Positions 1-64,000 of a stretch of DNA of 64,000 nt are shown here, piece after piece; the first letter of the stretch is position 1, and every line of letters begins with the position of its first letter. The position numbers and the translations under genes are program-made. Under the pieces are notes generated by a model. That model searched no databases, had not been told where the DNA came from, and was given only the letters and a program-made list of their open reading frames with translations. The DNA lies in NCBI GenBank assembly GCA_951406725.2, contig OX597815.1:84196001-84260000 (forward strand), written 5' to 3'. Origin of the DNA: Octopus vulgaris. Taxonomy: Eukaryota.

Positions 1-119
1 CAATGAAAAAGGTTCCTAAGTCGCTTATATGTGCACTCGGATCACGAGCAGAAGTAGTGGGGATGGGGGTTATAGCCATATGTTAAGAGGAATTCTTTAG
101 GGTTTGGATAATTCGCCTT

Positions 120-190
120 TGGAAACATGGTAGTTTCATTCAACATCCTTAAACAACCCTTATTCAGAGAACTTTTGAGCGGGATGGGCT
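120..190 (+). repeat. Fragment of a dispersed repeat (second copy at about 43630-43732)
   Basis: ggaaacatgg...aacatcc(c)ttaaacaa..cttattcag.ga.cttttgagcggg.tgggct occurs here and at 43630-43700. Confidence 0.7.
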
Positions 191-206
191 GTGCCTGGTG
201 TACTCT

Positions 207-480
<274 letters not shown>

Positions 481-1271
481 TCGCTATAAGGACAGTGTAT
501 ACTTTTTATCACAATGATAGCGTATACATGTGGTAGGGCTACATAAAAAAAAAACAGAAAAAAAGTCAGGAGCGAGAAATGAGAGAAGAATATAAATTGC
601 ATACAAATTATGTGAACCACTGAACAATGCAGTCTTCCTGATAGAAGACAGACTCCAATAAGGGCCAATCATGCAATCCTGAATATACAGGATCAGCCTG
701 ACCACCAGAGGAGCAAGCGTTGCACAACCGATATTTTTCAATCTACAGGTGTATGCATAGGGTATTTTCCTTTATTTGAGAGAAGGGTGCCAGAAGCTAA
801 TATCTGGATCACATTTATCTGTCCACAGATAGAAAACAGCGGGTCTCAAAATAGATTTTACAAAACCAGTCCACCCAAGGCAGGTTAGCGTTTACGCACA
901 CAAGTATATATAAATATACAGTGTGTGCATGAGAATATATATGTGTGCGAATGTGACTGCGTGTGTGTGTGTGTGTGTATTGGTCACTTCAGTATTCTGT
1001 CCGTTTTGATCAGCTACACTGTGTCAATCCATCTGCAACCCAGCTACTACTGAAGTCGTCATTTGTTAGTGTTTATAGAACCTATATATTTGCTCAGTAA
1101 AGTGAACAGAACCAGGGAACCAAAAAAGAATTTGCCATGCATCACTTAACGTGAATAATCTGTCTGGCTTACTTGTTACATGATTTATCTGAAAACTACA
1201 CATACATGAGCATATAAAAACATACGTGTGTGTGCGTGTGTATATATATATATAGAGAGAGAGATAGATAA

Positions 1272-1320
<49 letters not shown>

Positions 1321-1376
1321 GATATAGATATATACATATATATATATATATACACATATATACATGCATACATAAA

Positions 1377-1434
<58 letters not shown>

Positions 1435-1793
1435 TACATATATACATATATACATATATACATGCATATTGTTGTATTTAACTATTTCAGTGTGCATGTG
1501 ATTATAAGTGAGTGAATGTGTGTTCGCGTGATTATAAATGGGTGGAGATATGCGTGTTACTGGTTGCTTTTCTGAATGTAATAGATCCAGTTTTCGACTA
1601 CTAATACTTAAATTATAAAACATGGACTAAGAAGAGTAAGCACAACTTATTAGCATAGGAAAGAATACTTTATGAAGCCCGAAACTGAAAGATTGAGTGT
1701 TGCTGCCTTTGTTTTCAGTTATAGTCTTCTCCCACTCCACCACCGGATTACATTGCTAAACCTGCCCTATGATACGGTTTGTGAAATGCGTTC

Positions 1794-1829
<36 letters not shown>

Positions 1830-2271
1830 ATAGATATAGATATAGATATAGATATAGATATAGATATAGATAAGAAGATATATATTAAAATAGTGTACAT
1901 TTAAACACAAAAGAAAACTACCCTTTAACAGGTATTTTTTACATGCTAGAAATAGCAACACGACCAAAACCACTATTTAATAGCAATTTTCGAAGTAAAT
2001 GAAAAATAAAAACTTTTACCTAATTTTTTTAGCGGTTATACCATGATTTCGAATTTCTTTAGTAAACAAGATTATTTGCCATCTTTTAATAGGTAATTTA
2101 GCAAAACAATATTATCCGCCAGCCGAATTCTAGTCAGTAACCGGCCTCAATAACTAACTTATAATTTAGAGACAAGATAACTCGTGTCCCGTCATTATAT
2201 CACTGGTGTTGATATTTATAACGAATGTTCGCTACCCATATTTCTTATATATATATATATATATATATTAA

Positions 2272-2310
2272 CTAGCTTAAAAGCCGCACTCCGTGTGGGC
2301 TTTTGGGTTC
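2272..2310 (-). mobile_element. Helitron-type 3' terminus (hairpin plus CTAG); 5' extent uncertain
   Basis: Hairpin aaaagcc-gcac-tcc-gtgt-g-ggctttt (2279-2304) is followed on the minus strand by CTAG|T at 2275-2271, next to a TA tract. Confidence 0.55.
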
Positions 2311-2816
2311 GCTCCTGCGGAAGGCTAAATGGAACGGCGGACATGAACGAAGGAGTGATAAATAGCACGGTAATAACGCATCTATAATGAATATATGCCC
2401 GATGGTTTTTGATGAGAGGTTAAGGGCAGATGAGAATTAATTGTGTAACGCATTCATTCTATTGTTCCAATCCCAAGTTGACTACCAGTTGTTGGACAAT
2501 TTGTCGATTTCACGAGCATCCACTCTGTCTGTCATGGCTTGAATTTAGTAGTAGCAACTGAGTTTATCAAAGGTGCTTTGTTGCTGAAGGACCGTTTGCT
2601 TTGAATGTATAAATGTAGTGGGATGCTGATTCTGGTACTGTTAAAGTGATTGCCGTTTTAAAAGGATTGTCATTTGATTTCTTTGTATTATTGATTTGTT
2701 CTTTATGGCTGGTTATACGAGCGATTGTCCTTAGGTGACCTTTAAGAATCGGCCCATATGTACACATAAATGGTCGCTCACATATATATGCATATACATA
2801 AAAACGCTTTTCAATT

Positions 2817-2861
<45 letters not shown>

Positions 2862-4377
2862 TTATTAGGAGAGAATCAGGTTTTGTAACGAATATTAATT
2901 AGCATATCTTAATTAAAGTGGGTTTAAAACGTTGTAGACTGCGGTAAACATCCCAAAAAATCATTTCGCGTAGACGCCAAAGCTAAAAAGCATCGAAATT
3001 CTATATCAGTTGAATAAATGTCGTCAACACCGGCGTGTGGCGAAATTCGTGATTTCACCAAATTGCCGGTGTTCACCAATAGGAATCCAAATACTGAATG
3101 CCAGACAGAAAATCCGCTTGGCGGATTTTTTTGAGGAGGTATCATTCTGTAACAGAATGATACCCCCTCCTCAAAAAAAAAAACAGCCAGTGATATCGCG
3201 AAAAACCTGTTTGTTGTTTTACGAAATGAATCAGAGAAAGAGACACTATTTCTCTCGGACAGAATAATAATCCTATCACGCTGAAAAAATTGAAGTCAGC
3301 ATTATTATATACCAAATAATTAATGAATTAGAGGGTAGCACTGCTAATCACTGATTTATGGTATCCTGGTCTACGTTAAGAAGTAAATGCTCTGGCAATG
3401 AAAGCAAGACGCATTTCTGAAGTATAGATGCACAACACTGATCTCCTAGTAAGGTTTTCAAAGTTAATTTAGTAGAATATTACTTAGCAATATTGGCAAT
3501 GATTCCATAGAATCATCTAAGATTTGTGAACCATTTGTTCACCACAAATACCATTGCTTTTAACTCCCAACATTTCACTCACCTTAACTCCCAAGCGCTT
3601 AACTATCAACATTTCATCCACCTTCCTTTAAGTATAACAGAACTGTGCAGATCATTGCAATACGATGAACAGTTGTGTAAAATCTTGTGCTCAATCCTGG
3701 ATTATTTTGCTCTTATTATACTTGAAAGGCAATTCTCTTTTAATTTTCCTCTTAGAAACGAGGAGCGTGAATGTCTAAGATAGTGGATGTATATAAGTTC
3801 ACAAATGCAGTTGGTGTCATCTAGCCCCAGTTACATCCTGAAGAGTAGTATTGAATCAAAAGCGGTGGAAATTTAAAGAGTTTGCATTGTTTTTAAATAC
3901 TCACTTAAATAACTATTCAAATAACCCTATGAACTCGTCGAAAGCTAAATGGTTTCTTCGTACGAAATAAAAGAATTTTCATATTTTGTCTCAGCAAACC
4001 AGGATAAAAAGCTCACTATATGTAATGTATTTGATATTTTATCAAAATAGGCCGGATGATTTAACCACAAGCCTATTGTCCAGAATGACACTTGTATTGC
4101 CATTATTAAACATTAGTCTTCATCTTTGAATTTTTCAGATCCATACCATAGATGAGTGTCAAAATCTTTAAACGTATAAAAAAATAATTCAAATTAACAA
4201 ACATATTTTGCGTTTTCTCATTTTATAACAATTTTGAGAGAGGTATTAAGGATAAACAAAAGAGGAGTAGTGATAGTGACTCACCCTGGAAAATGCCACA
4301 TGAAATTTTTACATCTCCAGCATTTAGAGATTCATTGTCACTGTTCAAAATCAGTGTTGTTCTCCGTGATCTCATAC

Positions 4378-4620
4378 TTACAGACTAAAAGTTTTGCAAG
4401 TAGGCGCTATTTTATACATTTCCAGACATGTCTTAATCCAGCTATGTGGTAGGCTATCAAAAGCTTTTTTATAGTCTATCCAGGCTATTGACAAGTTTTT
4501 GTGTCGTTTGTGACAATCTTCTAAGATCATCTTATTGATGCGTAGCTGATCTTTACAACCATAAGATCCACGTTTACATCCTTTTTGCTCATTAGGGAAT
4601 ATGCTGCTTTCTATTAAAAA
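4378..4620 (-). mobile_element. R4/Dong-type non-LTR retrotransposon, reverse transcriptase fragment
   Basis: Translation [52 protein letters not shown] shows the RT region QxG...DQL...WIDYKKAFD typical of R4/Dong; abuts a (TAA)n array. Confidence 0.9.
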
Positions 4621-4697
<77 letters not shown>

Positions 4698-4698
<1 letters not shown>

Positions 4699-5175
4699 TC
4701 GCAGAACTCTCATTGACTTCTTCAAGTTTCACTTAAAAAGGAAAATGAGAGTGGAGAGGATAGTGCTGTCCTCGAGTGAGTTTATCGAAAGGTGGGTGAA
4801 ATTTGCAGAAATGGCAAGAGTGGAATGTACGTCTCTAAGTGTAGAGCCGTGAGTCGGAGAGAAGGAATTGGAGAGTGCAATTCCTTCATGAGGAAATAAT
4901 CTGGGTTTTCAGGGAAAACTCCGACAGTGGGGTTCCTCGATTATCCCTAGAGGCATTCCTGAATCAGGAGGGCCACATCTCTATCATCCTCCCCACCCTT
5001 TTTTTCACACCATCATATGCTACACATATATTCCTTCTTTTTCAGTGTATTCCGTGTATGCTTACTTCCTTTCTTTCATTTTTTTTTTATCATTTCATTA
5101 TATGTAAACCACCAGACTGTCTTCGTATTAACTCCTCATCCTTCGCACTTGTAGCAAATAAATGAAATTATTCTA
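4698..5175 (+). mobile_element. 3' end of an L1/Tx1-like LINE (ORF2 C-terminus plus 3' UTR)
   Basis: Open frame [40 protein letters not shown] is followed by a pyrimidine-rich UTR, AATAAA near 5157 and an (ATT)n tract. Family assignment is from recalled similarity only. Confidence 0.6.
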
Positions 5176-5445
<270 letters not shown>

Positions 5446-5504
5446 ACATTTGATCTGCATGTTTGATGCAATCACTTGCCGGCACACACTCACACACACA
5501 CAGC

Positions 5505-6072
5505 GTTCTAGGGCAAATGAAGGACAAGAGATTCTACAGTATGGCTGAAAGCTTGGGGATGGGTAGCATTAGGAAACAGAGTAGAGACAAAGCTAATCAA
5601 GAAGGTGGATGCGGCTTTATAGAAAAGGCATCGCGACCGACGTGCTTGCAGAGAGATTGGTACTCGACCAATTCTTCAACGCGAAACACGAAGATTGCGT
5701 TGTCAGAGCTAAGGCACGACTACTTAGACACGAGGGTACGAAAGCCGTTTAATGGACCCGAGTGGCAATAAATCCACAATCTGATCCTTAGCGGACCGCG
5801 AAAGGCAATTGATAACTAATCCGAAACAGATGTGTGCTGCTTTTAGCGGCGCTTCGCTCAACTGTTGGGGAACAGCGGTGAGCCGGCTCGCAAGATGGAT
5901 TTCACATTCTACCTCGACGGAGTACCGCGGCTTTCGGCGACGGAGGCGGAGCGCTGCGTATGGTGGTAACTGCCTTTGAAATAAGGGAAACGATAGTTAG
6001 CTGCACGATGGGTAAATCGTTTGGTTTGTATGGTCACCCCTACGAGTTTTATGCTTACAAGCCAGACCTGTT
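5505..6072 (+). mobile_element. Decayed L1/Tx1-like ORF2 fragment (linker to start of RT)
   Basis: GC-rich island translating (with stops and frameshifts) LDQFFNAKHEDCVVRAKARLLRHEG ... YLDGVPRLSATEAERC ... EIRETIVSCTMGKSFGLYGHPYEFY, a decayed GKSPGxDGxPxEFY motif. Confidence 0.8.
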
Positions 6073-6103
6073 CAATAATAATGATTATTATTATTATTAT
6101 TAT

Positions 6104-6157
<54 letters not shown>

Positions 6158-6161
6158 CAGC

Positions 6162-6195
<34 letters not shown>

Positions 6196-6206
6196 TTTTC
6201 TACTAT

Positions 6207-6238
<32 letters not shown>

Positions 6239-6388
6239 TTACTATATTTATCCTACATTATATCGGCACAGCTCGATGCGACCTCCAAAAATTGGTGTCG
6301 CCTGTGGGTATCATTAGGCTATATCATAAGAGAATAGGAGCTTTTATACGCATGTTCAAAATATTTCCGTTACATATATGCAAATATA

Positions 6389-6443
<55 letters not shown>

Positions 6444-6658
6444 GCGCGTGTGCGCGTGCGTGTGTGTTTGTGTGTGTGTGTGTGTATGTGTAAATATAAC
6501 TCGCTTGCCCAATTTCTGTTGGTCCGTTACATATTTCCAGTAAGATTGGTGGTTAAGTTGGCGGTTTTCAGTTCAACTCTCGAGCAAGCTAGTGCTTCGT
6601 GTACCCTCTAATATAATTTAGAATTTATATATGTATATGTGTATACATACATATAAGC

Positions 6659-6733
<75 letters not shown>

Positions 6734-6758
6734 TATACATACACACATATATATATAT

Positions 6759-6807
<49 letters not shown>

Positions 6808-7035
6808 TATATATATAGAAAGAGAAAGAGACAGACAGACAGAAAGACACACACACACTTAGACAGAGAAAAAATATTACATGAAAGAAGTATTGCGCAA
6901 AACTAGAATATAGATATATATAGGTAGACGCAATGTATAATTTAATATTCATATAAAGTATATAACTATATTACACTCGTATGAATGTATGTACTAAAGA
7001 TGATTTGGATTTTTATATAAATTTGATATACAACA

Positions 7036-7068
<33 letters not shown>

Positions 7069-8074
7069 AATGTGCGTATATGTATGTGTGTATATATGAG
7101 CTAGTCTTTGATTCCACGCACACACATACATATGTATATAGTTATATAAATACAGATATAAAGATAGATAAGTAGATAGATGCAGAAGAAAAATACAAAG
7201 TTCATAAATACATATAAACATATGTGTGTGAGTGCATGTGTGTGTTTGTATATAAATATATACGCTTGATGCAAGACACAAAGTATTTTAATAACAACAT
7301 TCCTAGCATGCTCATTCATTCAGCAATCAATAAGAATAACAACATCATCAAAAATATTCACAAACACATCAATAATAATAAAACTTGAAATATCAAGGTG
7401 GTATGTATCATCTACAGTGTAAACAAGATAATCGTTAATGGTTGATGTGACCTTATATCATATGAAGATCATTGACGAGAAACATGATCATCATGGAACA
7501 GCAACTCTGTTTCTTACATGTCGCAAGAAGAGACACACCTTTGCATGCTCGTATAGAGTTACATGTGATTACACAGAAGTATGCATACAAAGACATATGC
7601 AACCAAACATACATAAACAGAATGATGGAATCATTGATTCATGCATACAGGCATATATATAAATACATACGCTTTATATAATATGACCATTTTCGGTTAA
7701 TGATGAACACAGAAATATTTCTGTTATTCTATTTAGTAATATAGCTCGGTAGTAAACAGTTCGCTTCTCGTCCGATTTTCTCATTCACCTTTCATCTCTC
7801 TCCGTTCGTGCGTAGCTTATTTTATATATGCACATATTCACACATATAGATACACACACACATACAACCATATATCTGCATGGACAGTGGTACTGAAAAA
7901 TTATTCATTTAAAAAATAGTAACTCGGGATATTCATTCGAATAGTTTACTCCCAAGAGCTTGTAAAACATTTCGGATGTATATTTGAGCGAAATACGCAG
8001 CAGAACCATTAAATTAAATTACATGCGCACACGTACACACAAATGCACACACATATGTATGCATGCATATATGT

Positions 8075-8572
8075 CATTATTCTGATTTATTTCAAAATTT
8101 CTTGCCAATAAAGTTCCAGTTTCAAACTTAGATCCGAACCTCTTTCATTAGATCTTCAACAACATTATATTTGTGCATGTATACGTATATGTGCAGTATG
8201 TGTAGTCGGTGCATGTGTAGATTTTTATGTTTTGTTTCAACTATGAATTCTCATGCATATAATTGCATGTCTAGACATGCGCCTATATACTTAAATGATA
8301 AATTTCTATAAAGTTGTACAGATGTTTACAGTTCCAGTAATGGCTTGGATCTGTAGTCTTCGAATCAGCTTTCTCCGTTCTGGTTTTGAGAAGCCTAATT
8401 TCTCAAGATTGATACTTTGCCAGTATGTTACATATCTCAGTGCCCCAGTAATTACAGGTACAAATCTGAACTTGTAATCTGGATAGAGTAACTGTGGATT
8501 TCTCAATAGTTCAGCATACGTATTTTCTTTTTCACTGATCTTTAGCTTTATGATAACATCCGCTGGGCATAC
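8075..8572 (-). mobile_element. 5'-truncated RLE-type (R4/Dong-like) non-LTR element, endonuclease C-terminus plus 3' UTR
   Basis: CPADVIIKLKISEKENTYAELL...FVPVITGAL...LQIQAITGTVNIC matches the K..KY..L / PxxxGALG / LQ...GT..I tail seen in the other RLE copies here. Confidence 0.8.
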
Positions 8573-8959
8573 ATTTATGTATATATACATGCGTGCGCGT
8601 GAGTGCATATGCTATGTCCGTGTTCAAGTTTTATTCTTTTAGATTTTAGATTTTTCATATATTTAATAGTTTTTTATTATTATTATTGTAGCTAGTTTGG
8701 AACAAAATTTAATAAACTCACATTCGTCGTTTCTACGTATGTATAGTGTCATTCTGAAAAAAAAAATGAAAGTAATTGGCCACCTGTGTTATTTCTTATC
8801 CAGTGCTTGGAATTAATGTAGACTTTACTGTTAAAGTTTTTCTTTTTTATATATATCGTTAGCCCTATACGTTAGCATTGACGTGTTTATTTGCTTGTTT
8901 TGGTCAAATTTTTTACTCTTAGGTTTTCATGCCAATAGGTGTTGATTTTACTATATGTG

Positions 8960-9560
8960 TGTTGTCTGCATGTTTCTTTTAGCATTGTATTGTAATGTAA
9001 GTACCACTTCGAAGAGAAATCTACAATTTATGAGAGAAATTTTATAGAATATGTAAGTATTTGATTATTACCACGTAGTATTTTTCTACCTTATTTTAAT
9101 GGTGAGCGTTATAGAGTTGTAGATAACTCCTTGTAAATGCGTGGTGAGCCTATGAGAGTGCGTTATTTAAATATGTCCATTCTAACAGCTAGAGTCATGA
9201 AGTCTGTAACTTCCTGTTTTACTGTCAAATTTATAGATTACATCGGTCATTAGTAACTTTTTCTCGGGTTTAGATGCTTTTGTGCTCTGTTTTATGAGAC
9301 TTTTGTTTATGCATTCGTCTGTTTGAGAGTTTTTATGCATTTGATTCATCTAGTGATTGGTGTGTTTTTTATTGGGACTATTCTCCAGTGTATTTATTGT
9401 ATCGTATTTGCGTATGTATTCTTTTATATCTCGATCTACCAGTCTCTTAGTATATCCGTTGTTAATTAATATTTGTTTTATTTAGTGAAGTTCTTTATCT
9501 GGTACCTTGTTTACGGGCGAGAATATAAATTCTCTAAAGAGGTGTGAATTTGCGACTTAA
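8960..9560 (-). pseudogene. Decayed Penelope-like element (RT thumb to GIY-YIG endonuclease)
   Basis: Minus-strand reading gives DKELH*IKQILINNGYTKRLVDRDIKE (about 9499-9419), then MTDVIYKFD (9250-9224), GHI*ITHSHRLTTHLQGVIY (about 9180-9118) and LFEVVLTLQYNAKRNMQ, collinear with PLE EL..I...L..NGYP and GIY-YIG motifs. Confidence 0.7.
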
Positions 9561-9619
9561 AGTATATGTATGCATTTGTTTGATTCCCTGGGGGTATACA
9601 TATATATTCAGAGAGATAG

Positions 9620-9766
<147 letters not shown>

Positions 9767-10360
9767 GTGATAGATATACACCAAAAAGTGTTTGTAAATT
9801 TTGTTTGTACTAGGGCTTCAAATTTCTCTCAACAGTTAATCCAGTCGTTCAAAGAAACTTGAAATCCCAGTCAGTATGAACTGGGGCCCACCCTCACGAT
9901 TTTCTCAGTCAATCAATTCTGTCGAAAACCTTTTGAAATTCCACGAAGTTGAGTGGTAAGTTTTTATGGAACCATATGTAATGGTCCACATTTCTCAACA
10001 TAAAACTTAGTTCAGAGCAAATGCGTGTGAATCGAAACCCTACCAGTTCTTTATGCAGTGTCACAATAAGGTTCAGTGGATTCCTCTACAATAAAACAAA
10101 GCAGAAAAGCATCGTCTTGTACAGAGAATAATGTAATTACTTGCAACCTGTTGCAGTTTACCAGGTTTAACTTTTATATAAAGTCAGTTATTAAGAAATA
10201 TATGCTAACTTTTATTATTGTTAATGTCCAACATTTTCCACAATTCTTCGCAGGTTATCACCTTATATTTATTATTCCTTTATATTAAGTTCTAAATAAT
10301 CTCATGTAACACACACCTTGTGTATGTCATTTATTTTTCGCTATATCAATTCGAAAGATT

Positions 10361-10402
<42 letters not shown>

Positions 10403-10450
10403 ACACACACACAAACATATACACCACCCTCTCTCTCTATATATATATAT

Positions 10451-10508
<58 letters not shown>

Positions 10509-10869
10509 AGGTTTAAAAAACACTACAAACAGAAACCGTCAAGACATAACAAGCGGGGAAATGACGATGGCACAACAACGGCTAACAGGACAAAACAAGA
10601 TACACGGATCAGTCGCAGACAATTGCCACTTCAGACTGAGTCTGGAATAACCGAACCTAAAAGCATTAAGCCCCTCAGCAAGACAAACGAATGTACATAT
10701 ACAAACATAAAAGAAGTAAGAAACATTCCGTCATTTTCTCATTTTGTCATTCCAGCAATGAGCACACTAGTTAACACACGTTATGACGCTGCACATTTTT
10801 CTCACCTATTTTTTTATTTAAATAAATTCTCATACATTCATCTGTTTAGTTTGATTAGTTTCTGCAGCA

Positions 10870-11210
10870 TTATATTCTTTCTGGATGGGAGCAGCAATTA
10901 ATTCTTACTCTGCCTGCAGATACTCATTTCCAACTTCAATTCTGTATTCTTAATTTATCTACTTTTGAAGCGAAGTTTCCACACTTGTATCAATAACTTT
11001 CTCCTCTTGCTGTAATTTTCTCCCTAACTCGAGTGTAAGGTTTCTTTGCTCCCATAGATGTAGGTGTATAGCTTATGTGTTATCTCTGATCTAAGATATT
11101 TCTATTTTCTCTTTCTTGCATCTAATTTCCATTGGATTTGTTTGCTTCCATAGATGTATCTTTATAGATTTCATTTCTATGCTTGCGAGTTGTGCATCTT
11201 TGTTCATATA
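10870..11210 (-). mobile_element. Possible highly decayed RTE-like LINE C-terminal fragment
   Basis: Traces resembling YGxExxTL, DKxRNxE and SHxER in shifting frames. Confidence 0.3.
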
Positions 11211-11987
11211 GTCATCACTAAATACATCACTACATATAAATCTAGCTATGCATCTTCTCTCCGAGATTTCAGGCTGTGTAACTTCCCTTCAGGAACTAAA
11301 TGTGAAAGCGTTACTCTATTTCTTTAAATAGCTTAGATAGGAAATAACACACATGAAAAAGAAAAAGAGAAGAAATCCCTTTACCTTCTTGGTTCTAGAA
11401 ATTAAATTAACACGCATGAAGACCGTTTTCTGTTTTTTATATCATTCCTTTCCTCTTTTATCTAACTACGAAGACACTGAGGCATCAGCACTAGCGTGTT
11501 GTCTGAATGTAAATTGTTTAGCGGTACAGAACAATGACTGCTCTTATTAATTTCAGGCTAGTATGGAATCATGTCAATACATCTAAAAGAGACCAGAAAA
11601 ACGGAAAGATAAGATTTAGAAACTTGTCGAAATTTCTAAACATTTATTTATTTTTATTACTTTTATTCAATTTTATTTAGGAATACATAGTTTACTCCTA
11701 TTTTCTCTCTTTTACCCTTTTCAAGCACACAAATATATCTATACACAAAATATCATACACAAGCCCACACAAGCATGTGCATTTATATATGTATATATGT
11801 GTGTTTGCGTGTGTATGCAAGTGTGTGCGCGCGTGTGATGTGTGTGTGCCTGTGTATGTAAGTATACATGCATGATTGCATGCTTGTATATACGCAAGTA
11901 TGCATGTGTTATATAAAGTTTGAATATTTGTAGGAGAGAACATACATATGTATATAAATATATACAGTTACATATATTTATAAATAT

Positions 11988-12028
<41 letters not shown>

Positions 12029-13086
12029 TATATATGTATATATTAATATTTATATATGTATGTAAATATATGTACATATATATGTATATATAAGTGTGTG
12101 TATGTATGTATATGAGTGTGTGCATATGTATACATATAAGTGTAAGGGAGATTTATGAGTTTATTTTCGAGTCTTCTTTTCCATCAATGTACGAATATTT
12201 TAGATACAAGCACAGAGGATTGTAGTGATTTAAGTAATAAGGAGTTTGACGAAATGTTAACAGCGTGAGATGAAAAGAAAAATGACACCTCTCATATAGT
12301 GACATTAACCAAAATCTACGTCCTACATATATTTAGCAAAAAATATAAAGAATTCGTAAATCTCTAATCAAAGCTCACTAAATATTATCACCGTGTTATA
12401 AAATGAACACCTCTTTCAATATCACTAACTAGTAGCGGAACTGAACAATAAATCCATGTTCATAAAATAGGAACAACACATATATAGTTTAGTAGTGAGA
12501 GTGGTTTGATCTATTCCATCAGGAAATGTCTGGCATTATAGTGTTCTCGCACAATTTATAATCTTAGTTATAATATCTGCATTCTCTTTGTCGTTCTACA
12601 GTATTTATCACTCACCCTAATACCACAAAGTGCTTTAGTTTCCGTTCGATATTATGTGTTAAGCAAAATATGTATCTGAAGGTTACTTTATTTTTTTCGT
12701 CTAGTCAAAAGCAAAATGGAAACCAAGCATATATGAATGAGAATATGGAAGAAGAGTGGTATCTTTCAAAATGGCACAAGTTGGTAATAGAAGTGATTTT
12801 TTTTCAGCCTGGATTCGAATTACGTCGGTGAGATGTTTCCATAGATGTCATCACTTGGTCTCTTCGACACAAATATTATATATTTAAAGATAAAATGGGT
12901 TTTATTTCCCCAAATATAGGAGCGCTTTTATTGAATACAACGTGCATGAAAAGCCAAACCAAAGCGACGACGCCACCTCGACTTGCCTTGAGATCAAATC
13001 TCGTTCTACGGCAGAGGTACTTGAGCGTCGGATTAAAATGCTTGTGCTATACGTTGTACAGTGCTATCCCTTTCTTGCAGGAACCT

Positions 13087-13430
13087 TTACACCTCTCAAC
13101 CAGGGTCCGTATGACCTCTGGGGATCCGTATAAAATTTTGGTGGGGTCCATATAAGCAAAATAGTATTTTGAGTCCACAATATTATTTCAAGAGTGCATG
13201 AAACAAAATTTGCTTTGGATATATATTTATAGAAAGATAAAGCTAGGTTTCTTCCTCAAACGTTTTTCATTGTACAATCTACACAAGTGAATATGTGACG
13301 AACAAAATAGGAATTTTGAAAGAAGTATAAGACTAGTTTTTAAACATCAAATGCCTGATAGCAGGGGTCCACCAGAAGAATATTGTAACCAAAGACGTTC
13401 ATAGAGAAAACAAATGGTTGAGAATCACTG
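13087..13430. mobile_element. hAT-like MITE
   Basis: Right end ggttgagaatcactg (13416-13430); left end retains the complementary tctcaacc; internal ggggtcc subterminal repeats; no ORF. Confidence 0.65.
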
Positions 13431-13683
13431 TTTTAAAACTTTAAATGATAATAGTTCCTCGCTAATATTGCTTCATTTTATTTTGCTTACTGCCTATTTA
13501 TTTTTTAATGCAACTGGTGTGTTTGATTTGTATAATATCAATGGTAAGCATTTTTGTATTTATTGACTGATTCGTTCATCACAATGTCACGGAGGATGCG
13601 AGAAAAATACCGAAAAATATCTTCAATTGTGTCCCGTAGCGCTCGGAAAACTGAAAGTGGCATTAGACATTGTCTAATGTCAC

Positions 13684-13776
<93 letters not shown>

Positions 13777-14298
13777 TGTGCGCGTGTGTGCGTGTGTGTG
13801 TGCGTGTCCCTTTCTCTCTCTCTCTCGCACACTCACATCATTTACTCCAAAGGATTTTTCCATAGAAAGTACTACCTTATCAACAATGTTGATCAGGTCC
13901 CTCAGTATCATATTGGATTCCTTGACGTGTTTCGAGAGGCAAAAGACCACGACACAGAATTCCTTATGTTGCCCACGCTCCCCCTGCTCTTGCAGATTAG
14001 CTCGTTACCAAAGACAGTTCCTGTTTATGCCAATTTTGCGCCTGTATAGACTTCGGGTAGGGATTCGTTGGTAAAACAGTTCCGCAATAGCGCACATCAC
14101 TATGTACCTTTCTTCACCAAAGTGCTTTGATATCGTATGGCATAGCTGGTCTACATTCCTCTTGAGCCTGTTGTACCACCTTTTGGGGTGATTAATCTTA
14201 GGATATTTAACATAGGGTTAACTGCGCTCCCCAATTGAACAATTGAACACACTCCGCATACATATATATAAATACAAGTACAGCCATGCCTGTATGTG

Positions 14299-14333
<35 letters not shown>

Positions 14334-14941
14334 ATGTGTGTGTACCTATATATTGTATACATACACGCACGCATACGCACATCGAATTATATCTCACACT
14401 TATGCGCGCATTCACGCATAAGCACATACTATCTTAATAATAATAGATGGATTTCATGAAAAGAGTAAAAGCAAAATCCAATCGGTACTAATAAGGGATA
14501 TTGTTCCAAAGGCCAGATATCGCGAACATGATACGTTTGGTAAATAATACTTTACTCTCTCTCAAAGGCTACAGCTTTAGATGTGATAAGATATTAAAGT
14601 GATACGGAAAAGAAAATAGATGTAAAAGAAAAATAGAACAAATATAATAGGAAACACTATTTGGGTCTCACAAGTGAATCAAAAGAAAACAATCTACGAT
14701 ACAATTAAGCCAAAGCAAATAAGACAAACCCAAACGAAATATATAAAAAAACAGATCTTGGATTACACTATAAACATTCCTAAGAAATTGTATGGCGTAT
14801 CTATCTACCTCTTTATCTATCCATCTCTCCATCTATCTTCCTATATGCGTATATATATGTGTGTGTGTATGTTGTATATGTACGTATATAAACATAGTTA
14901 TGTAGTTGCGTACAAACACACATATATATATGCATATATAT

Positions 14942-15001
<60 letters not shown>

Positions 15002-15417
15002 ATTCATACATATATACACTCTCATACATATGTATGTATGTATGTATGTATTCACATGTATATGTATGCATATATGTATACATATTCATACGCATACACA
15101 CATGTGCACACAGACAACCCTTTCACACGCACATCAATGCACACATACACACACACACATATATATATATACATACATATATGATGTACACATATATACA
15201 TGTATACATATGTATATACATACCCATATACATACAAGCACATACATACATACATACATACATACATACATGCATGCATGCATACATACATGCATACATA
15301 CATACAGACATAATTGTTAGCACTACTTGAATGAAGTTTAAATGTAAGAAAAAATGCGAAACCTGTGAATGAGGGCCATCGAATTAGAAGAAATAATATA
15401 AGGCACATATAGGAACG

Positions 15418-15820
15418 AGAAGAAGAAGAAGAAGAAGAAGAAGAAGAAGAAGAAGAAGAAGAAGAAAAGAAGAAGAAGAAAAGAAGAAGAAGAAAAGAAG
15501 AAGAAGAAGGAGAAGAAGAAGAAGAACAACAACAACAACAACAACAAGAAAAGAAGGAGGATGAGGAGAAGAAGAAGAAGAAGAAGAAGAAGAAGAAGAA
15601 GGAGGAGAAGAAGAAGAAGAAGAAGAAGAAGAAGAAGAAGGAGAAGGAAGAAGAAGAAGAAGAAGAAGAAGAAGAAGGAGAAGAAGAAGAAGAAGAAGAA
15701 GAAGAAGAAGAAGAAGAAGAAGAAGAAGAAGAAGAAGAAGAAGAAGAAGAAGAAGAAGAAAGAAGAAGAAGAAGAAGAAGAAGAAGAAGAAGAAAAAGAA
15801 GAAGGAGAAGAAGAAGAAAA
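15418..15820 (+). repeat. About 400-bp (GAA)n polypurine tract
   Basis: Directly visible. Confidence 0.98.
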
Positions 15821-16255
15821 TGAGGATGAATTCGAGGACAGTAGTAACAGACGGAAAAGGCAAGGCACGAGGAGAATATGCAATGAGAACAGAAAGATCC
15901 AAATACAACAGCGGCAAGAGAGATTTGATTTAAATGGTGAAAGAGAAAAGGTGAATGAAAATGACAAAGTGTAAGTTGTAGGTTGGTAGAAGCACAAAAA
16001 AAGAAAATAGGTGTAAGAAACATGAAAAAAAAACAAAAAAAAAATGAAATAAAAATATGAGAATAACAACACTCAATACAAAGAGAAATAAGGAAAAAGG
16101 AAACCCAGAAGACTATCAAGGTGAGACCAAATATATTAGTGTGTGATGGGCAGCAGTAGACTATAAAACATAGATTTCTGCAATCACCATTCTAACTCAT
16201 CGTTCAGAAGATAGGCATATACACACCTGCATACCCTGTTTTATTTATATATGTA

Positions 16256-16361
<106 letters not shown>

Positions 16362-16405
16362 CGTCTATATATATATGTATGTATATATATATATATATAT
16401 AAATG

Positions 16406-16502
<97 letters not shown>

Positions 16503-17561
16503 ATATATATATGTGTGTGTATGTATGTATGTGTATGTATGTATGTGTGTGTATACATATATATATGTGTATGTGCATATACGTACATATATACATGTAC
16601 TCGCATTTGCACACCATACTCATTTACATGTATTACCACTCATATTCTTACGCAAAACTCTTCCCAAACTCCGCGATTTCCCCGAGTAGACGGAAATCAA
16701 ATATGAAGTAAAGAAAATCACGTTGGCATCCCATTAATAGTGCTATATAAATAACTAGATAAATAAATAAAAAAGAAAGGGGAAATAAAGGTAAAGGAGG
16801 GGGTCTAATTAGCAGCCTTAATATCTTTAGGGAACATTATAATGAGATAACTTTTCTCATGCGTCTTTTACAAGTTGGAAAAATCTTTCTCTGTACGTTT
16901 CTTCTAGGAATGTAAGCCGTTTATTTCTACGGAATTATGTTCCGTTATTGCTGTTGCTCTATGTAGCCCTTGTTTTTGTTGTTGTAGATGAGATTGTGTG
17001 TACGTATGTGTGTGACTAAATCTATTTTGATTTTATTTGTATTTTTGATTTGGTCTCTATTTTATGCATATATATTTATACGTTTATTAATCTTTTTCGT
17101 TATTTATTTGAGTATGTGTTTGTTTATTATGGACTTGTGTTCGTAATTATGTGTACAAATTCACATAACTAACATGGTTATTCCTGCTGAAAAATTCGCC
17201 CTTCCCCCTTTCTTTACACATACAGCCACGGACTCTTTTGATTGCATTTTTCTTCTTCTTCTTCTTCTTCTTCTTCTTCTTCTTCTTCTTCTTCTTCTTC
17301 TTCTTCTTCTTCGTCGTCGTCGTCGTCGTCTTCTTCTTCTTCTTCTTCTTCTTATTCTTATTCTTCTTCTTCTTCTTATTCTTATTCTTCTTCTTCTTCG
17401 TCGTCGTCGTTTTCTTCTTCGTCTTCTTCTTCTTTTCATCTTCTTTCTATTTCTTCCTCTTCATGGACAAGCATTCTGAAGGATAAATATTTTTGCATAT
17501 ATATGGATACATAGACAGACGGACAGACAGACAAATATATAACGCGATTATGTATGAATAT

Positions 17562-17615
<54 letters not shown>

Positions 17616-17673
17616 TGCCCCCTCGTTATCGAGTATGGCCATTGCACGAAGCTTAACTGTTACTGGTGCTATG

Positions 17674-17758
<85 letters not shown>

Positions 17759-18139
17759 ATAAATAAATAGATAGATAGATATGGATATATCTATTTTCTA
17801 TATGTATATATATATATATGCATGTACTTCTACGCATATATTTGTATGTATTGCATAAGTGAACAGTACATTCTCTGTGTATGTGTATGTCTATATTCCT
17901 TCAGTATGTTTGCTTGTGTATTCGCTGCAATAAGGCTTCTGTATACAAGTTACAATAAGATTTGTTCTCATGTGAAAATATTCTATTAAAACAGGAAAGA
18001 GTAAACATATGTGTGTATGTGTGTGTATGCACGCACGTGTGTGTGTGTGTGTGTGTATGTGTGTGTGCGAGTGTGTGTGTAACCACGCACGTACATAGGG
18101 TAAGTGTTTTGTGAAAAGCAAAATTTGCTGCGGTATATC

Positions 18140-18361
18140 TATTTCTTTACTACCCACAAGGGGCTAAACACAGAGAGGACAAACAAGGACAGACAAACGG
18201 ATTAAGTTGATTATATCGACTCCAGTGCGTAACTGGTACTTATTTAATCGACTCCGAAAGGATGAAAGGTAAAATCGACCTCGGCGGAATTTGAACTCAG
18301 AACGTAACGGCAGACGAAATACGGCTACGCATTTCGCCCGGCGTGCTAACGTTTCTGCCAG
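18140..18361 (-). mobile_element. SINE family B (ggcgagctggcagaa..gttagcacgccgggcgaaatgc head), tail type 1
   Basis: B-box-like gagttcaaattcc and central ctttcatcctttcgg.gtcga; many copies in window. Confidence 0.9.
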
Positions 18362-18545
18362 GAAAAACTCTTTACATGACACTGGCTGTTGAAGAAAATC
18401 TGAACGTCACAGACCAGGCGATTTTCTACGATTGAAGAATTTCGGTATTAGTCTAGAATTTGAAGAGTGTTGATAGGCTAGACCTCGGATTCAGTGGTTC
18501 TCTGTAAATATCCTGCTTTTATTCACTACCTGGACCTATGATATG

Positions 18546-18592
<47 letters not shown>

Positions 18593-19038
18593 GACACATA
18601 ATCACACACACACACAAACACACATACATACATATGTATATACACGTGTGTGTATATATATATATATAGATAGGCGCAGAAGTGGCTGTGTGATAAGAAG
18701 CTTGCTTCCCACTGCGCATGTTAGTATTGTTCGTACCACTGAACAGAAGTCACCACGCTAGTTTGAAGATGGTGAAATAGTGATTAAAAACAAGCTCAAC
18801 TGTATTGTAAGACTTTTGTTTTTGAGTCCAGTGAGGGTTTGTTGTTTGCTGTAATTATTTTGTAACAAAGAAGAAGTCCTCACCGGATTCTGGACTCTGA
18901 TCTGCCTACAGTTGAGTGAATAGATTTTCTCACTTAATCGCTTCCAAAAAGTTGTTCACTTTAAGTGAGTAGTTTTTTCTCACTAAATTGTGAGAATTGT
19001 TGTTTTGGGGTGCGTATACATATATATATATATATGTG

Positions 19039-19079
<41 letters not shown>

Positions 19080-19776
19080 ATGTACATATGTATATATATA
19101 TATGCCAAGATATATATACATTTGTACGTGTATGTATACATATACATATATATATATACATATGTATATGTATACATGTTTATATATACATATACATACA
19201 TACACATATAAATGTATATATATATATATATCAGGCTAAATATATATATACATACAAATATTTTTTTTTCATACATACACAAACTAAATTTTTTATATAT
19301 ATATGTATATACATGTGTATGTGAGTGTAGGGAAAATGACTGAGGATCCCTGGCTGCTTGTTGTAGAGGATAGATTTTTTATTGAAACTGAATTTAGACT
19401 TTACGTCGCAATTAATATTTGACGCTACTGCGATCATCATGTGAGAAAAGTTTAAACTTGATAATTCCAGTCCTAAAATTAAAAGGCAGCCGTTTCACTA
19501 GCAGCAGAAATAGCAAGAAACTACGTTGGTGTCAGTAGTGGAATCTTCAAAGATGATTACACGCATCATTCAACAAACATTGCGAACTGTATGCAAAGGA
19601 AAGTCCTCTCTAGACATTTCTGAGAGTCAAGAAGAACCATCCACACCATAAACACAATGAGTAATTACAAGCAGCGACCAAATATATATAAGCTTTCTGG
19701 TATCTGGATATCCTTCTTTTCTCCCTACTCCCAAATACCACATTATCCTTCTTTCTCCCTTTGTTTTTCTCCCTTC

Positions 19777-19821
<45 letters not shown>

Positions 19822-20008
19822 AGGAGAAATTGTAAATTAATCAGACGAAATTGCGAGGATGATCTGGTTCTTGACTGAGGATAAAAGGCTTCGAATAACT
19901 CGTCCTTCTTTTTTTTTGTATCGTCTATCTGGATGTTTTATTGTCTCTTTTTCTATCACATAGCTGTCCGGATGTTTTGCGTTCTTTTCCCATTTTATAT
20001 TACATATA

Positions 20009-20047
<39 letters not shown>

Positions 20048-20050
20048 TAC

Positions 20051-20105
<55 letters not shown>

Positions 20106-20107
<2 letters not shown>

Positions 20108-20320
20108 GACGGCGAGCTGGCAGAAAGCTAGCACGCTGTAGGAATTGCTTAGCGATATTTCGCCCGTTACTACCATTCTGAGTTCAACTTCCGCCAAGAT
20201 CGACTTTGCCTTTCATCCTTTCGGGGTCGATAAATTAAGCAACAGTGAAACACCGGGGTCGATATAATCGCATAGTCCCAACCCCCCAAAATATCAGGAC
20301 TTGTGTCTTCAGTAGAAAGG
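20106..20320 (+). mobile_element. SINE family B, tail type 2 ending in (ATT)n
   Basis: Same head and centre as the 18140 copy; 3' end ccccaaaatatcaggacttgtgtcttcagtagaaagg-(att)n. Confidence 0.9.
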
Positions 20321-20385
<65 letters not shown>

Positions 20386-20389
<4 letters not shown>

Positions 20390-20545
20390 TAGTTTTATTT
20401 TTATAGCGTGCTTTCACTTCACTACCGAGCGCAGCTCTGTGTGCCTTGGGTATGTGCTGTGATTTGTTGTGATGCTCTGATGGTTATTGTATGGAAAGTG
20501 TTCTGCGTAGGATGTGTGCAGTGCCTAGTAGTGCAATTTTCTGTA

Positions 20546-20547
<2 letters not shown>
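20386..20547 (-). mobile_element. Extreme 5'-truncated R4/Dong element (last codons plus 3' UTR), subfamily distinct from its neighbour
   Basis: Minus strand reads IQKIALLGTAHILRRTLSIQ* then a UTR; (TAA)n on both sides. Confidence 0.85.
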
Positions 20548-20599
<52 letters not shown>

Positions 20600-20601
<2 letters not shown>

Positions 20602-20804
20602 TATGTTTGACTTTTGCTTTACATTTGCACAAGCTGGCTCCAAGTCTCACCCAGAGACCTCAAGAGACAACAAGTTGGAAGTTCATGTTGGTGTTATGCC
20701 TAGGGTGCCATATATTTGGTTTTGTACTTAGTGTTTTACTAGTGAATGCCTAAAAAACCATACGAAAACTTGGTTTGTGTTAAAACTTGAGATTACAAAG
20801 AAAG

Positions 20805-20808
<4 letters not shown>
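20600..20808 (-). mobile_element. 3' UTR-only copy of the R4/Dong element at 20841-22045
   Basis: Aligns end to end, with scattered substitutions, to 20841-21050; flanked by (TAA)n. Confidence 0.9.
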
Positions 20809-20840
<32 letters not shown>

Positions 20841-20842
<2 letters not shown>

Positions 20843-22045
20843 TATGTTTGAATTTTGCTTTATATTTGTACAAGTTGGCTCCAAGTCTCACCCAGAGACC
20901 TCAAGAGACAACAGGTTGGAGGTTCATGTTGTTGTTATGCCTAGTGTGCCATATATTTGGTTTTGCATTTAGTGTTGTACTAGTGAATTTCTAAAAAAAA
21001 AAAAACGAAAATTATGTTTGTTTTAAAACTTGAGATTACATAGAAAGTATTTTGCGTAGGATATCTGCAGTTCCCATGTGCACTATCTTTTGAATTTCTG
21101 CCATTTTGGGGTTTTCTGGTATCTGAGTTAGGTAGCAATCAGCCCCTTTTGCTAACCTTCCCAGGGCACCTATGACAACAGGTATTGTTTTAGTCTTCAG
21201 GTTCCACATTTTGATGATTTCTATTTGAAGATATTTATATTTGCTCAGTTTTTGGTATGTCTTGACAGATACGTTTATATCGATTGGGACAGTCATATCA
21301 ATGAGGAGGCATGTTCTTTGTCTGAAGTCTTTCAATATGATGTCTGGCCTATTTGCATCTATCTTTCTGTCAGTTTGAATGGTGAAGTTCCAGAGGAGTG
21401 AGATGTGGTCATTTTCAAGCACTGGAGGTGGTTTGTGTTCCCACCAGTTTTTTTCATGGGGCAAATCCAGGTTTTTGCAAATCACCCAGTGAATATATTG
21501 GGCAGCTCTATCATGCCTGTTGAGATATTCTGTAGGCGCTAGAAGACTGCACTTGGAGACAACATGATCAATGGTTTCACTTGGTTGTTGATTTACACGA
21601 CCTGTTGGACTACTGCCGTTCTTTAATATGTTGGTCTGGTAGTTCCTTGTTGGTAGGCATTGATCTTGAGCTGCTATGATAAACCCTTCTGTTTCAGATT
21701 TTAAGCCAGAGGCCAATAGCCATTGATGTGTCAGGGCTTTGTCAACATCTACATTATTCGCTCTCTTTGGATATTTGCCATAGAGAGGTTTTTCTTGCCA
21801 TTTATCATTCCGAATATCTAAGGCAGCAGTTTTGGCACGGGTTTTCATGCGCTTAGCGTTTTCTGTGCTTGTTTCTTGTATGTCTAATTCCGAAATTTGC
21901 TGTATTCGGAATTCATTTAGATATTCCTTTGTCTGTTTTGTTACTGAGTGTGATGCTTTCTTGTTTTCATGTTTTGAGACAAGTTTTAACATCCTGTCCT
22001 CAGAGTTTTTCAGGTAGGTGTCTAGGTCAATTGTAGCAATCTTCA
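20841..22045 (-). mobile_element. 5'-truncated R4/Dong non-LTR retrotransposon: zinc-knuckle region, restriction-like endonuclease and 3' UTR
   Basis: Open frame 21036-22045 has ETEGFIIAAQDQ, ETIDHVVSKC (first two CCHC cysteines replaced: PTGRVN), YLNRHD, RPDIIL...LLIDMTVP, KLSKYKYL, PVVIGALG. Both ends lie in (TAA)n, the known Dong target. Confidence 0.95.
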
Positions 22046-22097
22046 TTATTATTATTATTATTATAATTATTATTATTATTATTATTATTATCATCAA

Positions 22098-22157
<60 letters not shown>

Positions 22158-22165
22158 CATTATTA

Positions 22166-22222
<57 letters not shown>

Positions 22223-22428
22223 GTATCATTATTATTATTATTATTTATATTTATTATTAAATCAGGCTATTTTAATATGGAGACTGAGTTAGGTTCGAGA
22301 ACAACACATCCGTGAATTAACACTATATATGAACACTAATGCATATATTGACGTATATAGGGTCTTGAGCGTCACTGAGACTATATATTCTTTATGAACC
22401 AAATCTTAAATGTTTGATTTAAGTTTTA

Positions 22429-22513
22429 ATTCACCTGATGAAAACAGTTATTTTTTGTGATTGAATTGATTAGTTCACCCATAAAAAACGCGTCTGAAAC
22501 AGTTGTAACGAAT
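22429..22513 (+). ncRNA. Hammerhead-like motif with extended stem II (probably decayed)
   Basis: CTGATGA 22435-22441; tttttgtg...cataaaaa pairing; GAAA-CAGTTG-TA 22496-22507; partial stem I attc/gaat. Confidence 0.5.
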
Positions 22514-22552
22514 CTCAGCCCGTTTTGTTCTCGTATAAATAGATAGATAAAT

Positions 22553-22616
<64 letters not shown>

Positions 22617-22726
22617 TGACAGACAGACGGACAGACAGACGGATAGATATATACATACATATACATATATATGTGTATGCATGTATATATATATGCCTGT
22701 CTATCTATCTATTTAGCTAGCTATAT

Positions 22727-22787
<61 letters not shown>

Positions 22788-22791
<4 letters not shown>

Positions 22792-23210
22792 ATCCAAACA
22801 AGAAAGCACAAAAAAACACAACAACACGAGGACGTGGAACAAATATAGTATTATTGGACGCTCAGGAAAGAAGGAAAGAAGGGGGTCTAACGTTTCGAGC
22901 GGAGCTCTTCGTCGGAAACATAGGAGAAGGAAAGATCCAGAGAAGGGAAGACAGAGGCAAAAAAGAGACGAAGACGGGTGTGTAAACAACAAACAGATGT
23001 ATTAGTTTAACGCTCGGGAAGTGAGAAAGTCTTTTACGATTCGAGCCTACGCTTTTCGAAAGGAAGGAACACAGATAGAGAAAATAAAAAAAGATTTAGT
23101 GGCTAGTGATCTATTATGGCGAATGCCGGACAGAGGAGTCACATAGGAGAGCTTGGAAGAGGGGCAGATAATAAAGTAGTGGTGACCCTAAAATGAAGGT
23201 GCGCGTGCGT
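22788..23210 (-). mobile_element. TA-embedded Penelope-pLTR-like repeat with two minimal hammerhead motifs (partial copies at 29203-29281 and 55888-56050)
   Basis: Minus strand 22919-22885: gttt-CCGACGA-a-gagc-tcc-gctc-GAAACGTT-agac; second decayed motif about 23030-23068; homologous blocks elsewhere also abut (TA)n. Confidence 0.7.
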
Positions 23211-23744
23211 GTGTATGTGAGTGCGTGGATGTGCGTGTTGAAGGGGGCTGGTGACCTTGGCGTGTGCATGTGTAGGTATGTGGAAGATGGTGTGCGTGCT
23301 GGGAAGTGGTCAGTGTTAGTGTGTGCGCTGGTGTGAGTACTGGGAAGTGGTCAGTGCTAGTGTATGTGGTGTGGTGTGGTGTGTTATGGTGGTGTGTGGT
23401 GTGGTGGTGTGCAGTGTGGTGTGGTGGTGTGTAGTGAGGTGTGGTGGTATTAGGGTATGGGGGAGGCGAGGTAACGTCTGATGAGCTAAATATAGGTTTG
23501 TAAGATTTGAACAGTTCGTGGTAGGTGTAGAAACAACGTCCAAGAACAATAATAATTTATTGATATCGAAGGTTGTGGACTTTTCCTGTATCGAAGTTCG
23601 ACAAGCTGAAAAAAAATGTATGTATAGCTCACAGCTAGTAACTAGAGTTCCTCTGAATGAATGCGAATAAAAATCTAAGTTGAGGGAGTGGAACAGGTAG
23701 CCTGAATTTTACCTGTTCCACTTCCTGAATTTGGATATATATGT

Positions 23745-23964
23745 TATTTCTTTATTGCCTACAAGGGATTAATCATAGAAAGGACAAACAATGACAGACA
23801 AACGGATTAAGTCGATTATACCGACCCCAGTACGTAACTGGTATTTAATTTATCGGTCCCGAAAAGTCGACCTCGGCGGAATTTGAACTCAGAACGTAAT
23901 GACAGACAAAACACCGCTAAGCATTTCGCCCGGCGTGCTAATGTTTCTGCCAGCTCGCCGTCTT
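23745..23964 (-). mobile_element. SINE family B, tail type 1, with 15-bp target-site duplication
   Basis: aatttggatatatat at 23728-23742 and 23965-23979. Confidence 0.92.
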
Positions 23965-24990
23965 AATTTGGATATATATATGGGGGGTATTCGTGTGTGT
24001 ATTTGTATGCATGTATGTATGTATGTATGTATGTATGTATGTATGTATGTATGTATGTATGTATGTACACACCCATAATCATTTTAAAGCAAAAGCGATG
24101 ACCATCAAAACATAACTTTCTATGTTGCATAAACATAAGAGGAAATATATGTACAATCGTCAAATATTGTTTTTCTCAATTCTCAGTCGTATTGTCTGCG
24201 TTTCTATGCTTCTCGATAATACTTCCAACATAAAGAAGCGTGACATACATAACTAGCGTGCTTAAGAAAATCAATTTCTTCTTAACACGCATAACATTTT
24301 TTGTTGTTAATATCTAAGCTAAATAATATAATTCTTAATATGAAGTAGAAAGCGAAATACGTGAAAATTATTGCATACATTTTAGCACAGTGGTAGGAAG
24401 AAATGAGGAATAAGAAACTGATACAAATTGATATTATATAATTATAAACATATTTCATCCAAAAGGGGAAAAAATGTCAACGGTGACGTCATCGTGACAT
24501 TTAATGCTTCTACTAATTAGGTAGATTATTCTGAATTTAAATTTCATTCGACATTCGATTTCTGAAAATATTAGAGTAAGAGAAGCATCTCTGAAGATCT
24601 GAATCAGCTCTACGATTTTAATTTACAGTTGTCTATTTATTCCCTAAGATACTTAATGTCTTTGATAAAGTCAGAACGTGGGATATCTAGATTTCACTTC
24701 TCTTCAATAAAAAGACCTGATCGTCACTTGATATATGCCTTTCATTGGTGAACATCAAACAATTTCGTTAAAACGTTTGGGATTATAAGGATTATAATTA
24801 TAATTGCCATGGCGTATTTAGCTCAAATCCTACGAGTGAGGATTTCGCATTTAATCCCTACGGGGTCAATAGAATAAATATCAGCTAAATATCGAGTAGC
24901 GATTAAATCAACAACACCCCGTAATCAAAATAATTATTAGCAGCAGGATCATAATAATCATTCCCGTCATCAACATCATCATGACCTTTG

Positions 24991-25034
<44 letters not shown>

Positions 25035-25035
25035 C

Positions 25036-25261
25036 ACTAGGGCAGCCTAACAGACTTGATACTGTCCAGGACTAAATATTTAACAGCATTTCGTCCATCT
25101 TTAATTTCAGAGTTTAAATTCCACGGATGTCAACATTGCCTTTCACCCTTTCAGAATGGATAAAATAAGTACCAGTTAAAGACTTGGGTTGATCTCAATG
25201 ACTTGCACACTCCCTCGAAATTTCTAGTCATCTGCTAATTTTTGAAACTATCATTGTTATC

Positions 25262-25320
<59 letters not shown>

Positions 25321-25460
25321 AGCTGGCACAGTCATTACCGTGTCAGATAAAATATTTAGCAACACTGCTGGTTTTTGTGTTCTCATTTCAAATCCCATGT
25401 AGGTCATCTTGGCCTTCATTGGGTCTGAGTCGATAAAATGGTACCAGTTGAGCACTGGTT
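25036..25460 (+). mobile_element. Two decayed SINE family B copies separated by (GTA)n
   Basis: gagtttaaattcc...gcctttcaccctttc...ataaaataagtaccag, then gagctggcacag...gtcgataaaatggtaccagttgagcactgg. Confidence 0.7.
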
Positions 25461-26643
25461 TCGAATGAATGAATATGTTTATCTCTATAACTGACGGCCA
25501 GGATCCTCAGAGATATATATGTTACTCCTCGCCACATATTGTAGTCGTGTACTACAGCCATAGACTCAACCAGTCGCTTTTCGGTCTAGCCCATGCTGTA
25601 TTCGATCTCACGTCGTCTTTCTTCCGTCCGGAATTCATATGTTAGCGAGCTGAATCGTCATTTAACATATCACAATTCCTCGAGAATTATGTTCCTTGTA
25701 CCCATACTTCATTTGGCTTTTCGGCCCAAAGCACTTTTTCTAGATTAAATCTCAGGCATAGGACCCGTGGAATACCTGATTTAGTACTGATACATCACTG
25801 ACTTAGGATAAAATTTAAGTAGACGTTAGGTCAGAAGAATCAATCTCAGGTTTATCAAAATGACAATTAGAAAATAAAAAAATAATGATGTGTTCTTCAC
25901 GAATGATAAGGCTTTTCATTTTCGAACAAGTGCGTAAGATGCTTTATGAATACTAGTTTAAATCTTGAACTCATTTTATGGACACTACAGCAACAGAAGA
26001 GAAGATAAGAAATGTAAGGGTGTAAACTAAATGTCTTATTCTGTTTGGACGTTAGGCTTAATATATCACTTCTTTAACACCGCCTTTTTTGGAGAGTTGT
26101 CTATTACAAGTATTCAGATGAGAGTCTTAATCGGTTTTAATTTTTCCATGTTTTTTCGATAGACTCACACCTGAGTATATTCAGTTAGAGTGTGATCAAC
26201 CGTATTAATCTCACCGATCCAAGATGAGAAACAAAGTGGTGTGCACTTCATAAGCTCTTTTTACTAACCTTGTACGACAGTCATTGTGCTCTAGCAATCC
26301 AATGCTCTAAGCGTTAACCGAAATAACCATTAATTAATCACCTTGTTAATCTGCCATCCTTTGTTAGCTCTCGTTATATAATTAATAGCTAGGAGTTGTA
26401 CAAAGAAGAAAAGGGGGAAAGTGTCTTCTTCCCATAATGAAATATAGTATTTGCTGCTGTAAAATCAAATAAAGGCGACGTGAAAATAATTAAGTGGAAA
26501 TTACCAGCAAATTTTAGTTTTAATGAAATGACAGAATTTGCTGGTTTGTCAACATGATGATAGATTAAAATGAAATAGATGTAAACTTATTACATACAAC
26601 CTAGTAACAAAGGTATACATTAAATATATGAATATTTTCATAA

Positions 26644-26684
<41 letters not shown>

Positions 26685-26899
26685 TGGCTGGTTGCCTGCT
26701 GTCTGTCTGGTGTGTGTTCTTTTGCTTTCTGAAATGTTTCAGTCATTCGACTATGGACCAAGTGAGGTAATATTTCCCACGCGAACAATACTCTGATACT
26801 TAGGTACTGCAGTTATCAATATCTCTTTCGCGATTAGCTATGTTATAGAATATGAAGAAAAATGAAAGAATTGAGAGATTTTAGACTATACTTGAACAG

Positions 26900-27750
26900 A
26901 CACATTCGCGATCATAATCTTTTGGTCATTGCCCAACATCCATGACCATAGAGAATAACCACAAAAAAATCAAGTTTCGAAATTTCTATAATTTCTCCTC
27001 TTCTGACTGTCGAACGTTGGAGTTGGCGCATCACTGTACTAACATCTTCGATTCTAACATTCAATTCATTTTTCCTGATTTTCATCACTCACGAATTCGG
27101 CCCCGAGATAGTTTTAACTCCTCTTTTCTCAATGATGTTCCACTTTTATGCAGAGTGCATCGAGTAGACCTTTTTGAGACGGCCAATGTTTCACTCTTCG
27201 CAACACTAATTGTCATCCCTGCCTTGCAGTACTGGGCAGCAGACACATTCAGTGCATGCTGGAGATCATCTTATCATGAACCAAGTGGTACCATGTCGTC
27301 TGCAAATATCAGCCGACCGATCGTACACTCACTGATTGGTATCCCTGCCGAATTCCAACGTCCAAGTAGAAAGGTTTCAACTTAACACCATCTGCCAGAA
27401 CACAAGTATCTGGGTATTTGTACAGGGACTTCACAGGAACCAAAAGTTGCTCATTAACCAAAACTTCTGCAAAAACCCCTCACAGCATGTCTTGTAGTAG
27501 ATAGTCATATGCCTTTTCGGGTCGTACAAAACAAGTTACAACTCTTGGCAATGTTCATACGATTTTTCGAAATAATTACTAATCTGTTGTGTTGGGATAA
27601 ATCCAGAATTGAAGTCACACTGCTCTTCAGCAAGTATTTATAACTCCTTGTTCGTGCGTATACCTCGAAATAGAAAGTTATGCAGGGAGCACGTGTACTA
27701 TAGACAAGGTTAAGTTTTCCTTCTACTGGTCTCCATAGGGACAAAGATCA
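26900..27750 (-). pseudogene. Decayed RTE-clade LINE reverse transcriptase
   Basis: Minus strand gives EEQCDF, KAYD, VKSLYKYPDTCV, LIFADDMV (FADD at 27306-27295) and DDLQHALN...AGMTISVAKSE, with stops and frameshifts. Confidence 0.85.
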
Positions 27751-27854
27751 CACAATATATATAGAAAAAAATTAAAACTCGATAGTTGGTTTGGAAAATA
27801 TTTAATCTCCGAACTAACTCTCTAGTTCTCTTCTTTCTATCTCCCACTGTGTTT

Positions 27855-27945
<91 letters not shown>

Positions 27946-27951
27946 AGTGTG

Positions 27952-28015
<64 letters not shown>

Positions 28016-28959
28016 GAGAGAGAGAGATAATATATAGATGTTAGACATCATATAGAGGTATATTATACAGAGATTAAATCATAATACGCCATGGAATGCA
28101 ATACGAAATCTAAAATCTAGAATCTATAATACATATATTTTATATCATAAGACAGTGGCAGACAGTGAAATTATAGCCGGAGAAAAAGAAATAGTACAAT
28201 GCTATAAGTGTATACTTTATGGTATATCGTGTATTTACGTTCATTCTAAAGTAAAATATATATATAAATATAAGAACAATTTAAAAGCCTGTTTGAAAAC
28301 AATTAGGAAAATTAACGACTAAATGTTATCAATTTCAAATTTGATATCTTGACACTGGCGCCAAATCTATTTAACATATAGAGAAGAAAGTTTCAGTAGT
28401 GCCTCAAGTCTAAGGGAAATATATTTCCGGCTTGATATAAATTTTCTTCAGCATTGAGATAATTCTATTTTCAGTTGCGTTGTTGCTGTTGTTGTTGTTG
28501 TTGTTTTTGTTGTTTTGTTGTTGTTTTTGTTGTTGTTGTTGTTTTTGTTGTTGTTACGGCAGCTGTTGTTACGACGGTTGCTGTTGCTCCAGTTGTTCCG
28601 TTTTTTGATAATGGGTTTAATGAAGATGAAGAGGAGGAAGAGAGTACGGGAGAAGTCGAGGAGGAGGAGGAGGAGAAGAAGAAGGAGGGGAGGAGGAGGA
28701 GGAGGAGGAGGAAGTGAAGGATGAAGATAAGGATTATAGTGATGACTAAGGTGACGTCATGGTGATGTACTACTTTTCGTTTGTGGTATTACAGTTCTGA
28801 GATAATATACTTATTGATTTATCTATATATTTATTTACTTATTCGCTGCTTTGAATCTTTTTGAAATCTGTAACACGAAGTTACACTTTTACGCTCTCTG
28901 GCATATTTTATCAAAGCAGAAACCACGTACATTTTAGAATGAGTGTATATATATTTGCC

Positions 28960-29160
28960 ATACTTATATGGAAAATACCCTGAAACATGTCTGCAGCTGT
29001 CTGACTGGCAGGATGAAGCGGCTGACCTCCCCTGTTCGAAGGTTTATAATGGACGCAGGTTGTGTGTCAAATAGCTAGCTTGAGGCGGTGGCCTCTTGGA
29101 GCTAATCAGCGACAGCTTTAGTCTTATATTTATAAGACTGCCATATAAGTATGGCGATAA
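28960..29160 (-). mobile_element. TA-adjacent repeat with a decayed long-stem-II hammerhead-like motif
   Basis: Minus: tataaatataa, then tgtcg-CTGATTAG ... AGA-CAGCTG-CA-gaca; palindromic stem III and tgtc/gaca stem I, but core bases altered. Confidence 0.35.
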
Positions 29161-29279
29161 CTATATATATATATATACATATATATATATACAAATATAT
29201 ATAGTTAATCCAAACATGAACAGAGAGAAAACAACGCGAGGACGTGGAACAAGTATAGTGTTATTGGACGCTCAGGAAA

Positions 29280-29328
<49 letters not shown>

Positions 29329-29766
29329 TGAATATACACATGTATGTAAATATACACGTGTATGTGTGTGTGTGAGTGAGTGCATTTGTTGGTATGTTTA
29401 TGACCGTAATTTTTTGTCAGCTTATATTTTTTTCTGCAAGAATTTTAATGATGTCCTCATATAATATCATATAATGATATCCTCATATAATAATTGTTAT
29501 CTAATTATACATCATGATTTGAAATAAGTCACAGATTATCTTTTTGCAAACACACGCAAACGTAATCGAGATTGTTGTAAAGAGTTGATTTATTGAGGAT
29601 AGAGTTTTATGGCTACTTAAAAGACAAATGAAACAACGAAAGCATAGAAGATAGAAGAATGTTGTAGTTTTATGTTTGAATGAATGTAACTAGCAATATA
29701 TATACGTATGTGTGCGCGTGAGTCGATGTGTGTGCATACATGCCTACATACACACACGTATGTATG

Positions 29767-29801
<35 letters not shown>

Positions 29802-29849
29802 AAGTGTGTATGTGTGTGTGCTTGTGCGCGTGTGCATGTGTGTGCATGC

Positions 29850-29880
<31 letters not shown>

Positions 29881-30123
29881 CATACATACACACAGAGAGC
29901 GAGAGAGTCAGATATAGAGACAGATAGTTATATAGTGGATACATAGATCTTTATACAGTACTAAATATACAATATGGCTGTTCTTTTGTGTTATAAGATT
30001 ATATTCCAGTGAGTATATATATACGTGTGTCTATGTGTGTGGGTGTGTGTACAAATGTATGTATACAATAGCCGATATCTTATACAGATATATATACATA
30101 CATATATATATAGAGAGAGAGAG

Positions 30124-30204
<81 letters not shown>

Positions 30205-31338
30205 GAGAGATTCATTTATACACATGTGTATATACATTATATATATTTAGTACAATGCCTATAACTCCCTTCCAATGCGTTTATTAATAACCATAATTCA
30301 TTTATCAGCTTTTTTGAAGAGTTCCGTATGGTTAAAATCGCATTTTTGAACCGATTTTCATTGAAAACCCGAGTGAATGTATACAATATTTTCACTTGTC
30401 TAGCGGATGTTGTTTGGATCTGATCACTTCAGTTTCATACATTATTGTATCAACGTTGCATGCCTGGCTTAATGGCAATGCCTACCTACATAAATATCAT
30501 ACAAGAATTTGATTTACCCTTTTAGTCCGGATGCAGCTCTTCCTATTGGAGTTGCAGCTATAACTAATTTAATGCTCTTTCTGTTTGAATGCACTTCTAA
30601 AGTGAAGGCTGAATGCGCCAATAATTGCATACCTGTATTAACCTTAATGCAGAAAGAGGGGATACGAAGCAGATGATTTTATGAGACCTGTTCCTGGATT
30701 GCGAATACGGTAGGCTTGGGATATGAAATCTCTCCATTATGGGTGAATGATAAGTACTTATTCATATACCTTGGCTTTTACTTAAGTTTATAAATGTGTT
30801 TATATATGCGCTGTGTATCTAAGGCAGCAACAATATTCAGATTGCTACCTATTTATTTGTTTTCCTGAATTTCAATCTTAATTGAAGGCGCTTAGATTAT
30901 GAACAAATGCCTCCAAAGATTTTTCTACTGCCTTCTAACGTCCACACTACTTTGCATTTCAATTTCTGAATAAATATCTTTAAATGTTCAAACGAATTTA
31001 CGTTGAGAGGAAACTGGGGATCGTACATTTCTTTAAAGGAAGATATGATTAACAAGTTTCCAATTTGTCTTCCAATCAACTCAATAACCTTTGATCTCTT
31101 CTTTGATTATATTTTGCAAAGCGTCAGCAGAAAATAGAATATTTCATACAAGTTGAATAAAAAATATGAAAAGACAATATTTGAACATTTCAGATAAACA
31201 CAAGAAACAAATATGTTTATGTGTATATATACATATATGTGTGTTTATCTATAGATGCGAGCATGTTTGTGTGTGTGTATGTATATGTGTATGTATGTAT
31301 GTGTGTGTGTGAGAGAGAGGGAGAGAGAAAGAGATAGA

Positions 31339-31590
31339 GAAGGTGCGTGGCTTAGCTTTGAAGGTATCACGCTCATACACTCTTGAGTTCGATCCCTACT
31401 GGTGTAGATTGTTCTTGAGCAAGACACTCAGCCGGAGAAAATTAATTGTACATGTAATTGAAAGGGCTAGCCTTGTCACATTCTGTGCCACGCTGATTCT
31501 TCCTGCGAACTACATTAAGAGTACGTGTGCCATTTCCACGGTGATATCAACAAGAACACCTGTCGTCATAATCGACGGAGAGCCAATTTA
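31339..31590 (+). mobile_element. Decayed tRNA-derived SINE (family C-related)
   Basis: gaaggtgcgtggcttag...gagttcgatccc...gttcttgagcaagacact, head shared with the 57988 copy. Confidence 0.7.
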
Positions 31591-31614
31591 TATGTAGATA
31601 TATAGATAGATAGG

Positions 31615-31655
<41 letters not shown>

Positions 31656-31673
31656 CAATAGATAGATAGATCA

Positions 31674-31765
<92 letters not shown>

Positions 31766-31869
31766 ACTGATAGATAACAACAATCTCACTAATCTCATTA
31801 ACTCCAAGATTGCGCAAACGAATTGTAATTATTGATCTTGAGTGGCCAGACAGCAAATCCAAAAAATAC

Positions 31870-32068
31870 CGAAAATTGGAGTGCCGTTTCCAGAGGTGCC
31901 GAATACTTTAAACCGGGACAAATTGCTCTCTGTACTACTGCAATTGATTCGATTAATTTCATTTGTACCATCGGTGAGGTTGACCGAAACTGTGCAAAAC
32001 TGTATTGCGAAAACAACAGAACCTAGCACCGAAAACAATAACAGTAGTCTCAACGGCCTTTTCATTAC
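31870..32068 (-). CDS. Candidate first coding exon of a secreted or membrane protein
   Basis: MKRPLRLLLLFSVLGSVVFA (signal-peptide-like) then NLT, NCS, NLS, NGT sequons; AG 3 nt upstream of the ATG (32065) after a T-rich tract; possible donor GTATTT at 31869. No homology recognised. Confidence 0.3.
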
Positions 32069-33208
32069 CTACAGTGCAATATCAACAACAACAACGCAAT
32101 GAAAATAAACGACTATCGCAATCATAAACTGTACCGGAAACAAAGAGGGAAATTTTTCTACCTTGTTGGCCCCTCGATATGAATAGCAGTGAAATCCCTT
32201 TTAATGGCATTCCAACTGTCTTAAACTTGCGAAGTACAGGTTACATCAAATAGTTCTAGATTACTGTAAAAATGTTATGATGAAGGTTGGTAAATTTTTG
32301 ATCATAAACCACGCTTGGGTTTAAACAAAAACTCAAACAAACATACATTTATGCTTAGCAATATCGATATTGTTTTGATCAGTAATATAGTCATCATAGT
32401 TGCTGCCCTTTTATCATCGCTAGTGTCAAATATCGTTTTAAAAAATCATATGGAAATGCATTATTTTATCCATAACATGTTTTATTGTATGGGTTAAGAA
32501 AGATTTCAATAATTTACCGTTATGTTATTTGCCTCTCAAAGATACACGCACTTACATGAGTGTTTTTGTACATATACACACACGTGTACAATCTTATTGC
32601 GTATACAAATTCACACACACATAGATATATAAATATGTGTGTATGGGTGTGTATAAATACATATATGTGTGTGAGTGTGCATGTATGTATGTATGTATGT
32701 ATGTACGTATGTGTGTATGTATGTATGTATGTATGTGTGTATGTATGTATGTATGTGTGTATGTATGTGTGTATGTATGTATGTATGTATGTGTGTATGT
32801 ATTTATGTATGTATGTATGTATGTGTGTATGTATGTATGTATGTGTGTATGTATGTATGTATGTATGTATGTATGTATGTATGTATGTATGTATGTATAT
32901 ATGTATGTATGTATGCATGTATGTATACAAACACACCTGAGTGGTTAATGAGGAGAGATGAAGTAACAAGGAATATCATCTTAGTGAGATCTGTACTGTT
33001 TTATGTGTGGGAGTGTTGGTGGTAGTGACGCATGAGAATGTGTCTTGTGTGAAAAGATATTTACTGCGAGCAAAAACATTTTGCTTAACTTTTACTTTTT
33101 CTGTTTTTCGTGTATGTATGCATTTCTGCGTCAGCAAATTTTGCATCACATACTTTTTTCTTTAACACTGCCTGCAGATATAAATTCATCACGCAGCTAT
33201 GATATATT

Positions 33209-33263
<55 letters not shown>

Positions 33264-33300
33264 ATATATCTGTATGAATGTATATATATATATATATATG

Positions 33301-33345
<45 letters not shown>

Positions 33346-33389
33346 GTATAGATATATATATATGTATATATATATACATATGTATATAC

Positions 33390-33428
<39 letters not shown>

Positions 33429-34175
33429 CGTGTGTGGATAAGCACGCCGGTTGTGCACGAGTGTATGCACGTTATGTGTGGAGGCGCGTGCATACATTTA
33501 TATACATATATATATGTATGCATATATATTTGAAATCATCACACAGCGACGCATTCGTATATATATATATATACAGGCATATATGTGTGTAGTTGTGGGG
33601 TGTTTATGGGCGTACGTAAGCGTCTGTATGTTTATATGTGCCTCCATGCAATATCTCTGTGTGTCTCCACATGTGTACTTTCATTCATTTATAAAGTAAA
33701 CGTCCTTTCAAAGCATTCCAAAAATTTGCATATGTCAGTCAGTAAAACAATAGAACTAGCTAAAACCATTCGCGGCATAAACATTCATTATTGTCGTTGT
33801 ATTTCCGTTGTCATTTGTGTATTCTTTAGATGACATATTTCTCGAATTTGTTTCTATCACTCTTCTTGTTTCATCTCATAACAATGTTTCAGTAATGTTT
33901 TTATTAACTTTCAATTTCACAATACAACTGCATTTTCCGTTTATTATTAATGTTTGTTTGTTTTTTTCATTTGCTTTTGTTTTGTCTTTTTTATTCTCTG
34001 TGAAAATATTTATTTAGTATTATGTATGCGATAGATGTTTTTGAATATATGTGCGTGCACGGGCATGTGTATGTGTACGTGCGTGTGCGTGTGCATGTGT
34101 GTTGTGTGAATGGGTGTGTGAATGAGTGGGTGTGTAAGTGTGTGTATGCATGACATATATATATATGTGTATATA

Positions 34176-34226
<51 letters not shown>

Positions 34227-34490
34227 CAATTAAGGACAACTACTTAATAAGGAAAACTTAACAAGAAATTGTCAGGTAGATAGCGTAAGAACCTCATAAG
34301 AGAAAAAATTTCGAAAATAATTATTTCTTATTGAACATATTAATTTATATAAAGAGGGCATTATATACTTGCCAGAAGGCATTATACATACATGCCAAAC
34401 GCTAAGAGGGACAATTAGTCATTTCTACCAAAAATATTACTAATCCCACCGAATGCAATTTTTCAAAGTAAGACATTTAAAAAAATATAT

Positions 34491-34538
34491 AGACCTGTAT
34501 CACAGTGATTTCATACTTACGTACTCATCAGCAGGCCT
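34491..34538 (-). ncRNA. Type I hammerhead ribozyme, copy 1
   Basis: AGGCCUG-CUGAUGA-GUAC-GUAA-GUAU-GAAA-UCAC-U-GUGA-UA|-CAGGUCU: full catalytic core, stems I-III, GNRA loop II. Confidence 0.9.
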
Positions 34539-34972
34539 GAATGCATTATAAATAAACAACGACCCTGCCCCGCTTAAGTCGATCAGCTAACTGTTCAACA
34601 TTCAACGAAGCACATGGGTGAGTTTACATATATTACATCCTGTCAAATGGCAAACTTTTACGAATTGCATTTCGGAAGAGGAAAAGTTTTTTCGGAATAA
34701 AAATTTAGCAGTTAAGGACAACTACTTAATAAGGAAAACTTAACAAGAAATTGTCAGGTAGATAGCGTAAGAACCTCATAAGAGAAAAAATTTCGAAAAT
34801 AATTATTTCTTATTGAACATATTAATTTATATAAAGAGGGCATTATATACTTGCCAGAAGGCATTATACATACATGCCAAACGCTAAGAGGGACAATTAG
34901 TCATTTCTACCAAAAATATTACTAATCCCACCGAATGCAATTTTTCAAAGTAAGACATTTAAAAAAATATAT

Positions 34973-35020
34973 AGACCTGTATCACAGTGATTTCATACTT
35001 ACGTACTCATCAGCAGGCCT
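34973..35020 (-). ncRNA. Type I hammerhead ribozyme, copy 2
   Basis: Identical to copy 1, shifted by 482 bp. Confidence 0.9.
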
Positions 35021-35454
35021 GAATGCATTATAAATAAACAACGACCCTGCCCCGCTTAAGTCGATCAGCTAACTGTTCAACATTCAACGAAGCACATGGG
35101 TGAGTTTACATATATTACATCCTGTCAAATGGCAAACTTTTACGAATTGCATTTCGGGAGAGGAAAAGTTTTTTCGGAATAAAAATTTAGCAATTAAGGA
35201 CAACTACTTAATAAGGAAAACTTAACAAGAAATTGTCAGGTAGATAGCGTAAGAACCTCATAAGAGAAAAAATTTCGAAAATAATTATTTCTTATTGAAC
35301 ATATTAATTTATATAAAGAGGGCATTATATACTTGCCAGAAGGCATTATACATACATGCCAAACGCTAAGAGGGACAATTAGTCATTTCTACCAAAAATA
35401 TTACTAATCCCACCGAATGCAATTTTTCAAAGTAAGACATTTAAAAAAATATAT

Positions 35455-35502
35455 AGACCTGTATCACAGTGATTTCATACTTACGTACTCATCAGCAGGC
35501 CT
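35455..35502 (-). ncRNA. Type I hammerhead ribozyme, copy 3
   Basis: Identical to copy 1, shifted by 964 bp. Confidence 0.9.
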
Positions 35503-35876
35503 GAATGCATTATAAATAAACAACGACCCTGCGTTTGGCATGTATGTATAATGCCTTCTGGCAAGTATATAATGCCCTCTTTATATAAATTAATATGTTC
35601 AATAAGAAATAATTATTTTCGAAATTTTTTCTCTTATGAGGTTCTTACGCTATCTACCTGACAATTTCTTGTTAAGTTTTCCTTATTAAGTAGTTGTCCT
35701 TAATTGCTAAATTTTTATTCCGAAAAAACTTTTCCTCTCCCGAAATGCAATTCGTAAAAGTTTGCCATTTGACAGGATGTAATATATGTAAACTCACCCA
35801 TGTGCTTCGTTGAATGTTGAACAGTTAGCTGATCGACTTAAGCGGGGCAGGGTCGTTGTTTATTTATAATGCATTC

Positions 35877-35924
35877 AGGCCTGCTGATGAGTACGTAAGT
35901 ATGAAATCACTGTGATACAGGTCT
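35877..35924 (+). ncRNA. Type I hammerhead ribozyme, copy 4 (inverted arm)
   Basis: CTGATGA 35884-35890, GAAA 35903-35906, predicted cleavage after A35917; 7-bp stem I 35877-35883/35918-35924. Confidence 0.9.
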
Positions 35925-36070
35925 ATATATTTTTTTAAATGTCTTACTTTGAAAAATTGCATTCGGTGGGATTAGTAATATTTTTGGTAGAAATGACTAA
36001 TTGTCCCTCTTAGCGTTTGGCATGTATGTATAATGCCTTCTGGCAAGTATATAATGCCCTCTTTATATAA

Positions 36071-36113
<43 letters not shown>

Positions 36114-36162
36114 CATACATACATATATATACATATACATATACATATACATATATGTACAT

Positions 36163-36204
<42 letters not shown>

Positions 36205-37718
36205 AAATGGAGAAACAAACACATCGATTGGTCCACATTTATAGCTTATCTTTTAATACAAAGCATGACATAGCAAATAGGTGTCGTAACAAATCTTACG
36301 ACCGTCTCCGCATCCGTTTCCAAGCGCTGTCTATAAATAATTGCTAAAATAAAATTCTTCATTTTCATAGGACATTCGAATAATGGCACGGAGCTTCATC
36401 AGAGCAAAAACAAGAGCGTCCAATATAAACAAAGGGAAGAAGGAATAGGAAAGAAAACACGGCCTAGAAAAGAAGTCAAGAAGCCCCATATATTAAAAAC
36501 ATGTAATCTATCATATTGGGGCTACGAGGCCCGTAGGTAAAAGGGTGAACTAGTAATGGTCTAGGGAATAGTAAATTTAATTTACGGGTAGTTTCAATTT
36601 AAGGGGTGGGGGCAAGATGTTTTAAAATTTATGAAAAGAAGTTATCAAAAAAATAATACAGGGAAAGTTACTATGCTAACGAAATAAACTCAAGTAAAAT
36701 GTATCTAAAACATTACCGTAGGACGTTTAAGAAAGTGTTCTCACAGAAATATTACTGAGAATCCCACCTGTGGTCCACAACGGGGCAACTCGAAGTCCAG
36801 CGGTCTCTACAATATAATTTGAACCGAGGTCACAAGTTAAAACCGTTACAATGGATATGTCAATAAAAATAAATAAGAAAAAATAAAGGGTCCGGGGCAG
36901 AAGACGATGATACAAGTGGTACGAGGCTTACTCTCCTTCAGTAGCTTATCGTTATAAAATGCATGAGAGCGATCAAAGAGTAAGTAGGCTTGGGTCATAG
37001 TTAAGGAGAAGCAAATAGTACAGGTAATTCAGCGACTCCTTAAGGCTACTAGGAAATGAATTTTAACTTAACTTCATATATAACAAATTGTTGTAATGAT
37101 TAGACATATACAGATACGCAAGAAAAATTCGTCTTAATGATACACAACAATACACAAATAAAAAACCACTTACAATTAGGCGGTTAATATTTAAGATCAA
37201 ATCACATGTTAATTATTATCAATTAATAAAACTCACAAGTTGCCACAGTATACTAAACATTCTTAATAAGCATAACATAATGATTAAAGTTAGATAGCTT
37301 CTATCATTATATCAACAATTTAATAGAACATATTGGTACTATTTGGGTACAGTTAACTGGCAACTGGCAAAATAGTACTATGAGTAAAGTTACCTTAATT
37401 CAAACAATTTGCTCAATAAACTTTAAAAGCAATAACACTTACCCTAAATCTAATAATTAAAGATTATAAACTAAAGGTATATTAACTCAAAGTGGGTGCA
37501 GAAAATAATATTACAATCAACAAGTTGTTCCTATATTACATTATCATAAAATTTGATTATTCCTATCAATAAATCTAATAATTTAAAAATTATAATCTAA
37601 TAATATATTAACTCTAAGTGGGTGCAGACATACAATTTCAATCAACGGGCTGCTCTTACATTTCTGCATAGTACATCAAATTTTTATAAATATCTGATGG
37701 TATGCCCAACTAACATTG

Positions 37719-38017
37719 AGTTCCTTCTCAAGCCATGCCTGGCTCATTAGGGCCGGTTCCCCGGTTTCTTGGCGTATAGGTTCCCCACCTGGACGGGACG
37801 CCGGTCTGTCGCAGGTGAGCTGCAAGAAGCAGGAGGAAAGAGCGAGAGAAAGTTGTGGCGAAAGAGACAGCAGAAGTTCGCCACTACCTCCTGCCGGTGC
37901 TGCGTGGAGCTTCGGTGTTTCGCTCATAAACACACACATCGCCCGGTCTGAGATTCGAACCCGCGATCTATCGACCGCGAGTCCGCTGCTCTAACCACTA
38001 GGCCATATGCCTCCACG
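37719..38017 (-). mobile_element. Full-length tRNA-derived SINE (family D) with 11-bp TSD
   Basis: Head ggaggcatatggcctagtggttagagcagcggactcgcggtc...ggttcgaatctc (A and B boxes); TSD aactaacattg at 37708-37718 and 38018-38028. Confidence 0.93.
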
Positions 38018-38978
38018 AACTAACATTGTACCAAATACAAGCAGACGCATGCAATGTATGATGGGAGAAGGTGAACATAGAGTACAAAGAAAAAAATAAT
38101 ATATATTAAAATAAAATAAAATAACATGAATAAATTCAACATGGGCGTAAAAATATTCCTGAGTATGATGGGCTGATAATGTTCATTTAAAGTGGGGGAA
38201 GGACAGTGAGTGGAAAGAAGAACAATAAGTTAGTTGCGAATTAAGTCCCAATTTCATCAAGTGCCGACACATACATCCATGGTATAAAAGGTGCTAGAGG
38301 GTAAAGAAAGCAAATAAGATAGAAAACGCTAAAATTGAAATTTAAACAAAATTTAGGATTTGAATAAGTTATTAGGGGTAAAATACTACATGGTAGAAAA
38401 CCTAAGGCCTTTGTGTTCTCGAATATGTTATGATAGAAATAAAAGTCATTAATACAAGGGAATAGGTGATAATAATACGGGAAAAAGACAAATTAATATA
38501 CGTAGGCAGTTGATAAGAGTGGGGGGGTAACATCTAAACTTAGAAATAGGGTAAGAGGAGGGGTTGTTTATTTGAATACCTACAAGAGCCTCGGTAATTC
38601 CTAACAAGAGTAAGAGTTAAGGAGTAAGATGTATAACCTACATTTTACTATCAGGGGTTACTATTTGTATGCTTTGGGGTTATTGGTACTATTATGGGGT
38701 AGTATAAGTGTTCCTAATGTTATTTATATTTATCGAAAGTAGACTTTCCTTTGTGCAGGCAAGCAACACTTCGCTCATCTCACATACTACCTTTAAGATA
38801 TATATATATATAAACTGAGATAAGTTTCGACCAAAGATTGGTCCAGGCCATGTCTAACTTAATAGTACCACCTGACAGGGTTATGTAAATCAAGTTTTGT
38901 GGTATAATGGTTCATTCAAATACAGAGTTCTTGTTGAGTGAGTTGTATCCAGGCATAAGTGACTCATCTTGTATATAC

Positions 38979-39030
<52 letters not shown>

Positions 39031-39034
<4 letters not shown>

Positions 39035-39341
39035 GCAGGAGTGGTTGTGTGGTAAGTAGCTTGTTTACCAACCTCCGGGTTCAGTCCCTCTGCGTGGCAC
39101 CATGGGCAAGTGTCTTCTACTATAGCCTCGGGCCGACCAAAGCCTTGTGAGTGGATTTGGTAGACGGAAACTGAAAGAAGCTCGTCGTATATATGTATAT
39201 ATATGCGTGTGTGTGTTTGTCCCACTAGTATTGCTTGACAACCGATGCTGGTGTGTTTATGTCCCCGTTACCTAGCGGTTCGGCAAAAGAGTCCGATAGA
39301 ATAAGTACTGGGCTTACAAAAGAATAAGTCCCGGGGTCGAA
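39031..39341 (+). mobile_element. SINE family A (ggcgtaggagtggctgtgtggtaagtagcttg head)
   Basis: A/B-box-like head, ca.c.tgggcaagtgtc, internal TA/TG microsatellite; at least 5 copies in window. Confidence 0.9.
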
Positions 39342-40962
39342 TACTTTTGCTCACATATCAGCCTGTGTGTATTCGTACTTCGTTTGATTTAGTTACTTGT
39401 ATATAATTCTTGAATACAAGTTCTTTCACTTTTGTAATAGTATATACACATCCGCTTATCTGTTTGTTTCGACATATATTTCTCATTTATGTAAGTGTGC
39501 ACCCTCATGTATGTAAGCAACATTATCCGCTGGTGTGCGTCTGTGTGTGAGTGTATGCATGTATGCATGAGAGTGTGTTTGCATGCATGTATATGAGTGT
39601 GTGTAATAATATATGCATTTAATATCCTTTCTTATTTTGGCATGCAGCCAGTAAATTTGATGTGTTAGAAAGCTGATTACATCGACCTCAGGGGTCAACT
39701 CATACTTCTCTTATCGACCCCGAAAGCATAAATTCCTCCCTGGAATTTGTATTGAGAAAGTAAAGTGGGACGAAATGTTGTTAAGCATTTTGTCAGGAGT
39801 ATGTAATGATTATGGAAGCACGCTATCTTATAAGTATATGCATTTATTATCACCAGAAAAGTATTGAAAGTTAATTAAAAAAATACTAGATAGACGTCTT
39901 CTAAACATATCGCAACGATCTAACTTTTGAATGCAATCACATTTTATGGCACCTTACTCAAGTATATTATGCAATAGCTTTCGCTTGCACAAACACTTGA
40001 GAGTAAAATTTGGTACATGAAAACGCTGAGATGCGATTGCTGAATGCATTTCTGTGTGTGTGTGTGTACATACGTTCATGTGTGTGGCGCACATTGTTAT
40101 TTTTTGCATGTGTGTGAATGCATGTTTGATTTGATTCTTCAGCAAGTTTAACATCGCACTCTGGTTCTTAGGTGATGTCAGTGGAGTCCAATCTGATATA
40201 AGAATTCAGCCCAGATCTCAGGTCTAAGTATAAGAGAAGAACACATGCTCAACTCTAGAGATAGCTTTTTCTCTTCTGTCTACCAGCCTCTGAGGGCAAA
40301 AGAAGCAATCGAAACAGTGATTACAAAATCAAATGCAACATATGCCTATCTTTGACTTTTGTTCTCCCTGTGTTTCTCCTGTTATTTAAATGGATTGAGA
40401 AAACAAATCACATATATCTGTACATTTCAGCCAACACTAGGCTCAGAAATCATGATATTATATATAAAATTCGTACACCTATTATAAAGTTCCACTAGGA
40501 TTACACGCAGATATTGCTAGATGGATTAAAGCTTTAGTAAAGTATATAATACTAGTATGTGCATGGGAAGTGTGATACTGCACAGGTGATAATAAGGTGA
40601 GGTAAACAGGAATGGAACTACTGCAAAAATTAGAGGAAGACAGTGATGAGACGACGTTTTACTGCGCCGAATATAACACTGTGCACATGCATGGATGTAT
40701 ACACTCACTCCCATAAAACAAAAACTCACTTACACAAACACACACACACATATAAATCCGATGCCATATATTTTATTATTGCCTTTTGAAATCTAGTATA
40801 TGAATTTATGATACGGATGTGCATCTGCAAATGTATGAGTTAGATTTAATGAGATGTCAGTATTTCATGTTGTATTCGGATTTACTGGAGGAATGGGAGT
40901 TCAAGAGTAGATTATAGTGAGCACCTATTATATACTTACATCCACACACACACACTCAAACA

Positions 40963-41042
<80 letters not shown>

Positions 41043-41387
41043 TGTGTGTGCGTGCATCTAGGTTATATTACTGATATTGTCATTTCCATGGATGTACTCT
41101 AAAAAAGTTATCTAGAGGAGCCTGCTGTCACTAGAAAAGAAAATGCTTACTTCATATTGGAAGTAGAAATATATTTTGGTATGTTATAAGTGCGAGTCAA
41201 AATAGCAATTGTTTATGCGCCTGAAAAATATTAATCTATAACTGTATGTATACACACACACAGGCACGCACGTGCACACACACAAACACACTCACACAAA
41301 CATACAAGCACGCATGTGTGTATGTATATATATATGTGTATATATATGTATATATAAATATGTATATATATATATATATGTATGTAT

Positions 41388-41428
<41 letters not shown>

Positions 41429-41455
41429 GATATATATATATGTTACATAATTATA

Positions 41456-41516
<61 letters not shown>

Positions 41517-42395
41517 TGTATGTATATATGTATGTATGTATGTATGAGCATGTATGTACGAAGATTACGGTTGCTCAGAAAATACACATTATGAATCCGT
41601 CACAGAGACAATGGCAACCTATGCATGACAATACCATCGAAGATGTACATAAATTCACATGCTTTCTCAGTATATACATACACAGACACACGCATACATA
41701 TACACGTCTGCACGACACACGCAAACACTCATATGCACACACACACACACACACACCTACACACACACACACACACATACACATGATATATAAATATAGT
41801 TTATTGTACGCATTTATGCATGAATGTCTGAATGTATGGCTATGAGTATATGTATTATGTAAGAAGTATTTATTTGTCTCATTATTCTTTATGCCAGATA
41901 CATAGGTAGATATACAGATATAGATAGGTATATATATTTATATAGTAGTGTGAGAGAGGGGGAGAGTGAAATTGAGTGAGTGAGTAAGGGGGCGTCTGTG
42001 CGCGCATGTTTGTGTGTGTATGAATGTATGTATATGCATATATATATATATATTCGGGACCCCCTCTCAAATCTCGAATAATGGCATTTTCTGTACAAGA
42101 GAATAAAATACGATAAAAAAACATGGCAGAAAATTTAAAAGACAATGGAGAAAACCAGTCAATGGGAAGTAATTAAGGTTGCAGTTACATAGTTTAAATA
42201 TAACAATGGAATACGAACTCACCCAATTTTCCATTTGACATGCTCTCTCTGACCGAACAAGTATGGATGTGAGAATGTAAATATATACATTATATTTATG
42301 TCACTTGTGCTGTGGCTGTTTATATTTCTAAATAGTTATGCGTGTATTTGCCATGTACATATGAGAGACTTGTTTGTGGCATGAGGGGGAACATA

Positions 42396-42433
<38 letters not shown>

Positions 42434-42630
42434 CGTGTGTGTGTGTGTGTGTTTGTGTGCGTAAACATGCGTATGCATACATTGCATATATAGCTAATGG
42501 ATATAATTTTACTTTTATATATTTCTGCATTTATAAAGATAGATATGTGTATGCATGTATTATTATTTTTGTTCGTCTTGTTATTATTATTATTATTATT
42601 TTATCATTATCATTATCATTATTACTATTC

Positions 42631-42698
<68 letters not shown>

Positions 42699-43536
42699 GT
42701 TAGTTAGTTAGTTAGCTTTGTTATTTCTCCATATTCTTTTGGGATCCGATTTGTTATAACACATAATATAGAATGCAGTAATCGTTTGAATCGCAAAGCT
42801 TTTTGATTCGAAACAAGCATAACAGAATTCATTGTTGTTATTAAAGTCTCTACTAAGCCAGAAGCGAAAAGCGATCAAGTCAGTCCTGGTGAGATTTGAA
42901 CTGTGAATGTAACTTTCAGAAACTGGTCACATTTCTAAATGTAGTAGGTCACTCAATGGTTTCGGTTCTTGTTCTGAGTCTATGCGCAAATATGCAAATT
43001 CGGTAATCCACTACGGCATTGCTTAAAATCACATGTGCGTACATACTCACCACAGACGTACGTACACATACGCACGCGTGAGCACATACATACACACATA
43101 TATCACACACATATATATTTATAATGAGAAACACACTAAGATGCAACACGCAAACACAATCAGCTTAAATAGGGGCTCCTCATTATAGTGTGATGCAGGT
43201 ACCAAACTCGGGATAGGATAGAGTACGGAGCACAATGCGAAATATAGAGAGAATAATAAACAGAAAACTGGTATCTCATTCAAGGCTTTATAGAACATAA
43301 ACGCGTTTCATCAAAATGCCAAAATCCAAAATGGAGTTCAATAATTGCCTCCACAACCACAATTACATTATGGCTGGATACTGATGAAGTGAAATGCATG
43401 TTTTCCCCATTGCTATACAATTATTTCGGCATGGCGATAGTTTGCTTCACCAAACTTATGCCTGAAAGTTCACAAGTATCCACAGAGTTTTTACAGTTAC
43501 GAAAAAAGTAAGTTTTATTGCATAAATTTACGAGTC

Positions 43537-44140
43537 GGTGTGTGGTAAGTAGCTTGTTTACGAACTACATGGCTCCGGGTTCAGTCCCACTGCGTGGCAC
43601 CTTGGGCAAGGCTTCAATACTTCACCTCTGGAAACATGGGTATTTCGTTGAACATCCCTTAAACAATTCTTATTCAGGGACCTTTTGAGCGGGGTGGGCT
43701 ACTCGACCAGAAAAAGATTCTAACTGGGCCCCATATATATCTATGAATTCGCCTTAAATGGTCCTTTTACATACTGAATACTTGGTGAAATTGATTAATA
43801 ACTAATTAATTTTACCCTCAATTGTTGAAATTATATATATATATATATATAGCCTCGGGCCAACCAAAGCCTTGTGAGTGGATTTGGTAGACGGAAACTG
43901 AAAGAATCCCGTTGTATATATGTATATGTATATATATATATGTATGTGTGTGTATGTGTTTGTGTGTCTGTGCTTGTCCCACCAACATCGTTTGACAACC
44001 GATGCTGGTGTGTTTAAGTACCCGATAGAATAAATACAAAGCTCACAAAGAATAAGTCCTGGGATCGATGTGCTCGACTAGAGGCGGTGCTCCAGCATGA
44101 TCACACTCAAATGACTGAACCAAGTAAAAGAGTAAAAGAG
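43537..44140 (+). mobile_element. SINE family A split by about 240 bp of other sequence (43611-43848)
   Basis: Head ends at caccttgggcaag (43610); body resumes at tatagcctcgggc (about 43848) through gactgaaccaagtaaaagag. Confidence 0.85.
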
Positions 44141-44375
44141 ATGATCCAATTACATTCAAACTCTTTAATTTTGCTAGTTCTGCAACAACAGATTGATACT
44201 TGCGATACTGTGTGCTTGCAATGAGACATACCAAATCTGAAACATCAGTAATATATCAATATTTTAGCATCTTCTCGTAGAATATTTCTCTACACCTGGA
44301 TCTGTTTTCTTGCTTGTAGATATTTGCATAACTTAATAGCAAAAGAAAATCATCGTTTAGTCACGTCTAGTGATA

Positions 44376-44761
44376 TCTTTATATATAAAAGTCAAGTTGT
44401 GTGTCTGTCTCCTACGATTTAGATTCCTAACTACTCCCACATTTTGCGGTGCAGTTTAACCAAAACCGGGTATCTTATAGTCGTGATTCATATCGAGCCC
44501 TTCTGGGTATTAGCGCGCGTCTACGATTTAAAAAAAAAATTACCATCATTTTTTTCATTTTAATGCATTTTTTCGCTATTATATAAGGGAAGTAACTCTC
44601 TAAAAATGTCTACGATAAGTCAACGATTTAAAAAAAAAATTTACCATAATTTATTTTCCATTTTTAATGCATTTTTTGCTATTTTTTGGCTATAACTCTC
44701 TAAAAATACTTATATAGTTATTTCCCTTACAAACCCGAGCAACGCCGGGCGATACTGCTAG
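44376..44761 (+). mobile_element. Non-autonomous Helitron, 386 bp
   Basis: A|TCtttatatataaa start; 3' hairpin cccgagcaacgccggg then CTAG|T; no TSD. Confidence 0.9.
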
Positions 44762-44823
44762 TATAAAATATAATAAAAATGTGTTGTTGATGTTGATTGT
44801 ATAGTATACGTATATGTGTGCTT

Positions 44824-45562
44824 ATATCTTTTATCTCTTACTTGTTTCATTCATTAGACCGCGGTCATACTGAGGCACCGCCATGAATAATTCTTAGTCG
44901 AATGAGTCGACCCCAGTATTTATCTTTATTCTTTAAGCCTCCTACTTATTCTATCGGTCTCTTGTCCCGAACTGCTAAGTAACGGAAACATTGACACACC
45001 AGCACCGGTTGTCAAGCAGTAGTGAGGAAGAAACTCAGACACAAAAATACCTCCCCACACACACAGGCATATATATATATATAAATGTGTGTGTGTGCAT
45101 GTACATCTCTCTATATATAAACGGCAGTTTGTCTGTGCGTGTTTCTGTGTGTCTGTTTGCTTGTACCCTCACCCTGACCACGGCTTTCAACCGATTCTGA
45201 TGAAACTTGACACACACATAGCCCAATGTCATAATTCAAAACTAACGCAGCGAAAATTTTGAAAAGTTCCCCCAGTTCTGAAAAAAATCGATAAATTCGA
45301 CATGGGGTCGAGAATCAGAAACACGAACCACAAACTGTCTAGGGGATGCAACTCCACCTTTTTTAAATCTCAAAAAAAAATTTACCATCATTTTTTTCCA
45401 TTTTTTTGCTATTTTTTGGCTATAACTCTCTAAAAATGCTTTATAGTTATTTCCCTTACAAACCTGAGCAACGCCGGGCGATACTGCTAGTATATATATA
45501 TATACACACATATATATGTATATATATATGTACATACATACATACACACACACACATACACA

Positions 45563-45648
<86 letters not shown>

Positions 45649-45820
45649 GGGCTTCTTTCAGATTCCGTCCACCAAATCCACTGACAAAGCTTTGGTTGGC
45701 CTGAGACTATATTAGAGGTCCCACTACGTGTCCGAGTTGCAATGTAGTGGGATTGAACCTGGAGCCTTGTGGTGTGAATGGTTGGAAGCAAGCTTCTTAG
45801 AACACAGACACGCTTGCGCC
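44824..45820 (-). mobile_element. SINE family A interrupted by the Helitron at 45106-45490
   Basis: Tail at 44824-45060 and head at 45645-45820, both minus strand and collinear. Confidence 0.8.
45106..45490 (+). mobile_element. Non-autonomous Helitron, 385 bp
   Basis: A|TCtctctatatataa start; 3' cctgagcaacgccggg-cgatactg-CTAG|T; last about 130 bp shared with the 44376 element. Confidence 0.9.
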
Positions 45821-45838
45821 TATGTATGTATATATGTA

Positions 45839-45886
<48 letters not shown>

Positions 45887-45916
45887 CATACATACATACA
45901 TACATACATACATACA

Positions 45917-45952
<36 letters not shown>

Positions 45953-46276
45953 TATATATACGGAGTTGATGCATGTACGGTAAAATATGTATCACAGGAA
46001 TGAATAGCTAAATAAGTAGTAGATTCTTAAACCCCGACATGTTCGTGCATTGCAGTAAATCCAAATCTGAGTCGCCTGCGCACATACACATCATCAGCTA
46101 AACTAATCTTTAAGAGCAACGTATTTGACATAAAAGCAGAAAAGCATAAGGTTCACAGAGTTTATTCATACTTTACTTTCTTGTATTCCACAGCTGCTTC
46201 ATTAACAAAGACGCAGCCAGCAACACAACTATGTTATTGTTAGGCATAAATTTAGCTTCAATTAATGTTATATGTA

Positions 46277-46652
46277 GGCGTAGGAGTGGCTGTGTGGTAA
46301 GTAGCTTGCTTACCAACCACATGGTTCCGGGTTCAGTCCCATTGCCTGGCACCTTGGGCAAGTGTCATTTACTATAGCCTGGTGAGTGGATTTGGTAGAC
46401 GGAAACTGAAAGAATCCCGTTGTATATATGTATATACATGTATATGTGTATGTGTGTGTATATGTCTGTGTGTCTATGTTTGTCCCCTCAACATCGCTCG
46501 ACAACCGATGCTGGTGAGTTAGCGGTTCTGCAAAAGAGACCGATAAAATAAGTACTAGGCTTACGAAAACTAAGTCCTGAGATCGGTGTGATCGACTAAA
46601 GGCGGTGCTCCAGTATGGCAACAGTCAAATGACTGAAACAAGAGAAAAAAGA
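46277..46652 (+). mobile_element. SINE family A, near full length
   Basis: ggcgtaggagtggctgtgtggtaag ... gactgaaacaagagaaaaaagaata. Confidence 0.92.
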
Positions 46653-46904
46653 ATATCTATAAATCAGTTCTGATTGTGGATTGTATTAACCCTTAAATTA
46701 TAGCGGCCGTATTATCAGTCTCAGTTGGCAGTCAAAAAGTGCACGCATTACACACACACACACTCATACACACACATACAGACATACATACACACATACA
46801 CACGCGCAAAAGAGCAGCAACAGCAATAGAACAATACATTATAACGTGTCCAGTGTGAAAGTATGGGCACCAGAGTATTATAACTCTGCGTACTTGTGCT
46901 TGTG

Positions 46905-46948
<44 letters not shown>

Positions 46949-47288
46949 GTGTGTGTGTGTGTGTATGATTTATATATGTGTATTCTTGTCTATATTCATG
47001 TGTGTGTACGTTTATGTCTGTTAGCTTAAATGCGTATGTGTGTGTCTCTGTGTCTCTGTATGTGTCTCTATGTGTGTCTGTGTCTGTCTTTGTGTGTGTG
47101 TGTGTGTGTTGCACGCGCGTTCGCGTACTTAGTGTACGAACTTATGCTAATGTGAAATATTCCGTATTTTCTTTGCGTGCATACATTTTCCAACTTGAAA
47201 AAGAAAAAAAAGAAAAAAGAAAATGTTTTGTTTTGTTTTGTTTTGTATATATTGCTACTGATTCTCTTGGTGCTACACGCAGCCGTTC

Positions 47289-47323
<35 letters not shown>

Positions 47324-47975
47324 GGAGGAGGAGGAGGAGGAGGAGGAGGAGGATAATGATGATGATGATGATGGTGGTTTGGTGGTGGTGGTTTGGTGGT
47401 GGTCGTGGTGGTCGTGGTGGTCGTGGTGGTGGTCGTGGTAGTGGTGGTGGTGGTGGTTGCGGTGGTGGTGGTTGTGGTTAGTGGTTGTTTGGTGGTGGAA
47501 GTGGTGGTAATGGTGGTGGTGGTGGTGGTTGTGGTGGTGATGGTGGTGGTTGTGGTGGTAGTGGTGGTGGTTTTTGTGGTGGTGGATGTGGTGGTGGTGG
47601 TGGTGGTGATGGTTGTGGTGGTGATTGTGGTGGTGGTGGTGGTTGTGGTTGTTGTGGTTGTTGTTGTTGTGGTGGTGGTGCTGTCGGTGATGGTTGCCAT
47701 GACGGTGATGGCGCCGATGCTGCTGTCGTATAATAAATAATTAGTATGTTAAACTTCAAGGTATTTTAGTAGAGATTTTGTTGGTCAAAGCGTCAATGTT
47801 ATTGCAGCTTTTACATATGGCGTTGGTAGTGGTGGTGGTGGCGGTGGTGGTGTTGGTTTTTGTTTCGGTAGTATGGGTTTGGGTGGTGGCGGTTTTACAG
47901 GTGATGATGGCGGTGGCGGCGGTGGCGGTGGCGGCGGTGGCGGCGGCACCGGCGATGGTGTTGATGATGGTAGTG
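47289..47975. repeat. (GAT)n/(GAG)n/(GGT)n low-complexity tract
   Basis: Directly visible; a similar tract lies at 48530-48685. Confidence 0.95.
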
Positions 47976-48054
47976 ATCGTTAATCGTTGTGTTGGCGCCG
48001 GTGATCGTCAATGATGCCGAAGTTATATGGACAGTTATAACCCTTTCTACTATA

Positions 48055-48208
48055 GTCACAAGGTCTGAAATTTTCACAGAGCGGGGCTCCTCAATTACAT
48101 CGACCCACCCAGTTCACCACTGGTACTTATTTAATTGATGAAAGGCAAAGTCAACCTCGGCAGAATTTGAACTCAGAACGTAAAGATGGGCGAAATGTCA
48201 CTAAGCAT
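48055..48208 (-). mobile_element. SINE family B fragment
   Basis: gaaaggcaaagtcaacctcggcagaatttgaactcagaacgtaa. Confidence 0.8.
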
Positions 48209-48542
48209 GTGAATAGTAATAATGTCGTAATGGATGTTTCCCAGCCTTGATGCTGATAGTGCCATTCTGTCTGTGATAATTGTGATTGTAGCCCTCTTTT
48301 AGTAGCTACTATGCTACTATTTGTAATGACCTTAGTAATATATTAATTGCAGCAGCGGTTCTAGCACTATCATGGTAGTGGTAACGGTGATGCTTGTGGT
48401 ATGTGGTGTGCTAGTGTCTGTGGTAGTGGTGACTTTTTTGGTGGAATAATTATATGGATGATGTCTGCTTTGTTACTTTTCATATGCTGTAAGTTTCATG
48501 ATTTAATGCTAATATCAGTTGAGAGGATGTTAATGATGATGA

Positions 48543-48576
<34 letters not shown>

Positions 48577-49466
48577 GGTGGTGGTGGTGGTGGTGGTGGT
48601 GGTGGTGGTGATGATGATGATGATATTGACGATGACGATGATGATGATAATGATGGTGATGATGGTGGTGGTGATGATGATGATTTTAGATATTCTGTGT
48701 TGTTTCTTTTTTAACATTGAGAGCGATTCATTAATTATTAATCATGGCGGGGCTACGTTGTTAACGATGGTGTTGGTGGCGGCTTTGTTACTTTATTTGT
48801 TGTATTGTTGTTGTTGTTAATGTTATCATTGTGGTTGTCGATTTTTCTTTTCCTGTTTGTTGTTGATGTTGCTTAGCCCCAGGTCATTTCCAATCAAACA
48901 GAGCTCTGATCAAAGGCATCCCAACCGGGACTACCATATCTTTGTTTTCCAGATATGATGCATCAGGCGCATACATTGACTGCATGGTTAGGAATATCAT
49001 TTCGCAAATAACGCGGTTTTAGCTTCGATACCACTTTGCAGCAATCTTGGCCATTGTTCAACGGCCTTACTCTCGCTTATTCAAAGCCGTGTAAGTGAAA
49101 CCTGATGGACTTAGTGGTTCAATATCAGATTGACCATTTCTTCAGTTTTTTTCTTTTTTCATGGTAGACCTTACCGTTGCCATCTGGCCCTTACAACGCT
49201 TACTTCACAATAGACTGCTGAAAGTCCATTGTGAAGTAATTATTCTTTGTGCTTTTCCCCTAAACGAATATCCTACTTTCGCTTTCCTCACCATCAAGGC
49301 TAGAGGGTACATATAAAGTACAAGAAGTAACGGAGAGAAGCTATCTGCTTGGAAAATTCCTCTCTTGATGCCCAGAGTGCCGAAACTTTGTCTTTACGAT
49401 GTTGACTCAGGTTTCCCACCCTCCATACCTCTCTTCCAAAACGTTATTATTATTTTTGTTTTTTCA

Positions 49467-49895
49467 AGGTGGTGAACTGGCAGAATTGTTAGCACGCTGG
49501 GTAAAATGCTTAGTGGCATTTCGTCCGTACTTACGTGCTAAGTTCAAATTTCTCCGAGGTCGACGTTGTCTTTCATGCGTTTGGGGTCGATGAATTAAGC
49601 ACTAGTGAAACACTGGGGTCGATGTTATCGACCACTACTCTCCCCAAAATTTTCAGGCTTTGTGCCTTTAGTATAAAAGATTATATTTTTAAGGCGGTGA
49701 GCTGACAGAATCGCTAACACGCCGAGTAAAATGTTTGCGGAGTTTCGTTGATCTTTATGTCTTGCGTTTGCCTAGATAGACTTTGCATTTTATCCTTTCG
49801 GAGTCGATAAATTAAGTACCAGTGAAACACTGCGGTTCTTGTAATCGACTTCTCCCTTCCTGTCAAAATATCAGGCCCTGTACCTTTAGTAGAAA
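49467..49895 (+). mobile_element. Tandem pair of SINE family B copies (tail type 2)
   Basis: Heads aaggtggtgaactggcag (49467) and aaggcggtgagctgacag (49691); both end in ctttagta(t/g)aaa. Confidence 0.88.
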
Positions 49896-49916
49896 CAATA
49901 ATAATAATAATAGTAA

Positions 49917-49947
<31 letters not shown>

Positions 49948-49951
49948 AATA

Positions 49952-50056
<105 letters not shown>

Positions 50057-50372
50057 GCCTTTGCACAGCTTCTAACGCAGAATATGTACTACAGTGTCAG
50101 CTGTTCACTACCAGTGAACTAAGTTAAGACCTCTTATTTTCCGAACACCTTCCGGAGGATTCGAGCGGTTCCAAGCAGTGCCGTTTTCTGCAAGTGCTCC
50201 ACCCTTATTGCAGCCCCTATTTGTTCCACGTACTTCTCGAGATTTTCGCTCACTGTTCCCAGGGCTCCGACAATTATTGGTACTGCTACTACCTTTTTCC
50301 TCGACCACAACTGCTTAACTTCCCAAGCTAACCTGTCATATCTCTCGACTTTTCTTTCTTTATCGCATTCCA
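50057..50372 (-). mobile_element. 5'-truncated R4/Dong-like element (RLE C-terminus plus 3' UTR) ending in (TAA)n
   Basis: KVERYDRLAWEVKQLW...VPIIVGALGTV...LQKTALLGTARILRKVFGK*. Confidence 0.9.
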
Positions 50373-50543
50373 ACAAAATTTTTGTTCATCTGACAGTAAA
50401 TTCTGTTTGTCAAGGTGCTCGTAAATGCTTTCTGAAAGCATTCCTGTCAACAGCTTCCACACTAATGCTAGGCAATTGCCGCTTAAATACATAAATCTCT
50501 CATTATGTTCGCGGAGAGTTTTAACAGAAACATTAACAGATTA

Positions 50544-50576
<33 letters not shown>

Positions 50577-50759
50577 TATTATTATTATTAATATTATTAT
50601 TAGTTCTTTTAAAAATCTTAGATGAGTATTCTGTATTTATTTTATGTTTATACATATATATATATCAAATATATATGTATATATATATATATAAATGTTA
50701 AATATAGATATATAAAAATTTTGCTTAAATATATATATGTGTGTATATATATATATATA

Positions 50760-51360
50760 ATTTTCTGGATGCTGCTGTCTTAAGAACTTTTCTTATCTTG
50801 TCACGAAAGCTGGAAGTAGGGAGTAATAAAAAGTAGACAACTGAGGAGAAGTTTGACCTCTTTTGGTATTTTGTCTCGCTATGTGTTTACATATTTTCAC
50901 TCGTCGTTGATTCCTTGTTCTTTTAATGTACTTTGGGGTATTTTGTCCTGTACTTATCTCTCGTGTGTTTAAATGTTTTTCGCTCGTTGGAGATAGTATG
51001 CGGAGAATTGGCTAAAATTTGCCCTGTTTATAATTATACCATATGTTACATATTTATTATATCATACCTTGACACCGTGTAGAATCAGATCCCCGTTGAT
51101 AGGTCACTGGTATTTATAGTGTTAAACACTTTCGGTATGCAAATTAGGAACTCTTTTGTAGAGTATCTGCTGCCTTTGTTGACTATATAAGCAGTTTGAC
51201 TGATTGTTTCTCTAGAGACTGCCAGAACGATATAGACGCCTCTGGTGAGAATTCAATAAGGTTCGAAAATAGATTAAGGTTTTTCATAATTTTTTTCAAT
51301 CTGCGGAGAAATGGTAAAGCTTTGACTTGTTTATAATTATAACATGTGTTACATATATGC
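50760..51360 (+). mobile_element. TA-flanked Penelope-pLTR-like relic with hammerhead motif at 51239-51279
   Basis: cct-CTGGTGA-gaatt-caata-aggttc-GAAA-atagat-TA-agg; TATA-like ctatataa at 51183; about 55-bp direct repeat at 51000 and 51303. Confidence 0.6.
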
Positions 51361-52637
51361 ATATATTAGTATATATATATGTATATTTGCGCGTCTACGT
51401 CTTATTTAGAATGTCAATTAGATACCGATACTAAAATGTTCACACATATGGAAAGTGTAATATGTATCCAATACTGAGCGATGAGGTATTCACGGGATTT
51501 GTAAATAGGGATCATCATCATGGATTCATGAGTGCGAGTCGTTTCGTTGCGTTTTCGAATAATGTGATAGAATCAGTAATTTACTACCCGCTTTTCTGGA
51601 AAAAAAGTAAAAAATAACCATTTGTTAAGTTTTCTTTTAAAACTCACCACGAACATAATGAGACATATCTGTATTTAAGCGGCAATTAACACGCACATAT
51701 ATAAAACAAACTTTATAATTCGTATATTGTTAATGTTAGTTAGTCTTGTCTCGATAGCATCACTTTCATTGTCGCCTCTACCGTTCCACTCTGCAACAGA
51801 ACAAAACTACATATACCTCCACAGATTTTACTCCTCTTATCATCCTGCAAATTGCCAAATATATCCACATTCAATTAAGAAGGTTATTCTCCAGCTCAAG
51901 GACCAGCTCTCTTTTGTCAACTCGAGCAACTAGGCGGATGTAAAGCCATTGATTTTAAAGGAGATTTACTTGTTGGCATAGGCTCTTCTTCAGATTCAAG
52001 TGCATGGAAAGTATTCTCTCTCATCTTTTCCTGAGAAGGCTTTTACTTATCGGGGCGAGTAATGATTTTTGTCTCTATAAGGAAGTGGCAAATATTTCTT
52101 CATCACATTGTGTCCTTTAACTAGAAAATTAAACTGTTTTTTCCTCTGAGGCAGTTTTCTGAGAACCATGTTTAACAAATTATATCATCGCCTCACATCT
52201 GGCTAAAATTGTAATTTCACCGGAATTTGTAGCACAGTGAAAAAAACTGCATCAAAGTTTACTGAGTTACTGGTTTGATGATGTCTACTGAAGTGGCCCA
52301 TGAGAGTGAGCTTTATATACAACTAAATTAAAATAAAACATTCCGAAACTGCAATTGCCTCATGACTCAGCACTGAGACCTCAGAATAATCAGAGCTGTT
52401 TTCTGCGTCTTTGAACTTCTTAGCATCGTAAATATTAATCAAATTCTTTAATGCAAGAATTTAATCCTCACGATGAGTGTAGAGCATATTTTTCCTTCCG
52501 TTCTACCTCTGTCTATCTATCTACTTATCTATCTATCCATCTATCTAACTAACTAAAAATCTATCTCTGTGTATATGAAATGTATATATTTATTGTGTTT
52601 ATATGATATATAAGCTTGTATTCTTGTATCTCTTCCC

Positions 52638-52691
<54 letters not shown>

Positions 52692-53730
52692 TTATATACA
52701 TGTAATTATGTGTGTGTTCCTTTTAAGTTTTGATTATATTTATTTTTTTAGTAATTTTTGTTTCTGCTTTATGATTTTGTTTCATGTCTAACGGAGAAAT
52801 TGATGTAGGTAAAAGTATTTCTTAGAATTCACATGAGAAACTCTATCGATTTAATACAGATGTTATATTGATCTTTCAATGGTAGCCTTAGGAATTAGGC
52901 TACAAAGGTTAAAAGGTCAAACAAATTTCAGATAAGAATTTTATTTTCTCATCTCACCCTAGATTTCACTTTCAGTTGAATTTTGCGTCATGGGCTTTCT
53001 ATCAGTAACATTTAAATAATTTAGTATTCGTTGAATTTTTTATCGATCAAATTGCATGCCAGCATGTACTATATTGATTACAGGTGAGGAAAAGGCAAAA
53101 TCAAGATGGACGGGATTTGAGCTCACTCTAATTCACTGTTTCTACCTCTCTAGTACCTTTAATAATATTCGGAATCAAAACAGCAGAAAGTGAAAACAAT
53201 TAAACCAATACCAGCATCAACTAAAAGAACAGGTACTGTGATAAGTACGTCGATAAGAGAAGTAACAGTACAAGCATCAGTAGCAGAATTAAGATATATC
53301 AGTTGCAACTGAATAAATACCGAGTACCATTATCACGTCAACAGCAATAACAGCAACAAAAATAGTAATTAAACCAAATACACGGCATCAGCATACTTAA
53401 TCGGCCTTCTAGATGTAAGTATCAAAATCCATAAAATTAAACCTAACATTCTTAAAAATTAAAGATACATTGAACTAGGTACGGTACTAATAGATAGACA
53501 ATAAATCAGAGTGATCATTATGGAATTTATTTGATAACATATCTGCTCAGTGAGAGCCGACTTTGATGTAACCATCAGCAACGACAGCATTAGTATACTG
53601 GGAGTTATTGTGACTACATTGCAGTCGGTTGCCAGACTACATTGTTGCATTCAGTCACTTTTTCCTTCTTAAGTACACTATGAATTTGATCGGGGAGAAT
53701 TTTACTTCTCATCTCTCCTTACATAATTGT

Positions 53731-54210
53731 AATAATAATAATGAAATTATTGTATACAGTGCTCAGGTGCACCACAAGCTGTCAGAAAGTGCGTATAAAG
53801 TCTGGAAAGCAAACAATGTATGAATCAGATACATGCTTGTGTGTGTATGGAGGGGAGAAAATCAGGTGTAGTGTTGGCGAATCTCAGAAAGCAGGGAAGT
53901 TTTGAAGGGTGCAGTGCTCCGACAACTAACAACTGATGCCGGCAGTTTGTTCCATGCTTCAGCAACTCTCAGCGTGAAAAAATGTTTCCTAAAGTCATTA
54001 GAGCTGTGCTGTTTTCTGACTTTGTAAATATGTCCACGCGTGTTAGACGGGTGGAGTTTGAAAAGGTGCTCAGAGTTATTGATTGTAAGATGGTTAATAA
54101 TTTTATGGGTGTCTGCCAAGTCAGCTGCCAGACGTCGGAGTTTCAATGTGTCCATGCCCAGGGAAGTAAGGTGTTCAGAATATGGCAAATGCCTGATGGA
54201 GGGTAAGGAT
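53731..54210 (-). mobile_element. 3' end of a CR1-group LINE
   Basis: LPYSEHLTSLGMDTLKLRRLAADL...NTRGHIYKVRKQ...RKHFFTLRVAEAWNKLP...FK is the typical CR1 C-terminus; short (ATT)n tail. Confidence 0.92.
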
Positions 54211-54818
54211 ATAGAAATAATACACATTGGTTGGTTCATTCATCAAATCATTTCTCTACAAACAACTCTATGGAAACTGAGATTGTCTCTAAGTAAGTAA
54301 GATTCGAATACACATCATAAATACTATTTGTGTCCATTTCAAAAGGAAATATTTTTCGGTTTTTCTAGAAATAATTTTGAGTCTTGCTCCGGAAGATCCC
54401 TCAAAAAGGAGAATAGAATTTATGTTCTGTGAATTAACATAAATTAATGTCCAAATTGAATCAGCCACACAAAATTACTCGAGTATTTAGTGAGATATCT
54501 ACTTTGAATGTACCTGTCCACATTGTCCCATTTCTACGGTGATGAGTTCCTAAAGATAAATCTAGTGTCCAAAGGCAAAAGACATTGTACCAGTAAGGAT
54601 ACAGTGCTGCAATGAATACGTTCGGCTACTTTCGAATTCCATACTTCTGCCTTTTGGTGTAAGTAATGTGAAATGTGCATCTAGGATAGAAAAGTAACAC
54701 AAACGACAGAAACTGTCCCCCAAATATTTTGCCTATTATCATGTGTAGAAGATTATTACGAGAAACCACAAATAATCAATTAATTATTATTATTAATAAT
54801 AATAATACTCACTAGCGT

Positions 54819-55022
54819 TAAGGTGGCGAGCTGGTAGAATCGTTAGCATGCCGGATAAAATGCTTCGCATCATGTCATCCATCTTAACGTTCCGAGTCCA
54901 AATTCCTCCGAGGTCGATGTTGCCTGTCAGCCTTTCGGAGTCGATGAAATAAATATCTGTTGAACAGTGGGGATGATATAATTTACTTACCTCTGGTGTT
55001 TTGTCAAAATTTGGAATCAATA
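54819..55022 (+). mobile_element. SINE family B, diverged
   Basis: aaggtggcgagctggtagaatcgttagcatgccgg...gagtccaaattcc. Confidence 0.85.
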
Positions 55023-55827
55023 TAATTCACTAGTTTTATTTCAATTCTAAGCATTCACATTACAACTGAACGCAGAACTAGGTTTCTTGAATACCTGCAG
55101 TATTTTGTTTTAAATTTTTAGTTTCTATAGCTTTGTAAATATATATCCAGTGCCTCGTAAACTTCCGACTTTGTAGTAATTCCTAAATGCACGTTTAGGC
55201 GCATTTAGAATATTTAGTACAGGGTTTGTTTCAATTCTCTACACTGGAGTTATCCTTAACTGCAGATTTTATATGTGATTGATATTCTGTTTCATTGTTC
55301 CCAGAAAGATAAAAGGTAAACTTGAACTCGCTAATACTTGAACTTGATGTAGAAAATCAGAACAATTCCACAGAGAATATTGATTGACGCTCGAAAGATT
55401 TTCCTAATGTAACGTACTATCTTACTTAAACGATACGGATGAAACGAGTATAATATATTTTCTTTTGGATTATAAAACAGGGAAGTAAAGATAACGATAT
55501 AACTATGGGTGTAGCTCCAGCAATGGGGAATTTTCGGTTTCGTCACAATATATATCCTGAGAAAATTGGTAAAGAGAACAAGATCATTCACTGCCTTTGT
55601 ATGTATGCTAAATTTTGTAAGCATACATCTGTTAGAAATACGGATCCATTTCCAAGGAAAATATAAGAAATGTTTATATATGTGTTCGAAATTAGAAATC
55701 GTAAGGAAAAGGAATCAATACAACAATAGAATGTAGTTTTTACCAGTACAGTGTTTAGACTTCTCTCTGCTGAATCCCGATAATATCCTCTTCAATCCAG
55801 CAAAAGTTTGCATAATTAAAGTGTATT

Positions 55828-55887
<60 letters not shown>

Positions 55888-55890
<3 letters not shown>

Positions 55891-56050
55891 AGAGTTTACG
55901 AAAAAAAAACAAAAGACGAAGCCAGGTAGTGTACAAAACAAACAGATGTATTAGTATAACGCTCAGGAAGAGAAAAAGTATTTTACGTTTCGTGCCTACG
56001 TTCTTCTACAGAAAGGGACAGAGAAAAAAACAAGGAGAGAAAAAAAGGAG
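55888..56050 (-). mobile_element. TA-embedded pLTR-like repeat with minimal hammerhead variant
   Basis: Homologous to 22960-23090; minus strand ttt-CTGTAGA-a-gaac-gtag-gcac-GAAACGTA-aaa. Confidence 0.55.
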
Positions 56051-56570
56051 ATATATATACACGCGCTCGTAGACGCACACACACACACACCTATATATAT
56101 ATAATCTTGTGTGTGTGTATGCTTTGTATATGCATATATACATATTTTATTTTGGCCAAGTCAGTCTCTTGTTACTCTGATTTTCACTTGTTGGTGAACT
56201 AGATCGTTAGGCAAGTTATAACAACTTGTGAATAAATATATTCGCTTCCACTGTGTACTTTGCTGAATTCTGCATGGAAAGATTATTCTGCAACCCTAAT
56301 TTTTGTCACTACTGTTCACACACACACACAAATAGATAGATAGACAGACAGATAGACACACATAATACATTAGTCTCTCTGTAATAATTTGAAGCTTATG
56401 ATGGAGCCTCTACGCACTGGCTCGACTCGCCAGATATAGTAATCAACACTATTTTGAATATTAGAATATATAACTGTATGCACGTGCGTGTGCGTGCATG
56501 TGTGTGAGTGAGTGTGTGTGTTTAGATGGTTGAACAGATATATGTATGTATGTACGTACGTACATATATA

Positions 56571-56803
56571 GTTTCTTTATTGCCCACAAGGGGTTAAACA
56601 TAGAGGGGACAAACAAGGACAGACAAAGGGATTGAGTGGATTACATCGACCCCAGTGCAGAACTGGTACTTTATTCATCGACACCGAAAGGATGAAAAGC
56701 AAAATCGACCTCGGCGGAATTTGAACTCACAACGTAACGACAGACGAAATACGGCTACGCATTTCGCCCGGCCTGCTAACGTTTCTGCCAGCTCGCCGCC
56801 TTA
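56571..56803 (-). mobile_element. SINE family B, tail type 1, full length
   Basis: Closely matches the 18140 and 23745 copies; imperfect TSD gtacgt.cgta.atata. Confidence 0.92.
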
Positions 56804-57742
56804 AGTACGTCCGTATATATATGTCCATGTACAGTGAACGGGGGCGCATTTTTTTCTAATACCTTTGGAATTGCTTCCTTCTAATTTTCAATTGTTTTTA
56901 TGCTACATTCAGAATCCAGAGCACCATTTATTCATTTTCACAATTTACACATGAACAGGAAGCGTCAGCATTCTAACATTCTTCAACTTGCCGTAATATA
57001 TTGTTGTACTAGCGGGTGCATAAAACGAGGGATGTTTTATACTCCACTTTGAGCATGCTGATGAAAGTCTTGTAAGTACACATAATTTTCTAAGCATATA
57101 TTTGATTGGAGTAGGTGCAGTATAGCCAAATGTTTAAATTTTTCACTTCGCAACAACAAAGTCCAAACTTCGATTTCACTGCCTTGCGTCTCGGGTACAT
57201 GTTATTCTCTATGAATGTAATTTTGATGTCAATCCCTACCTTGAGTGAAATTGCGTTGACGGAAATGGTACGCTCCACCGGATGGTGGAGTGTACATGTA
57301 ATTCAAATATTACACCTATCATACACTGTGATACACTGATTCTACTTGAGAATTGTTTTAAATATATACAAGCTTGTGGAATACTCCGTCACTTAAACTT
57401 TAAATCAGGAGCAGATTATTCAGTTCATCGAACAGCTGAATTTTAATCGTCGAACGAAGGAAGTCCGCCGCCACTACCATTTGCTAAAAAACATGCATTT
57501 ATATCGAGGAAAAATTACCTAGAATACTCCTGCTATGCATAGATATATGTTACGCATATTCCGACAAAATACCAACATATATGCATAAACAAACGCATGC
57601 ATTTACACACGCATTGCGCATACACCCACATACTAATAAACAAGCCCTCACACACAGATTTATAGAGATGTACGGTTTTCCGACACATCTGATCACGAAT
57701 AAATTGCGCTTTATTTCCTATCTTTCTCATATTCATTCAATG

Positions 57743-58494
<752 letters not shown>

Positions 58495-58500
58495 CATATG

Positions 58501-58579
<79 letters not shown>

Positions 58580-59592
58580 CTTCCATACAATTCCTGTCTA
58601 CCAGTTATAGCTCGAAAGGAGATATTAGATCCGAATTTACAGTAGAAGACACTGCTCTAAAATACCACGTTCTCAGATATTGCACTCAGAGTCATGCGAT
58701 TGTGTAGCGAGTTTCTTAAATCTGTAATTCTTTACAATTAATCCATTATAAATGTAATCGTCCCAAATCATTATTCAATACTCCTTTGAAGTAATGGATG
58801 AAATGATTTTCTGAGGGATTGCTGAAATTTTACGTCTTTTTTTCTTGTTGTCATATATTTATTCTCTATTTTTTTTTTACCACATTGATTGTTAAATCGT
58901 TCATTCCCGCTTGTGTATTATTGGACATCAGAGACATAATCAAGCAAAGCACAATTATATCCATGTTATTCCTTTAGCTAGAAGCAATGCTGCCAACCCA
59001 ATATGACACCGTCCCGACCCATTCCCGAGGAAACCTGTTTCCAAAATTTGTTTTAATTTTTTTCTCACTGAAGAAATTTTGACTCTGATAGGGTCAAAGG
59101 GTTTAATTTCTCACACCCTGTAATTAATTTAAGCCAATTTTCTTTTTATTGTTAAAAAGAAAATAAATCATAATTTTTTTTTTTTTTTTTTTTAAATATA
59201 AACGGAAGAGAAGCCAATACACAATATTAGCAAAAATTAGTTTTATTGGCTTCTTGATTAAAACCCAGAGAAACAAGATGTGTTCCAGGCAATTAGCTAC
59301 GTACTATTGGGGATGTTTTCTTCTTTCAAAAGTCAGATGTCGAGTACAGTACAGTTTTAATGTTTTATTCTCAAGTTATTTTTACTCTATAAGAACTGCG
59401 AAGAATTTTTTTGTTGCATATGTTTTTCTTTCATTCAATTTTCCTCTCTGACTTTTTTCCAACTATTCGTTTTAATTAATCGAATTATTCGACTTAGTGA
59501 AAAAATTATTAATATTTAAGAGGCGCTTAAAACAATTATTATCTTTGTTGAAATAATAATAATTATCATTATTATTATTATTATTATTGTTA

Positions 59593-59636
<44 letters not shown>

Positions 59637-62600
59637 AGGAGGTAGTGGTGGTGGTGGTGGAGGAGGAGGAGGAGGAGGGGGAGGAGTTCTTACAATAGAT
59701 CAATAAGATTCTCGGTGCAGTTAACGACCAGGACCCTATCAGGTCATATTAGGAATATTTTGACATTTACCCTAATCAGTGGCTTTTGTTTGCTTTGTCA
59801 AAATTCAAACTTGGCCATCTACATTAAAATATATCTAACCTAAAGCGTAACGAGAGAACGAACGAAGAAGCAGTATATTATAATACTGCTTGTTCATTCG
59901 TTCACACTTACGCTTTAGTGTGTTAGAAGGGGCAGTTGAAGTGAGAGGTGAGTGATAGTGACAGAGAGGTAGGAAGTGTGAGGGAGATGGAGGTTTAGTG
60001 GGTGAGATAGAAGATAACCACTTCCACTAACCAGGCTGTCACGTAGTTACGTGGTTAGTGAAAGTGAGAGATAAAGAGAAAGAGAGAAATGTTAACGACA
60101 TGAAGAGAGGAATCACATGGTTAAATAAATTGCAGAAATAAGAGGTAGAGAGAGACCGACAGACAAACAGGCAAAGACAGACAGAAATATATAGTGTTTA
60201 GTAGAGAGAAAATTAAAATCATATAAAAAAATTACCTGGAAGTGAAATGACAGCAAGTTACCCGTCAGTGTTATTGTTTTTTTTTTATTTAGAAGGGAAT
60301 TGAAATTAATCATGTAAATACAAACATTGTATATATTATGTAGATCGTTTTGAATATATTAATTGTATATAATGTAACGTAAATATGATAAAATATTGTG
60401 TAATAAGGAATATGCAATTATATAATCAACGTGCCGCTCCATTACAATTCAACACTAGCGAATGATGTGTGTATTAAGTATTTTATAGATTGTTATTGTG
60501 TGTTTTTCAATCAGCTAATGCACAGGCAAAAACAAGATTTATATGCAAAAAAAAAAAAAATACAAATGAGCCTTTCTTTCTTAAATAACATCTCTTAAGT
60601 CTTTTCCTTTCGTGGAATTTCCACGAGTCCCGCTAGTTTTTAATTAATCGCCTAAATTTCTGAGACGAATACCAAGTCATCCTAGGGAGGACAGCTGAGA
60701 TTTGGATCATATGGGAGAGGTAGGTTTCTTACTTCATCCTTCTTCTAATATCTTCAAAATATAAACTTTCTGCCAAAATCTACGGTATCGATTTTAATAC
60801 TATGGTTCAAGCAGCATTTAAATTTTCGAAAGTCATACAATTCTGTTTAGAAGTGAGTATTGAGAACATGGTGCAAACTTCGCGTTACTTTGAATATAAA
60901 GTTTAACAACACCAAAGGAATTTAAATTGAACTCAATAATTTCGTCTTCACACTTTCTGCACACTCCCTTATGATGCTTCAATACATATATAAGTCATTT
61001 TTTTATCTTGTAATACGATCACGATCTCACTAGATGAAGATAATTATTAGCTTTTTCGATTTTATTTTATTTTCTCTTTTAGTGGTTTCAGTTATTAAAT
61101 ATTGGCTGTGTTGGTAGAGTATCGTCTAAGATGCAAAGGATTATTATATCGACTCTGGTATATATTTAACCGAGGGATATTTACTTGATCACCTTCCAAA
61201 TAAGTAACGGCAAAATATATTTCTGTAGCATTTAATCTTAGAACTCAAATGTTCTTAATCAGATACCACAGTGTATTTTTCCGATCCGAAAATCTGCACG
61301 AAAATATCTAACAATTTTATTATTTCAATGGTTGTATATAACAGGTTACCCAACTTATGATTTTCAACATCCTTCCTTTTCAGTGCTGTCATTTTGAATT
61401 GTGGGCCCAATATCGTAAACAGTTATATTTTCTTTATCTACAGTAGCTGACGTTTATAACGACAACAAAATAATTTAAATATCGTAGAATTATTCAGTTC
61501 CAGGTCGATACATTTCTATTTTTCACAACAAATACATCTTTATTCTTGCATATATGTAATTTGATTTCTATGGTATAAGTTTCATTTGCTCTAGAAGAGT
61601 TGTAAGACTTAATGAGTCACTATATCTGAATGGGCCCAGGTTTTAAAAATAAAGAACATAATTTTTTGTTTGTATTACATTCGTGTTTGAAATAAGCATA
61701 TTCCTTTCTGTTTTCGAGTATCTTTGGAGCTTGCCATGCTTTATGCCATGACTTATTTCACCAAAGAAAAAACTTGGAATACTTGCTTTATGCAAATTAA
61801 TGCAAGAATAAGATCCGTCAACATATTCTGTATTACTTTTGCGAAAAGCAGTACATTTTGCCAGACATACTTAATGCTTAATGCGTGTTCAGATGTAATT
61901 TTGTTACCCATAGAGCGGTAAATTGGTGATGGTAGAACGCGAACCAACAATTTCTTGGTCGGTAACTCGTTTCTATTAACACATAAAAATACCAAAAATA
62001 TCATTGCGGTACAAGCACGTGGTTTGTATTATTCCTAAAACATTAATGTGTTTTTAAATAATAAAATGCAAGTATTAAATTCATTTAACTTCTAACATTA
62101 CATTTTCTAGAACTCACGACAGTTTTGTTCTTACACTATTTGTCAGGGTGAATGAGCAAATTCCTTTAACCCGACAACGTGAAAAAAATACCGTGTTATA
62201 AGATTTTATATTTCTTTTATACTTGCAAGATTCATTTCAAAAGAAAAGAAAAAGTTTTTCTTTTCTTTTCATTTCTTTCAATTTTATCAATAACTTCAAA
62301 TCATCTTCTGTCTCTAAGCAACAGCAACATAAAGATAAAGAAATATAAAAAGAGACTCTAAGAAATGAAAAGAAAAGCCACAAAAATTGTGCAAAAACCA
62401 AAAGAAAGAAAACAATTTTAATCTATCGGAAATAACTATATTTCTTTATCGACTTTTCTCTTAAGACATGACTGCGATAATTGTGGGATATTTCATTTGA
62501 TGAAAGGCATTGTTTCTCCTTATATCTTCAATTTTCAGCATTTGAAATTAATGCTTTCTTTTGAAAAAATGGTTTATATTTTCTGAGTTGTTTTTATTTT

Positions 62601-62757
62601 ATTCTAAATTTTATATTTATTTTTATTGTTGCTTTTCAATTTATTATTTGATTTCTCCCTTTTGAGAATTTATATTGTATTCTCCACAAAAAATATATCC
62701 ACTTTCCCCGATTGAACGTTTTTGATTATTTTATTATTACTATAACTATCGCCGGTA

Positions 62758-62765
62758 TTCTTCTT

Positions 62766-62830
<65 letters not shown>

Positions 62831-62831
62831 G

Positions 62832-62876
<45 letters not shown>

Positions 62877-62880
62877 ATTC
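62758..62880. repeat. (TTC)n-(TTA)n-(TTG)n microsatellite
   Basis: Directly visible. Confidence 0.97.
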
Positions 62881-64000
62881 ATACCACTACAACAGCGATT
62901 ATTGCTAAAACGATTATTTATAAAAATACTACTATTACTAATACCTATTACTCAATTTTAAAGTTGGTCACTTGAGTTTTGTAAAAAAAACATTCTGTAA
63001 GGAATATATTTCGCGTTAGCTTCAAAGTTCTTCTGAGATGGCGTTCATTGTCATTTTCGTCATAAGCACCATCATCATCATTATCGTCAACCATCATTAT
63101 CACCACCATCATCATCATCACTACAATAATTATCATCATTAACACCGCAATCATCATTATCATCATCATTTTCATTGTCATTCTTTTTACCTCACCGTCA
63201 TCATTATAATCGCCATCATCACCATCATAACGATCATCGTCAGTAACATCATTATTACAGATGGCTCTATGTAATAGCTTTTATTTATCACGTGTCTGTA
63301 TAGTCGCAGTACCCATCACGATAACTAAGTAGTACCCATCACGATAACTTAGCAGTGCCCAATGATATTTTGTAAAGTGCCAACAACTGAGACAAGTAAT
63401 CTTATGAGAAAAAATCATATCCTTTAGGATAAGGAAAGGGCGACATTATTATATAAATGCTCGCGCGCACATAAAGACACACACACATACACTCACACAC
63501 TTACGTTGAGGAAGAAAATATGAAAGTAACTTTTGAGCAAGTGTCAAAAAATAGGAATACGCAATATTTAAAAAAAAACAAAACCTATTTTTATATAACT
63601 AACGTCTAGAACCAAGTTTTACATGTATAAAATTGATTGAACTTTTTAATTCTCCTGTGAGTAAATAAGTATATACAAATCTATGGTTAGGTTTCTTACG
63701 CAATGAGGAGCAATATAACAAAGCCGTCTCCATCGACTATACTTACACACATTGTACGTCTATATATCTCAAGGAGCAGATTAGACCTCTTGATATTCAA
63801 TAAAACGTGGAGTAGCTGAGGCCAAGTGTTAGATACGTTTTATGATATAAGTCTACTTGTAGTATACATTAGACACAAGTTCACTGGAGATAATCTCAAA
63901 GTCCGAAGAAATATGATTAATGCGTAAATGCGGTAACTATCTGGGAAGAGAAATTCTCCTTACAAACAATGTGTTTGAAAACACACCGAGCTTCATGAAA

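Follow-up and report, generated by a model that had tools for sequence, protein, structure and literature searches.

Non-LTR retrozymes, as defined in a recent survey (Li, Clavereau and Pollet 2026; 10.64898/2026.07.22.740005), consist of at least two consecutive units, each with a complete type I hammerhead ribozyme, at a minimum free energy (MFE) below -5 kcal/mol. The 35 genomes covered there yield units of 51-972 bp, no mollusc being named in the available portions of that text, and in vitro cleavage is reported for only one of nine dimers (vertebrate). Xenopus retrozymes resemble the pLTRs of Penelope-like elements (PLEs), with pLTR homology in 21 of 57 Xenopus families. Rolling-circle copying of a monomer has been proposed (PMC4209133, PMC7229834). 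As far as the available text of the relevant accounts goes (PMC7229834, PMC4209133, PMC11167929), neither the helper of animal retrozymes nor their way of integrating has gone beyond proposals, and a role for circles in Penelope transposition is likewise proposed and unproven.

The footprint of PLEs themselves comprises partial tandems, an inverted truncated copy, a tail at one end and a bias toward microsatellites (Craig et al. 2021, PMC8557442). According to Frangieh et al. 2024 (PMC11167929), PLE protein cuts AT-rich DNA and extends both its strands, and in vitro the anole element Poseidon uses two internal RNA start sites, which delimit the tail; ribozyme cleavage is dispensable for this element, uncut RNA being the main template. 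Searches of the openly accessible literature turned up no cephalopod retrozyme (the supplements of PMC7229834 may list such repeats) and no account of two-armed, tail or target-site anatomy in retrozymes.

The window, by which is meant the whole 64,000-nt stretch of Octopus vulgaris DNA analysed here, contains an element of 1.85 kb flanked on both sides by (TA)n runs. Its parts, in window coordinates, are these:

34155..34225, no strand: left (TA)n target microsatellite (from the sequence and a repeat call), its last TA common to the element end
34224..35532, minus strand: long arm of 2.7 units of 482 nt, 5'-truncated at unit position 138, its outer end being the fixed 'tail' site T (unit position 482)
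34224..34336, minus strand: tail of ~113 nt between fixed end N (~364-369) and fixed end T (482), at the outer end of the long arm only
34491..34538, minus strand: type I hammerhead 3, predicted cut 34498/34497
34973..35020, minus strand: type I hammerhead 2, predicted cut 34980/34979
35455..35502, minus strand: type I hammerhead 1, predicted cut 35462/35461
34498..34979, minus strand: predicted cut-to-cut monomer of 482 nt, strongly self-paired in the fold prediction
35531..35532, no strand: head-to-head junction, 2 nt (GC) common to both arms
35531..36075, plus strand: short inverted arm of 1.1 units, 5'-truncated at unit position 304, its outer end being fixed site N, without tail; between 36073 and 36078 this end merges into (TA)n
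35877..35924, plus strand: type I hammerhead 4, predicted cut 35917/35918
36074..36200, no strand: right (TA)n-rich target microsatellite

The direct array at 34224-35532 is called as a minus-strand tandem repeat of period 482, with 2.7 copies and 99% matches. The three type I hammerheads described in the original prediction as lying 482 nt apart on this strand are exact and identical, their CUGAUGA cores starting at 35495, 35013 and 34531, and prediction recovers the same three cuts, 35462/35461, 34980/34979 and 34498/34497. Its near-identical units differ at just two positions across the array, 34676 and 34711, and the ORF whose lack it had noted does not go beyond 36 aa, the longest ATG ORF on the circularised 482-nt unit. 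Each hammerhead of the array has a stem I of 7 bp (including one G.U), GAAA, a UA cut site, and a stem II of 4 bp with a closing GUAA loop and a G.U pair at its base; stem III reads UCACUGUGA. A hammerhead descriptor finds four sites in the 64-kb window and none in 100 dinucleotide-shuffled windows, and at all four sites the type I core (CUGANGA / GAAA / UH, with stems I-III, open at stem I) is present. With three consecutive units, each having a complete type I hammerhead, and an MFE of -12.4 kcal/mol, the array falls, by its sequence, under the definition of an active non-LTR retrozyme given above.

As the Rfam models give no match, the hammerhead assignment rests on the descriptor together with covariation. 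The proposed Infernal check with Rfam hammerhead models gave no hammerhead match on 34230-36070 at E<=10, and genome-wide RF00163 scoring of 73 candidates gave six hits, none at the listed places of the 482-nt family; Rfam scans of window and element returned only microsatellite-driven miRNA noise and one hairpin hit. A Pol III box was sought in the 482-nt unit, and none was found. Just before site N there is a 21-nt internal duplication (34353-34397, 34835-34879 and 35317-35361) that is peculiar to this family; sister families B and C, considered below, lack it. Elsewhere in the window, at 20566-21048, a 241-bp unit is present twice, head to tail, the copies being 90% alike and each beginning in (TTA)n; the descriptor found no hammerhead there.

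The original observation is real but incomplete, in that it left out the inverted arm (35531-36078, 548 nt, one difference from the direct arm) and the fourth intact hammerhead inside it (core at 35884, plus strand). This arm is the most informative feature of the element at 34224-~36075. The outer ends of the element do not coincide with the ribozyme cut.

The active fold of the hammerhead is predicted at -9.4 kcal/mol. In the monomer (34498-34979), predicted at -129.2 kcal/mol with z -6.7 against shuffles as a linear fold and z -5.6 as a circular one, pairing is 0.93 for stem I, 0.99 for stem II and 0.02 for stem III, the core pairing instead with the start of stem III at ~0.9 in a core-blocking helix; prediction thus favours an inactive hammerhead core in the monomer. 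Two copies are predicted to co-fold via stem III, leaving the core free. Such folds would fit activity in multimers and a protected circle, as for the dimeric hammerheads in PMC4209133. Stem I covaries, 97% of cells being paired across 10 variants against 69% with partners shuffled, and its swaps include full G-C/A-U exchanges; for stem II the figures are 89% against 77% (seven variants), both comparisons being uncorrected for relatedness. The core is intact in 128 of 129 copies. Its lower mutation rate (0 in 2127 nt compared with 1.6 per 1000) is discounted as evidence because 18 of the loci were chosen by exact core pattern.

The search for other loci suggested in the original prediction found a dispersed family, with 206 matches, on many contigs, at the best 39 of 962 candidates. 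The exact 35-nt hammerhead alone has 337 copies on many contigs of the 2.8-Gb genome (reversed-pattern control 0), and with no ORF above 36 aa and no LTR the 482-nt family has the non-coding, LTR-free and dispersed character of retrozymes. Motifs with the same type of stem III number 1,713 genome-wide, again with a control of 0. The class is already known, and the 482-nt family is probably a new, probably cephalopod, addition to it. Fifty-three loci were analysed, 35 from the best similarity hits and 18 from the first 100 listed exact-hammerhead places, a choice that makes the sample lean to young, complete copies and to contigs C1-C3, the window itself being on C2. Among the sequencing runs listed as carrying the repeat none is registered as RNA; contigs from four runs that are RNA only by guess cover 29, 29, 19 and 21 of 29 unit bins and are uninformative on expression, strand and circles.

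'Very young', as the element was originally termed, holds for the studied insertion, whose units differ by 0.20%, but not for the lineage, in which subfamilies reach down to 63-68% identity. Subfamilies and intermediates at 92-94, 85, 79 and 70% identity share the layout of the family. Sister families B and C, 63-68% identical and with periods of 483-496 nt (480-496 nt over the three sister families), have 3176 and 2246 first-look candidates and a two-armed layout as in family A (L084:3900-4900, L131-L160). One family B copy sits 430 nt from a family A copy. The longest array seen, a 15.6-kb insertion of 31 tandem units with canonical N and T ends (C1:64639650-64655250, L161-L162), carries repeated variant blocks, which point to duplication at the DNA level; it is a retrozyme insertion turning into a minisatellite.

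At least four TA repeats flank both sides in 49 of the 53 loci, compared with 9% of random 40-nt stretches of the window. The unit has two fixed outer-end sites ~113 nt apart, N (~364-369, in an internal TA-rich stretch) and T (482). A head-to-head two-armed layout is present in 37 loci, where 34 pair N with T (33 by script, L084 by inspection), none pairs T with T or N with N, and three have one atypical end. The remaining 16 are one-armed, with the outer end at N in 10, at T in five and elsewhere in one; four of these carry a short inverted stub under the 36-nt cut-off above which an inverted arm was counted. Inner ends are scattered along the unit. Of 31 clean inner junctions (six complex ones were dropped), 19 have an overlap of 2-9 nt, 11 an insert of 1-20 nt, and one is blunt. 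Partial tandems, an inverted 5'-truncated copy, a tail at one end and a microsatellite target together make up the Penelope-like footprint; the tail, at ~113 nt, lies outside the 30-40 nt of PLEs. The fixed position of both outer ends led to the rejection of L1-type twin priming for the two-armed insertions.

The lengths of the two arms do not correlate (Spearman -0.19, p 0.31). In seven of 31 loci the two inner ends lie no more than 20 nt apart modulo 482 (p about 0.013, with the threshold set after looking), which hints at a template end common to both arms. The 5' ends do not accumulate around the cut, 10 of 90 falling in 199-229 where 5.8 are expected. Five of the 90 inner ends start at unit position 303-304 (window 35531; L011, L020, L023, L080, L090), and one outer end stops at unit position 303, after a motif resembling the one that precedes site N; a cryptic start or nick site is perhaps located there. 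At L173:1693-2688 a 776-bp palindrome (99.5%) of old PLE-derived DNA is centred on (TA)n and directly followed by a short copy of the repeat, possibly a fold-back duplication of host DNA at insertion.

Taken with dispersal, the (TA)n targets, two fixed outer ends and head-to-head arms support the original suggestion of a retrozyme mobilised by a Penelope-like RT. The explanation we hold to be the most credible, with reasonable and by no means full assurance, is that the insertion is a copy of a dispersed non-coding 482-nt hammerhead repeat which, as a likely non-autonomous retroelement (non-LTR retrozyme), would owe its copying in trans to a Penelope-like RT/GIY-YIG protein, with circular monomer RNA the probable template.

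The form of the template is approached through the distribution of variants. Sixty variants are fixed in both arms and four, in three loci, are arm-specific. At sites covered at least three times, locus-private variants (private relative to the 53 sampled loci, of perhaps twice as many) are present in all units in nine cases, in some in eight and in one in 100, and for variants shared between loci the counts are 68, four and 30; recurrent singletons number four against 2.8 by chance, three degraded loci being excluded. At the studied locus a private base is carried by all five units, in both arms. Partial variants are arm-specific in L092 and L166 and occur in alternate units in L027 and L079, and the two arms of L098:4010-5330 have different haplotypes, as if two RNA molecules had been used or one arm converted. 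Only L084 to L099 is a candidate for a single-unit variant of a source that became fixed across a daughter array. The large number of haplotypes, each uniform within its insertion, implies that copying has gone through a single unit again and again, as in rolling-circle copying of a monomer. The predicted cut is crossed by 79 of the 90 arms, twice or more by 46, and the crossed sites bear no scars. One haplotype per locus, as a rule, and read-through of the cut site favour a circular monomer template, with exceptions.

The route envisaged would start with a multi-unit transcript cut by its hammerheads, probably best as a stem-III dimer, and ligation of the cut monomer by a host ligase. Once the helper had nicked the two strands of a (TA)n run, reverse transcription would be primed from each DNA end at N or T (compare anole Poseidon in vitro), both RTs passing the cut site and making 0.1 to several rounds of one template. 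Microhomology-type repair would then join the 3' ends of the two cDNAs, and some arrays would grow later at the DNA level. A fuller and more tentative version is that this is a long-lived, pLTR-independent lineage of viroid-sized circular RNAs of ~480-495 nt integrated by twin-primed rolling-circle reverse transcription, in which a PLE-type dimer, primed by the two ends of the cut (TA)n, may start on one circle at two fixed sites separated by 113 nt, both RTs stopping where the shared template breaks.

We consider it unlikely that Penelope-type twin priming instead acts on an uncut multi-unit transcript from homogenised master arrays that are re-expanded by unequal exchange, the hammerhead mattering little. 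Uncut RNA is indeed what the anole PLE mainly uses in vitro (PMC11167929, in the part of that text available), yet covariation of the octopus hammerhead stems extends through a lineage whose identity falls to 63%. The 31-unit array, with its duplicated variant blocks, speaks for this reading, but its haplotype (65A+319A only) is found in no other of the 53 loci; the family is sampled only in part, and unsampled masters may exist. The few loci with variants in some units only have to be set against the many distinct haplotypes, each fixed over both arms, and shared within-array polymorphism is not in excess.

Less probable still is a cut linear monomer on which the RT jumps from the 5' end to a 3' end with no circle. 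It is a poor template in that arms cross the cut, scar-free, and none of the 90 inner ends falls at unit 207-211; intermolecular jumps should also mix haplotypes more than is observed. Unit-length periodicity and mixed loci such as L098 would be accounted for, and run-off at the cut could explain the junction of L023, where the inner end is at 206 and a short stretch has been copied again.

Candidate helpers for a retrozyme copied in trans are present. Three PLE families have intact frames of 775-781 aa and are apparently active (L061 at C16:20834000-20843000; L181-L210, L256-L265), and Pfam RT and GIY-YIG domains are matched in two of them, including the one of 781 aa, which has a C-X4-C-X2-C linker of the kind ascribed to Neptune. 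The first 775-aa family is 46% identical to it, and both insert in (TA)n, leaving tails of about 26-40 nt. Thirty copies of this first 775-aa family comprise 14 ending at T, 12 at N, three read-throughs and one other, and N is paired with T in five of five head-to-head pairs. The second 775-aa family, also intact, is an unlikely helper since its copies end in (CA)n. The tails of the autonomous PLE families seen in the genome are of 26-55 nt, and at the 3' ends of the three intact families there are hammerhead-like motifs with a deviant core, by eye UUGAUAA and CCGAAGA. The protein homologue search gave no informative names.

Whether the repeat is a free retrozyme or the pLTR array of a longer element was left undecided in the original prediction. 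In the sampled loci of four PLE families (the 781-aa one, the two of 775 aa and an older one) a profile of families A, B and C matches no pLTR, no ORF end adjoins the repeat at the 53 loci, with (TA)n on both sides of 49, and the unit contains no RT/GIY-YIG ORF; the element is therefore taken to be free. Against the preferred reading stand the failure of this comparison to single out a helper, the long tail, the uncut main template of the anole element, the loci that depart from one template, the duplicated blocks of the 31-unit array, the predicted inactive core of the monomer and the single cleaving dimer among the nine vertebrate ones. PLE fragments near L038/L081, L082, L132, L163 and L173 were rejected as linked ORFs, as (TA)n intervenes or the break is mid-ORF. 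That the copies are 5'-truncated pLTRs of an autonomous Penelope-like element yet to be found is very improbable: the tandem, inverted and tailed layout is as in PLEs (PMC8557442) and Xenopus retrozymes do resemble pLTRs (10.64898/2026.07.22.740005), each on the available portion of the source, and the genome's PLE families are sampled as an incomplete list, but up to 31 units stand head to tail without an intervening ORF, no ORF end abuts any of the 53 loci, and the period is kept at 480-496 nt in three sister families. That the repeat is an ordinary minisatellite which DNA recombination or extrachromosomal circles have dispersed, with the hammerhead a passenger, is scarcely credible and already largely refuted by the end anatomy: local block duplication in the 31-unit array would suit it, but DNA-level spread would not be expected to give two fixed outer ends, strict N+T pairing, 5' ends that vary and (TA)n targets.

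With a retrozyme copied in trans as the preferred reading, the 482-nt family is of interest for a Penelope footprint that is complete although no ORF is present. Many of its insertions are young and multi-unit, so that the form of the template can be tested from sequence alone, and intact TA-targeting PLE proteins in the same genome open a direct in vitro test of starts at N and T and of circle-derived multimers. If the twin-primed circle reading is true, genomic copies record, insertion by insertion, the circular intermediate so far only proposed for retrozymes and PLEs.

In relation to described systems, on the available portions of the sources, the octopus family shares with metazoan non-LTR retrozymes (Cervera and de la Pena 2020, PMC7229834; 10.64898/2026.07.22.740005) non-coding AT-rich tandem units, each with a type I hammerhead, a highly self-paired predicted monomer and PLEs in the same genome, and 482 nt is within the 51-972 bp range. 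It differs in being longer than the reported invertebrate circles of 170-400 nt and in a stem III of 4 bp rather than the usual 1-2 bp, and, unlike 21 of 57 Xenopus families, it is without pLTR homology (four PLE families compared). With Poseidon of Anolis carolinensis (PMC11167929) it has in common two fixed internal start sites bounding a tail, use of both strands and an AT-rich target, whereas Poseidon is autonomous, uses a linear uncut template in vitro and has its start sites close together; the in vitro work on it leaves the second-strand and joining steps undemonstrated. The likeness to EN+ PLEs of the Neptune type (PMC8557442, PMC4209133) extends to partial tandems, an adjacent inverted 5'-truncated copy, a tail at one end, (TA)n bias and a hammerhead upstream of the ends. 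The octopus unit is set apart from these by having neither an RT nor a GIY-YIG ORF, by a tail of ~113 as against 30-40 nt, and by a hammerhead that is fully canonical where theirs is minimal.

Follow-up and report, generated by a model that had tools for sequence, protein, structure and literature searches.

Paired fixed ends of a hammerhead retrozyme in Octopus vulgaris point to Penelope-type insertion from a single RNA

In the genome of Octopus vulgaris, a 482-bp unit with a hammerhead ribozyme is inserted mostly as two arms facing head to head, and the outer ends of such a pair lie at two fixed positions of the unit, A and B, almost always one of each. We are highly confident that this reflects paired priming at two sites on one RNA. 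The family is probably a young, non-autonomous hammerhead retroelement (a non-LTR retrozyme) inserted by a Penelope-type (most likely Neptune-clade) reverse transcriptase-endonuclease by way of a 482-nt circle, as judged from the sequence of its ends, alleles, and target sites.

The window, which is the whole 64-kb stretch of DNA analysed, carries 2.72 copies of the unit on the minus strand and 1.13 copies on the plus strand, head to head within a (TA)n tract (Table 1). A tandem repeat search found a period of 482 over 34224-35532, with 2.7 copies at 99%, and the units of the B arm differ from one another at only two single sites; the alignment of the A arm reaches 36078, with one mismatch, into the TA tract. 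The ribozyme strands are directed outward, so that each 3' end abuts (TA)n, and a 119-nt tail is confined to the B-arm end. An earlier reading made from the letters of the window (the sequence-only reading) had described this head-to-head geometry, with its outward ribozyme strands and 2-nt GC overlap, and all of its coordinates were borne out. The window locus is a young retrozyme insertion with Penelope-type architecture and a tail about three times the usual length. Elsewhere in the window, at 20548-21048, lie two copies of a 241-bp unit, 90% identical and each begun by a (TTA)n run, in which a search for a hammerhead found none.

Table 1. Features of the window insertion (window positions; phase 1 is the first base 3' of the hammerhead cut) and location of the second retrozyme family
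Feature	Position	Strand	Details
Left half of (TA)n target tract	34155..34225	.	Tandem repeat, period 2, 35.5 copies
B arm, 2.72 units of the 482-bp retrozyme	34224..35532	-	1309 bp; phase 412 to fixed end B, phase 274
119-nt tail, phases 156-274, between start sites A and B	34224..34342	-	Derived from end phases
Type I hammerhead copy 3, cut between 34498 and 34497	34491..34537	-	Core match, 34509-34531
Type I hammerhead copy 2, cut between 34980 and 34979	34973..35019	-	Core match, 34991-35013
Type I hammerhead copy 1, cut between 35462 and 35461	35455..35501	-	Core match, 35473-35495
Cut-to-cut monomer, predicted circle, 482 nt	34980..35461	-	Circular fold, 33% G+C
Head-to-head junction, 2-nt GC overlap	35531..35532	.	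Phase 412 meets phase 96
A arm, 1.13 units	35531..36073	+	543 bp; phase 96 to fixed end A, phase 156
Type I hammerhead of A arm, cut after 35917	35878..35924	+	Core match, 35884-35906
Locus-private allele, phase 146	35581	+	Also 36063, 35316, 34834, 34352; all 5 copies, both arms
Right half of (TA)n target tract	36074..36200	.	Tandem repeat
Second hammerhead retrozyme family, 469 bp	L059:215-1200; L199-L228		Longer stem II; 3360 first-look candidates

The unit is 33% G+C, its longest internal ORF spans 41 aa, it has no LTR structure, and its fold gives a z-score of -5.9 against shuffled sequences. A full type I hammerhead core is present in four of four copies, one per unit, and compensatory changes occur in stems I and II, both within the family and between two families. 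An Rfam search of the window gave no match at the gathering score; the hammerhead is therefore called from the core and the compensatory stem changes. In the A-arm copy, stem I has 6 to 7 bp, stem II has 4 bp, and stem III is palindromic with a 1-nt loop; because of that loop, the ribozyme is predicted, by analogy with those described in PMC4209133, to need a dimer for cleavage. In the circular fold, a predicted long stem (phases 38-49 with 305-317) encloses both A and B. A search of the insertion and of the 64-kb window for an ORF with reverse transcriptase and GIY-YIG domains found none; such ORFs are present elsewhere in the genome.

Across the 2.8-Gb genome, a first look gave 928 candidates for the unit, and 39 scored places, the window among them, were read whole; these first loci are biased toward young, long copies. 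An exact pattern of the left end plus TA occurred at 151 places (control, 0). The second set was drawn from 100 of these, of which 14 were already in the first 39, and 80 stretches covered 82 of the 86 others; in this set one end is B by design, so that only the other end tests pairing. Alignment found a head-to-head pair at 91 of the 119 loci, 90 of the 119 having a clear pair with both outer ends in view, and no inverted partner at 28. At L138, the same two-arm insertion is seen twice (311-808 and 8087-8584), 7.8 kb apart; this is a segmental duplication or an assembly repeat, and it was counted once.

Of the 3' ends, 69 were unselected, and 66 of these cluster at two sites 119 nt apart (33 at phases 145-165, site A; 33 at phases 262-285, site B; 3 elsewhere), where 9% would be expected from a uniform distribution. 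Eighty-six two-arm loci have an outer end at A or B on either side; of these, 85 are A/B, one is B/B, and none is A/A; if end type were chosen freely, so few same-type pairs (1/86) would have a probability of about 1e-24. The first 39 loci contributed 28 A/B pairs, along with two B/other pairs and nine loci with no partner, and the 80 B-anchored loci contributed 57, along with the single B/B pair, two B/other pairs, one locus that ran off the stretch, and 19 with no aligned partner. Of the loci that could not be classed at first, two later proved to be A/B, L106 by position and L070 by sequence, and three carry tiny second arms. Positions alone, taken from the place lists, gave 21 A/B pairs, no A/A among 82 A ends, and one B/B. 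The sole B/B locus among the 86 is L142. Priming at permuted positions, as the sequence-only reading had supposed, is thus replaced by two fixed sites; nor do all copies share a single fixed 3' end, which that reading had held would refute it, there being two sites, one for each end.

The arms themselves vary widely. The longer arm is B at 53 loci and A at 29, the median arm is shorter than one unit, and both arms exceed 482 bp at 18/76 loci. Family-wide, 5' ends are common at phases 41-80 (30 versus 16 expected), which coincide with the 5' strand of the long enclosing stem, and are rare inside the tail. In the first 39 loci, a "forbidden zone" of arm-length differences looked like a point for fold-back copying, but the zone is gone in the 80 B-anchored loci. 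Blocked twin priming was likewise set aside, as 5' ends do not pile up at the partner's start site.

The target is (TA)n at both ends in 86 of 90 two-arm loci. At L038, a non-repeat AT-rich site, there is a target duplication of 13 to 14 bp, and the B end has no microhomology; duplications are plausible at L045, L048, and L087, and pure (TA)n, the window locus included, hides any that may be there. Because of the duplication at this non-TA site, we read the target cut as staggered and made by an endonuclease, the start sites being guided by protein, and not as a random break mended by homology. Of the earlier proposal, that cDNA was primed at a broken (TA)n tract, the target stands, while a staggered cut fits better than a break; a choice of priming position by TA-like microhomology does not agree with fixed start sites and the B end of L038. 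Where the arms meet (n = 81), 37 junctions have a 2- to 9-nt overlap, 17 have a 1-nt overlap or are blunt, and 27 have a short insert, many of these inserts being copied from nearby sequence. At L052, the two flanks (1400-1529 and 2607-2736) are inverted copies of each other over about 55 bp, part of which is non-repeat sequence; it is as if repair had copied one flank onto the other end.

That both arms derive from one RNA follows from the alleles that they have in common and from their often coinciding 5' ends. At 33 polymorphic sites in 72 loci, the arms of one locus agree in 151 of 157 minor-allele calls, compared to an agreement of 0.14, and at most 0.28, for mismatched pairs of loci. The private allele of the window insertion at phase 146 is in 5/5 copies and in 0/109 other loci covering the site. 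The 5' ends of paired arms lie within 30 nt of each other at 22/76 loci (11.8 expected), and the excess is wholly in the register with A and B in the same unit (15 versus 7.1, p = 0.001); A reaches further 5' than B, slightly, as a rule (16/21, p = 0.03). Coinciding 5' ends with A slightly ahead are what would be expected of two polymerases that follow one another along a single RNA. These results, and the A/B pairs found locus after locus, support the earlier suggestion that both DNA ends primed cDNA on ribozyme-sense RNA and that the two cDNAs were joined.

An inverted pair could also arise in other ways. Self-priming on an antisense template has been proposed for Penelope elements (PMC8557442; PMC3846280), and a comparable account of the octopus loci would have one cDNA fold back and copy itself, endonuclease resolution setting the second end and later central deletions blurring the palindrome. 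It would explain why the arms have alleles in common and why near-palindromic junctions are enriched (the 22/76 above; compare PMC3846280), the common variants of L042, L063, and L067 sit in the smallest-loop hairpin register, and PMC8557442 attributes the tail to endonuclease resolution. Nonetheless, we regard it as quite improbable. At 26 of 76 loci each arm holds sequence absent from the other, so that neither can be a sub-copy, and simple fold-back copying is therefore not general, although later central deletions could blur that count; in the near-palindromes the shorter A arm usually extends further 5' than B; either arm may be the longer; and both ends fit the model of two reverse transcription start sites shown in vitro on sense RNA (PMC11167929). 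It is hardly credible that the structure is a fold-back artefact of reads or assembly or that it is a fold-back DNA transposon descended from one master palindrome. The window junction is bridged by no listed contig of four runs, which may come from individuals without the window insertion. However, its two arms differ in fixed end and unique flank, each locus has its own junction, and seven other head-to-head joints are found in contigs of two independent runs, each with weak support, in one contig and with 25 to 29 letters on the short side; as for a master palindrome, arms resemble their own partner and not the same arm at other loci.

Given paired priming on one RNA, a circular template is favoured and, from the pattern of alleles, seems a good deal more probable than a linear one. 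The sequence-only reading had also pointed to a circle; the arms longer than one unit on which it drew fit a linear multimer equally, and the circle is favoured on other evidence. The 41 multi-copy loci represent 26 haplotypes, and at sites covered at least three times, with slippage-prone tracts left out, non-majority alleles were fixed within the locus in 126 cases, partial in 14, and single in 95. Eleven private alleles are fixed in both arms, for example, in 8/8 or 5/5 copies. In a toy simulation without local duplication, a circle lineage left only fixed and single alleles and a linear multimer lineage left only partial and single ones; those observed are mostly fixed and single. An uncut linear multimer with paired A/B priming, coming from source arrays homogenised by local duplication, also has evidence in its favour. 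In vitro, hammerhead mutants insert unimpaired, and unprocessed RNA is the chief substrate of the anole element (PMC11167929). Mixed arrays exist: partial alleles are present in L047, L042, L063, and L067, and in the last three, A and B fall in different units according to the common variants, with A one unit further downstream. A whole-lap test, which asked for 5' ends matching modulo one unit at different lap numbers, was null (7 versus 5.6 expected, p = 0.32), and 119 of about 900 candidates were read, so that source arrays may lie among the rest. We still judge this explanation rather unlikely: at least 26 different uniform source arrays would be needed for the 41 loci, the toy linear lineage leaves no fixed alleles, whereas those observed are mostly fixed and single, and, with a median arm below one unit, a linear-only lineage would shrink. 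A further alternative is that linear cut monomers were read over and over, the polymerase jumping exactly from one end of the template to the other; this would also impose a monomer bottleneck and leave fixed private alleles. Template jumps, however, are usually imprecise, and 137 of 138 passes of the ribozyme cut site gained or lost no base; 5' ends are no commoner at that site than chance would give (4 versus 3.3 expected), no run-off there was seen, and 104 of 164 arms cross it. Such monomers are a very remote prospect. One sequencing run, X10, which may be RNA, covers the unit and was left out of the evidence.

Some arrays are not uniform. L106 (290-3991) has two unit variants in a period-3 pattern (YYZ YYZ), such as a trimeric circle or the subsequent duplication of a block would leave. 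The largest locus (G000:C1:64639647-64655253; L229, L070) is a single 15.6-kb insertion with an A arm of 504 bp and a B arm of about 31 units; the roughly 21 units read, on either side of a middle 4.7 kb, are nearly uniform yet have recurring variants, which indicate local duplication. In view of the L106 pattern, the partial alleles, and these recurring variants, multimeric templates or later local duplication contribute.

We picture insertion as follows. Tandem copies would be transcribed, cut by paired hammerheads, and closed into a 482-nt circle. A GIY-YIG endonuclease would make a staggered cut in (TA)n, as the target duplication suggests, and so produce two 3' ends, one of which would start cDNA at A (phase about 152-161) and the other at B (about 270-278), in keeping with the genomic rule; B would lie 119 nt downstream of A on the same RNA. 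The simplest cause of paired sites would be a protein dimer with one subunit per site. Both polymerases would then move the same way on the template, B after A, and could exceed unit length, as the data in part indicate. Finally, the 5'-truncated cDNAs would be joined head to head through a brief stretch of microhomology or a small number of bases templated nearby, which is the outcome seen at the junctions, and the product would be the "inverted copy plus one-sided tail" of Penelope elements. In a more specific version, a reverse transcriptase dimer would hold one closed circle at two start sites defined by structure, with one subunit per cut end; both subunits would move in the same direction with strand displacement and, as at the 15.6-kb locus, could complete as many as about 31 laps before the cDNAs were joined. 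This version we advance tentatively, as a possibility short of an even chance.

The rule of paired ends recurs in other elements of the genome. A second retrozyme family (Table 1) is about 70% identical to the 482-bp family and has a tail of about 100 nt; of its 29 loci read, 15 are head to head, with nine clearly A/B, three probably A/B, three with other ends, and no A/A. The two families have in common a fold, some compensatory pairs, and the long stem around both sites, the joint alignment being used only for the middle stems because in it the second family's hammerhead is mis-registered and two rows enter flank. A third relative is present in L156. There is also a young autonomous element (L179-L198), which we take to be of the Neptune clade from its domain order and cysteine motif, with a 781-aa open frame that encodes reverse transcriptase plus a GIY-YIG domain at the C terminus and that is intact in many copies. 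Like the retrozyme, it targets (TA)n and has two ends, one per side, both with AAAT before the tract, and a similar long enclosing stem. Of 501 a ends, the first 100 were taken; 16 b ends lay within their range, and five of these formed a/b pairs, with no a/a among those 100 a ends and no b/b. By exact pattern, the short end of this element is seen 501 times and the tailed end 100 times, unlike the retrozyme. It differs from the retrozyme in its 38-nt tail, the distance between its ends, and in its lack of a canonical hammerhead in the four copies searched. The two have in common a stem motif downstream of B (12 of 13 nt, p = 0.02, post hoc), with no significant nucleotide similarity to the 482-bp unit beyond that short motif. 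Since the motif is post hoc, the hammerhead is absent from the four copies, and there is no wider similarity, the 781-aa element is a candidate partner only. A partner search by GIY-YIG domain, in which 150 of 6136 candidates were scored, gave several Neptune-like families, none homologous to the unit in the stretches read, and the unit had no significant alignment to 50 GIY-YIG loci, save for a separate retrozyme-like piece in L156. A hammerhead-like match in L152 was rejected as a sign of a partner, as it is not linked to the GIY-YIG match of that locus.

How does this compare to known systems? Much of the setting is published, so far as the available portions of the papers go. Penelope elements are described as having inverted copies and a one-sided tail of 30 to 40 bp (PMC8557442, PMC3846280); Craig et al. 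(2021; PMC8557442) describe tandem and inverted structures of Penelope-like elements and call their origin undefined. Circular templates have been proposed for both Penelope elements and retrozymes (PMC4209133, PMC7229834), and Li et al. (2026; bioRxiv 10.64898/2026.07.22.740005) argue that retrozymes derive from Penelope-like elements as non-autonomous forms. As in the animal non-LTR retrozymes of Cervera and de la Pena (2020; PMC7229834) and the same preprint, the octopus unit is non-coding, low in G+C, and tandem, with one type I hammerhead each, and is dispersed alongside Penelope-like elements; a circular template and Penelope-type mobilisation were proposed there as well. At 482 bp it is slightly larger than the 150 to 450 bp of PMC7229834, and the 13- to 14-bp duplication of L038 agrees with the retrozyme pattern of target duplications of >4 bp when present. 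The published animal retrozymes are described as head-to-tail tandems, whereas the octopus insertions are mostly head to head with two fixed, paired ends; in the available text of PMC7229834 the words "inverted" and "orientation" are absent, and that of the preprint by Li et al. holds no analysis of ends.

The likeness to Penelope-type inverted insertions that the sequence-only reading had noted holds, given the 91/119 head-to-head pairs. The endonuclease-bearing (EN+) Penelope-like elements (Craig et al. 2021, PMC8557442; Arkhipova et al. 2013, PMC3846280) are described as having an inverted, 5'-truncated copy, a tail often at one end, (TA)n targets, target duplications, and palindromic junctions. 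The octopus retrozyme differs in its 119-nt tail (versus 30 to 40), its lack of an ORF, and its arms, both of which can be multi-unit; one-sidedness of the tail is near absolute (85/86), compared to "often" in those elements. The published explanations of the tail are endonuclease resolution or antisense self-priming, while the octopus data favour two-site priming on one sense RNA. In vitro, the Penelope-type protein of Frangieh et al. (2024; PMC11167929) cleaves both strands, extends them, and starts at two internal RNA sites; it is predicted to be a dimer, the start sites show no strand preference, and hammerhead cleavage is dispensable. That element, PAc Poseidon, thus resembles the retrozyme in its two start sites bounding the tail, AT-rich target, extension of both cut strands, predicted dimer, and need for little or no homology; its start sites are alike on both strands in bulk, whereas the octopus genomic sites are one per end.

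A further comparison is with L1. In twin priming, the second end of the target uses an internal position of the same RNA for priming and leaves an outward-pointing inverted segment. In the octopus family the second site is fixed and does not depend on chance homology, and the overlap between arms can span as much as several units, whereas the arms of L1 abut; arms of the non-overlapping L1 type were not the rule, 5' phases being scattered and overlaps wide. In the literature covered, with most subscription papers and supplements outside its scope, we found no head-to-head retrozyme insertions, counted end pairing, or allele evidence for one template. What is new here is the strictness of end pairing, a tail as long as 119 nt, and evidence, in a retrozyme, that both arms come from the same molecule.

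The mobilisation of retrozymes by Penelope elements through circular RNA has been a proposal resting on co-occurrence and sequence kinship. Our findings supply genomic evidence at the level of the ends: Penelope-type ends on a retrozyme, a near-absolute rule of one A and one B, and one template for both arms. The A/B rule helps to explain Penelope-type insertion and turns the two-site finding in vitro into a testable prediction of pairing on single molecules, and the 482-nt unit offers a small substrate, with well-separated sites, for tests of rolling-circle reverse transcription. If a dimer does work on one closed circle, then the tail and inverted copy seen in Penelope elements would generally be what an asymmetric mechanism, with two sites and one template, leaves behind, and retrozyme arrays would have their full length from the start.
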